The position numbers and the translations under genes are program-made. This document shows positions 1 through 64,000 of a stretch of 64,000 nt of DNA, one piece after another; position 1 is the first letter of the stretch, and each line of letters opens with the position of its first letter. The DNA is from Lepidodermella squamata (lineage: Eukaryota; Animalia; Gastrotricha): contig JBLDXI010000001.1 in NCBI GenBank assembly GCA_047495785.1, positions 248,001 through 312,000 on the forward strand. Direction: 5' to 3'. The notes beneath the pieces were generated by a model. That model saw nothing but the letters and a program-made list of their open reading frames with translations. It made no database searches and was not told the origin of the DNA.

Positions 1-1538
1 ATTTCTTTCGCTCCTTCATCTGTAAAGCCTTTCGCAACTGCGGCTTTGGCGTTCGCTTCGTGAATCGACCGAACTTTTGCGCCGCCAGCATGCGTCAAGT
101 CGATACTGACACAAAGCAGGCTCTTTAGAGAGACTTTTGGTTCGGATTGAAAGATACTGGGCCCGCCGACAGCGTAAAATACAACAATCAAGGCAAAACA
201 TCCCATCACCAGAACTCCTTAAAATTGCAGTCACATATAAATATGAAAGACTCAAGTGCTGAAATCATACCATATTTATTCAGGCGGATGTTTATAGATA
301 CCATGTTTAACATTAACTAAACTGTACGCCGCAACAAAATTAATGATTTCCGATAACAAACTTATTGATAAAAACAAGCACCAGGCCAGTAATATTAGAT
401 CAATTAGCGCGATATATCATAAGACGCGGCATAAGACGCGCAATATAACTAAGTGTAAGATGGATGAAAAGGTCAGCGCTAGGTTGAGATGTGAACCAAT
501 GTCACTGTGTAGTGAAGTTCCGACGAAAAACTAGCGAAAATGGGGTAATGGGTAATCAATATTGAAATTTGAAATAAAAAAGAAGATAATAATAGTCAGT
601 AAGAGATTAATACCCATGGCCAGATAAATGCGCATAAAGTCAATTTCACGTGCATCCTGGCACGCTAGTTTATGGTCGCCAATAGCCAAAAAAACATTAG
701 CGTAATTGTTATGCGTGCCAGCATGAGCGTTTAGCCATACGAATCTCTAACTGGACGTAATATCAACTTGGCCAAGGAAAATGGAAAAAGAAAACTAAAA
801 GAACATTTTGCTCGAAGCTGAATCGGGGATATCTGAATAACATATCCAATCCGATCCATTGAGCCACCTTCCAAAAATAATATTATCAGAGCCGAATCTG
901 ACTGCCGTTGACTTGATGTGAAAAATAAAAAATAGGTATCACGCTAGTTCAAAATTTCAAGGCACTTGCGGATAAAAGATTCATCTATGTGCTGCGCGCT
1001 CTTTTCGATTCGATTCTATGCGATTCATCGATTCTTCACTGTCATGAATTAAACGCGTTATGGTATTAAAAAGAAATGGATAACGCGTTACGGTTTTAAT
1101 TAATTACGACCAAATGACCAAACAAATCGATAACGCGTTACGATAAATGGATAACCCGTTATGGACTTTATGAGATGTGAACTGTTACCGAGTGGTCTTC
1201 AAAGAAGAACCTAGCAAAGCTGCGGATATAAATTCAAGTATAAAAATAAATGAATACTAGAAAATTGCAAAACGCATGCCGAAAAAAGTTGCAACAATTA
1301 TTTTCGACTGCGGAGGAAAATCGGCTAAGTCCGCAGTTTTTCAGTAGCTCATATGGGGAAAACTCTGTTTCAGCTTAGAATGGTTGCGTGCATGAGAAGG
1401 AGACAAGTATCGTTAAGTTGACTTCGCCTCTAATTCACTCTAGTGCTATACCAACCAACCAATGAACGAAAGCTGGCTAAGCATTTAGGTACAGGAGGTT
1501 ATTGCTGTTCGAACGCATTTCTATTCATCTCTTTTCAG

Positions 1539-1992
1539 AATTTACTTCAGACGAAAATTAAGCCCGACATGTTCTAACCAACTGATTTTAGCCAGGAGTC
1601 GGAGATCACGTCGACAAGCTCTATTTCCATCTGGAAGAGGTAAGTTGCCACCTATTGACTACTTATTTCTCCTAATAGCGAAGTACAGATGCATTGTTGC
1701 GCAGACAACTCGGATTCACCCCGAAGTAGCGCGGCAGCAACATTCAGCTGATGAAAAGGTAAGCTTACGTTGATTTATTGAAGAAATTGTCCCTAAATGT
1801 TATTTTCCACAGATTGGCCAGCCGGCTGCTAAAACCAATTGCAGTCAACAGTCAACGGTTCTAAGATTCGTCATCACAGGAGTGGATCATTGCTGGAAAA
1901 TTACGTGTTCTCTAACTGTCTCACTCGGAATGAAATCATTCGAAGGTCTCGATCTACTATGCCTAAAATATCATAGCCAAGCTGCAATTTGA
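1539..1992 (+). other. Possible small spliced transcription unit (orphan ORF or lncRNA)
   Basis: Acceptor TTTTCAG at 1538, donor GTAAGT at 1640, acceptor TAATAG at 1678, donor GTAAGC at 1759, acceptor TTCCACAG at 1812. One joined frame stays open to TGA 1990-1992, and AATAAA lies at 2179. No recognisable domain and no start codon identified. Confidence 0.25.
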
Positions 1993-3740
1993 AAAGGCCT
2001 TAATCTTGCAAGTTGCCCAAACAACTCCTACTCACAGACAGTCGATTCCAGGTGTGGAAATGGCAAATCAAGACGAATCAAGTCAACCAACATAACAATT
2101 CAAAGTCGATTAATTTACTGATTATGATTGTGATCATTCTAAAGATGATTTGTACGCTTGCTTGTGATAAGTGAAGACAATAAAAGATTATGTTTAAAAG
2201 AGAGTCTTATTGGCCATCCAAGAGTCCCTAACTTTGGTCAGAGTACCCGCGCAAGTTTGGCGAAGGTTAACATTTGTAAATAAATGACAGGCTATAAGGC
2301 TAATAAAATTAGCGATTTAATGATTTATATATTTTTGAATAGAATTTGGAGAAAGCTCTGATCGCAGGTTTTTGTTAGAAGATGAGGCGCAATGCGCAAA
2401 TTCCTAGGCGCAAGCAACCGTGGCGATTTCAATTTTTCAAAATGCCATCATCCTCTCAAATTTCAAATGATGAACTGATGGCGACTGATGAATTTTTGGG
2501 ACGCCGAGGTGCGCGTTTGGGGTGTAAATGTAAACGAATCTCAGCGCCAGGCACCCTCTCGCACCCTCTACTCCATTGCTGCGCGCAAAAATCCAAAGCT
2601 AACGAGTGGCCAGCTCATGGAATCATAACACTCCGTATTAAAGGATGAAACTATGAAACCCAACCGTTTCTCACGGAACAGAAACTGACCGACGCTTTCA
2701 TACCTTACACATTAACGATACTCGTATACCGACCGATAAAAACCGATCCTCGAAATCGGCATGATTGCCAACACTTACAATGCACTGACCTTACATACTT
2801 GCACGACTCCGATAGCAAGGGTAACAGTCACTACGATAGGCAGGCCCTCTATAAAATCCGCAAGCGAGACGGAGATATGGAGATATGGCGAACAACTCCA
2901 TAACTTGATGGCTTTGTAAAAGCTCAGTCAATAAAATAAGGCTGATAATGTCGATTGGGCTGATGAACAAGTAGAACAAATTCATTTGGGACACTCGGAT
3001 GGAACACGTAGACATAATTGTAACACTAGAAGTTTCTTTTCGTCTCGAAGAAACCGTCGAAAACAGCGAGGCGCCGCTTGAATTCTACCATTTTATGACC
3101 AGACCATGGTGACGGGCATTCGCCAATTGCACTACGAAAAAGCCATGAAAAACAGTTGGAAAATGAATTGGCAGCATAAAAGCGCATTAACACCTGCTCG
3201 AGTGCAAATACAGCTCTAAGCCTCAGAAGCAAAACAAACCGCCAAGCAAACCACATAAATAAGTTAGTATAAACCTGGTGGAATGGAAGCTGGACTACGC
3301 TCAAATGATCAGCTCAGCTTGTTTGACGTTTGACCCATTCCTTAAAACAACACAGCTTAGTGTACTAGCTCAGCTATTCTCCATGATAGTACGCTCAGCT
3401 TTATATGCAGAGATGAGATGGTAACTGGACAAGCTAAGCTTAGGCTGAGTGTTACTTGAAGTGCAAGGGGACAAAAACTCCTGTTTGAACACGAGTGGTC
3501 TTCAAGTTGTACGCTTAATTTTCAAGTTGTTTGTTCTTTCGATTTTTATTCAGAAAGAGTTTCTCCTCTAGACACCCTCATGTTAGCATATTATTTCTGA
3601 ACTCGGTTCAACATGTAATACGCATAAATATATAAATGAACAAATTTGAATCACCATAACAATGCAAGTTAGTCACTTTGATTCTCCGATAGATTAATTT
3701 CAACTTGTATAATGTATTAATTTTGGAAAGCGTGCTGAAA

Positions 3741-6700
3741 TCACAGGTCACCATTCTCCGTACTGTCGATGATGGTGTCATTGGAGGTCGATTGTGTCGC
3801 AGGTAGCTAGAAAATAGACATTCATGCAGTCTGCAGTCTTATTGAAAACTAGCTTCAGTTTTACCTCAGTCAGAAGGACAGCACCGTGCTCCTCAGTATT
3901 TGTTCCGTAGAGAGGATTCGAGAGACCAGAACCTTGGTTCAGTCCTGGAGGGCCAGCTGGCCGTCTAGGTAAAAATATAGGTTAACCTATTTTGGAGTGA
4001 TAATTTATTGCTGAAGTCAGACCTGAATCTGTTGATGAGGTAAGCAGTCAGCCCTGATGCAACCACCAGCCCTATGATGCCGAAGGTGATTCCCAAAATC
4101 AACGGCAGATCATCTCCATCCGCATCTAAGGAAGATGAGATAAAGACATCACAATATTCCTCACTATTAAACTAACCAGGCTCGCCGATGGTAGTAGTAT
4201 CAGGTTTTCCAGGGGTCGTCCCATCACCTGGCGTGGTTTTAGGGCTTGACGTGGTACTGCTACTTGACGAGGAGTCAGCTGGCGTTGTCTCAGTCGCCGG
4301 ATTGGTTGCGCAGAATTCTTCGTCGCTACAGTTGTCAGCTTCACAGTCGCATTCGCCATCGCAAACAAAGCTGGCAGGGATGCATACCACGCTATTTGGA
4401 GAGCATAGGACCTGATTAGCTGGACATTCTGTTATGTTGCTAAAGGGTGGCTGATCGGTAATGCAGGTGCTTGATAAGCTCAAGTCATCGATTGCCATAA
4501 CAGACAACGGGTTCTCGTCAATTTCAGCGATCAGGTAGATTTTGAAGGGCTCATCAGACTGAATTGGAATTGAGGTGTAAACCCATGTATCTCCATAAGA
4601 TTCTGAAAGAGACAGTAACACTGTGGCTATCGGCTATCAATAATCTAGTTTCATTTACCTTTCGTGGTGCTGCCTTGATCAATGTTCCGAAGGCTGTACT
4701 GATTTCTGAGCTGAGCTATTTTGCTCTCCGTTCCGTAAGTTATAACCTAAACATAAATAATTTAATTGTCATTGATTCAAAGGTTTCGAATGCAGACCTT
4801 CAGGCGGCCAGTGCCTCTGCTAGATCTAGCCCGGTACATGTAGTAGTAGAATCGATAGTGGCAGAAGGCGAACGAAACAGACGGATAAACCATGGACGTG
4901 GAGAGTGTGGCAGTTTCCAAAATGTCGGAATCAAGCGATGATGTATCGACGTAAGCGACGCGACCTGTAGCAGCGTCGAAGGTATGATCTCTCCGTGGAC
5001 CGTTCTTGATGGTGCCAGCTTCAGCGTTCTGCCAAGCTAAGGTGTCATCGGGAACGCTACTTTCCAAGCTGCAGAACTTCTGCCAGTTACGATTTTCGAA
5101 GGTGCAACTGCCTGGCGCTCGCAAGGACTGACACTTGCTTTCGTCTTCGTCACTGCCGTCGCGACAGTCAGCTTTAAAATCACAAACTTGACCTGATGGG
5201 ATGCACCTAGATCCATCGGCGCATAGGAAGTCGTAAGGGTTCAAGCACGTAACTGCCGGAATTTCGGGGGAGCAGTCGATCCAGAGCAAGTCGTCGATCG
5301 CAATATTACAGCTAATCGATCCTCGAATAGCATCTATTCTCACCTCGAAGCCTGGAAAACATAAATTTCAGGTAGAATCTATGAAGGGGCCTAATACACT
5401 ATTTCGCAGGATATATTTGGCTTTTCGAGGCGACAAATATCTTACACCTCAGAAAATGTTCTAGATGCGTAACAGAAAAAAGTAAGTTTTGAACAAGTTT
5501 ACTTACTATCTGGGGCGTAAATTGAAACATTAGCTTGTTGCCAGCCAACCAGCTCTTTGGATTGCTGAATACCGAAGTACTCTGTGACGCCCGCTGAAGG
5601 TGACTTGACTGACACTGACAGTTTACACTGCTCGGACACGGTTCCCGAATAGTAGGCATAATACCAAAACTGTAATGTACACGCAGGCGATGCATGTTGG
5701 AAGACGGTTGACACCAAGCGAGCTCTCTTTCCGGCAGATCCTCCTCCGGTCGTGAAAAGGTAGCCACCTTTGTTGCCACCGGTGGTGTGATCCCCGGGGG
5801 GCCCGCTATTAGGACTGGTATATACCGTGTTTTTCCAATCCCATGTACCTGTTCCGTCTTGCGAATTCCGCCAGTTGCAATAGTTGTCCTTGCCGGAGTC
5901 AAAGTTGCACGATGTACTGCATGTAGCCTCGTCACTTCCATCGCTGCAATCGTTGATAAAGTTGCATCTTTGGGCCAAGGTGTAACAGCCGACGCCACTG
6001 GCACACTTGTAGCTTCCCCGTGACTCATCGCAGGTCGGCGCAAAAGTTGTGGTAGTGATGGTATCCTCGCCAGGCAGCATGATGTTTGAAGGGTGGCAAC
6101 CCGGAGTCATCGAAATATCGTCGATAGCGATAGCTCCACCGTAGGCCGTTGTTCCCGTGATACCCAAGAGTACAACTTCGAAAGGCTTTCCAGCTTCAGC
6201 GGGAATAGCGATGTCCTGCCGTGTCCAAATGTCTCCGAACTGGCTCGTGAAGTTGGCGACGTAAACGTCAGTGAGCGGAGAATAAGACTTCCGCATGAGT
6301 ACGTGGAAGGTGCCAATATTATTGCCGGGATTAAAATAATACAACCAAAACCGCAGTCTACACTCTTCATTCGAATCGGTTACAATGTAACGCTGAGTGG
6401 ACTTATAGCGAGCATATTGTTCTCGCCACAGATATTCATTGTTTAGCAGGAGGATATGGCCCGTGGGTTTATGAGTCGTGTGGTCATACAGAGGATAATC
6501 GTTTGTGTATGAATTGCGAGCTTGGACAACGCGCCACTTGAAATCTCCAGCTATGATGTCATCGCCCCAACTATCGCAATCGATAGCCGGGTCGTCAAAC
6601 GCGCACCGAGCAATATAGGTATTGGCACACAAGGAGTTCTTCAAAAATTTGAGATATTGCATGGAAGCCACAGAAAATTTGATATTCCACTATACCTTTT

Positions 6701-9700
6701 CATCCGAAGATGAGGTGACGTCGGACGGATTTCCATCTCCACATTGGTCAGCGAAGTCGCACAAGTATTTTGGATCAAGGCAAACACCAGAGCCAACGCA
6801 TCTAAATTCAACGTCAGGCTTGCACGAATCCTTAGGCTCCAAGCCTTCACAGTTCTCGAAAGCGATATTATCGATTGCAGTTATTGCGGGTAACTCGCTA
6901 CGATATGACGCACCAGTCTTTCATTACAAAACGTGATCACCATTCAGAGTGTGAAACGGCGTTAATTACCTTGAATTTCAAGTAAAATGGCGAGTTATGT
7001 AAGCCGAGTGGAATTGAATGTTTTTTCCAGCTTTGAGGCTTGTATGCCTTCGTTGCCCATAAACGAGCTGATGTCATCGGCAGGGATTCATTCACAGCAT
7101 TAGGTGTTAACATGTACACATCGAGATTGCCTCCATAGCTAGATCCTTGAATGTACATGTAGTACCAAAAGCTGATTTGGCATTGAGGGCCCGTGGATTT
7201 TACTGGCCAGGCCTGAGTCAACTCAGTGCTTTCATAGCTAGTAGCCGCCAGTGAACTGTCAGCGCCAGCATATTTTCCTTGGCCACCCCTGTAATCCCTA
7301 TCCGGGCAGGCTCCTAGAAATGCGCATTTAAATTCACCTTAATATCAATAATATTTCGCAAGAATGAACCTTTGCAAGTTTCCTCGATATTTTTCGGATC
7401 CAACTGCTTCCACACAAACCTAGTATCAGACGATGGCAACCAACCGGCGGATTCAAGTGAAGAAAATTCGTTGAAAATGGTCGGATTTTTCACTGTAGAT
7501 ATAACCCGACTATTCATGTAGAAAAATAAAGTAGTGAACTTACCACACTGAGGAGGCGATTCATCTTCGGCAGCCGGGCAGTCGTTGACGAAGTTGCATA
7601 AGTAGTCGCGACTGATGCATGGGTATTCCGGGGCAGACTTATAACAGAAGAACAGCGATGAATTACTGGGGCAGGGCGCCGGAGTGGTCGATGGAAGAGG
7701 TTCCAGGGTTGTGAAAACTGGCAACTCCCTTCAAGATTCCGAAATAATCAATAACAGTTTCGATATGTGAACAAAAATTTACTTGTTTGGAGCCAATCGG
7801 CAATATTCCGTGAAAGAGATATCGTCGATAGCCACATCGCCCGTATAAGAGGCACCAGAAATAACTTCAAAGATTATCTGATAGTCATCCCTAACGTCGC
7901 TCATGTCCACAACAGCATTCAGCCATAAATCTCCAACTTCACCGCTTCGGCTCCACTTTTTGGTCAGGGGGCCATTTATCAAAGTGCGATAGTAGACGTT
8001 CAGAGTTCCGATATCAGAGCCATACATATGGTAATAAAACCTTAGCTTGCAGTCCTTGCTCTCGCTTCCCGAGAAGGTAACATTAGATGCTAGCCACGCC
8101 CTGTGGAACTTCTTAGCATCCGAAGATTCAATGTAGTAGTAATGACCACTCGCGTTAGCAAACGAATGATCAAAGCGCGGTCCTGTCTCATATGAAGAAG
8201 TTGGCCCGGCATTCAGTTCCCATTCCAAATCCAAGCCGTTGAAATCATCAGGCTTGACGGGTGAAAAGTAATCGTCGAAAGGACCACCCTCGAAAGTAAC
8301 AACGATTCTACCAGGGCATACTTCATCACTATAATCCCCACAGTTATCAGTTCCGTCGCAAACTACATGGCGCAAATGAAATCGGCTAAAAATAACCATG
8401 AAATTCAAAGCAAAACAAACCCAAGGCCTTGGAGATGCAAGCGCCATTGCCACACCTGAATTCATAGGACGGGCAAGTGGGCTGCGGAACAGGAGCATTG
8501 CAATCGACGTAGGTGAAGTCGTCAAAAGCAATTATACTGGGCATGCTCGTCGGAAAATCTATTATATGTCGCAAGAAAAACTGGAACGGTTGCTTCTGTT
8601 GACCAACATCTGCCGTGAAAGATTTCCAAGTTCCACCGGTAGATCTGATATAACTTAGTTCCCACAGCTTCAACTCCGAGCTCGAACCGTACGGAATTAC
8701 TCCAAACTCTACCTCTTGGTCGTAATTTGAAACAGGGAAGTAGTACCAGAATGTCACCAAACAATGTCGATTAGTAGTCGAGAAAACAGAGCTCAACGCA
8801 AGGGATATCGTCTTTTTAAACCTGTAATCTGCCGAGGTCCCGTTTGGCCACGAAGCAAGCTTTATAAACAAAAATTAGTTAAAAAAATAACGCACATTAA
8901 GTCTTACGTAGTGACCACTTTGATCTAAACGGGTATGATCAGCAAGAGGTGCGTTAGAAGTCAGCAACCGGCTGCCAGATGCTCTAAGCCAGGCTATAGT
9001 TGGAGAATTCCCAGAAACTTCCCAACCGCAATTGGATTGTTCGAAACCACACGGTAGGAACATTTCTGCCGGAGGAATGGGCTTTGGCGTGGTAACACCA
9101 GCGCATGGGCCGCTTTGATCGAGCATCAAATCGTCGATAGCAATGTCGCCTTCTCCCGCAATTGTTGACATCTCGCCAACCAAAACAATCGAATACTCTT
9201 GATCGGCCGTTATGATAACTTTGCCTTGCTGCCACTTGTCACCCTGGTCGCCGGTCACACTCCACGCAGTGTAGTTTTGCCATTGTTGTCCGGTAGGATA
9301 GAGAACCTGAACACTCAACGTGCCGGCGCTTCGGCCGTTCATGTGGTACCAAAACGTGAAGCAATGACCCTCCGTCGAACCGCTGACGATCTCACTGGCG
9401 TAGTACGCTCTACGTGGTGCACCGGCTGTAGATTGAGATGATGAGTCAATAAACATGTAGTAGCCGGTTTCGTTGCCGTACGTATGATCGCTGCTAGGCC
9501 CTGAATAGCGACTGAATGTTGCATTGTTGTTCCGAAGCCACTCAATTTGAGCGATTTCGTAGACGTTACTCCAGCCGCATTGAGCGTATTCGAAATCGCA
9601 GGTAGCGACCGCTGCGCAACGGCCATTTCTGACACCTATATCATCGATGGCTATATCGCTGAGCGCAGAATTGCCTACAATTGCCTCAATTGCTACTCGG

Positions 9701-9825
9701 TAATCGCCACTCTGTTGCGAAACGGTGAAATCACTTCGCGAAATCTCAATCTTTCCTTCCCACCAATGATTTCCGTGATTACCCGACCTGGAGAAAGTCA
9801 CTCTGCGGTTCTTGCTTGGGTAAAC
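3741..9825 (-). CDS. Giant MAM/LDL-receptor class A domain protein (MALRD1/apical endosomal glycoprotein-like), 3' part: end of the interrupted MAM domain, about 7 further MAM and 5 LDLa domains, TM helix, cytoplasmic NPLY tail; multi-exon
   Basis: ORFs show repeated MAM signatures (CxFE...W...GPxxDHT...G(Y/H)Y...FWYxMxG...W...IAIDD) and LDLa signatures (C..G.C....CD...DC.D.SDE). TM exon 4023-4126 reads LPLILGITFGIIGLVVASGLTAYLI, the next exon reads ...GLSNPLYG..., and the last exon ends ...ENGDL* with TGA at 3741-3743. Confidence 0.9.
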
Positions 9826-9827
9826 AT

Positions 9828-10025
9828 CCCAGGAGAATTGGTCTTAGCAAGATTCTTCGCTGCAGCTGCGATGATCAGCAATTATCTTTAATGATCAAGC
9901 AAGATCAGCTAAGTTCCTGCACGATCTTGCAAAATCTTAGAAGATCTTAGCTTAGGTCGCCTTCAATGATCTTGGCTGATCTTGGTTGGTCTTAACTTAT
10001 GTTCGCCGTCTAAATTAATATCTTG
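9828..10025. repeat. Left TIR plus subterminal repeats (CAAGAT / ATCTT(G/A) units)
   Basis: TIR at 9828-9839 is followed by many GATCTT/AAGAT units, including TGATCTTGGCTGATCTTGG at 9967-9985. Confidence 0.8.
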
Positions 10026-10931
10026 GATGAGTTTCTCAGCTGCTTTTATCTACGTCTTTGTTCTTTATAACTGGGACCTTATTGCTGCAATAAAACCGTT
10101 CGATGAAACAAGCGAATTCATAGCTGACAACTGCGCTTTTATTTGCCACAGGAAATGACGACAAATCGACTATAATATTTTATATCGTAAATACAAAATC
10201 ACGCAGGAACCGAAGTACAAAAGCATATGAAGCATATTAAAAAACACATATAGAAAAGGACAAGACAGAAGGTATAACAGACAAACAAGCCGAGAGCTAT
10301 AAAGCATATTACGCAATAGATATAAAAAGGCAAGATAACAGGCATAACATAATTATAGAAAATTTTCAGGGCAGACAAACACATTTATTGCGCGAGTAGA
10401 CAGCACAATAATATAATTTGAAGAGTTGAGAACAAATGATTTTCGAATCAATATTAAAATATTTGGAAGCATATTTAAACTAAAAACCAGAAAAAACTAA
10501 AAAATAATTAGGCAAACACTGCAAACTAGCTCCTAGAATTTTCAGCACCAGCTATAATGGTGAGATGTAAAAACCAAGACAGGATTTGGAATCGGATGAA
10601 GTTAAAAATACCACGAACTATTGGATTTTGAAAAATTTTGTACCCCCTTTCGTCCACCAAAGCTAGAAACAAACCGAGAACAAATCAATCTAATTTGAAT
10701 CGAAATTACGAAAAAATTACGATTTTAGAACCTATTGAACACCCTAAACACCAGACAGGATCGAATTTGATGAAGCTAAAATTATGATTTGAGGAAATTC
10801 CTAAGCCCCAAAAAAACCCTAGCAATGCTCGAATGTGACGAATAAGCTAAAAACGGTTTTATGAAATTTTGAACCAGATTTAGAACCCTGAATTATGCTT
10901 TGAGCGCAAATTAACACAAAAAATATATAAC

Positions 10932-12549
10932 TCAGTTGCCGTTGCTGCCGTTGTTTTCCTTGTCTTCTTCTTCTTCGATGTCGCGAATTCGAGCGCCGAG
11001 GTCAGACGTTGACGGCTGACTGCTGCGACGGCCTTTGCGGCCAGCACGCCGGGAGGCCTCGTCGTTGCCCCATTGGTTTACCGCGTCCCGAACCTGGGCC
11101 CACTTCAAGGCCGCGTTGTCGGCCCCGAATAGACCGTAGAGAGCTTCTAAAAACAGAAAAAGAAACAGTTAATGAGATAAAAAAAATGATTAGAACGATG
11201 GTTGAGCAACGAAAAACTAGATCAATTAAATCACGTACTCTTAAGCAAACGCAACTGGTCACCATGGGTACGCTCGGTGATCGGCTGACGCGGGCTGCGG
11301 GTACTTCTCGGCTCGATTATCGAACTGACGAGGGCATCGGCTCCGAAAATTACTATCGCCGCCTCGATGGCCCACTTCGTGTGGCCGTGCAGCACGCCGC
11401 CAAGCATGGCAAGATCCACATCGCCATAGATGAAGCGCCCGGTGTTGTTGTTCGAATTCGCAGCGCCTTGCTGGGCTCGAAGGAACCGGCGCAGCTCGAC
11501 CATCAGTGTCTCGAGCTATAATAACAGAGAAAAAAGTCAAAGAATTTCATCGAAAAAACCACCTTAAAACATTAAATTTTAGAATGAGCAAAGGGTTTAC
11601 AGTTGAGAATGAGGATTTTGAATTCAATTATTTTTAAACGTAATGTTTGAAATTATTTGACTAAAAAAGTCAACGAATTCCAACAAAAAAACACCTAAAA
11701 TTCAATTTTGGAATAAGCAAAGCTCAATAATTTTTAACAAAATTCAGCTACGGAAAAGCAATTATTCAATTTTTGAAAGATTTTTTCGCAGTCGAAAACC
11801 GAAAGAAAATAAGCCGAATAACAAATAAAATGACCTACTCTTGAGTCGCGGCCATCTGATGAAGTCGACCCGCTGTCGGCTGGCGTAGAAGCAGGGCGCG
11901 ACGATGGCGTCTCTTCGATAGTGGATGATGATGGCGGGCGTGCAGACGACGACGACGACGGCGTAGTTGACGCGTGTTGAAGCGGCTCGCTCAATAGCTG
12001 GCGAAAAGAGGCAGGTGACGACGTCGGCGTAGCTGAGGCGTGCTGAGACCGCGGACGCGGCGGCTCGCTCGAGAGCTGGCGGACTGGCTGACTGGCGGAC
12101 TGGCGGACTTGCTGAGACGACGTGGCTGCTTTTCGGCCCAGCTGCATGGGCTTCGGAGGCGGCATCCGAACAAGGTCGGCCGGAACCGACTTCGACGGTG
12201 TAGGTGAAGGAGATGGAGACGGCGATGGAGACGGAGAACGAGATGGTCGCAGAGGCACATCGTCGTCCTCAGTGTCGCTGCTGATGACCACGGAGCGCTT
12301 CGCTTTCTTCGACTTGGTCGGCGGCTGTGCGTTCATGCGAAGGATGGCGTCGTGCGCGACTTGAATTTCGGCCTCGGAGCCGATGGCGGCGATTTCGGCG
12401 TCGTACAAGTTGCCGGCGTCTCGCCAGTTGATGCGAAGACGCCCGCCTACAACCAGTTGCTCAGCTGTAAAGCCTCGCAACATGTTGTCACCAGACCGCA
12501 TAATGCTGAGCGTGCGATCTTTGGTCCACAAAATGAGAAAATGTTTCAT
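10932..12549 (-). CDS. Transposon accessory protein (~400 aa): Tudor/SH3-like beta-rich N-terminus, Ser/Pro-rich linker, C-terminal BEN-like domain
   Basis: Exons 12549-11839, 11515-11239 and 11146-10932 join through GT-AG introns into 1203 nt of open frame. The C-terminal segment AIVIFGADALVSSII...RQPI...DQLRLLKKALYGLFG...KWAQVRDAVNQWGND fits the BEN pattern (lF..e.L...S...r..ld...l..ik......W..ir.ain). An in-frame upstream ATG at 12615 is an alternative start. Confidence 0.7.
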
Positions 12550-13469
12550 TATGATCAGCAATGTCAGAGAAATAAATTCGAGCTGAGAGCAAGAATGATT
12601 TAAACTTACCAACATACTCCTTCTTATACGTTAGGCGGGCCAATCAGCGATTTGGCGCGCAAAAATAGATCGCGCGCATAGATATACCTCTAAGAAAACT
12701 GCGCAAACTACGGAAAAGAAACCGCGGACATTGCGAGCCGAACCGTGCGTGAAGTCACAAAGCGTGAACAAGAGAGTCCAACAGCTGTTATTATAGGCGG
12801 CGCCCCTGCAGAGTGCGCGCGCGCGGGCGCGCGCGAAAAACTACTCAGGTGAATAGCGCGCGCGGTTTAATTAAAAACAAAACATAATAAAAAGTTATAT
12901 CTTTATTGCGCCACCAGATAAGAGAAAATCAGATGAATGTTAATCAATTGTATTTTCGAACGTCCTGTTACAATCGGCCGACAACCTGAAAAAAATGATA
13001 AAAATATAATCGAGGCCATTTTCCAAGATATCATGCATTATAACAATATTATAATGCAAAATTAATCATCGTATTTTTTCGACGGTAGACCAGCGGCTAA
13101 AAAAAGCAGAATCCCTTATAGCAGCCATGGGTAAGGCGTTAAGTCGGTTCGAAAACGTAAAATATAAAAGACAGCAAAAACGCAAAGAATTTTTCGAATT
13201 TTTCAAAAATTTCGGGAAATTTCACTTGTTAAGAACAAATTTATTGGAATTGAATATGATTTTTTGCGATTAAAACCGTGAAACATACGAGGGATTTTTC
13301 ACAGCTATTTAAGGATTTTTCTCCGCCTCAAAAAATAAAACAAAAACGATGAAATGCGTTAACTTCAGCGCGGGGCTTGTTGAAATTTTAATTAGCGCTC
13401 GTGGCGAAATTTTTTGGCACATATTTCGACGTGGAAAAAGGAAATTCAGATATTTTTAAACAAACCAGG

Positions 13470-16189
13470 CTAGAAAATTTCGTCGTCCAGCTCGATGTCA
13501 ACAGCAATGGAGGAATTCTTCGTGTTAATGATGGCGACCGGGCAGATCACAGCACCGATGTTCAAGCATACGAAAGGAGTTTGAATATTCGAGTCAACTG
13601 AGCTGAATTTTTGAGTTTCAGATCTCATGATGTCATCGCAGCAACAGCTGTACAGCTGCTTCACCAGCTCCGAAGCCCAAGGAGACAATGCAGCGGCGCG
13701 AACGATTGAAAACAAATAGTCTTCAACAATTATTGGGATCTCCCGCACGATAGCCAATAAAGACCCGCCGTTTGCTTCTTGATAGAAGCAATGGACGTCG
13801 TATATGCGCCGATTGTGAGCTCGGAGGGCGTAGGACCGGGGTAACTTCGGTTTCGCACCACGCGATCGAAGACGGGCGGAAATTACGTTCGATTTGAAAG
13901 TTATTTTTGAATAGAATTCGCCGCCCGGGTTGTTTTCGAGCAGCTTGCGGATCTCGCGAGGAATTTTAGCTGTCGACAGCTTTGAATTCGAAGGAAGAGG
14001 CTTTTCTTCAAGCAACATTTTCAACCCGGCAAAGCGGGCCATTTGCTCGATTTGATAGCGTGTCCCATGATAGCACTTTTTCAAATGGGCGATCATTCCT
14101 TCAAATGTGAAAGTGGAAAATTCCGAGAGTCGACCAAATAGCTGCGCGCGATCCGGTAAGTGCATGGCGAGGTGAGGATTTTGGACTTCGCTGTCTCGGC
14201 CGTAAAGACTCCCTAGCTCTCTCTGGTACAGTCGTAAGAGGCGATAGGCAAGATCGGCGTATTCGCCGCGCTCTTCGAAAGTATCAGGCAGTGCTGGACT
14301 CAGCAACAGTCGAATGGCGAGAGTGTAGCTGATGTAATGGAAGTAGACTGCGTCAGAGAGTAGTCGGTACAAAGCGGGCGGACCGAGGATAAGAACTAGC
14401 ACCTTCGTATGCTTCGCACGATACGAACTGTCGAAATGACTCAACAGGGGCAGACGCAGAGACTCCATACAAACGGGCAGTTGCATTCTAGCAATGGAAT
14501 CTTCGAGTACGGTGCGGCTTTCGAGTCCTAACATAGGGTTTGGAGGAAGCCAGCGGACGATGAAATTTTTGTAAACACCCTGGAATTAAAATTATTAAGA
14601 AATTAATAAAGAAATAGGCGAAAAAACTAACCTCGATAGATTGATGAACGTAATCAATGCCGACTTGATTTGGAAGAACAACATCCTCATCATCGTCGAA
14701 ACAGCAATCTCCTTTGCATCCATGGCGGCGTAACCGCCGATCTTCCGCAAACGACTCCGCTGTCCTTTGCTCGGCTGGCACAGCAAGATACTTGCGAACT
14801 AGTACCTTTTTCAGCTCAGCCTCGGTAAGTTTCTCGCCTTTTTGATAGCAGAATAAGCAGCCCCAGTGCCCGTTGTGTGCAATGAAATTGAGAATCGCGG
14901 CCAATGCAGGAAGATCGCCAATTATAACATTGATGTTCATCCTAACAGTGACCGTGACCTCTTCTTCGATTCGCAAAACATAGGTAGACCGAATCGCCTT
15001 CAAGATTGGCTCCAGGTAGAATCGCCATTCAACCTCGTCCTTCGGCTTTCTCACTGCAGACCAAAATCCGAGCAATAGCATGTTACGCTTCTTGAAGCGG
15101 GCCGGCGTAGGAATTGTATTGATTGTGGCAAGAACAGGCCAAACTGCCAGGCGATTCTTACGCGCCAGAGGTGCCCCATCTGTGTTGAGATTGATTGAGA
15201 TTGATTGATCTTTTTCGTCGAAAAGATGACGATTTCGACGAATGACCATGCCCAATTGATGGGAGACGTGACAGTAAACAATCCGAATTTTCTTCGAATT
15301 GTTCGCGTGATCTTCGCCCCGATAGCAGCAATCGCCATTTCGACAAATGTCACCATCAGCTGCGCAGCTGCATTCGATGCAGTGAGTTAACACTTCCGAA
15401 TTTAGCAAACGGCCGATTCGACGAGCTTCCTCGGCACAGTCAGGTACGATGATGCCATCACGTCGCAGAATCTTGCGCAAATCGCTCACAAATCCAGAAT
15501 CAACGCCGAAATTTCGACAGTAAGACTGAAAAATTCTGCACCCCGTTGACATGCCAGTCAGCAGTGATAGGTGCTCTGCAAAAAACTCAACCATGTCAAA
15601 ATGGATGGCGTCCAGATCTTCAGCAAAATTAGCCGATCCATTTCCTAAAGTTACGATGTATAAACAACACAAGACATTTACAAAGTAAATACCAAGGTCA
15701 ATGAGATGATCATCGGCATCGAACGAGTTACTGGGAGCCCTTTCAGCATGGTCATAGTCAACACCCCCATCACCATCATTGATTATGCCGTGGTTATCAA
15801 TGTCTGGAAGAGATGCAATGTCGCTTGGTTCTATTAATAATACGAGCAGATGAGAAATAAGCGAAATTAAAACAGTGCCACCGACCTTGTTGGCCAAGGA
15901 AAGAATCATGAGCTAGCAGTGGAGGAGAATTTTGACTGGCTTGGAGAGAATCTAAACATAACGTAGTATAATAACACGCTCGTGGGTAGAAGAAAAGCAA
16001 ACCTTGTTGGTAATTACTTGAAGATGAGTCTGCTGGACTTGTCGGAGGTAACGAGTTTGCACCATCGCCGCTGGTCGCCGCATGTTCCTGCGTATTCGAG
16101 TTAGGAGCAGCTGGACGGCCGCTACGGTTATAGACAGCGGAGGTAGACGTCGGCTGCGCTGCGCTACCAAGCCTATTAGTTCTAACCAT
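13470..16189 (-). CDS. CMC/EnSpm-family DDE transposase (~837 aa, 5 exons), apparently intact
   Basis: Exons 16189-16003, 15951-15886, 15830-15693, 15644-14632 and 14579-13470 join through 48-55 nt GT-AG introns into 2514 nt of open frame. Motifs: NLNTDGAP...VWPV...N..P..RF...NMLL, GDLPA...N...HNG.WGCxxC, DYVH...GV (the G is made across the 14631-14580 intron), NPHLAMHL, FSTFTFEG. Confidence 0.9.
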
Positions 16190-16649
16190 TTCACCTAAAA
16201 TTGAGAAGTAATGAATGATAACGATGGTTTTAATGGAGCTCTAAGAGCGAGTTTCGACATGATGTATAACGCGAGATATGTATCGCTACGGGAAAACTAG
16301 TGCTACGTGTTACCAGAAGTGAGTATGAGTTGAGAATTAGGGAGGCCACCGCAAACCGCAACGTGGACCGTTGGAATTTCGAATTTCAAAAAATTCATTC
16401 ATACTTGCAATTTATTTATTTATATATAATTATTAAAATAATGTTACTGATAAATATTTTTCAAAATAAATTGAATGCTAAACATTTATATTTAATTATA
16501 ACTTGCTGCAGGTTTTTAGGACTTAAACGTTTTTGGGCGTTTTCAGGACGCAATCAAATTTGCGGCGTTAAGAACGTTTTCAAGTGAGCTACATTGTTGA
16601 AAAACGTCGGATTGTTTTATAGAACTAAATATCTCGGCTTTCAGGTATT

Positions 16650-16806
16650 TCTTCCAAGTTCGTTTAATATCTTCCAAGATTTACTTAGATTGGCTTAAAA
16701 AGCGTCTACAAGAATCTTTCCAAGACTTACCAAGATCATAAAAGATAATAGTCTTTGTTGATCTTGGCTGATCTTGGCCGATTAAAAAAGCCCTAATTCT
16801 CCTGGG
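16650..16806. repeat. Right subterminal repeats plus right TIR
   Basis: Repeated CCAAGA/ATCTT units. TGATCTTGGCTGATCTTGG at 16759-16777 is identical to 9967-9985. TIR at 16795-16806. Confidence 0.8.
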
Positions 16807-19800
16807 ATTAACTGAAAGCTGGCCAATGTCATTGCCATTCATATGATACCAGAAGTGGAAGCAATTGGTTGTAATTGAGCCTTTCGGAATAGGGAAAGGA
16901 GGTGATACTAAACCAGCCCGTTCTCCACGCAGACGCCCTTCAGCTTCGATTTGGACAAAGTAGCCTGAATCAGACTCGGTAGTGTGGTCGATAAGAGGCC
17001 CAGTCAGAGTCGAGTGAGAAACATCGGACCGACGAATGCGTTGCCACTGGAAATCATAAGGATCGACTCCTTCCGTAGTCCAGTCACAAGTGTCTGACTC
17101 AAAATCACACTGATTGCTATTAGTAACGCATTTTCCGCGAGAAACAGCCACGTTATCGATTGCAATATGACCGCGATAAACGCGGACAGAAAAGCCGTAG
17201 AACATAAGGTAATAACGTTCCTTAGGTGGATTTATGGTGACTTGGCCGATACGCCATTGATTGCCCTGAGATGTCGTCCTGGCAAATAAATCGACATACG
17301 AGTTGCGGTAATACAGTCGAACGCGGAATGATCCGGGATGTTCAGGCCCGTAAATGTGGTAATTGAACGTCAGACAATACGGATCTGTCATTGGCTCATA
17401 CCAAGGGCTAATAAGTTGAGCATAGCCTTGGAACGGCTTGTAAGTCAATTCAGAGATGAACAGGTAGTTTTTAGAGCCAGGTGGTGGGGTTCCAGGTCCT
17501 CCAAGTTGAGCCGCTTGCGAACCATCGCCGAAATTCCAATCTAAGTAATCAAAATCCCGATAGATTTGAAATATGGCAGTGCATGGATTCAACTCACCTA
17601 TTTTGGGATCTAGTTCTTTTCGGTCTTGCGTCCATAAGCAAGTCGTTTTATCGTCAAACGAACATGTTAGCTCAGGCAAACTACGGGTGACACTGCATTG
17701 GTCGAAAACAATGTTATCGATGCCGATAGTGGCTTCATTTCGGCCACGAGGCACGTTTAGAGGCACGACTTCGATGTAAATGCGGCTGTTTGCTGGATAC
17801 GACTGCAAAAACGCAACCGGTTGAGAAGTTTGCCAAGTATTTGAAACTTTGAATTCCTGATCTCCCACTCCCTTCGGATCAGTTTCAGGAGGATCAGACG
17901 CTGACTTTATCCGAACAGTCATCCTCACTGCTTCATTAGCGTTCGCACCTTTAATCCAGACGGCGAATTTCATGGTACAGGTGCTTGCCATTCCAGGCAA
18001 CTCCGGGCTAGTAAGGGTTAACATGTCACTGGGGCCACCATTGTTATCTAAATAACAATCGAAACTAATTTAAAGAAAGATAAATACAAGCAAATGCTAA
18101 CAAATGCTGCCACTCGCAATATGAAGGTACCAGCCGCGTGGGTTAGTTGTTGGTGGGCCGTCGTAGCTCGGATCGTTTGGCGCAGGAGAGACTTGCTGCA
18201 CAGCGACGTTCTTCGTAACAGTCTGGGCCCAGCTGCAAGTTGTTCCAGCGGTTTGGTTTCCAACTGAAAATAAAATGTTGCTAGAAAGATTCAAGCATGA
18301 CCAAAAATGATTACATGGCTCGAAATCACAAGGTCCATGTCCATACTCGTCATCACCAAGAGGACTAAAGAAAGCGTCGTAAGTACAATTCAAGAATTAT
18401 CAATATAAATGTTGATTACCAGTCGACCATGAAATCGCCGACATAAGTGCTGGAGAGGCAAACGCCCGGAGGCGATGCACTAGGAGCAACTTGACAGCGG
18501 AAATAGTTCGGTGCGAGACACGTTTTCTCGTCATTTAGGAAGCAACCGGCGGACAGCGTGACGTCATCCAAGGCAACGTAGCCAGTATTAGAAGCCCCGT
18601 TGTTGGTAGCTCTGAACTCAACCGCGAAAGCGCCATCGGTTCCAAATTCTGTCAAGCTTACTTCACCCCTCATCCATGAACCGCCAGTGCTACCAGAAAA
18701 TGTTTCCCCGTACTGAGCATACGAACCGTCAGACTCGCGAACCAAATAAATGTTGAGCGAACTTTGGCTCGAGGCAATTTGATAGAAAAATCTGACCTAG
18801 ATGGCGAAGAATAAGTTAGGACCAGATCAGAGATACTTATTACGAGCTCATACCTTGCAGTCAGAATTGCCCTTCAGATAGAAAGAATTTTTCGACAGAA
18901 TTCTATTGACACCCTTCACATAGGTGTAAACAGAGTAGCCTGGAACCAAACGAATGTTTTAATACAGCTGCAATCAAAAGAGCTTTAGATTACCGTAGTA
19001 AAGGCCGGTGGTGTGATCACGAGTCGGAGCTTGATTATCAATTTTAAGTAAAATCTCCGTAAAAATCTTCGCGAAATTATTACCTTGAGAGGTCAGCTGC
19101 ATTTGCGAGTTGCGTGTTCTATACCATGTTCCCGCACTGACTCCGAATCCGCAAGAATTGGACTCGAAATCGCAGTACAACGCCGTCGAAGCTGTCAAAA
19201 GCAATTGTTTTATACCCTATTGTAAATAAATTATTCTAATTACCGCAGTTAGCTTCGTCACTTCCGTCGCCACAATCGTCAGCAACTGCAATTTTCAAAT
19301 AAGGACAGTGAGTAATGTATACGATTATACAAGAGAATATTTACGATCGCAAACAGCCGATTGAGGGACACAAGCTCCTGTGCTACCGCAGCGGAATTCA
19401 TTGCTGTCACAGGGTGTAGAGCGAGGCACTAAATTTATTTGGTACGAATATGAAATTTCGCAGTAATATGATAGGGCTCACTGGGGAAAGTGCAGTTTTC
19501 AAGAGCGACGTCGTCGACTGCTCCTACTCCACTCGTTGACAAACGCTTAAGCCCTCGGATTAATAGCTGAAAATTGCTGCTATTTGAAATGTTTCATATT
19601 TTTAACGGATTTTTTTACCGAGTAATCGGAATGGATACGGCCTAGCTTCAGTGACGCTTTTTTCCAAACTCCTCTCCCGGTGTTTTCATTGAAGTTGGCA
19701 ATATCAAACCGAGTATCACCCAAGCCGATTGTGACATCAAAATGAGTCCCTGAATGAATAATGGTGTAAATTAATATCAGCAGGGAAGCAGGGTAGGGAA

Positions 19801-22800
19801 GTCTTGCTTACAAATAGTAGTTGAAGTCGTTGAAGGTCCATAGGTTTGATACCAGAATGTTAGCATGCAAGTTTCAGGAGTAGGGCTTATGTGTACTAAT
19901 AGGTCAGCGTGGTCTTGTCGCGTTCCTTCCGTATTCAAAGCTAAAAAAATCTCGAAGCTAACAAAATCGTGCATAAACATTCGAATTTCTACCAATGTAT
20001 TGATAGCCACCAGTTTCAGAGTTCGTAGTGTGATCTTTTGATGGTCCGACATTTTGGGTTTCGTTGTCAACACCATGTCCCAGTGCAAACATTTGATCAT
20101 TTATTTTATTGACGAAGGGCACCCACGAGCAATTTTCCATTGATGTGTCGAAATCGCAATTAAATCCGCAATCAATCTCATCCTCACCATCAGGGCAGTC
20201 TGGTACAAAATCGCAACGTTTCTGGAACGAAATGGTCACAGAACCATCAGGGCGAGGTCGGCTGCAGTTGAAAGTTAGGTGAGGCAGGAGAGTTTCGTTA
20301 TATTTATCGCAGGTTCCAGGCAGCCTGTTTAAAGTTAAAAAATGTGCAATAGTATTGGCACTCTAATCTGGCGATTAGAGCTAGAAACTTACAAAATTGT
20401 GTCATCTACAGCAATGTCGGATTGTCCCGAGCTGCCGATAGTTCCACGAAGTTGCAGAATTATTGGGTTGATTCTGTTCACATCGATCTCAACAAGTGCA
20501 CGCTGCCATTCATTGCCTTGATTTCCAGATTTCTTCCAGAAAACCTTTTCGCCCTCTGCTGCCAATAACACCTCAAGCGAACCCATGCCAATTCCACCGT
20601 ACATGTGGTACCAGAAGCGGAAGCACACCTTGTCATCAGAAAACTGATATGGCGACACATACTCGGATTCGAGGATAGACTTTCTCGCGAAATCAACAAT
20701 CACGCTGTAAGATGACTCGAGGTACATGAAAGAGCCATCACTAGTTCCCAGAGTGTGGTCGACAGAGGGGCCCGTGCCCGGCGTGTTCGTTGGTCCGCGA
20801 TGATCGGTCCAAGTGTAAAAATTCGACGCGCTGTTTTGCCAACCGCATTGCTCATCTTCGAAGTCACATTGAGCAGGCAGAGTGCAAGATCTCATCGTAT
20901 TAATTTCGATGTCATCGATGGATATCCCAGCATTATTGAAGTCACCGGTTGCTTCAATGGCAAGTCGGAAATCGCCGGAGCTTTCAATATCAACAGACAT
21001 TCTGCGCCAAGTTTCCGAAGTGTAAGTCATTGAGTAGACAGCCTTAGCACGCTGTTCCATGTCTAGACCGTTGTCGATCGGGATGACGGTGACAACGAAA
21101 CGAAGGGGTGAAATTCCGCTTGACCAAATCCACATGCGAAGACAGCCAGCCGGTGCCGTGGGGGAAAGCCGATGCTCCGTGCTGTAAAGCTTGGCTCTGT
21201 TACCTTTAGAATCGCTGCCGGCATGCATGTAACGACCGAAGGTACTTTGGTAGGTATGGTCGTAGCTGGGGCCGTATTTAGGTCTAGATTTGCTATCGCC
21301 CTTAGCCCACTGCCACGTTGTTGGAGCGTCGGGGTCTTGGTACCATCCGCAGATGTCTTTATCCTCGAAGTCGCATTCCGTGAACGAGGAACAAGTGCCT
21401 TTAGTCATGACGATATCGTCAATGGCTATTACGCCACTTGATCCGCTGAATTTCGTCGCTTCAACGATGATCTATTAGGATTCAGAAAATCAAATGAATG
21501 CGATGGAGATTCATCTTAAAATATCTTCACCTTGCTGTTAGCCGGAAGCTCGAAATTTGCATGACCCTGAACGTTTAAGACATTTTGAAAGCTAGAATAA
21601 TACAACAGCATTATATCATACTCGAATCCATTTGCTTCCTTGCTCGCCGCTACGTGTCCACTCCAATGCCTCTGCCTCATTACCCACCACAGTATAGATG
21701 TTGAGGCTATCGGCGTGTTTGCCATTGATGTAGTACCAGAAACGGAAACAGTGCGGGACGTTATCCATGTCTGAAGAAAACTGTGGACTCGTGATTCGAG
21801 CAGTACCATTCGGCATGTTCTGAGAGCTCGCAGCTAAGTAGAGATATGAGCCAGTGCCTTCAACATCGCTGTCCGGACCGAACTGAGAGGCCTTTCCCAT
21901 TCCGCGCTCGAAAACGTACTCCTGCGCCTCGTCGGTTTTCCAACCACACAAGTCGTCGTCGAAAGTGCAGGAGAATCCGGAAACGGGCGGAACGGCTGTC
22001 ATTACATTACATTAAATTATAATTTGAAAGATAGCTAAGCTTTACTTGTAGGAGGAGCTGGAGTAGTCGGTTCCAGGTTTGAGCAGGGCGTATTTTCAAG
22101 GAAGCTCACGTCGTCGATTGCGACGTAGCCCGACGTATCAAGCGACGTGCGGTCAACCGATAAAGTAAGCCTGAGCGTTGAGCCTGTGATAAATGCACAA
22201 ATGCGGAAATGACAAATTTATACACCATTTCGACTCTAATTACCCGGCGCAACCGAAGTTTTAGCTCGCCACCAACCACCTTGTGTGGCAATTTCATACG
22301 ACGAGATTGAAGACCCGACTGCTAGCTGTAGCCTCATTGCACCTTTGAGTTGATACCAAACTGTCACGCATCCCTCCGCATTGTAAGGTCCAGTCAGCGG
22401 GGACTGGATTGCAGGTCTCAATACGTCAGACGACCAGTCACCATAGACGAACAAGTAATGTCCGAATGCGGAATTCGTGGTGAAATCAGCTTGTGGTGCG
22501 TCAGCAGGCAGGTCGCCGCTAGCTGGCGAAGTCCAAATCATGGATTCTGAACCGCTGACCGCATTCTGATAGCCACACATGCTGTCTTCCCAAGTGCAAG
22601 CCATAGGATCCGGGCAACGACCATTCACAATAAGCAGATCATCCAAGCCAACTACATTTGAATCATCAGCCGTAGCACCGCTGAAAAGGACCTTCGCCGT
22701 CGAAATCAAGCTGTTCGAATCTGGAGGAACTGTGGCGTAACCAAGCTCCCAGTTACCCTTAGTTGAACCTGTAAGGCGCTTCAGTTCCACATTTCTAGCG

Positions 22801-25800
22801 CTACCGATTGCCGGAGTGTATTGAGCGATGGCACGCAGAGTATTCAATGGGCTTTGAGAATCAAGGAAATACCAGAAAATTAGACAGCGGTTGCCACTAG
22901 CCGTGAAAGTTGTGCTTTTAGTCAGCCTCACATCTGAGGTCGTTTTCCCGGTCACGGACATTGCATATCCATACGATGTTCCAGTGGTATGATCAACCGA
23001 AATAGCGCTTTGTGCTGTTATCAAAAATATATTCATGTGTAAGGCATAACCTAGATAAAAAATATGTTTACTTCGTCGCCAAGTCGGATTTGAGCTGTCC
23101 GAAACCCAATCGCATTGATCGCTTTCAAAGTCGCAGGCATTCGAGGTAATTTTGGGACAGCCACCCTCGAACAATGCAGTTGATTTTACCGAAAAGACTC
23201 CAGACCAGCGTGTGTCGTTCGAGGAAGATTCGGCGGTAACCCCAAACTTCAACGTGAAATCGTAGTTGGAGTCGATGGGCAAGCTCACTGAGCGGTATTT
23301 GTAGCCCTGAGAACCCAGGCGAGCAAAAATGACTCGTTCGCCGCCATTTGATATCAGCGTTGCCATTGTCGTGCCAGGATAGCTGCCGTGAAAAGCGTAC
23401 TCCATCTGGAAGCAGTACTTGCCGCCGGCAGCAGGAGTCGAAGTTAGCCATGCGTTGAAACTGTCACCAGTCAACATGTAAGAGATAGTGGCTGTCGATT
23501 CTGCAATAATAGGACATAATTAGACTCGCTGCAATTTAAGATGAAAAATATTGCCTTGGTTCATTGGGTCGACCTTTGCTTCCCAACGAATCGAGTTGTC
23601 CGAAGTTTCCCGTTGCCACAAGCAGAACGGATTGGCTGCGTCTTTGAAATCGCAAGTCAGTGCTCGAGAGCCTAACATAACATTTTTTGGAGATCATTCA
23701 ATAATAAAAAACAAGGATTTCTCACTTAAATCGACCGGGTTGTTCCCGCCAGGCAGAACCTTGCAGCCCGGAGCAGACGAATCGAAGAAGACATCGTCAA
23801 TGGCCAAGGCTCCGCTGTATTCGTCGCTGTTGTAGGTAGCCTCAAAGACAATTTGATAAGACTGTTTGAACGATGTAAGATCGATTGGCAGGGTTGCAGA
23901 TTGCCAATACGCGTTCGCACGATCGGTGGTCGACCAAAGAGTTCGCTCGCCCTCCGGAGTGGCGGCAATGACTCGAAGAGTCGTCATATCGTTCAAACTC
24001 GCTGCAGAACTGTAGAATGAAAACCGAAGACAGCCGACATCCCCAGCATTGCGCGGTTGACTTCTTAGGCGTGCCAAGTCACCGCGTCTCCGGAAGGGTG
24101 TCAATGGAGCGTAAGCGTATTGACCTTAATAGATTGAAAAGATAAGCACGCTAAAAATAAATGAAGCTGGAAACTTTACCATCGCTGGTCTTCAGCGTAT
24201 TGTCGAAGGCAATAGGACCGTCGTACAAACCGGAACCGATAAGCCAGTCGAATTTCGAGTTTTCCTCGTCGTTCTCCCAAGTGCATAAACCATTTTCGAA
24301 GTCGCATTTATCTTAACAGATTCAAAATTTAGGAATAAGTAAGTTTAATCCCAATAGACTTGAATAATTACCAGGATTCTCGCATGCATGCCTTAGAATT
24401 TTAATATCGTCGACAGCAAATACTTTGTTGGAAAAGCTTGACCCAAGGACATCGTATCGGGCGTTGAACACCAAGTTAAAACTAGAGCTGCCTTGCGATG
24501 CTGCAAAAAATTATTAGAGCTCAAAACTTGGATCAATTTTCGCAGCAATTTTTTACAGAAATCATGCTCTGCAAAACTCCAAGACGAAGGAGCACTAGGA
24601 AGGCCGCTAATGACAGGCCCTCTGTCGCAATTGTTGATACAAACATCCATCCCAGCATTACTGGATGATGAATCTGATCCCAACTTGTACCTGCATATGC
24701 AAATTGTTAAAGCATTCAGTTTTCTAGAAAATAGCCTTATCTTACCAGAATTGAAGGCAATACTGTGGTGGCGGTGGTGACTGGGACTCCGTGAAAGAAA
24801 CGCTTAGCTGAGAAACATAGCTCTGCCTGCCATCCGCAGATACCGAAGCGTAGGTTCCTGAAAAGGCGACGAATTCGAGGCCTTGGTTGATTTTCACACA
24901 AATTTACCTTTGGTTGTCTGCAGGGTATGATCTGAGCCGACAGCATTGAAAACCCACTTCCCATTGCCAGACACTGAAGTTGAGGTGGAACCGCAGGGCG
25001 CCGATGTACCATCTTCAAAATTGCATTCAAGCTCTAAAGAGACAAAATTTATACGCTTCCGATCGTGCAATATTTAAACCCCACCTCTTCTGGGACATGC
25101 TCCATTCGCAATAACAAGGTCATCTATAGCGACAGTTCCAGAATACTGTCGGGATTTTGTGCTTGAGAAGTAGAACTATAACAGATAGTAATAATTTGAG
25201 AGACAAAGCAATTCTCAAAACAATTTACGGGAATAGATGTGGAGGAAGCCGTGGTTGTATACTCGGCGTAGTTCCATGCCTTGCCTTTGTTTTCCGTGCG
25301 AACCCAATAATCGTCATTTCGCGAAATGAGTCCAGTTTTGAGACCGCTTGAAATAATTATACGAGATCCGTCAGCCCAATACCAGAAAGAAACGCAGTAT
25401 TTTCCAGTGGCAGGAACTCTAATATTGTTATTTAAATCGATGGACGGAGTTGTTGATGTACTGTATAATGTTGCGTAATAGTAATAGCCCGAGCCCGTAG
25501 TGTGATCACGGAATGGTCCCGAGCACCCCGCTCCTGTTCCAGATCCGCACGCTCGAACCCATCCGCTGCCAGTAGTGGTGAATGAGCAGGTATTCGCATC
25601 GAAGTTACAAGAAAACGCAACGTTTGATGGCGCTGAAAAGATGAAAATCTTTCGAATGTGATAAGCTGAGTAGAAAGCTAGTAAATATACCAAAGGTAGG
25701 ATAAGGCGTGACCGGAGTTGTGGTTGTTGGTAAGGGTCGTTGCGTGATCGGGTTGGTCGGAGAAGCTTCAGCCGGGTGCAAAGCGCCACTAATACCGTCG

Positions 25801-28800
25801 TAAACAACGATGTCATCAATGGCAAGCAAACCATAGCTGTTGGAACCGCGAGTGGCCTTGAAGGTAATCTGATACACATCGCTCGAGGCTGGCAAACTGA
25901 AACGCCCATATCGCCATTTTGATTCACGATCTTGCGAATCCTTGTGCCAAATCATCACTGGGCTTGTTTTACCGGCTTTAATATCTGTTTCCGACAATGT
26001 GTACGCTTCTAAAACACCCGACTCTGGCCCAGTGATGTAGTAGTAAAATGTAACAACTATGGGCACGCCGTAACCTTGAAGCCATTGGCTCTTGAGAACA
26101 GCTGTTTTCCCGAATTCGGCTCGGTGGACCAGTTGGTCAATAAAACCGAAGCCGCCAAGATTTTCGTAGCTAAGTGTGTGATCAGTTGGCGGCGTAGGAA
26201 TGCTAGTGAGGCCAGGCGCTGTTCCGATAAGCCACGGCATTGCTGTACTATCGGTGAAATCGGAGGAATATGAACACGTGGGCGATTCGAAGTTGCAGAC
26301 CGCTAAATAACAGGGGCTCCATCATAAAGCCACACTATACTTCCTGATCAACTTACATTTCCGAGGACAGGCATGCTGCAATACAACTAGGTCATCTATC
26401 GCTAACCAGCGTTGATTTGTGCTGCAAGAGACTCCATCAATCGGTTCCGCGTGGATCTCAAGCAGACCGTCATGGCCGTAAGCGGGTAAGGTCAAATACG
26501 CGTGTTTCCATTGCTCGATGTCATCGGAGGGTTCGCTTTGCACGGGGGACTTGGGGCCCGGCGCCACCAACTGGCTGAACCACAAATTATTGACACTGAT
26601 GCCGGCATGGAGCTTCACGCATTCACCACCACGTTGGTACCAGAACGAGGCGCAGTGCTCGTAGCTTGCATCATACCTTCGAAAAATTATTAAAACAATA
26701 GATTTCTCGACTTAAGCCTTAATTCTTGAACATACTTGATTTTGAATTCTGTCATCACAACAACATTACTCGCGATAGCGTAGTGACCTAACGCAGTCTG
26801 GAAAGTTTTGTCCACCAGTGGGCCACTCGGTCCCATTTCTTTAGCTTGTTTCACGGTAAATGGCTCAGCAACAGGGTCATTTTGCTGAACGCAGCCGTCA
26901 TGGCCCTCGAACGAACAAGAATGAGGTGGTGTTGGGAGACATGAATGGGGAGACAGCACAAAGTTGTCTAAAGCTATTCCGCCCAGGTATGACTTCATTG
27001 GTGGAGCCGCTTCTGCTTCAATAATTATCTATGAATAAGCATATTTGGTAAGTATGTTCAATCATTCCCGACATTCTAACTTACTGCAAAATTATTCTTC
27101 AAGCCCAAACTCGCGATGTCAATCTTAGCATCAACCCAAATGTCACCTTGCGAGCCGGTTCGTTGCCAAAGAACTCCTCGCTCCGGTGTATCCTCCTCAA
27201 CAATGTAAACCGAAAGTTTGCCCACGCTCGGGCCGAACATGTAGTACCCAAAATTGAAACAACCAACATTGTTAGGATCGAGTACTTGAGACGCGATATT
27301 GGCAACATTCGGTGAGGAGGTGTCAAAATCGCTAGACAGCGAAATGGGCAGGAGCAGGTAGTGGCCCTCGTCATTTTTCTTGAGAGTGAAATCACGACGT
27401 GGGCCGTTGATGCCATAGCCATTTTTCGCGGAAATAACGGTGAAATTTTTGTTGTCATTTTGAATTTGCCACGCTTGACAACCTGGCTTCCTCATGTCCT
27501 CAAAATCGCAATAGCCGTCATCATTCGCCAGCTTAACATACGTGAAGTAGTTCATAACCGGCTGAAATTTAGTGGTGCAATATTTGAACTGGGTTGTAAC
27601 GCACGAACTGCGAGTGGTCTCGTAAACAAAGGCAGCGCATGATTGATCAGCTTGGCAAAGCTGAGCGCATTTCCGTCGCGAAACAGAGTTGTATTTTGTT
27701 GATTGGCCCAAATAGCTGCAGACTCCCGAATACATAATGTATCCGCCGAATTCTAAAGTCATAGTAATTATTGTCAAGTGTGATCTGTATAGCTGCGAAT
27801 AAAATTACCGATTTTCTCGAAAGTTTCTCGGTCGCTGACTGTTTTCAGCGTGGTACATGGCTCAGGGTGCAAAAAGCATTCCTTTCCGACGGGCGCGTAA
27901 ACAAACGCTCCGCAAGTATTGTCCGCATCGCACTCTTCGGCGCATGAATCTGGGGTAAGCTTAGCAGAGAGTGATTTCGAAGGGACTGAATCACACTGTC
28001 CAATTTGTCCGAAATATTTTGGCACAACTTTTCGCTCGTAAACCCGCCGATCCGTGTTGGAGACCAAGGTCGGGCAGTTATTCGATTTCAACATGCACGT
28101 TCTCTTCGAATGATCGTAGACAAAAACCTTACAATTGTCACCCTCTTTCTTGCAATCGCGGTCACATTCACGCAGCGAAATGTCCTTGTATGTAGCGATC
28201 GTTGGAACCGTTGACTGACAGTCACCGACGCGCGAGTAAAATTCATCGACCTCTGATTTGGGATAGTGAAATTGCTTGCAGAAATTAATTAAAAAATTCA
28301 AGAATACCACTCGGGGGCCATTTGAGATTTTCGCTGATGTCAGGCATGGCGCAAAAATCGCCATTCTTGGGTTCAGGCTTGCCTGGTGAAAAATTATGCA
28401 TTGGTCGCAAGTTCAAAGCCTATTTATATTCCGCTTACATGAACAACGGCCATCGGTAAATGAGAAGTCATCAAGCATGAATCCACCTTGCGCTTTAATG
28501 ATGAGCTATTAACGATATGGATTGCTGGCTTAGTAATATTCGATGTCCTGCAAAGAACTTACGCGATGGTAAGAGCGTGAATGGTACGAGAATGAAGCAT
28601 AGACCCAATGTGCCAAAGGTTCTGAGGTGGACTGATGTTCGTATACCAGCTTTTCATCTTCGCTAGGAGCCTCGCCGTGATGCTGCAAGGGCTCAACGTA
28701 AACCGAAATACTGCCGGCATTTGTTCCAGGGTTCATCCAAAAGCTAACGCAGCGAGCACTTGTTGGATCAAGGGTACCACCGCTTCTCAATTTGCTCACT

Positions 28801-30663
28801 GCATCCGCGTCCTCAGATGCATACATGTAACCCGCTGAAAAGTTTCAAGTTAATTCATCAAAGCTACATATACTCATTAATTATACCTGAGCTACTCATA
28901 AAGGTGTGATCGAAAACCGATGACATCAGGAATGACAAAGTGTGGCTGTGACAATAGAATCAGTCAATCAGAGGATGGGCACATTTTAAGTTTAATCTTA
29001 CACTGATGGTACTTGAATCCAGCTGTGATAGGTCGAATCGACGTCTGTTGTCTCCCAATACGGCATGATATTTTCAAAGTCGTCATCGCCTAGAATTATC
29101 ATGTGTCGTATTTGAACTTGGAAATTTAAATCACGACTTGTTTACCATTACGACGGCAGTAATCTTCCTCAACGCTGTCAAATGACGACAAATCATCAAT
29201 TGCAATACCACCCCCATAAGGACTGCAAAATCGACCTTCGATCGAAAACTAAAAAGATGAAAAAATCAAGTGTTTAACTCCCATATTTTCCAAGCGTCAT
29301 GAATTTTCCCACCCTGAGAGAGGCTCTAGAGTTTAGTTCCAAATGCCGAACCCATGACATGTCGATGTAGGCATGCATAGCGGTCCAGCTCTTATCGTTA
29401 ACGTCCATGTTCAAACGGCCGACCCATGGCGTGCTGATTATGTTAATACTGTCACCTTCGACCCGATTGAGATGGATGTAAAGAGTTGCAGATCGATAGG
29501 CGGTTCCTTCGGAGCCACTCTTCGTTAAGGCTCTGGCGTAGAATCGCATACAATAGCTGCCCTTATTGATATCTATAGGACGATCATTTTTCTCCTCGAT
29601 ATGCCCATAATAGCAACCCCCTTCTGGTGCAATCAACGCCATCACACCACCTTCCTCCGATCGTGTCGTGTGGTCTGTATCAAGGGGTGGAACTTCCGCT
29701 GGTTCGACTTCGAACCACTGAATTGCTGTACTTTCGTTTTTCCAAGGGCTAGGCCACTCGCCAGGACCAGCCGCCTGCCATATCTCGCAGTCAAGCCCGC
29801 CATCGAAGGTGCAATACGGTGGGTCTAAGGTTTTACTTGATTTATAACAGACAAAAAAATGTGAGTTTTGAATTACTGTAGTTTGGGTTTTCGCAGTAGC
29901 CGCCTACTAGCGTGTCAATTGCAACAATGCCATGATATCCTGAACCGAAAACTTCAGCTCGGAAATAAATCTCGCATTGATCTGCAGGGTCGTTGGAAAC
30001 ATGCGCTTTCGCAAACTGCCATCCTGGACGCAGCTGGCTGGACCCGTCGGTTTGCCAGATGACTGTCTCTTTTCCTGCAATATCTGTGCTCTCTCCGCCA
30101 GGCAAGCACTGTAAGGAGGACGTATTAATACTCATCGTGCTTATTTTAGTACTCATGTTGGAGTGCTTTCAACTTACGTCTCTGATAATCTGCAGCTTAG
30201 CGATACTTGTTCCGAATAAATAGTACTGAAAGTTGAGGCATTTGACGTCATCCGATGTGACAACCAGAGGTGTTTTCATAACCGCCAAGTCCCCAACAGA
30301 TAATTTCTCAGGCATTACATCGAGATACAGATAGCCTCCGTCTATTTCGTCAGTATGAAATTAAGTTCGAAGCTTTCGAAAATTTTGCACATACCACTTT
30401 GACCTTCCCCATCTGTTTTGGGCAAATCCTGTCCTGGGGAATCTTTAGCAACTGTTCTTGTCCATTTTAGTGTGGTGTTATCTGGGGACTGATCAAGGCA
30501 AACATTTGTGTCGTCGTCGAATGTGCATAGCAGTTCCGTTCGACCGGTAATTGATAACGAAACTATTTTTGAACCATCAAATGTTGCTCGGAAAATTTTA
30601 ATTGTTTGAATTTTACTGACCTGTTATTGCTAATATGAATATGAAGCTGCGTTGGCTATTCAT
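16807..30663 (-). CDS. Giant MAM/LDLa domain protein, 5' part: signal peptide, about 19-20 MAM domains, 3 PAN/apple-like modules, about 3 LDLa repeats; same gene as 3741-9825; multi-exon
   Basis: ATG at 30663 (MNSQRSFIFILAITG, hydrophobic leader) is followed by LLCTFDDD... and serial MAM signatures in the minus-strand ORFs from 30540 to 16810, separated by ~50-nt introns. PAN-like C...C.....C.aFVY.....C.L motifs lie at 27540-28240. Confidence 0.9.
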
Positions 30664-31310
30664 TAGCAATATGAATGGCCAGGCAACAACTCAAGCACGC
30701 GATGTCTGTTATCACTAAGGAAAGCAATTCGAAACCTATCGAATCTAAATCAAAGAACACAACTATTGTTTCAAGTATAAATAATTATGTGTCGAAGTAT
30801 TTAACAATTAGCCTGATGACAAAATAGAGTTTACTCCGGGGATTTCTTATCTTTTCGCTGTTTTTGCGTCTTATAAACGCCAACATTTCGCGTTTCAGAG
30901 CTTCTTATCTCCTGAGCTTGTTTGAATTTGCCTACTTAGATAACCATTTCATGTATCCGGCGCAATGATGTCTCGTGCTTCAATTTTTTATTCTCTCCAT
31001 CCTACCGATATAAATTAATTGATGTGTATCTGCGCCCGGTGCAGTGTTTAGATACAAAGTTCAAACCCACTCAAAACAACTTATCATTGGGCGTGCCACG
31101 ATATCTTGCCGACCTGATAAGGCTACCGTTAACATTTCACAGCTTGTGTGAAATTTGCCACGGTTCTGAAGGCGGGCTGGACAAGTGAAGGAAGAGCAAT
31201 TGAAGGCCGAGTTATTCATGAAAAGCATATTTTTATTTAATGTTTCGCTGACAACTTTGGCACAATAAAATTCTCATCAACAGAATAAAAATCGTGCAAT
31301 AGCATTTATA

Positions 31311-32237
31311 TCATTTTATTCGGACAACCAAGAATCCAGGGGTGACGTCGGGCTCATCTGGCTTCGGGAACAGCTTTTTATTTTTCAGTTTCAAAGGCAT
31401 GCTGTACCAATCAAAGAAATTAGCTTCCCACCATGACTTCCGATCAATGTAAGCGTTCAATGCTTCTTCGGCATCATCATAACTTCGCCACAAACGCGCG
31501 CGGTTGTCCCCAAATGATTGAGTTTTTGTGTGCAAATAACTATTTGGTGGACTCATAGCAGCGGACGGCTGAGCTTTGGCTTTGAGGCTCGAAGACGAAG
31601 TTTGAATGGGTCGACTTTCTTGCAAGAGCAAATCAGCTCGGAAAGTAACAGATGGTGAAAGAAATCGATTGTAAGAAACGGTCAGAGCGTGTCGATCTAA
31701 TCGCTCTAGTGAAGGTAAGGCTTCCACGATTCTGGCTTGGTAATTTTCTTCTTGAGATACCGGATTATTAAATAAGGTCAGTGTTCGCAACGAGGTCATC
31801 CGTTTTAGGTTATTGCAAATTTCAGCAACATCCCGCAGCTGGTTACAGTGGAGGCATAAAACTTGTAATCCTTGATGAAAGATAACGTTTGAGCTACGAA
31901 AAATTGCATGCTGAATTCACTAACCGGAAATTTTCCGCAATCCGCTGATATCGCATATTTCATTTTCCTGAAGATAGAGCTCTTTCAAACGAACATTTAG
32001 CGACAGAAAATTGACGTCACGAAGTTTATTTGATGCAAGCCATACGACATTAAGGTTGGTGTAGCGCCCAAAAGAGGGCAGTGAATTGAAATTTTTATAG
32101 CTTAGATACAAATTGCGAAGATCCTTCAGTCGTTTTAGACCTTGCCGCGCCATTTGCGATTCAATGAAATCCACGCTAGGTAGATCGCCCAGTGTATTTT
32201 GAGGATTGTTCCTCTTGTTTTCGCTTTTGGCAAGCAT
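31311..32237 (-). CDS. LRRC72: Leucine-rich repeat-containing protein 72-like (SDS22-type LRRs plus LRRcap); 2 exons
   Basis: Sequence LRNLYLSYKNF...LNVVWLASNKL...LKELYLQENEICDISGL|LQVLCLHCNQL...LRTLTLFNNPVSQEENYQARIVEALPSLERLD; the intron acceptor is at 31871. Confidence 0.7.
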
Positions 32238-33234
32238 CGATCATAAATTGCAGAGGATCAACAGGTTTTTGATAAACTAGTTCTGCAGTTAAGTTCTAAA
32301 CACGAAAAACAATGATCAATTTAAACATTTCAAGTGGAAACTACCTGGAAAAATGCTACGACACCGTGTTTCGTGAAATGAAGAAATGACTTCTGAAGCG
32401 GGTCGTTCTCGGTTTCGAATTGCTGAGATTTGAAAGGAGGCAATGAAAACTTTTGTGTCTTTGTGCTAAACACTGCTTCTGTCGGCGTTTTTGCGGAGTT
32501 TTCATTCATTTCCCAGCGAATGAAACGGCACAATCTTACTACTCAAAAAACGAAAAGCAGAACTGTTAGGGAAATCGTTGTCATAACAACTGGTAAAATT
32601 AAACTGTAAAATTAAAATTAAGCTATTCATTTTTGTGCAAAAGTAAATTTTCTCAATATTTTGTTGAAACCCAAAAATCTACTGATTAATTCAGGTCGCT
32701 GATCGGAGAAATCGTCGGTCGATGCGCGGGTTTTTTCCCGTTGAGTTGCCGAAGTGCTCAAGGACGATAACCGAAAAAACAGGTGTGCTGTTTACAAGAA
32801 TGGGACACCAGCTAGAAGGAATCTGCTGTTATAGAAAGAATATTTATTTTCTGCCAAAAGAGTATAGTCCCAATTCAATCCGGATGAAAGTTCCGGATTT
32901 TGTGTCCACTGGAATCAGTCCAGTGCTTGCCCCACCCTCCCCTCACGCCAAACCCCACTTTTCACTAGTTAACGGTCACATACAAAGCATAAAGAATAAT
33001 ATCTACTCATTTTTATACGATCCGTCGTGGCTGAGTTGCTTTTGCTACTTGGTTGCACCGGTCTCTCATTGCTCTCTTCCTGATACTGTATCCAGCTGAG
33101 TAAACTTTTAGCTTACGCTTAAATTTTGCGAACAAGCGCAAATAGTATTGGTTTACGCTCTCGGAAATTTTGATAGCGTTTCATAATTATTCTTTACATC
33201 TAATCTGCAGAACTTTAGACCAGCTAACAAACTT

Positions 33235-35991
33235 ATGAATTTTGCCAAATCACTCAAAAGTTCAGACTACAAGGAATTCGTTAGTATTTTCAACGCGGAA
33301 AATGCCAAGCTGATAGCATTCGTAATCGCCTTGTGGTTATTCGTGTTTCATGCCTACTTTTACTTCACTTACGGTAAATTATCGTTTTGAAAACTTATCC
33401 ATGCTAAATAAACCTTTCATCGCCCACTTGTTTAGGCAGTGATCGGTGTGAATGGGTGCTCAAGCTTGGTCGCCCGGTTGCAAGCGACTCGTGGATGGCA
33501 TACGGATGCATGTTGCATCATTACAACTCGAAGGACGCTAAACTTTGCATGAATTATATTGCTTATTGGGGCGGTCAAAACCGGCTAGTATTTGTTGGAG
33601 ATTCGCGAATACGACAGCTTTACGAAGAAGTAGTTTCGCTATTTCAACCGATTAAAAACAAGACAAAGAAGCACTCTGATCTGGAATACGTTGATGAAAA
33701 AATTGCGCTGGAGTTGATGTTTCGATGGCAGCCCATGGTAAATGAATCGATGTATGCTGATTTCAAAAGTTGGGTCGATGCTGAGAAGCACAACAGACCT
33801 ACTCTGGTCGTTGTGGGTTCGGGAACTTGGGCTATCAAAGAAAACAATGGATCTATTGCAGCGAGGGCGAACTTTCGCGCTAATCTGACGACAATTATGC
33901 CGCTCATTGAGAAGCTGCATCATACTAGTGCGGTCATTTGGATGATGCAGGATGATGTGATCGAAAATTTGTTAACGCCAAATCGATCAATGATTACTAA
34001 CGAGCAAATCAGCCTGTATAACTCGGCTGTTCTAGAGCTATTCCGCTACTCAAGTGCCTCCATTTGGTCGTCGAATCGTCTGATTTCACAGGCCTATCCT
34101 TCATTCAATGGTGACGGCCTTCACATGAGTGACAATGCCCTTCGCCTTGATGCTCAACTCTTAATGAACTACTACTGCAATAGACACTTGAATCACCCGG
34201 ATGCCACTTGTTGTAGAACACCGGAGCACATGACATTTTCCCAGGCAACTGTTGGCATCGTCTATATTTTCGCTGTTGTCGCTTCGCTAATCGCTGCGAT
34301 TTCTTGGCGAGCAAGGTCGAATGGCGGAAATGGCAGTCGAAATCAGGTAGCACCGGTCGCGCCACAAGCAGCCAACGGCGCAGCGACAACTTCGTCGTCA
34401 ATCGCTCAGCCTTCATGGCTTTCGAGCTTTCTGTCAACCTTTGCTCGTTTCTCTCTTATTATGCTCTACATGTATGTTTGTGATCGAACGGACTTCTTCA
34501 TGCGAGAAAACAAGCAATCAGGTCTAGTGAACTTTTTCTTGCCCCTCGTTTACGCTTTGGCGCTAGGCATTTTCTTCACCGAACGGTAGCTTGCTAAGCT
34601 TGCGTTTAGCTATCGTTAACATATCGTTTTTAACCCATTGCGTAGACTGGAAGGAAGGCATGCTGGTTTCTTGAATCGGTTCCAAACCGAAGAATGGAAA
34701 GGCTGGATGCAAGTCACAATCCTGCTCTATCACCTAAGCGGCGCCTCAGCAGTCGTTCCTGTTTACGCTGTTGTTCGAGCCTTGGTTTCCGCATACATTT
34801 TCCTAAATGGCTATGCCCACACAACTTACTTCCTATCGGGTGGAAGCTTCGGTTTGCATAGAATCTGTAAACAACTCTTCCGCCTCAACTTTCTCACTTT
34901 CATGATGTAAGTTAATTTTTGTAATGGTATGAGTTACTTGATCCGATTTTCTAGGTGCTTGACAATGAACCGGCCTTACATGTTCTACTACTTCGTCCCG
35001 CTGATAACATTTTGGTTTCTGACAGTGTGCTTTTTCTTCTCTATTCCTCCGAGGCCGCTACTTCGGCCTGCGGAAATTCCGTCTTCGAACGGTACACAGC
35101 CCCTGCTGGTTTCGGGGGTTATCATGTGGCCAGTTCTCAACACCCTGATTCGTTTATTTTTGCTATTCTGCTTCATCAGTATTCTTCATTATTCAGAATC
35201 TTTCTTCAGTCAGGTTTGATAAATCACTGCTTCATCTCCAAATGTTTAATCATTGATTTTTTCAGATCTTTTTGTGGGCTCCTATCAAATTTTTATTCGT
35301 GACCAGTGACGACAGCCTTCACGAGTGGCGTTTCCGTTGGGAGGTTGACCGCTATTCAGCCCTATCTGGCTGCGCCTTCGGTCTAATTGTAGCTTTGCTG
35401 CGGCAAAGATCGCTACTACCGGACTCGGATACTGCGGCTTGTCGGCCTCTGTCTGCACTTTTTGTCGCAATCGGCTCCGTCACGGTGCTAATCGGTTACA
35501 TTCTATGGACATTACTGTGTTCCAATAAGGTGAGGATTATAAATCATTGTGAGATAGATTTGTAAACTGTTTAAATTCTAATTTAGCAAATGTGTAATCA
35601 AGTGCATCCTTGGATTGTTGGACCTGTCGTTCTCAGCTACGTGCTGCTTCGGAATCTCCCCTCTGCTATACGGTCTCGATATTCATCATTCCTGGCGTGG
35701 TTCGGGCACATTTCTCTCGAGCTGTTTCTTGCTCAGTACCACATCTGGCTCGCCTCTGATACTCGAGGAGTTTTAGTACTCATCCCGAATTACCCGGCTC
35801 TCAACATCCTGATCACCTCTTTCCTCTTTGTGGCTGCAAGCCACGAGCTGCAGGCAGCTACAGGCCGCTTGGCGGATATGCTGATACCCGATGCAACCCA
35901 TCTTCTCATTAGGAACTTTGTTCTTTTCTCGCTATCACTGTTGCTTGCTGCCAACTTTCACCTATTCATGCCCCGTGCCAATACCGTTTGA
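33235..35991 (+). CDS. CASD1: CAS1 domain-containing protein 1 (sialate O-acetyltransferase-like); multi-exon
   Basis: N-terminal TM, GCMLHHY, catalytic FVGDSRIRQ and DGLH motifs of the SGNH-like domain, then the Cas1_AcylT membrane part: LNRFQTEEWKGWMQ, YFVPLITFWF, HEWRFRW.VDRY, WFGHISLELFLAQYHIWLA.DT.GVLVLIP. Confidence 0.93.
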
Positions 35992-36305
35992 ATGAGCCGA
36001 ACTTACTGAGCTAAAAACTAATTTTGAATCATGTGATGTTGTGCTTATAGATTGTGACTCCTTTGCATGTAGTCATCTTTATAATCGGTTAATCACGACT
36101 GATAACTTAAGGCTATGAAATGGCGTTTTTTGGTGTTGTCTTTTGGAGAGAGTGAACATTTTCTTTTCTCTCGGATGTTGTTAAAGCTGATGAACCTCAT
36201 ATTTATGTTATATTTATAATATACTGCGTGAAATCGAAATACAAAATTTTCTTCATGATACATTACCGAAACCTAGATTGCTTTAACAGCTGTATTGTTG
36301 TTCAA

Positions 36306-37539
36306 ATGTGGGAAAACGAGGAAAGGTTTGCGCGAATTAAAATAAGATGAACGACAGAGTAATAATGTATTTTTCGCAGCTGGTATTTTCCTGAGCTGAA
36401 TCGAGAACAAGCTCGATCGATATTGGAAGGCGCTGAAATGGGATATTTCTTGGTTCGAGTGTCCAGTTCTGATCGGCCGGGCCCGGTTTTGTCAGTTTCC
36501 CATATCATCAACGGAGGCCAGAAAGTGATTCATTTTACCATTGCGCAAACTGCAGATGGGCGATTCTCGATTGGAGACCAATCATTTCCTACGTTACATG
36601 CAATTTTAATTCATTACCGAACAAATCCTCTGACCGACGACGGTTTGCTGAGGCTTACGAACCCTGCTGACGTCAAGTTGATTTCTCCTTTTACATGCAT
36701 GAGTTTTCTTTAGCTTTGCCTTGCGCAGATATTTTGCGAAGAATGATTGGTCTGCGAGCGAAGAAATGATTCAGAGAGTTTCGCTAGCTCTTCAACAAAC
36801 GCAGCCACCTCAAAATATGGCATTGCTGTCTGTGGAATGCGGGGAAATTCTTAAATTGGTAAAACGGAAGCCATTACTTGCGTCAGTTTTGTTGGAGGAT
36901 GCGTCCGATGCAAAATTTTGGTTGATGGTTAGTACGAAAAAACAAAACAGTCATGGAAACTTAAACACTTTTTTTCAGGAAAATCAAGATGGTATAACTG
37001 GTTTAGTGCCTAGCACTTGCCTTCTGGTGTATGTGCGATCAGAATACGAGTCTTTCATGCAACGCCAACGCTTTACCGAAAATGCCAAGAACGTTGAGGA
37101 AAACAACCTTATGAATCAGGTTATGCCTGAAATGCACCTACAGGCCGTCCCTAGTTTGCCGCCTCCGATTTCCGTAGCCCGGCCAGTCACGCTGAGTAGT
37201 CCTTTTACTGATCGTCGAATTGGATCTGTCCCTGCGGATGCAAATAATTCGATGAATTCAACCATTTTTGCTGCAAAACCTCTCAGTGCGGATCGTTTTG
37301 AATTGCCCTCCGCTTTCCCGGCCAAGGCAGTTGCTCTTCTTGACCGAAATCCGAATTTTTACGACAGATCACAACTGCGCTTCAAAAAAGGAGACATTTT
37401 GACGGTTTCAAAGCCATCGGCTGCGAATGCGTTTGGAGTGGAAGACTCGCTTGCTAACGGTTGGTCGGAAGCCTTTATCGAAGAAAATGGCCGAAAAGGT
37501 TTCATTCCATTGTTTTCGGCCTATATCAAATGGCTATGA
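36306..37539 (+). CDS. CRK: Crk/CED-2-like SH2-SH3-SH3 adaptor (divergent)
   Basis: SH2 begins SWYFPELNREQARSILEGAEMGYFLVRVSSS..PG.VLSV. The C-terminal SH3 carries the Crk-type RNPNFYDRSQLRFKKGD and GRKGFIP motifs. The middle SH3 is degenerate (YFAKNDW...FWLM...GITGLVPST). Confidence 0.75.
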
Positions 37540-37697
37540 CATCGCTTACATCTCAGTTATTTTATTGCTATTTATTATTTACTGTTCTTACTTTTTGCAA
37601 TACTTGAATATCTGCTTGACATTAAAATGCAAGGTGCTTAATAAATAGTTGACTTTCAATCGCATCTTAGAGTCCATTTTTAATATTTTATCGTACC

Positions 37698-40341
37698 ATG
37701 AGAAGCGAATCGCCAAATCAGTCGATTCTGCAGCTTGAAGAGCTGTCATCTATGCCGGTTAATCGATGCGACCCGTCGAACAAAGTTTGCATCAGTCCGT
37801 ACTCAAACACTGTTGCATTGGCGGTGTCTAATGGATTAGTTTTCATGGTAGGCGCTGGTGTATTCAAATTTATTCTGAAATCAACGTTCATGTGTATATA
37901 GTGCTTGCGGATTGAAAAGCCGGCCTCGGCCTACGAACACGAGATATTATCTGACGCGGTGCAGAACATCGGCAATTCTGATACCAGTAGTAATAGTAGC
38001 CCGAAGAGCAGCAAAGATGGCAGTGATTTACCGCTGTTTAGGACATCGTTACAGATTGTCTCTGTGGTTGAGATAGACTTCCAGCAGGAAGATCCGATCG
38101 CAAACTATCGACCTGGCTTTATCTATGGTCTAACACTAGGTGAGGAATCAAGCTAAATAAACTGTTGAAATTATATTTACGGATAAAATAGATAACTCGG
38201 AGGAGTATTACTACGACCGATTTTTATCGCAAAAGCCAGCTAGTAGACAGCAGGCACCGATAACGTTGAGTAGGAGTTTGTGTCGAACAAGTGGTGTAAG
38301 CATTACCAAGCTCGTCTCAGTGCTAGTAAACTTCGAAGACAACAGGTAATAAGGCCACAAATTGCTTTTGAGTTTTCTAATGTCTCTATGGATATTTTTA
38401 TTCAGCGAGTCTGCCTCAACTGGTCGCGAAGTTTTCCTTGCGCTTTCTTCAACTGGTGGTTGGTATCTTTTCGGAATGGTTGAATGGGCTGGAGCTGAAA
38501 AACCTGTATGGCAGCGTATTTTATCTTGGAAAGCTATTGCCGCCAGTGTTCACAAATCTCAGACTGCAGAGGCGCCTCGCAAGCCTTCCGACGTTAGTTC
38601 GAGTTATCTAAAAGCTGTGCATTCACTCTGTACGAGTGACCTGAGTCCGGCGGAATCCAATCGAGGTAAACTATTTGTATTCTCGCTCAATGGGCTCGGG
38701 CAATTGATGGCTTTGGAAATCGATGTGCTGTCTTGCTTTACAAATCCGAATCATGAACAGCAACGGGCGGTGAAAGTTTCGAAGGCAGTGACTTTGGACC
38801 TGGGTAGTAAGGCGGTTACGCTATGCTTCATCCCACATAGCCATTCGCTGGCTGTTGGTTGCGAAAACGGGAAGGTTGTCCTGCTGCAAAGTGTTTCTCC
38901 TTTCCAACCTGGTAACAGTGACGAAAATGTGACCTTGAGTGAAATAACTTTCGGAGGGACGCAAGTTCTTTGGTCCTACGCTGACGCGATAGTAGAATCG
39001 CTGACAGTCATCCCGACGATTCTCAAATCTACTCAATTGAAGAAATCTGAGTCATTCGTTTTGGTAGCCGCGAAAGGCTCTTTCCTCATTGCTTGGATCT
39101 TCCCAGGTGCGATTGTCGCCTATTGTCATATCGATTCGTATTCAATCGTTTCAATCAGCGTTTCCAGCCAGCTGTCTAGCAAGCATCAAGATGACATTTC
39201 ACATTTTGTGGTCACAACGCAGAAATCCGTGTTTTTGGCCTCGCTTAGGAAACTAGGTAATAACGACGCACAACTGACATGTGCTCGGATAATGACCGTC
39301 GATGAAATCTGCTCGCCTCTTGGTAACATATCTAGCACGACGATGAATGAAGGCGGAATAAGCGGAAATACCTCGATGGGACCAGCAAACGTTCTCGCTT
39401 CCCTCAATGACTCTTTCCGGCGACGGCATTTATCCATGAATCATTGGATTTTCCTGGGCTTTGCCGGGTCGCCCAGCTTCAACTATTTTGTCGCTGCTAC
39501 TGGGATATTTTGTCCTTGTAAAGCTTCAATCCTTCTTGCTCCGCCATTCTCGCTGAAAGCACTAGGACGAAAGCCTTTCAGTAAAGACTGCTCTCTTTCA
39601 ATCGCTGCTGATCACTCGACCTGGGACGAACCTATTTATCATTTGACACACTCGCTAAATTCGGAGAGTGACCTTATTGATCTGGCTCGTAAAGTTGAGA
39701 AGATTAACGATGTCCCTACTCTGCAGCGTAACTACTGCCTGCTGCTGAAAGCGTGTAATGCATACGCGAATGGCTGTCAGCAAGTCTCGCCGCCACAGCA
39801 ACTTACTACCGCAAAGTACTTCGTTAAGCGAAAGCTTATGAAAGCCCATCTCGAAAACTTGGTCAACAAGTTGCTCCCCTTGGAGATTGAAAGCGAGCAA
39901 AATTTATCGAAAGTGCATGGCTTCTTCCATGACTTGTCCTCCCTTTGTGATGAAATGAACGTTAAAGGTCCGGTGAGGATGAAGCAGCTTTTAAACTCGA
40001 TGGGTAGCTCTGCTTCACTTGCTCGCCATGATTGCCCTGTTTGCAATACGACTCTAACGACGAAGGCTGTTCAGCCTCCTGCTATTCCTAGCAGAGATGC
40101 TGCGGTCATCAAATGCGTCTGCTCAAACAATCACGTCATCCCATGCTGCTCAAAAACACTCATGCCATACCAAGTTGGAGAATCTGTGTCTCGATACCAA
40201 ATGCCTGTTTTTTGTATCAACTGCTGCGAACCGATGCTTCGAGTAAAGTCGCCGCAAGCTGGAAATTGCTTTTTAGAACGATGTTTTAATTCGATTCTAT
40301 GTCTTCCCTGTGTTTATTGTGGTTCTATTACGTTGCCATGA
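37698..40341 (+). CDS. GTF3C4: TFIIIC 90-kDa/delta subunit-like protein (beta-propeller-like N-terminus, C-terminal Cys-rich zinc finger); multi-exon
   Basis: Long beta-rich region, then CPVC...CxNNH...CCxxT...CxxC...CVYC, which resembles the zf-TFIIIC pattern. The 5' exon structure is approximate. Confidence 0.6.
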
Positions 40342-40621
40342 CATGTCTTATTTTTGATTGGTTGCCTTCTTGAAATAAAATCAACAACAGCACATTATCA
40401 CCTTCATTTTATTGAGAAAATAACTTACGATGAAACCAAAACAAACATATTTGGTCGTAAAATATTATTTTTGAAAGAAAGCGAGCGGCATAGCAGAAAA
40501 ATATAGCGCTGATTGGGCTTCTTTCATCAAAAACATTGTGACAGACCATTGAGCAGCACTTAACGCATAACTCCAAAATAAGAAAGCTCGATAGGTAATA
40601 TGAAGAGCCACAAAGATAAAT

Positions 40622-42378
40622 TCAAGAAACACAAACGTCAGATTCTAAAGATTCCTTGTCTTTTCTGGGTGCACATTTTTCGTCCGCTAGCAATGATGAA
40701 CTTTCGCCAAAAACGATGGAATTAGGCGATGGAATAGTTTCGCCAACCGAAGCCTCAACCGGTGAGCCAGCATTAATAACATCTTCCCGCTCAGGAATCT
40801 CTATGTCTGTTGTTGGAAGGCGATGTTCGCTCTTGATGATACGGTTGATGGAATCTATGAACCAGCTCATCGTAGTCTCGGTGCAATTTGCAATAAATCG
40901 AATGAATGGCCGAATATCTCCCGCGTTGGCGATTTTCAATGTTTTGTAATAATCGTCCCGATCGTCCAGACGAACTACAACTGGAGGATAACCTGAATGC
41001 AGTAGAATTAAGTTGAGCAGCAAACGAGATGTTCTTCCATTGCCATCTTTGAAGGGATGTATGATGGCAAGTTTGTAATGCGCGATTGCAGCCAGCTCGA
41101 TTGGATGAAGCATAAGAGCAGCAGCTGCGGAGTTTTAATTAAATTATTACGCAAAATCAATGATAACTAATTTCATTACGAGAATTTAACCACTCAACAA
41201 ATTCGGTAAGCAAGCCTTGAAGACTGTCAGCTGGTGGTGGTGTATAAGATGCAATATACACTGAATCGGAAAATAATAATTACCTATAGGTTAAAAATTA
41301 CAGTAAAAAAATACCTTGATTAGTCCTCAAACGGCCCGCATTAAATGGATCCACATAGGCCATTACGCGATAATGAATGTCAAGAATATCTTCCAATTCA
41401 ATATGACCTCGTCTTCTGAGTAAATTAGTGCTTATGAATTGCAATGCAGCGTCCAACCCTGCCAATACACATTTAACAGAGACGTTTATAGCAGCGCATA
41501 CCAATCTTACCAATAACTTCTTGGTGCTCAATGACACTTTTGCCCCCAACAGCACGGCCAGTTTCCAGGACATAACGGGCTTCATGAAGACTCAAGGTAT
41601 TGCCCTCAATCGCAACGGTGTGAAAAATATGCAAAAAGTAATTTTCGTGCTTTGCATTTATCACAGCGGCATTTGTCCCAGTCTGGCTGGCGAGACTAAG
41701 AAGAAGATCGCGCTTTGCGTCAAGTGTGGCGAATATCTTTCTATCGATTTCTGCAACTAGTGGGCTACAAACACAATTCTAACAACATGGAAGGTATCAC
41801 GCTTTCACTGACCTGAGCCTCTCGTGAGCCTGATAAGCGCGTTGAAAAGTACCATCAATTGCCAATGCTCTGGTATATAAATGATCAGCCAGGGTTATAT
41901 CGCGTGACGTGTGCTCAACAAATTCGGCGAATTCAGCTAGGAGATCAGGTCTTTCAGGGTTTAATAGTAAGGCGCGCTCGTACAATTTTCTAGCCTTATC
42001 TAAGCGTCCATTCAATGAAAGCTGCCGAGCCATACGAGCTAAAACGCTAGCTTCAGTTTTAAGATGCAGTTCAACCTCCTCCGGTTGAACCAACAAGTTG
42101 GGCCGCTGTGACCCATTGGACATATCCGCTCCAAAGACAGTCTCAGCATTCACATTAAGCAAATCTTGATGAGCGAAAAGCGGTTGCTTCCTCCGATCCA
42201 AGAGTTCGAAAGAGTTGTCCAAACTGAAAACGTTAGCACTTGGAGACAACCCTCTGAAGAGCGTCAGGCCGTGTTCGTCACGGTGAAGCTTCTCAGCCTG
42301 GCCACTTTTTCGCCAAAAATATAAAGCTCCAGCGCAAAGTAAAATCAAGATTCCCAGAGATATCAGAATAGGTTTCAT
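40622..42378 (-). CDS. FICD: Protein adenylyltransferase FICD/HYPE; multi-exon
   Basis: N-terminal TM ([22 protein letters not shown]), TPR pair ([12 protein letters not shown]...ADHLYTRAL), autoinhibitory [10 protein letters not shown] and Fic motif [12 protein letters not shown]. Confidence 0.95.
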
Positions 42379-45300
42379 GCTGAGAGAGCGTGCAAGAATC
42401 AATCAATATTCAACAACAAAAGCTTTAAGCAAGATACCCATGGCCTCAAGGCTAAGCCAAGTTTCTAGCTCTACATCCCGAGGCTCAGCTCTAACCATCA
42501 GCTGGCGCTATAAATTGGACACGTTAGCGCCAAACCCTAAGCTTCAAGATTTTTCTGAGCTTCAACAAATTTACAAAGGCAAAGTAATTTAAACAATTAT
42601 TAAAAAATGTAATACAAATTAGCAGCAAATTATTTGTTGCATGCGATTATGGAGAGTTCGTCGAGTTCAGAGGTCGAGTTAGCTGCTGTTAGTTGCGGTG
42701 GTTTTTGTAGACCCTGCTTGTAGACTTGAGTTGACTCTGGTACACAGAATGTTCAGCAAAAACCAACATCAGATTAGACACATTCAGCCCTCTCATATCC
42801 ATTCAGACCATGAGCGCTCAGTGCTCACCGTTGAGATTGAACCTGTTCTGTTTCTTCAATGGAATCTGGTCTGCAGGAACCTGAAGGTTTGAAGATTGAA
42901 GAATAAAACTCCAGCGTCCAGTGTCGTTCGCTGACAGCGGCATGCCTTAATCCTGTGAGTTTGCTCAATAAGTGCCGATCTCCAAGTTCCAAACATCGCT
43001 ACGTCTGGTGAGGACGTGATTCGGTTATGAAATTGATTGTGCCACAATACTGTCGTTTCTTTTTGTGCATTGAATCAACCTGCACTCATTTTCAACTACT
43101 CAACCGAGATGCTGTCATAAATGAAGCTCGCTATATTGGTAGCACATTCACAGCAGACATTGTTAGTTCGAAGCGGTGGTCAAGAAAGGTCGTCAAGAAA
43201 GCGTCGGCTTGGAGCGTCGGTGCATTGCAATGCGTTAGTTACAATGGCTAGCATTTGAGCGCTGCCACATTTAGCTTTACTTTACTATGATCCACACAAT
43301 CCTGAAATACGAATAGGTATATATTCATTACTTAATTCTAGTGAAACGCAGCTGGAAATATTTTCATTTGCATTTGTATGATAACGCCCAAATGAGCTCA
43401 GCTATGAGACAAGTTGATCAATGAAATCTGTTAAAACAACGTGTCAAAGTGAGTTGATCTTCGCTTGATAAAATGGTGACCTCCAAATATTGAAAAAACC
43501 GTCTTGAACGTTACCCCGACCTAGCCTACAGTTTGCCTGCCCTCATACCTTGGGGACCTCGGATCCCCAAGGAAGCAAATTAAATCATTGGCCAGAGGAA
43601 AAGCCCTAATGTCAAAGACGATTTGCCAATCCTTAGACAATAGTTGCGGGTCGAGATAAGCGTAAGGGAGAACGTTTTTGAAGAAAATAAGTTTGTGTTC
43701 TGATAGCGTTCTGATTGGTAAAAAAAAATTCTAACAGGCGAAAACTAAGTTTTTCCTGTCCTACGGCTGATCTCAAGAGCCAAATCGATAATACCTACCA
43801 TTTGGACCAAATAAAGATGAGTCTTTTCTTTGTTGTTGATTCTTTCATTTGTCCTCAATTCCGCAACAGCTAGCAGCTGTGCAATTATCTGTTTATTCTT
43901 AATGACTTGTCTAGCTGCCCTCTCCCCCGCTGTATAAATATATATATAGAAGTCAAGTCAAAACGCTATATTTTGAAAATTTTAATTATATTTGCAGCCA
44001 CATTTCAGCTGGTTTTAACTCAGCCTAATAGCAAAATTCTGAAACTTGCAACGCTACTTGGTACACAACCCCTAGATATTTCACTAATTGCCGTGCATTG
44101 ATGTGACAGGGCGCCTTAATGAATTTAACCATGAACTCGAATTCGAAGACTTTTTGCAGCTTCAAACGCGTCACTTCTAATCGGAAGACTGAAATGGACG
44201 TGTGCAAGACGCGGAACTAATGAAGGAGTTTATTGTTATCAATGGTGATCAACCCTACTTGCTGCTTTTTATCAGGTGTGTAACCCACCCACGCAGCTAA
44301 CAAAGCTTGACGTGTATCGATAACTTGTTCTCACGGCGCGTCTTCGCTTGCGCGCTCGTGCGAAGCGACCAAACCCTAAATTGAAGGGGCGTGTCGCGCT
44401 CGAGCGCCTTCTGAGCAGCTTTCCAAACAATCACAGTATAATAATAATTGGAAAATCAAAACATCTCAGCAATACTTGTGAATTATCATGTACAATTGAA
44501 CTTGGGATTAATATATATCACGAATATGGACGCTGTGTTCGCAGCCCGCCTCCGAAATGCCTTAATCAGGATGAGCTCGTGATAGGATCACCGCTGATAA
44601 ATCGTTATTTTATATATTTAGCTAACATGAGAGATCATGAATAAGCGCATCATTAATCAACCATGCTCAGTCACTGTTTACAAGCACATGGCTGCTGAAC
44701 TTTGTCGCCGTTAATCCTGCAGCTTTGACTGCATAAATGACTGCTCAGGTATGTTGTAATTTGTGATCGCTGCGTCTCGATACGCACGATTTGGCCACTC
44801 GAGTGTTTTAAAATACCCATCGCTTTGACTCATCATAGAGCACGCCATACACAAAAGTATTAAAAACGTTTTTTTTGAGCCAAATAAATTAGCGCTCCTT
44901 GCTCATCGGCTTGATATCCCAAACATAATCCTAATTGGCTATTCAGTAAAGGCCGCAATTTCCAATTGAACAAAAGCTGTCGCAGGAAAATGATAATTCC
45001 TAATTGAAGGTCGTTTCCTCTAAATACTTTTGTTGAAATCAAATTCACCTTTCCTCCCCCTTAAATTTGAGTCCTAGCGCTAGAACTCCTAAATAAATCA
45101 TCTTGAAATTCCTATTCATTTGAGTACTCGCATCCCTACTTCTAGATTTATTACCACCTATGTCGCTAATTTGTTGTTATAATTTAGGACTTAATCGCTG
45201 ATAATTGTCATTTTGAATTTCGGGAGAAACATCTGTTTTCTAAAATAAGCTCGTTTAATCAGATGAGTGCGCTGATGATTGGCGAGCAGAGCTGGTTGTC

Positions 45301-46294
45301 CTGAAAAATCCGAAGCCGAGACAGGTGCTACCAAGCAGCTCGTTATTTCCAAGTCGCACCATTTCCGATATTGGCGTGCAACTGCAGAGGCGCAACATCC
45401 GCAGCTCACCGTGCAAATAAGATATCCGCTACATTACCACTTACCGTCATTATCGGCTGCATATAATCGCAAAGTCGTTGTCACTACGAGGCGTTGTCAA
45501 AAATACAGCCTGTCTTCTTTCTGGATATAGGTGTGGTGTGTTTATGCTGTACGAAAGTGTATATGCATCAGCCGAGACGCATCCGTTACTTGCCACATCA
45601 CACCTTTTCGCCCGTTTATCGTGTCGCGCACACATCCTGAGCTTTTTACCCGCAGCACGAATATCATAGTGGCAATTGGTGTCATTATCGTCATCAACTC
45701 GAGGCAAAATTGCGATAATTGCCGGAATTGAGGCGAAAAGGCATCGACTTCAAGACGGCGACACCAGCTCAAAAGCAGCCTATCACAGCAAGCTCCTCTA
45801 AATAATTCCTAATATATGATAATAAATACACTAGGATAATATGACGGAAAATAGAAGTGCATCCACCACTCTGCACCGTCATCCATAACAATAACATGCG
45901 CGCGATATTTCGACTTGGAAACATTAGCAACCAGGGAGCGAGTAACACGGCATTTTAACCGTCGCTCCTCGGCATTATTAGAGAAGCATTTGAAAGCCGT
46001 TCCGTCTTTCTCTTGATTCAAGTAAACCTATAACCTTATCCAATTCGCTTCTTCGAACGCACGCGTCTTGATATTTCACCAGGCCTTACCTTTGCTGCGA
46101 TGAGCCCGCAATTTAGAGCGATATGCCTAAAAGATTTGAAAGCATATCATATAATGCTTTCACATAACACAGCTAATGTTTCTTCTTTAATTTTATCCTT
46201 CTATAGGCGCGTTCTCGTGCTCTGTTTTGTTTTTTACTTTTATGCAGGATACTTCGAAGCAATTTCCAAAACTTTGAAACGAGTTTGATTTGCC

Positions 46295-48938
46295 ATGAAG
46301 TCCCCCCCTTCGCCAACATCAAAGCATCGTCACATGGCTCACTCGAACAACGCGCAGTCTCACCACCATAGCCACGCGCAGTTCAGTTCAGGAGGCAGCG
46401 CTGCTGTTCCAAGCAGCAATGAGCCCAATGTTGGGTTGCTGTCCTCGCCACCGCTATCGCCTACAGCCTCTCTGAAGCAAGCTGATGGGCAAATTACGTC
46501 AAGTCCTTTGGACAACAAAATTAGTGCGCCGATTAGGTGCGCATTACCGAATCGAAGCGGATTTTCGACTTCGTCAAATCCACATTCAATTACATCGATA
46601 CTGGGCTTCCCCTCGCCGCCATCAACAGCCGTGAGCTCCGGCGGTACCTCTATCGAGTATTCTGCTGCTTCAAAAAGTTAGTCTTTGCACTTAAGCTATA
46701 TAGGTTGTCATGCATTCATCATCGGTTTTACTTAAGCCTTTGTGCACGACTATTTTTTGAGCTCAATTTTTAATGTGAACTAAATTTAGACTCTGGATCA
46801 TCTGGGTCCGGATCGAGGATATCGGCAAATCGCCATCAAACTGGACATGATAATCATGCGCATCATGATAAGACAAAATCGGGTGCCGTTGTCCATAGCC
46901 ACAAAATTACGAATCCGAGTGGTTCGGGCAGTGGCAGCGGTAGTTCGGGTCACCATCGCGCTGGCCATAAAAATGCGAACACTCCATCGTCGACGAATTT
47001 GAGTGGAAATGGTGGCCCACCGTCGCCTATGACATCTCTTGAGCTTCGAGAGAATGTCAACGCGTGGCTTGCGAGATCTCCGCAGCCACCAGGTGCGGTG
47101 AATTCATCAAGTGATGAAAACGAGAAGGCTCAACAGAGCAGCAGTGATGAAAACGATAAGTTACCGCCAAATAGCAGCGACAACGCGGCAAATAGTAGCA
47201 ATAGCAATAGCAGCAATCCTGAAGATAGCTCGGAGCAAGTTTTCCGCATTAATAATAAAAAGAGCGCGAATGAAAATGCAGCACAGTCATTTTCGTCCCC
47301 ATCGACATCAGAGACTCCTGACCCCGAATCGTCCCCTGACCAAGAGACAAAGGGCGCGGCAACGGCGCCATCGAAGCCAGATTTGGTTGAATCTGGAATC
47401 GTTCATCAAAAACCCCACGCTAAAGCTCACCATCAAGTGCCCTCGTCATCCATCACCGACCAAACGTCGAATCTGCACATTTCGACGGGACAATCTGCGC
47501 TCCAAGCACACCAAAATCAATTGCGACAGCTAGATTTAGGAATGACCCAGCAACAGCTACAAGCAGGTGCACAGCAGCAAATCAACGAGCAGAATGCTCA
47601 TTTGTACAGCTTTATTGTCAACTATCTGGCGTCCCAGTCAAATTTACTTGCACAGCAACAGCAAGCGGCTGTCGCGATAGAAACTTCAACGAATGCTGCT
47701 CGAGCGGCAGAATCGCTAATTAATGCCCAACAAGCCCCAATGTTGCCTGCCGCAGCAGCAGGTTAGTATTTTCGATTTAAAGTAGTGGGAGAAAGAAACT
47801 ATGAATTTGGTTTTTTTCAGATTGTTTCCCAGTTATGTTTCCAAGCAGCAGCCTTATGGTACCTTTTGGCATTCCCAGCCCTGGCTATCCTATGCAACAT
47901 GGTAAACAAAAAGCACAAAATATGTTGACCTTATTCTATATATGCTATCCCAACAGTTGGTGATAATTTACCATTCGGCAGTTTGAATTATTCTGATCCT
48001 AACAATCCGTCCCACGGCGAGGCAAACCAAGCAGCCGCGATGTTGGCTGCTTTCGGTGGTCAGCAGCACTTGATACATCCATCATTGCAGCATGCAGTAG
48101 GTAATCCGCTGTTTCCGCCGAATCCTGGAGCAAACGCGGCAGTCTCTCAGCTGATGTACCAACGTTGGGCTGCAGCTACGGCTATGGCAATGATGTCACG
48201 CCAACGGCTTCGTCGAACAGTTGTACGCCGAGCTGTTTTCACCGAAGAACAACGGAAAAGATTGGAAAAGACGTTTCAGCGAAGCAAATACATCAGCCGA
48301 TCTGAGCGGAAGAAGCTGGCTGAAGATTTGATTCTGAAAGAATCTCAAGTAAGCGATGATGAAGCAGCATTTAGCAATGTCATATATGGTTCATTTTTTA
48401 GGTAAAAATATGGTTCCAAAATCGAAGGATGAAGTGGCGGTCTTCGGCGCAATCGGCAGCGTCTCCGAATAATATATCAGGTGTTTCGGCTGCACCCATG
48501 TCATCTGATGGTCATTTGGATTCACCTGCCGGAGCGTTGATCAACATGACCGCTCTTGATTCGGATAGATATAGAGAAAAGCAGTGCAAATCAAGCGTTA
48601 AAGTTGAAATATATGACAGCAGTGACGAAGACGACGCTACTAGTGGCAACAACTTGCGGAAAATCGCGATCGATAAATATCAACACGTTGTAGACGATGA
48701 AATGACGTCAAGTGACAACGAGGATGCCAGCAGTATCATGGACCATGAAGGCGACCAGGCTGATAGCCCCATACCTGGTTCATCACATTTCACACCTATG
48801 GAGCTGGTTGGTGGGAATGACCATGTTCAACCGGTTGCTTATAATCAGTTGTTGCACAACGGCATTCTTATGGACTCGTCTGTGGCAAGTTCTACAAAGT
48901 TTCCAGCGCTGCATCAGGGAGGAGATTGCCAACAATAA
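46295..48938 (+). CDS. DBX: Dbx-family homeobox protein (~787 aa, 5 exons)
   Basis: Homeodomain RRAVFTEEQRKRLEKTFQRSKYISRSERKKLAEDLILKESQ|VKIWFQNRRMKWRSS has the Dbx-type RRAVF...KYIS...RKKLA...RRMKWR pattern. Exons 46295-46676, 46790-47761, 47821-47901, 47957-48348 and 48402-48938 join in frame. An eh1-like HSITSILG lies in exon 1. Confidence 0.85.
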
Positions 48939-50285
48939 ACAAACCTATATGTAAACCTATAAAATACCATCTTCAGTTTCTTAAATTTAGCAAAAAACGT
49001 CTCGAAGGACATTTTCGTTGGAGAAATTCAACCTGAACCAGAGCGGAGTACCGTATCACCGGGAAACGTATATACAATTTTGATGGACATTGCTATTTCT
49101 ATTCGCTAACAGCAGCATTAATTTGTGTTTTCAAGTTGCTTATTGCGATTATTCCGACATAAAGTGGGATACTAATTCTAAAATTTCGGTGTCGAAGTTC
49201 TGAAAAGTCAAATTGATCGTGACAAATGCGTGCGGAATTGTTTCCTTGCTAAACGAAATAGATGCGAATTTATAACTTATTGTTATTATTTTTGTAATCC
49301 TTTGCTTTTTTATTCTCCTTAGAAGTTTCTATCATCTATGAGGATTTTTCCAGTTTATTCTATTTTCATTATAACATTGGACTGATTTGACTGGGACAGT
49401 TAATCGAGTCGATTCACTACATTTCATCTGTTAATTATTTCCTGTTTTGATGCCAACAATAAACAGCATGAGTTCTTGTGGAAACATTTTTAAGAAATAT
49501 TTTTTATTTTTCAGTTCGTCGACCTTTTAATATCATTAAACCAAGGCTTCAAAGGTGCAAGGGGCATGAATATATATCTCTGGTTACTCCAGAGCGGCGC
49601 CGCGAATGATTCATCTTATTCGAATAGTATTGTATACGACGTAATTTTCGTTGTGTTTTTATTTTCGTGATTCCAGTTTTCGAGCCTAAACTCAAATTTT
49701 CGTGGTTACATTGGGAAATTGAGAAATCCTCAACAAAAATGAGGGTAAATAACCACAAAACTCCATTTAAATAGCTCATTTCCACACAATTCTACCCTAA
49801 TTTTTTAATCATTTTAACTGTAGCCGCCGCAGAATTATTCATTAACCTCTGAAGCTACCTAAAACTTCCCAAAAATGAGTAAAAACATTTCTGCGCATTT
49901 AAAGTGAAAAATAAAGTATAAAATTTCGTGGTTTTTTGCCTTGATAACGAAAATTAAGTCGCAACGAAAAATACGTCATAGAATACGAATATCAATAAAC
50001 CTTAACTTGTCCCACGTTAGGAACCGTCCCACATTGTGCGACTTTACCCTATAAAGTATTACGATTACGGAGTTATAAAATGAGGCATCTCCAACCAACT
50101 GAATCTCTAGATGATACTTTAATCCGGTTAGAACAGATTGAAGGCGTTGAAAAACTTCACGGAAAGTAAATCATCATTTATTCATCGAAACTTGAGACCA
50201 TTCGACCCTGGCTAACAAAAATGTCCTCCAATATTATGTTCTTTCGAACTTAATTTATATGAATTGAATCGGCACAAAGTTTTGT

Positions 50286-51385
50286 TCAGACAACAGCAAC
50301 ACGGCGGCTCCCGACGTTTTGATATTCCGTTGTATAGGTTGCAGGTGCTAGGAAGTTTGATTGATCTCCGATTCCAGAGGGAAATTCACAATGACAGTCG
50401 ACATCAGAATAATAATTCTCTCTCATACGAGGATGTGTTGGCCATTTCATGTTCGACCGCACTTCCGTAGTCATTCCCCCGTGGGGAACCGAACGAGGGA
50501 CGTGGCGGACGGGACCGATCTTCGTACCCGTCGGGAATTCCATAGCATCACGCATCGGCTCTTGTTTATGCCTCTCTGTTGGTCGTTCGGTAATAGCAGC
50601 AAGTTGAGTACGAGGAGGGGCGCTCGCGGCACCAATTCCTCGAGCGAAATCTATCTCATCTGGCCGAAATGCTCGATGTGTTCGGTTAGTTTCCGTTACG
50701 TAGGGATTATTTAAATTTAGAACATCCCCATTTCGAATGTAAAATTGGGATCCATCAAGAGCGGGGGCGCCACTTTTCCCTGCTCCTTCTCGATGTTGGT
50801 CTAGGAATTTGAAAGAAGCCAAGTAGTCAATGTTGCTGTTTCCATCTGTGACAATTGGAGTGCGAAACTTGTCGTGAGTCTCGGATACTCTGTTTGCAAA
50901 TGTTAGCGGTCTTCGGAAGTTGCCTAAAAGAAATAAAACAGCAATAACATACCCTGAAAATGTCATATTTACTTACTCCCATTCAACTTTTCAACAAAGT
51001 CTTTGATATAATGCACTTTGTAGTGAGCCTGAGGTTTCCCATGTATTCCATGGCTGTTTCCGTATTCACTAGATTCCGGGTTAGGAAACTTGTTGTCGAA
51101 AGAAGCTTTATAGCTTGACTCGAAAGGAGATGGTAGAGAACAGTCGGGTTGGCTCAAAAGCGGTGGCAGCTTGCGGTAGAAAGGTGCCTAAGCGCATGAA
51201 AAGATGTGTAAATATGAAGTTAAGACGTATGTAAATTAGTTTATTGCCTGAGAATCACTTGAATCCGGAAACCAATAGCCCGGCCGCCAATGATGACCAA
51301 CACCATAGCTTGTCTTGAATTGATCGTCAGTTTTCTTATCTTCCGAAATGACAAAGCCGAGCGGACCCTTTCTTGGATCTGACAT
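50286..51385 (-). CDS. Axonemal microtubule inner protein-like (SAXO3-like); 3 exons
   Basis: Short repeats (FKTSY, FESSYKASF, YVTETNRTHRAF, YTTEYQNVGS) and segments IKDFVEKL..FRRPL and VPHGG resemble SAXO3-type proteins as recalled; not verified. Confidence 0.5.
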
Positions 51386-51655
51386 GTCTGCTACGCTTCC
51401 AAGAGTAAGCTTATACGCCAATTGTCGATTGATCATACGCTACTGAGCCGTTCAAAGGCCGAGCAAAAGATGTTGCTATGGCAATAAGTTACTAAGCAAA
51501 AATGTTTGCTCAAAATATAATGCTTATTTTATTTATAAATGTTAATTTTATTATATTAATCTAATGTGTGAAAAACATTGGCGGTATTTATAAAAATGTT
51601 TTGCGCATCGAACCGAACCATCGGACAGCAGCGACTTTTTGACTTAAATCACTTG

Positions 51656-52081
51656 TGTAGGAAACCTGGTCACTTTTGTAGGAAAGCAAGCTGGCAGGTG
51701 TAGGAAACGGAGCCTATTCATCGGAACATAACAGAATGAGCACAGAAACAGCTGTTTTTGCTTTGCAGAAACAGCTGAGTCTAGATGATTCGATTATCTT
51801 CATTGCAAATCAATAACATCAGCAATCGGGGATGAAGATAGGAAAATGACAATCATAGTTGTTCTACGGTTTTGCTGATTTGCGACGTAGATCCCCTCTC
51901 CTTTTTTGTGCAAGCCTTATTAGTGTCTTCTTGCTTTACGAAAGACGGTTCATCCATCTCCATAGCGCATCTTTCTTCCAATTGTCACTTTGAAGTGAGT
52001 TTCGGCTGCTTAAACTATGGTTTCGCGCCTTTCCTACAAACCCTGGCCTGCTTTCCTACAAAACGATCCCGGTTTCCTACA
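51656..52081. mobile_element. Foldback/MITE-like element bounded by mirrored triplets of TGTAGGAAA
   Basis: TGTAGGAAA at 51656, 51677 and 51699; its reverse complement TTTCCTACA at 52030, 52052 and 52073. Spacing is mirrored (21/22 vs 22/21). No TSD was identified. Confidence 0.5.
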
Positions 52082-52774
52082 GAACGAACGTCAGCCGACT
52101 TTTTTCTTTTTGGTTGAAATAAGAGTCATGTCCGTTCTTGTCGATTGCATTGTGGTGCTCAAACCGCAGTCAACGCCAAACGAGGCGTGCTGGAGATGCG
52201 GTGATTACGAGCCATCGACATGGTGATTTTATTGTGAAGACAGTCTGTCTCGATAATGATGAGCAAATCATTCACATGATATGATCGCGAGTTCAGAGTT
52301 CAGCAAACTTTTGTTGCGCCAGTCTTATAGCGTTGTTTGGAATGAACGGGAGAAAATACAGAGCTACACAGTTGCCTTTTAAATAAGAAATAAGCTTCGC
52401 TTCGCTGCTTTAACGTGTTTTATTTTCTTTAAAACCATGGCTTTATCCGTGTGTCGGCTGTGTTGTGTGTTGTATTCGGGGCATCTAGTTTGTAGAAGTA
52501 TGCAATATTTTTCGCGATTAAATAATTTTCACAAATTTCGCGAGCGCATTTGGGCATAGCTTCCGTCAAAATGAGCCCCTTAGCTCGTTTGAGCGCGATT
52601 TGAAAAAGCCGATACAGAAAAATTGCTTCATTGAGCAAGCCAGTACGTAAACTATCCTTAATAATGATTCAATTCTTTACTGGTAAATGTACCCTGATGT
52701 AACAAATCATATATCACAAGAACAAGTCGAATTACAATGTCGCTTTATCTTCTTATAATACCTAGTTTTTGCTG

Positions 52775-55441
52775 ATGAGTTCAATAACTAGCCTATTTCT
52801 GCAATGCATCGGTTGCATGTTCCTGTTTGCCTTTTCCTCTCTATATGTTCAAGCTCCAGGTTCGTGAATGTGAAATTTGTTGCTTTTTGCTGAAGTTTAC
52901 ATTTGTAAGGACTCTATGGTGACAATGGAATCTTACCGGCTCGCTTAGTAATTAAGCCTGGTAACTGGAAGGTTTCAATGGCAGCAGCTCTAAATTTTAA
53001 TCAATTATATTTCAGCCGCGTTAACGGTTGGAGATTTTCTTCAGCAACCTTCACTTGTTAGATTTTCAGAAAAGATCGGCCTGTCTGTGGAATCTGGGAT
53101 TGATCTGTGCTGTTTGTTGGGCATTTCGATTTCATCATTGACGTTTCTATTTTCGAATTTTCGGACATCTTTTTCTTACGCTCTTCTGTTCTTCCTATAT
53201 CTGTCCGTCTATGAGGTAATCTGGCTACCAAATACCGGCATCAATTGATTCAATTTTCGTTACAGATTGGTCAAACGTTCTTGTGGTTTCAATGGTATAT
53301 GGCGATTACAATAAATCAATTATTTTAATACAAGTTTTCAGGGACATATTGCTTCTCGAAGTCGGATTTCTATCCATATTCATTGCTGAAGTCGGCTTGG
53401 TGAAACCTTATTTGACATTGCCGTACTTTCCCCGCGACCCTATCGGATTAGTGCTTGTACGATGGCTACTATTCCGGCTAATGTTTTCTTCTGGGGTAGT
53501 CAAACTCATGTCGAAATGCCCGACATGGTGGGGCCTTACAGCTCTCAACTATCACTACGAGAGCCAGTGCATCCCAACACCTTTAGCATGGTTCGCCCAC
53601 CAGTTACCTGATTGGTTCCAGAAGTTTTCCGTGGCATCGACGTTTTGGATTCAATTGCCCATGACATTTTTGTTTTTCTCACCTTGGACTTCTCATGTGT
53701 ATTTGACTTTATACGGACAGGTTGGAATTTTTCGAGAGGCGGCATGCAACTTTTTACCCCATTCTATGCAGGTTTTCCTTCAATTTCTGATATTACTGAC
53801 GGGAAACTACAACTTTTTCAATCTCACAACTTTGGCCCTTTGTGTAGCGTTGTGGGATGGAGGAAAAATCTATCACAAATTCCTAAGTAAGTTATCATAA
53901 AAGTATTTGCTCAATAATTTAATAAGCATTTCACAAAGACTTGGCCTTACCGAGCTTTCTACGGATAAAGCCATTCCGCATTCTAGTAAACGTTTCTGGA
54001 TCGATAGCAGGAGTAGTGGCTATTTTGTGGATTGGAAATGTATACTTTTCAATGTGGTTCGAAAGTACCATGCCCCCTAAAATACACAGCAAAATCGGCA
54101 AGTTCTTTCGCCTAGATTGATATAAGATTATTAATATTATGGTTTAGCATTCTCTGAGGCTGATTTAGACACGTTTATCGCGAAAGCAGTACCAATGTCG
54201 ATTTTTTTGGCTGGATCAATGTTGATAATTGCAATTATCAATTGTGTTGCGAAGTTAATAACTATTTACCTCAATTGTACCTGCTTATTTGAGCTTATTT
54301 TTAGAGCGGCGCTGGGCAAAGGCACGTCTTTTTTAACTCGAATTTATCGAGTTTCAGCAGTGACTATTTATTCGGCGTTGGCTCTTTCCTTATTCGCTGT
54401 TGCATGCGTAACCAGTTGAACATAGTCATCCGATTCGTTGTAATTTCCTGTTTGCTTAAAGATTCCATACTGCCGCGGACTCAGTCGCCCGTTGCCGAAA
54501 ATGCTCTCAGATAATGGCGCAGCTAAGCTTCACCAAGACATCACTGGAAAATGGAACCTTCCTATCACCAGTTCTTACGGCTTATTCCGCAGGTTTCGCA
54601 TTAATGGGTAATAAATGTCACGCAAGATATGTTCCTATTTCAGAATGACGGGTGTTGGTGGCCGACCGGAAATCGTTATCGAGGGAAGTTTATCAGAGAG
54701 TGGACCTTGGATTCCCTATGAATTTTTATATAAACCCGGGAATCTTTCAGTCGCGCCTCCTTTTGTCGGTAAGATGGCCATTAAATTATAACTTTATTGC
54801 TAACCATCTACTCTTGAACAATTCAGCTCCGCATCAGCCGCGTTTGGGTGAGAACATTTGGCAACATTCGTGAATCAATCAAATTTGGTTCGGAACTTTA
54901 GATTGGCAAATGTGGTTTGCCGCTCTTTCCTCCGTCGAACACGAGCCGTGGTTTGTGAGCCTGTGTGAACGACTGGTATCTGGGGAGCCAGCAGTTCTGC
55001 AGCTGATTTCGAAAGCTCCAACTTTCAATGGGAAGCCGCCCAACTTTATTCGAGCTGTTTTGTACCATTATCATTTCACCAGTGATTTTAACGGGTAATA
55101 TGAAGAAAACAGGGTAGACGAATTATCATTCTTTTGGAATTGTTCCTAGGAAAAATTGGTGGAAACGCCAGTTCAAATCCGAGTACATGTACGCGCTTTC
55201 AGCGGAAGACTTGCGTCGGCATGTTTCGAAAATGCGCGTATCGAAGAAGCCAATTAAAATAACAACTCTTGGACATGCAGTAAAGGTAAACCGTCGTGTT
55301 CTGGAAATTGAAGTTTGTAGACATTCAGCTCCGTTTTAGGTGATTCGTGACGTCATTGGTCAGCCGGAAGGATTTTGGTTTATATGCACCACGTTTGCTG
55401 GTTTAGCTGCGACTCGATTTTTTCTGTCACGACGGAGATGA
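52775..55441 (+). CDS. LMF2: Lipase maturation factor 2; many short exons
   Basis: [112 protein letters not shown] and [16 protein letters not shown]. Confidence 0.93.
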
Positions 55442-56098
55442 ATTCTATGTCAAAATGTAACCAGAAAATAGCATTGACTGCTGATGACTGCCGGTCTTTC
55501 TTTTTCTGTTTATTTGTCGTTATTTTAAGTTGAGATGGCGCAGTGCGCATACAGTGCAAATACTATTTGAGAAATGAACGATCAAAATTGAGCGTGTGGC
55601 TTAGATAACTCCGGTTGGGTTTTTTTTGATACATTTGTATGGGCAGTATCCTGCTGCTGAGGCGTGTATATCGACAAATCATAAAAATCAGCTGATTATG
55701 CGGGGGAGTGAAAGCTTAAAGCTTGCTCACAGACAGCCCTCCGTGATATCGATCATGGTAATTGTTTTAACAAGCATCGGCATATAGCCTCAAATTTATG
55801 ATCATTCGATTCATCAGCGTCATAATTTCGCAAAACCGCGGCGAGCTGCCGGCAAAGAGAAAGAGGGAGAAAGACAAGCGCTAGTTATGCAAATTGGTTA
55901 CCAGCGCTACTTAGTGTGGATCTCACAGTATTGGCGATAAGCAATACGGCCAATGCAAACACTCGCAGTACCGCGCAGCAGTTGCCATCTTGAAAAAACT
56001 AGTAAACTGTTGGGCGGCTCAGTTTAGCAGCTATTATCGTTGAATTGCACTGATTTGCAATTTAGCCATCAACTAGCTGATATCCTCACCTTCGTGAA

Positions 56099-56998
56099 AT
56101 GGAAACAGCCTCGAATGATTCATCGAGACTTTATCCTCGCTTTTTTCATGAACCACCTCCGCCGACATTCAACTGGTCTACTGTTGGTGCATTCGAGAAA
56201 TTTGTCACCACCACTTTTCCGAGTGACTCGGTAAAAAATGACTCCAGCTTCGGATTTCAATCTTCATTCCTGGTGTTGGAAAAAAAGTGGAGCCAACTCG
56301 GCACCTTGCAAGTTTCTGTCTTGGCGATCGTTCTCGGTGGTTGGCTTTTCGCTGGGCTGTTCATACTAGGGAATTATATATGGACACGTTATTGGATTAG
56401 GTGGCAGCGAAGTAGACATCGAGAAAGTGAAGCCAAAACGCCATGGTGGGATTGCATTTTCAGTACATTCGAAAGCTGGCGTGTTCTTTACTACCGTCCC
56501 TTAATGAAACAAGTCAGCCGGGAACGGACATCCAGTCATCGCATGTCATATTACACTAACAGCAGTCGATGCAGTACCCGAATGAATTCTGTGACGCGTC
56601 TCAGTGAAACCTCAGATTTCGGCAGTTCTGTAACGCTGATTAGTGCGAAAGCACGCTCACCTGCAAACTCAACAGCATCATTGGATCGTGTTTACACCAG
56701 TGAAACTAGCCACCTTAATCCTAATAGCTACAGAAATGCCCCGGTGCGGCCGCGTGTCTCAAGTCGAAGTCAACTCATTATTCCAGCCTCAAAAGCACCC
56801 ACTGAAGACAGCACACGAATGAACAGACGAGTCAAGGCATTGAGCTGCATGCCTGACATTCATGGACCAGCTCAAGCAGAAGTAGCGCACCATCCTCCCA
56901 GCAATCCGACTCGGCAACTGAGTATGTCAGCTCACAGTCTAATATCGCAAGCTAGTTCTCTTCCGATTATAGCTGAAGAGCAGGAAATTCACCTATGA
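56099..56998 (+). CDS. Unknown single-pass membrane protein (299 aa, intronless ORF, Ser/Arg-rich tail)
   Basis: Open 900-nt ORF with one hydrophobic segment (LQVSVLAIVLGGWLFAGLFILGNYIW) followed by basic residues; AATAAA at about 57056. Confidence 0.6.
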   Translation: METASNDSSRLYPRFFHEPPPPTFNWSTVGAFEKFVTTTFPSDSVKNDSSFGFQSSFLVLEKKWSQLGTLQVSVLAIVLGGWLFAGLFILGNYIWTRYWIRWQRSRHRESEAKTPWWDCIFSTFESWRVLYYRPLMKQVSRERTSSHRMSYYTNSSRCSTRMNSVTRLSETSDFGSSVTLISAKARSPANSTASLDRVYTSETSHLNPNSYRNAPVRPRVSSRSQLIIPASKAPTEDSTRMNRRVKALSCMPDIHGPAQAEVAHHPPSNPTRQLSMSAHSLISQASSLPIIAEEQEIHL

Positions 56999-57156
56999 CC
57001 TATGTGTACATAAATATCTTTCAAATATTCTTTTCAATTGCGAACGCTCTGAGGAATAAAATGTTAAATTCAAAATCTTATCATTGATTTATTTCAAAAT
57101 TAACACCGAATAAAAACAGCAGAACGAATCATAACACTTGAGGGCAGAAAGATTTG

Positions 57157-58541
57157 TTATAGTTTGGCGCTTCGCTCCTTCACTAGACGATCACACATTT
57201 CCTTGGCATCGGCAGGAGAGTCGCACTTGAAGAAATACTCGACCAAGCTCGGCTTGTTCTTGTCACCAGAAGCAAGTGGTGGATTTGGTAGACACAGCAG
57301 CCTCACAGATTGTTTTCCGTGTGTGTTCAGAGGCAGCTTTTCCGTAAGCATTACATTCAGCAAAACCGTTCGCAAAACGTTAGAAGCGCGAACTACGAGC
57401 TGTACTCCGGATTCAAGGCGCTTAACAAATAAGACGCCAGCGCCTTTCTCGTGAGTTTCTTTTTCTGTTGATTTAGAAGATACTGATTTAGTCAAGTGGC
57501 TCGGAAAAGCTGAAACAAACCTCCTAAAGGCCTGAAAAATAGTTGACATGGCTTCTGATAAACGGCTCCTTCTTCCTTGACCTCTACTGTCTCGGGTTCG
57601 GGTGGGACATCGTCATCGTCATCACCACCGCCTTCTTCGGCATCTTCGCCAGCCGTATTTGAAGCAGCATTGGCAGCTGAACCAAACGGCCCGCCAGTAA
57701 ATGAAAATGTAAAGCCAGGCTTGGGCACCTTCAAGTAAGTGAATGTTATTAGGTGACATCTTATAACCCGTTACAGACAATATACCTCCGTTGATGCTGC
57801 TGCACTGCTAGTGGTCGGCAAAGAGAAGGCAAACTTAGGGGGTGATACAGTAGTCAAGCCTGACGTTGTAACGGGCGCTGAAGATTCTGTTACAACAGGC
57901 TTCGAAGGAAAAATACTCATGAGAGGCAGCGTATTAGTGGTCGACTGGACTTCATTACTTGCTGGTTTCGAAGGGAATGGATTAATTAGCGGCAAAGAAT
58001 TGACATTTGAGCTGTTTGAAGTTGTCGATTGGCCCTCGTTGGGATTAGTTGGTTTGAAGCTGAATGCCAGAGGCAAAGGCGCCAACAATGACGTAGTGCC
58101 CGTGGCTCGGTGCAAAGCAGATGATCCGGATGCTAACGGGATAGAATTCTCCGAAAGGCTCGGTTTATTAAGTTGAGCTTGAAAATTGCTGTTAGTGATT
58201 ACAGGAGCCTTCACTTCTTCTTCGTTTTCCTCTTTGATTACAAGAGGAGCCGAGCCGTTGGCAAACTTTACACTTTTTGCAGGTGCATTGGAGAAATTTG
58301 ACTCGGCAGGACGCTTCAGCGCAAGATCATTCGAATTTTTTCCATAATATCGCGACTCGGTCTCTTCATAAAGGCGCACGTAATCTTTTAATGTCTGTCG
58401 ACAATCGGCAAATGGCGTCCTCTCCAATGTTGCGCGGACCGTCTTGAATAGGGTTTGATTTAGCTCCCGAATTTCGGCGAGAAATTCATCGCTGTATAAC
58501 CGTCCGTCTTTACCTTCAATAAGTGTAGTACTGTTCATCAT
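57157..58541 (-). CDS. NUP50: Nucleoporin Nup50-like (central helical segment, sparse FxF repeats, C-terminal Ran-binding domain); 3 exons
   Basis: LNQTLFKTVRATLERTPFADCRQTLKDY matches the Nup50 LN.S...W.......P..DL.PIF.DY segment. The RanBD reads VKEEGAVYQKPCQLFF...EKGAGVLFVK...QLVVRA....TVLLNV...LCLPNPPL. Confidence 0.85.
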
Positions 58542-59761
58542 TTTGAAATACCTAGAAAAAAGAAGTCAACATTTCGCGGTATGAATTGCTTAGATAAAGT
58601 GGACAGGCTTTGAATCGTTAAAATTTCAAATAGGTAGAAAACGAGACCGACATACATGAGACTTGATAAGCGATTCTTGTGCAACCTTTACCTTAACAAT
58701 CATTTAAAATGACGAAGGCTGGCGCATAATCATTATTGCGTAATACCCTACTAATTTTGACAAGAAGCGACTTGGTACCGAAATTGCATTATAGGTCTCA
58801 TGTGCAATGAGAAGACATTGCAGAAAACGGAATAATGAATAACTTAGCATTCAAACATTATTCACCGTCAACGTCAAATTAATTAAAAAATATTGGCCAA
58901 ACCTTCAAGACACATATATTTGCTGAGAGTTTTGACGCAGAAAAGATTGGATAGATCACAAGTCACAAGCAGACGGCAGACGCTATGAATTATGATGAGA
59001 AAAGGTAGAGAGGATATTTCGAAAACCTGTCTGTGGCCTACTGACCGTGCAGCTCTGCAGAATTATTGACAGCAATCGCTAAAAAGCAATGATATCAAAA
59101 GCTAAAATCCAATTCAGATCGTGGAAAACGAGAGTTCTATTCGGAAAAACACAACAAGCAGCATCTTGTCCAAAGAAAACTTGAGATGTTCTTCCCAAAG
59201 TGACTCTCTTCCCCAACAGTCAAATGAAGGACTACTGATGATGTCATGCAGGCGTGCAGCAGATTCAATGATTTATTCGCGACCGCTTGATCAAAAATGT
59301 CCTCCTTGTTTGATAACAGTCGGTCAGGTTCGGCAAAAAAACATTCAGCCTTAAAAATATCTCAGCTGATGATGACCTCAGCTGATCAAATCAAGAAGGC
59401 GGCAGAGACGCACACCTTGAAAACGACTACAGACTGCGATGGCATTGCTGAACGTGATCTGATAGCAGCAGTGGAGCTTAATGATTACCGAGCTTTTTTT
59501 ACTCACTTCTTCAACCTGATTTTGCGAATCAAATCCCTTCAGTGAAGTTGAAAATAGATAGCATGAAATTGAACGCGGTTCCATCGATTGAGTTACTTGG
59601 TTATTTTCTCTTCAACGATTCTGAGGTTCAACAGGAAAAACTTCCGGCGTCCGGCACCAGCTGAGTGATTTATGCCTCAATTCCAATGCACTGTGCTTTG
59701 TCAAGGTTTCACAGAGCTTCCGATGAAGCTGTCGTGGCAGCTAACGCGAGATTCAATGAGC

Positions 59762-59812
59762 CCATAACCCGTAGTAGATGGATGGATGGATGGATGGATG
59801 GACGGGTTATGG
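59762..59812. repeat. (GATG)n microsatellite enclosed by an 11-bp perfect inverted repeat
   Basis: CCATAACCCGT at 59762-59772 and ACGGGTTATGG at 59802-59812 surround about 6 GATG units. Confidence 0.7.
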
Positions 59813-60509
59813 ATTCGAAGCCCAGTCACCATTTCTGGTGGTATTCATGGACTGTGGGTTGAGAATGTCAGAGCAGCCCGATCATGACAGGTGATTGTTT
59901 TCACGGGTGCTATCGTTCTGAGCTTCAAAACAAATCTCATTTCGAGCGGCAAGGCGGAGAGCATAGGCAATACTGCGGCATTTCGCGGCAATAGCTTCGG
60001 CATGGATTTAAAAAATGATGCGGTAGTCGATGTTTAGTCCGAGAAGTATCAGTGTAGGTTGTAGCGAAGAGAAAACCTTTGACGATAACTTCAGGCAGTT
60101 CGTTGTAAATTTTTTAGCAATTTAGGCGCCAACAACATTATCTGTGTGCCAACAACGAGAGTGTTCTTCTCGTTCTCGTTCGGAGCCAGTTTGCTACACA
60201 GGTTAGCTGCGCCTTCGGGCTTCGCTCAAGGAAAAGAAGCAAAGAAGCAACCGCAAAATTTAATGCGGCAAATAAATATAAAAATATAGAACTCTAATCA
60301 ATGAGTATTCAAAAAATTTATTTTGCGATATAAAAAATATTAAGGTTCAAAAATTAATGAATTTTGGCGCGTGCAAGAGACGATCATATCTGTCAGCTGT
60401 TTTTAGTTGATCAGCTGTTGCGGTCATCATCGCTCGTCGCGTCATCTGTCCTTTGCTTCCTGAGTACCTTGTGCACCCTGTTGGATAATTTGTTCTGATT
60501 TTTGTAACC

Positions 60510-61116
60510 ATGGCCCCGAAACCTGACATTGGAGAAGAGAAAATTAGTAAGTATGCTGAATCTGATGTACTTAACTTCTAAGCCTTTCATTATTTAGTAT
60601 TTATCCGCGTGGTTGGCGGCGAAGTTGGTGCTGTCGCCTCGCTTGCCCCTAAAATTGGGCCGCTCGGCTTGGCTCCTAAAAAAGTGGGTGAAGACATTGC
60701 TAAAGCTACCACCGACTGGAAAGGTCTCCGCGTAACGGTCAAACTTGTCGTAAAAAATCGTCAGGCAGAGATTTCAGTGGTTCCCTCTGCTGCTTCAATG
60801 ATCATTAAAGCTCTGAAGGAGCCACCTCGTGATCGTAAGAAGGTGAAGAACATTAAACATTCCGGCGACATCCCATTCAATGAAATCATCAATATTGCTC
60901 GAAACTGCCGCGCACGTTCCATGGCTCGCCATCTTTCTGGCACTTTGAAAGAAGTCCTGGGAACTTGTCAGTCAGTTGGATGCACCGTCGATGGAAAACC
61001 GCCCCACGATGTCATTGATGGAGTCGATGCCGGGGATTATAATGTCCCTGATGTAAGTTTAATTGAGCTGCATTTTAATGAATAACATCTTGATGATTTG
61101 CTTAATTTAGTCTTGA
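60510..61116 (+). CDS. RPL12: 60S ribosomal protein L12 (uL11); 3 exons
   Basis: MAPK...|...[45 protein letters not shown]...[10 protein letters not shown]; the last micro-exon TCT TGA lies at 61111-61116. Confidence 0.97.
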
Positions 61117-61271
61117 AGTACCGCATCACCTGGATTCTGGATTCTATAAGTTACCGTCAGAGAGATGAATAAAGCAGAGCCCCTCATTGCAGCCGAATGG
61201 ATGAATAATATTATTGGTGTATTGATTAATTTAGGATTTTAATGATTGATACTTTTTGGGGTAGGTGTTAA

Positions 61272-61400
61272 AAACCATCCCCCACCCCACGGGGTGCAAC
61301 ACCGTTCGGGAAACCGAACGGTAAACTATGGCGAGACTTTTATTACTTGCTAATCTTCTCTTGGATTGCACGTGGGTGCACCGTGGATTGGGGGTTGTTT
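61272..61400. other. Structured intergenic element (GAAA-tetraloop hairpin inside an imperfect long-range stem); identity unknown
   Basis: ACCGTTCGG-GAAA-CCGAACGGT at 61301-61322. The flanks CCCCCACCCCACGGGGTGCA and TGCACCGTGGATTGGGGG are partly complementary. Confidence 0.35.
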
Positions 61401-61425
61401 GCTGATCGGTACGTTGTCATTTAGG

Positions 61426-61759
61426 ATGTTTTTTACGAGGTTTTGTTTGTCGAGTGGCCACGCACCCTTCTTGGCTCGCACGGTGTTAGTTAAAAATAAT
61501 GACGTCGAACCAGCCTATCGGTTGCTTGATCGGTTTGTGGGATTGCTCTGACATTTCAATTTTTTCTAAGTCCTTTTTCAGTGTCTTGCGTCAAGAGGGT
61601 ATATTCGAACGGTATCGGCGTGAACAGTATTACGAAAAGCCGTGCAAGCAGCGCCGCCGTGCCAGCTTTGAAATAGCGACTCGAGTCTACAATTCTGAGA
61701 TGCAGCGAAAAATTCAATGGGTGCTTAGAAAAAATCGTACTGATCCCCATCCTTGGTAA
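61426..61759 (+). CDS. MRPS21: Mitochondrial ribosomal protein S21; 2 exons
   Basis: HAPFLARTVLVKNNDVEPAYRLLD|..LRQEGIFERYRREQYYEKPCKQRRR..FE....YN.EM.RKI......R.DP. Confidence 0.92.
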
Positions 61760-61951
61760 ACGCGAATCTTAGTTTCTCCAAACCCCGATTTGCTTTGTCG
61801 ACTTTTTTTCTAAATAAATGTAATGAGTCCACGCGGTCCTTCGCGAATCGTCTCTATTCATCAATCGCAACCTGTGACTCGTCACCATCTTTAGTGTCGC
61901 CCTTTTGAATCTATTATCTTTTTATCGCTGTTCTGAGATATTTTATTTAAC

Positions 61952-63547
61952 ATGAGTCCTGGAGTTGAAAATTCAAATGCGACGTCAGATTCTGCTCGTG
62001 TTCTCGCTCAATTGAAGGACGAATTTGGAGCGTTAACGGGACCTCCCATTGATTTACCATTAGACGTCGATTGCGATCAACTACATCAAGTCTGCAAGTC
62101 TCTGATAAGTAGTGGTAAAGAGGAGGTCGAGGTACGGTTTAATAACTACTCATATTAATGAGTGTACATCCCGTTTTTATAACGCAGCGATACTCCTTCT
62201 ATGTGCAAGATTTCGAAATCACCGGTACGCTCGGAAAAACCATAGAAGCAAATCGGTTGAATATCAGCACTGAACGCGTTCTCGACATCATATATCAACC
62301 TCAAGCAACATTTCAGGTTTACCCAGTTGTGCGATGCACCAGCAGCATCGAAGGTCATACGGAAGCTGTTATCTCAGTTGCATTTAGCCCCGATTCAAGG
62401 ACTTTTGCGAGTGGCTCGGGCGATACTACAGTCAGAATTTACGACGTAGACACTGAAACTCCCAAATTTACTTGTAAAGGTCACCATAATTGGGTGCTGT
62501 GCATTTCTTGGGCGCCAAACGGCCGTAAGCTAGCCAGCGCTTGTAAATCCGGTGTAGTTCAGCTGTGGAACCCGCAGACTGGGTCACCGCTTTTACCAGG
62601 TAAAAAAGGTGGCTTGACCGGACACAAACAGTTCGTAACTTGTTTACAATGGCAACCTTTGCATCTGGATCCTCAATGCCGTCTTCTGGCCAGCTCATCG
62701 AAAGATGCGACAATACGAATATGGGACACGGTGCTGGGTCAGTGTACCCTCATTCTGTCAGGACATAGTGACAGCGTTACCTGTTTGCGTTGGTGCGGCA
62801 CGGGTATTTTGTACTCGGGCTCTCATGACCGCACAGTGCGATCCTGGGATTCAAAAACAGGATCGATGTTGCAATCATTTGGTGGTCACGGTCATTGGAT
62901 CAATTCACTTACAATGAACACGGATTATGTGCTTCGAACCGGATTTTTCGACCCAGCTAGCGCTTCAGCTTCGGGATCAGACTATTCGTCTGTCTCGGAT
63001 GAAGAATTATCAAAATTAGCCAGAACTCGCTATGACACAATGCTCACAGCTATTGGGCAAGTTCGCCTAGTTTCTGGTTCGGATGACTTCACCATGTTCA
63101 TGTGGTCACCGGATAAGAGCAACAAGCCTATTGCGAGGTTGACCGGACATCAACAGCCTATCAATCACGTTGCGTTCTCACCTGATGGGCGTATTTTGGC
63201 CAGTGCTTCTTTTGATCGATCGGTAAAGCTATGGAATGGCCGAAACGGTTCGTTGAGCTGCGCGTAATTTAAAACTCTGGACTTTTTGTTTGATTTTAGG
63301 TCAGTTTATTGCTTCCCTTCGCGGACATGTTGGACGTGTGTATCAAATCTCGTGGTCAGCTGACAGCCGCTTGCTGGTTTCAGGCTCTGCGGACTCAACT
63401 TTGAAAGTTTGGAACATCGGCCAGCGTAAACTGGCTTTTGATCTGCCGGGACATGCGGATGAAGTGTATGCAGTTGATTGGGCTTCCGATGGCCAGAGAG
63501 TCGCAAGTGGCGGTAAGGACCGCGCCTTGCGTGTTTGGCGGCGTTAG
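61952..63547 (+). CDS. NLE1: Notchless protein homolog 1 (NLE domain plus WD40 repeats); 3 exons
   Basis: IIYQPQATFQVYPVVRCTSSIEGHTEAVISVAFSPD...ASGSGDTTVR.YDVDTETP, LVSGSDDFTMFMW, and DLPGHADEVYAVDWASDG.RVASGGKD. Confidence 0.96.
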
Positions 63548-63669
63548 GTTGTTAATTTTTATGCAATTGATTTGTGCCCGAAAGAATAGCCGTATATCTG
63601 GCAACACTCGAAAAATGTCATTTGAATTCATTATTCGTTTAGATAATTTATTTTTGATGAAAATTGACA

Positions 63670-64000
63670 ATGGGATCAAGATCAAGCTGCGTATTTTGCG
63701 ATATTATCAACAAAGAACCGGAGAAAATTGTTTACACTGACGAATTATTCGTTGTCATACGAGACATCTCTCCAAAGGTCTGTCAATTTTTTCATCGTTA
63801 ATTTGTATGACGCAAATAATGATATCTAGGCCCCGAATCACCTACTAGTTCTCAGCAAGCAGCACATTCGCAATTTGAATGACGTGGGGCCAAGTTCATC
63901 TTCATACGCACCGCTGACACCGCAAGAATTTCTGGCTAAGATGAGAAGTGCTGGTGAATTAGCGCTGGAGTCTGAGATAAAGCAAAACATCGATAGAAGT
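63670..64000 (+). CDS. HINT3: Histidine triad (HIT) nucleotide-binding protein, HINT3-like; truncated by the window end
   Basis: Not in the ORF track. It reads MGSRSSCVFCDIINKEPEKIVYTDELFVVIRDISPK|APNHLLVLSKQHIRNLND, with CxFC, DI.P.A..H.LV and K.HI motifs. The HxHxH triad lies beyond the window. Confidence 0.75.

Follow-up and report, generated by a model that had tools for sequence, protein, structure and literature searches.

The window (the whole 64-kb stretch of Lepidodermella squamata DNA that was analyzed) contains a complete transposon, designated family A, that is inserted into a MAM-domain gene and encodes a transposase and a three-exon second gene (Table 1). The genome holds four near-identical copies of family A: the window copy is 100% identical to those on C24 and at C1:1.61 Mb over 6,979–6,983 bp, and 99.8% identical to the one on C43. 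The element termini read CCC...GGG, and in all four copies (4/4) the second gene sits 3' of a CACTA/Mirage/Chapaev (CMC)-type transposase and within the inverted termini. Target duplications at the other three copies are GA/GA, AT/AT, and CC/CC, while the related family B copies (see below) are flanked by duplications of GT, AC, and CG, which brings the insertions with 2-bp target duplications to 4 for family A and 3 for family B. The transposase matches Transposase_21 (E = 1.2e-5) and DUF1258 (E = 5.7e-6) in Pfam, both a few bits under the gathering scores. Given a Transposase_21-type transposase, short inverted termini, and 2-bp duplications, we classify the host element as a CMC transposon, and family A is young and probably still mobile. 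The four copies are too alike to reveal selection by themselves.

Table 1. Features of the family A transposon and its second gene; positions are those of the window
Feature	Position	Strand	Details
Whole family A transposon, 6,979 bp	9828-16806	minus (genes)	Identity to other copies stops exactly at these ends
Target-site duplication AT, 2 bp	9826-9827, again at 16807-16808		Flanks of the element
Terminal inverted repeat CCCAGGAGAATT, 12 bp	9828-9839, partner 16795-16806		Two 12-nt arms perfectly complementary
AAGATC/GATCTTGG subterminal array, element 3' end	9893-10003		From repeat counts
AAGATC/GATCTTGG subterminal array, element 5' end	16720-16785		From repeat counts
Transposase coding region	13470-15909	minus	Overlapping pair of ORFs with a probable short connecting intron near 14,500-14,600
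TATA-like CTATAATAA	12788-12796	minus	Within a GCGCGC-rich stretch, ~240 bp 5' of the start codon; candidate promoter of the second gene, predicted
Exon 1	12549-11839	minus	237 codons; ~72-residue N-terminal domain, then basic KSKKAKR, acidic patch, Ser/Pro/Thr-rich linker
KSKKAKR	12295-12315	minus	Residues 79-85 of the translation; basic stretch, putatively nuclear-localization-like
Intron 1	11838-11516	minus	GTAGGT...TTATAG, phase 0 (after a complete codon), 27% G+C
Exon 2	11515-11239	minus	92 codons + 1 base; helix, followed by the initial two thirds of the conserved helical domain of the C-terminus (KWAI..FG..L.SI.EP)
Intron 2	11238-11147	minus	GTACGT...TTTTAG, phase 1 (after the first base of a codon)
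Exon 3	11146-10932	minus	Remaining conserved domain (LFG...R.AVNQWGND, then Arg-rich tail), acidic C-terminus, stop TGA

The second gene comprises 400 codons (237 + 92 + 1 split codon + 70) and ends with the TGA at 10934-10932; both introns are canonical (GT-AG), and the exons have a G+C content of 60–61% vs. 27–28% in the introns. A first-pass annotation of the window had proposed that three exons join into a protein of ~400 aa, and this model was confirmed by the GT-AG introns, the codon count, and a paralogue in which all three exons are open. Its two junctions (11839-11515 and 11239-11146) agree with the canonical introns, the phases of which are shared by the paralogue. The protein strings on which it relied were likewise recovered: KHFLILWTKDRTLSIM, LVVGGRLRINWRDAGNLYDAEIAAIG, and KSKKAKR in exon 1, followed by the linker (50% Ser/Pro/Thr over 165 residues), IFGADALVSS and LRLLK in exon 2, and ALYGLFG...LKWAQVRDAVNQWGND in exon 3, where the coding frame begins at 11144. 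Of the range assigned to the gene (10932-12615), the three-exon structure stood and the 5' limit probably did not, as the ATG at 12549 is a more likely start codon than the upstream ATG at 12615 because the paralogue opens with MFILVSW at the homologous position. Neither AATAAA nor ATTAAA was found within 530 nt 3' of the stop codon.

The paralogue belongs to a second family of elements. In family B1, found on C6 and C54, the transposase lies 5' of the same three-exon gene; the transposases of families A and B are 37–40% (~38%) identical, and the paralogous second gene shows 25–41% identity to that of family A; its three exons are all open, and each of its introns matches the family A counterpart in place and phase. 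In the N-terminal domain, a gap-free alignment of 68 residues shows 25% identity between the two proteins (pairwise E = 5e-7), while the most invariant stretch, common to families A and B, is R.AVNQWGND followed by the Arg-rich tail. When the family A and B1 elements were compared with tblastx, the transposase (conserved coding from about 15564 to 13797) and the second gene were the only coding regions in common. Family B2 is a 3.5-kb deletion derivative present in three copies, which retains only the C-terminal half of the protein, opening at an ATG in exon 2; the position and phase of intron 2 are identical in B1 and B2. Between these two families, exon 2 has a dN/dS of 0.10 and exon 3 one of 0.24, and synonymous sites are close to saturation. 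Where a check on other copies could have revealed neutral decay, the gene was kept open in the paralogues and under purifying selection. Because the gene recurs, its intron phases unchanged, next to a transposase of only 38% identity, and given these dN/dS values, the predicted three-exon gene is real, old, and under selection.

The same comparisons bear on whether this is a gene of the transposon, as had been claimed, or something else. Capture of host sequences occurs in CMC and other DNA transposons, and the second gene might accordingly be a captured host gene fragment that is useless to the element. This reading was rejected, and we consider it very improbable: no host paralogue was found, all matches in the 121-Mb genome being element copies or decayed relics, the gene has kept its introns in families as divergent as their transposases, and the dN/dS ratios given above point the other way. 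Since the shared coding of the two families consists of the transposase and the second gene only, and since the introns are kept and purifying selection acts, we assign the second gene to the element and do not regard it as a passenger. The three exons might also not form one gene, with the exon 1 protein ending in the intron and exons 2–3 representing a separate gene or non-coding DNA. Read-through from exon 1 stays open for 35 further codons (ORF 11734-12615), the fifth codon of exon 2 in family A is an ATG (ORF 11231-11503), and family B2 begins at an exon 2 ATG, all of which would suit such an arrangement. However, the read-through tail is not conserved, the G+C content of the intron is 27%, splice donors and acceptors are compatible in phase in family A as well as in family B, and exon 2 of B1 lacks any Met, yet is under strong purifying selection, and must therefore be spliced to exon 1. 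Two separate genes were rejected on these grounds and seem highly unlikely to us.

Relatives of the protein outside this genome were scarce. A full HMMER search with the exon 2 profile against 1.84 billion representative proteins returned six matches, a single one of which was credible: P0003, a 96-aa fragment from a 1,286-bp Logan contig that departs from the alignment at the position of intron 2. The other five were rejected as artefacts (fibronectin-II-like or tandem-repeat proteins in which short stretches were matched repeatedly). Word-based protein searches with the family A N-terminus, the exon 2 profile, and the family B N-terminus yielded nothing except P0003, the ESM Atlas gave nothing usable, and scans of viral and metagenome contigs detected no relatives.

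The N-terminal domain had been described as a Tudor/SH3-like barrel, a description for which no support emerged. Pfam searches with exon 1 and its sub-pieces gave no match except a meaningless one to GCOM2 on the low-complexity linker. The AlphaFold model of the domain, built from a three-sequence alignment, has five strands and one helix at a pLDDT of 51.5; with this low-confidence model, Foldseek returned nothing at E ≤ 0.001, and VIA-align scored no higher than Z = 4.4, the best matches being generic Ig-like sandwiches; among the 50 matches listed there was no chain of the Tudor, SH3 or chromo type.

For the C-terminal domain, a helical fold with BEN-like spacing had been proposed; the low-confidence AlphaFold model of exon 2 (part of the domain only) is helical with a pLDDT of 57.0, and the BEN identity found no match in searches run by exon. 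Exons 2 and 3 taken singly, in five and four family members respectively and in P0003, had no Pfam match even at E up to 10. A six-frame scan of the whole genome with the Pfam BEN model (PF10523, curated cut-off 23.2 bits) did not match the second gene, in which an intron divides the domain, and hit only two other places (C33:310350 and C4:567165), at 16.9 bits, short of the cut-off. When the Protein Data Bank was searched with profiles of the single exons, there was one chance match for exon 2 (E = 1.8) and nothing for exon 3, with no BEN chain. The partial exon 2 model obtained 0 Foldseek matches against the Protein Data Bank, and no BEN chain appeared among the VIA-align matches listed, for which Z was ≤ 3.7. 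All of these tests were run exon by exon on a domain that spans the exon 2/3 junction, which reduces their sensitivity. The hydrophobic and aromatic residues of the domain (..FG..L.S....P......L..L.....FG......W..VR.AVN.W....RR) are spaced in a way that resembles the BEN consensus, and the BEN likeness remains a resemblance of spacing only. Judged by sequence and by partial predicted folds, the second-gene protein is an orphan that cannot be placed with either BEN or Tudor/SH3 proteins.

The ends of the elements carry short subterminal repeats, and those reported by the first-pass annotation proved real: the window has five exact GATCTTGG copies, 5/5 of them within ~170 bp of the element ends. 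AAGATC/GATCTT hexamers cluster in the same way, with 9/17 in family A, 19/23 in B1, and 19/19 in B2 lying ≤ 250 bp from the ends (P = 7e-7 for family A, binomial, and as low as 5e-19 over the range of A, B1, and B2). The AAGATC(TT) core is common to families A and B although their termini differ, and the end repeats of family B are often palindromic (AAGATCTT). As a counterpoint to any role of a helper protein at these sites, recognition of the subterminal repeats could also fall to the transposase.

Three known transposon systems invite comparison. TnpA of the plant CACTA element En/Spm binds the subterminal repeats of that element, and, like the gene described here, it is the second protein of a CMC-superfamily element with short subterminal repeat arrays at both ends. 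TnpA arises by alternative splicing of a single transcript, whereas the second gene looks like a separate unit 3' of the transposase that may have a TATA-like promoter of its own; further differences are the animal host, the 2-bp target duplication, and termini of the form CCC...GGG instead of CACTA. Homology to TnpA was rejected, as no Transposase_24 or, apart from the GCOM2 hit, other Pfam match was found on any exon; of the suggestion that the protein is a TnpA analogue, the functional analogy is reasonable and has circumstantial support from the subterminal arrays, and no homology was detected. PIF/Harbinger elements are likewise two-gene transposons with a smaller conserved protein that is believed to attach to the element ends and recruit the transposase, but their transposase belongs to another superfamily, and a Myb-like identity of the second gene was rejected, no exon having a Myb/SANT match in Pfam. 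Nuwa families encode a transposase and a Myb/SANT DNA-binding protein (PMC12730594). Animal CMC elements with 2-bp target duplications, such as ENS1_Cis of Ciona savignyi (described as creating them; PMC6004678) and the nematode Mirage, share these duplications and the Transposase_21/DUF1258-type transposase, while their termini are CAC...GTG rather than CCC...GGG. A conserved second gene of this kind in animal CMC elements was not found described in the searchable literature, which is no proof of absence.

Taking these lines together, we lean towards the reading that the second gene of this CMC element encodes a nuclear, end-binding helper. The protein would act in trans as a nuclear helper, its conserved helical domain at the C-terminus, together with the Arg-rich tail next to it, reading the AAGATC(TT) repeats in the last 250 bp of both ends, while the beta-rich N-terminal domain and the long disordered Ser/Pro linker may tether copies of the protein to one another or recruit the transposase. 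In doing so, it would aid the assembly or regulation of the transposition complex, a role matched, by analogy, to those of TnpA in plant En/Spm and the Myb-like protein in PIF/Harbinger. Binding of the end repeats by this protein is what we infer; Pfam, profile, and fold searches by exon identified no DNA-binding family or fold in it. More specifically, and tentatively, the C-terminal domain could be an unrecognized sequence-specific DNA-binding module (a new fold or a distant BEN relative) that reads the partly palindromic AAGATC(TT) repeats and is required in trans for transposition, a proposal that we regard as possible rather than probable.

Two other readings of the protein need to be weighed against, or alongside, this one. 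If the C-terminal domain were a very divergent BEN domain, the protein would be a BEN-type sequence-specific DNA binder, and the idea of an end-binding helper would be refined and not contradicted. A passage of PMC11601247 (citing Dai et al. 2013) treats BEN as an established sequence-specific DNA-binding domain. BEN proteins (Insensitive, Elba, BEND, and NACC) have a ~100-residue helical C-terminal domain with an aromatic/basic last helix, as is predicted for the second-gene protein, and the candidate DNA sites are partly palindromic; the helical exon 2 model, the palindromic family B repeats, and the residue spacing speak in the same direction. Against this stand the Pfam, Protein Data Bank, and fold searches by exon and the genome scan with PF10523 reported above, and a divergent BEN domain seems rather unlikely to us. 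It is also conceivable, and in our judgment unlikely, that the protein benefits the element in some way other than end binding, for example by repressing or timing transposition, by countering host silencing, or by docking on chromatin for targets. Purifying selection demonstrates no more than a benefit of the protein to the element, the disordered linker (half Ser/Pro/Thr) and the acidic patches would suit protein–protein or chromatin contacts, and the C-terminal half retained by family B2 could serve as a truncated regulator. However, no reader, silencing-suppressor or enzyme domain was found with Pfam and VIA-align, and a shared repeat motif together with a shared invariant protein motif fits direct recognition more simply.

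The separation of end recognition from catalysis is best exemplified by two-component DNA transposons (En/Spm with TnpA, Harbinger with its Myb-like protein), and hosts have repeatedly domesticated the helper proteins of such elements as regulators; CMC elements, in turn, are relatives of Transib and RAG1. If the C-terminal domain does read the end repeats and is required in trans, family A and its relatives would constitute the first defined two-component system (transposase plus end-binding helper) in animal CMC/Mirage elements, and a protein family with essentially no database relatives would be added. A conserved helper, a candidate motif, and four near-identical, probably active copies would offer a tractable system for how CMC elements assemble on their ends. 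The case might also be one of a wider habit in this genome, in which unrelated transposon superfamilies carry a helper built of a small domain, a disordered linker, and a helical domain. Should the C-terminal domain turn out to be BEN-like, the finding would bear on the origin of the animal BEN regulators.

The first-pass annotation had read three joined exons on the minus strand as a second gene of a transposon, and both the exons and their junctions are present in the sequence as given. Together the exons of this putative helper gene comprise 400 codons, their G+C content is 60–61% vs. 27–28% in the introns, and the split codon followed by the frame starting at 11144 reads ALYGLFGADNAALKWAQVRDAVNQWGND... 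The encoded protein carries the basic sequence KSKKAKR as well as acidic patches, and Ser/Pro/Thr make up 50% of its 165-residue linker.

Coordinates of the transposon, its transposase and the putative helper gene (window positions)
Feature	Positions	Strand	Details
Transposon (family A)	9828-16806	genes on minus strand	6,979 bp; identity to copies ends exactly there
Transposase ORFs	15909-13470	minus	upstream of helper gene, same strand
Exon 1	12549 (ATG)-11839	minus	237 codons
Intron 1	11838-11516	minus	GTAGGT...TTATAG; phase 0
Exon 2	11515-11239	minus	92 codons + one base
Intron 2	11238-11147	minus	GTACGT...TTTTAG; phase 1
Exon 3	11146-10932	minus	stop TGA

The ORF track begins further upstream, at the ATG at 12615, because the frame stays open across the GTAAGT...CTCTCAG that comes next (12577-12615, minus strand). 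This stretch lies just ahead of the main ATG and may be a mini-intron (27 nt) or an acceptor for trans-splicing. The ATG at 12549 is the likelier start, since the paralogue opens with MFILVSW, which aligns exactly with MKHFLILW of the helper gene. A 16-mer that we take to be the Ciona spliced-leader sequence occurs exactly at two places in the genome (G000:C3:4215888-4215903 and G000:C36:1027628-1027643; about 0.06 expected by chance, control 0), far below the number expected from a spliced-leader gene array; it is a weak hint of a tunicate or tunicate-related host. In the spacer between transposase and helper gene (12640-12860, minus strand), several GCGCGC(GC) runs flank a CTATAATAA box (12788-12796), a stretch that is conspicuous in an otherwise AT-rich spacer and looks like a promoter.

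Three further copies of the transposon (together, family A) were found in the 121-Mb assembly, with identities of 100%, 100%, and 99.8%. The termini form a perfect 12-bp inverted repeat (CCCAGGAGAATT), and every insertion has a separate 2-bp duplication at its flanks (AT, GA, AT, and CC). The transposase ORFs matched Transposase_21 and DUF1258 in Pfam (E about 1e-5, a few bits under the gathering scores). The two ORFs, in different frames, overlap by 47 nt (14488-14534), and the similarity to the transposase of a related family (B) ends at residue 436 of the first and restarts at residue 2 of the second; they are probably joined by a short intron. Based on the inverted CCCAGGAGAATT ends, the 2-bp duplications and the Pfam matches, the element is assigned to the CACTA/Mirage/Chapaev (CMC) group, the duplications and the DUF1258-like transposase indicating its Mirage side. 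Animal CMC elements with 2-bp duplications have been documented (PMC6004678; PMC12730594). The transposon has landed in a MAM-domain-rich gene (Pfam), which marks the host as an animal; the insertion is probably recent, as the copies are 99.8–100% identical. Large MAM-domain ORFs lie on the minus strand on either side (8875-9801 and 16681-18024), with further ones at 20389-21408 and 22236-23477, and the duplication sites are 9826-9827 and 16807-16808.

Family B1, present on contigs C6 and C54, measures 7,324 bp and has CCCTAGKGAT termini, 2-bp duplications and a transposase 37–40% identical to that of family A. Downstream of the transposase it carries a gene of the same plan, composed of an N-terminal domain (25% identity over 68 ungapped residues, pairwise E = 5e-7), a Ser/Pro-rich linker followed by a phase-0 intron, exon 2 (27–35% identity), a phase-1 second intron in the same codon as in family A, and exon 3 (31–41% identity) in which the AVNQWGND stretch is invariant. 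When the whole family A element was compared with B1 by tblastx, only the transposase and the helper gene matched. The reading as a second transposon gene thus holds, as it lies inside the element ends and was kept alongside a diverged transposase. It is unlikely that the exons do not form a single gene; in B1, exon 2 lacks a methionine and therefore could be expressed only if spliced to exon 1.

Family B2 (C11, C19, and C3) is a 3,472-bp deletion derivative that retains both ends and exons 2 and 3. All three copies (loci L024, G000:C11:1827429-1830635; L050, C3:215834-219061; L025, C19) are intact, and the helper remnant opens with an ATG inside exon 2. The B2 product could consist of the C-terminal domain only, perhaps acting as a competitor or repressor; alternatively, B2 may simply be young. 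Between B1 and B2, pS was near saturation in exons 2 and 3 (0.70 and 0.68) and pN was low (0.175 and 0.319), giving dN/dS of about 0.10 and 0.24, respectively, while the intron between these exons had no visible conservation. The gene is thus neither absent nor neutrally decaying in family B, and the evidence for selection comes from this family and from the conservation between A and B, the four family A copies being too alike to inform. That the gene is a mere passenger is unlikely. The remaining genomic matches are decayed relics with stop codons (C45, twice; C3, C42, C33, C17, and C50), and no host, non-transposon paralogue was found in the 121-Mb genome.

The fold assignments of the first-pass annotation, a Tudor/SH3-like N-terminus and a BEN-like C-terminus, were not supported. 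Pfam gave no match for any exon, sub-piece or family member. The AlphaFold model of the N-terminal domain (three-sequence alignment; five strands and a helix; pLDDT 51.5, low confidence) had no match in Foldseek, and its best VIA-align hits were generic Ig-like sandwiches (Z 4.4). For the C-terminus, the BEN model PF10523, searched in six frames across the whole genome, had no match at the helper gene, profiles of exons 2 and 3 found no credible chain in the Protein Data Bank, and the exon 2 model (five-sequence alignment; five helices; pLDDT 57, low confidence) had 0 matches in Foldseek and a best Z of 3.7 in VIA-align; each search or fold, made exon by exon, covered at most two thirds of the conserved C-terminal domain, which spans the exon 2/3 junction. 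Going by these models, a beta-rich N-terminal domain and a helical C-terminal domain are reasonable descriptions. The only two PF10523 matches in the genome (G000:C33:310350-310490 and G000:C4:567165-567305) are sub-threshold (16.9 bits), have identical scores over model positions 1-45, and look like copies of one repeat.

One credible relative emerged when 5.8 billion proteins were searched by a word-based method and 1.84 billion representatives were scanned in full with HMMER; this is P0003, a fragment of 96 residues whose source is a Logan contig of 1,286 bp. It aligns across the whole of exon 2 (33% identity) and departs precisely where exon 2 meets exon 3 (...LIK, then GNIF...), a break in the protein that would fit a phase-1 G|GTAAY donor. 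Nothing further came from ESM Atlas or from viral and metagenome contigs. The top matches of the exon 2 profile (P0001, P0005, and P0006) are multi-repeat fibronectin-type-II-like proteins with many short repeated matches and were taken for artefacts; the profile ..FSGVDYANC.....G.NKWA.. resembles C.FPFIY.G..Y..CT...NGG.KWCATS, but without the cysteines.

The 64-kb window contains five exact copies of GATCTTGG, none of them more than about 170 bp from the element ends. In family A, 9 of 17 occurrences of the AAGATC/GATCTT motif are ≤ 250 bp from the ends (binomial P 7e-7), as are 19 of 23 in B1 (P 5e-19) and 19 of 19 in B2 (P 1e-16); in family B the motif is frequently palindromic (AAGATCTT). 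This core motif is common to families A and B, the inverted termini differ, and the most invariant protein stretch, R.AVNQWGND followed by an Arg-rich tail, is likewise common to both. The simplest model would cast the protein as a helper in the nucleus, its C-terminal domain recognising the subterminal repeats and its N-terminal domain oligomerising or recruiting the transposase. Such a role is plausible, and it is the one that TnpA fills in En/Spm and the Myb-like protein in Harbinger. Alternatively, the transposase itself would read the repeats and the helper would regulate transposition or handle host silencing. The protein may also be a divergent BEN protein, which is less likely than not and would be compatible with the simplest model.

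DNA transposons that carry several genes, among them one for an end-binding helper, are already known. What sets this one apart is that it is an animal Mirage-like CMC element, that no homology of its proposed helper to TnpA, Myb/SANT or BEN proteins could be detected, and that this protein has almost no relatives in the databases searched. The literature searched contained no description of a comparable helper in animal CMC elements, an absence that is not proof. Judged from its sequence, the helper gene is real, conserved and transposon-owned, an old component of the transposon lineage that is maintained by selection.
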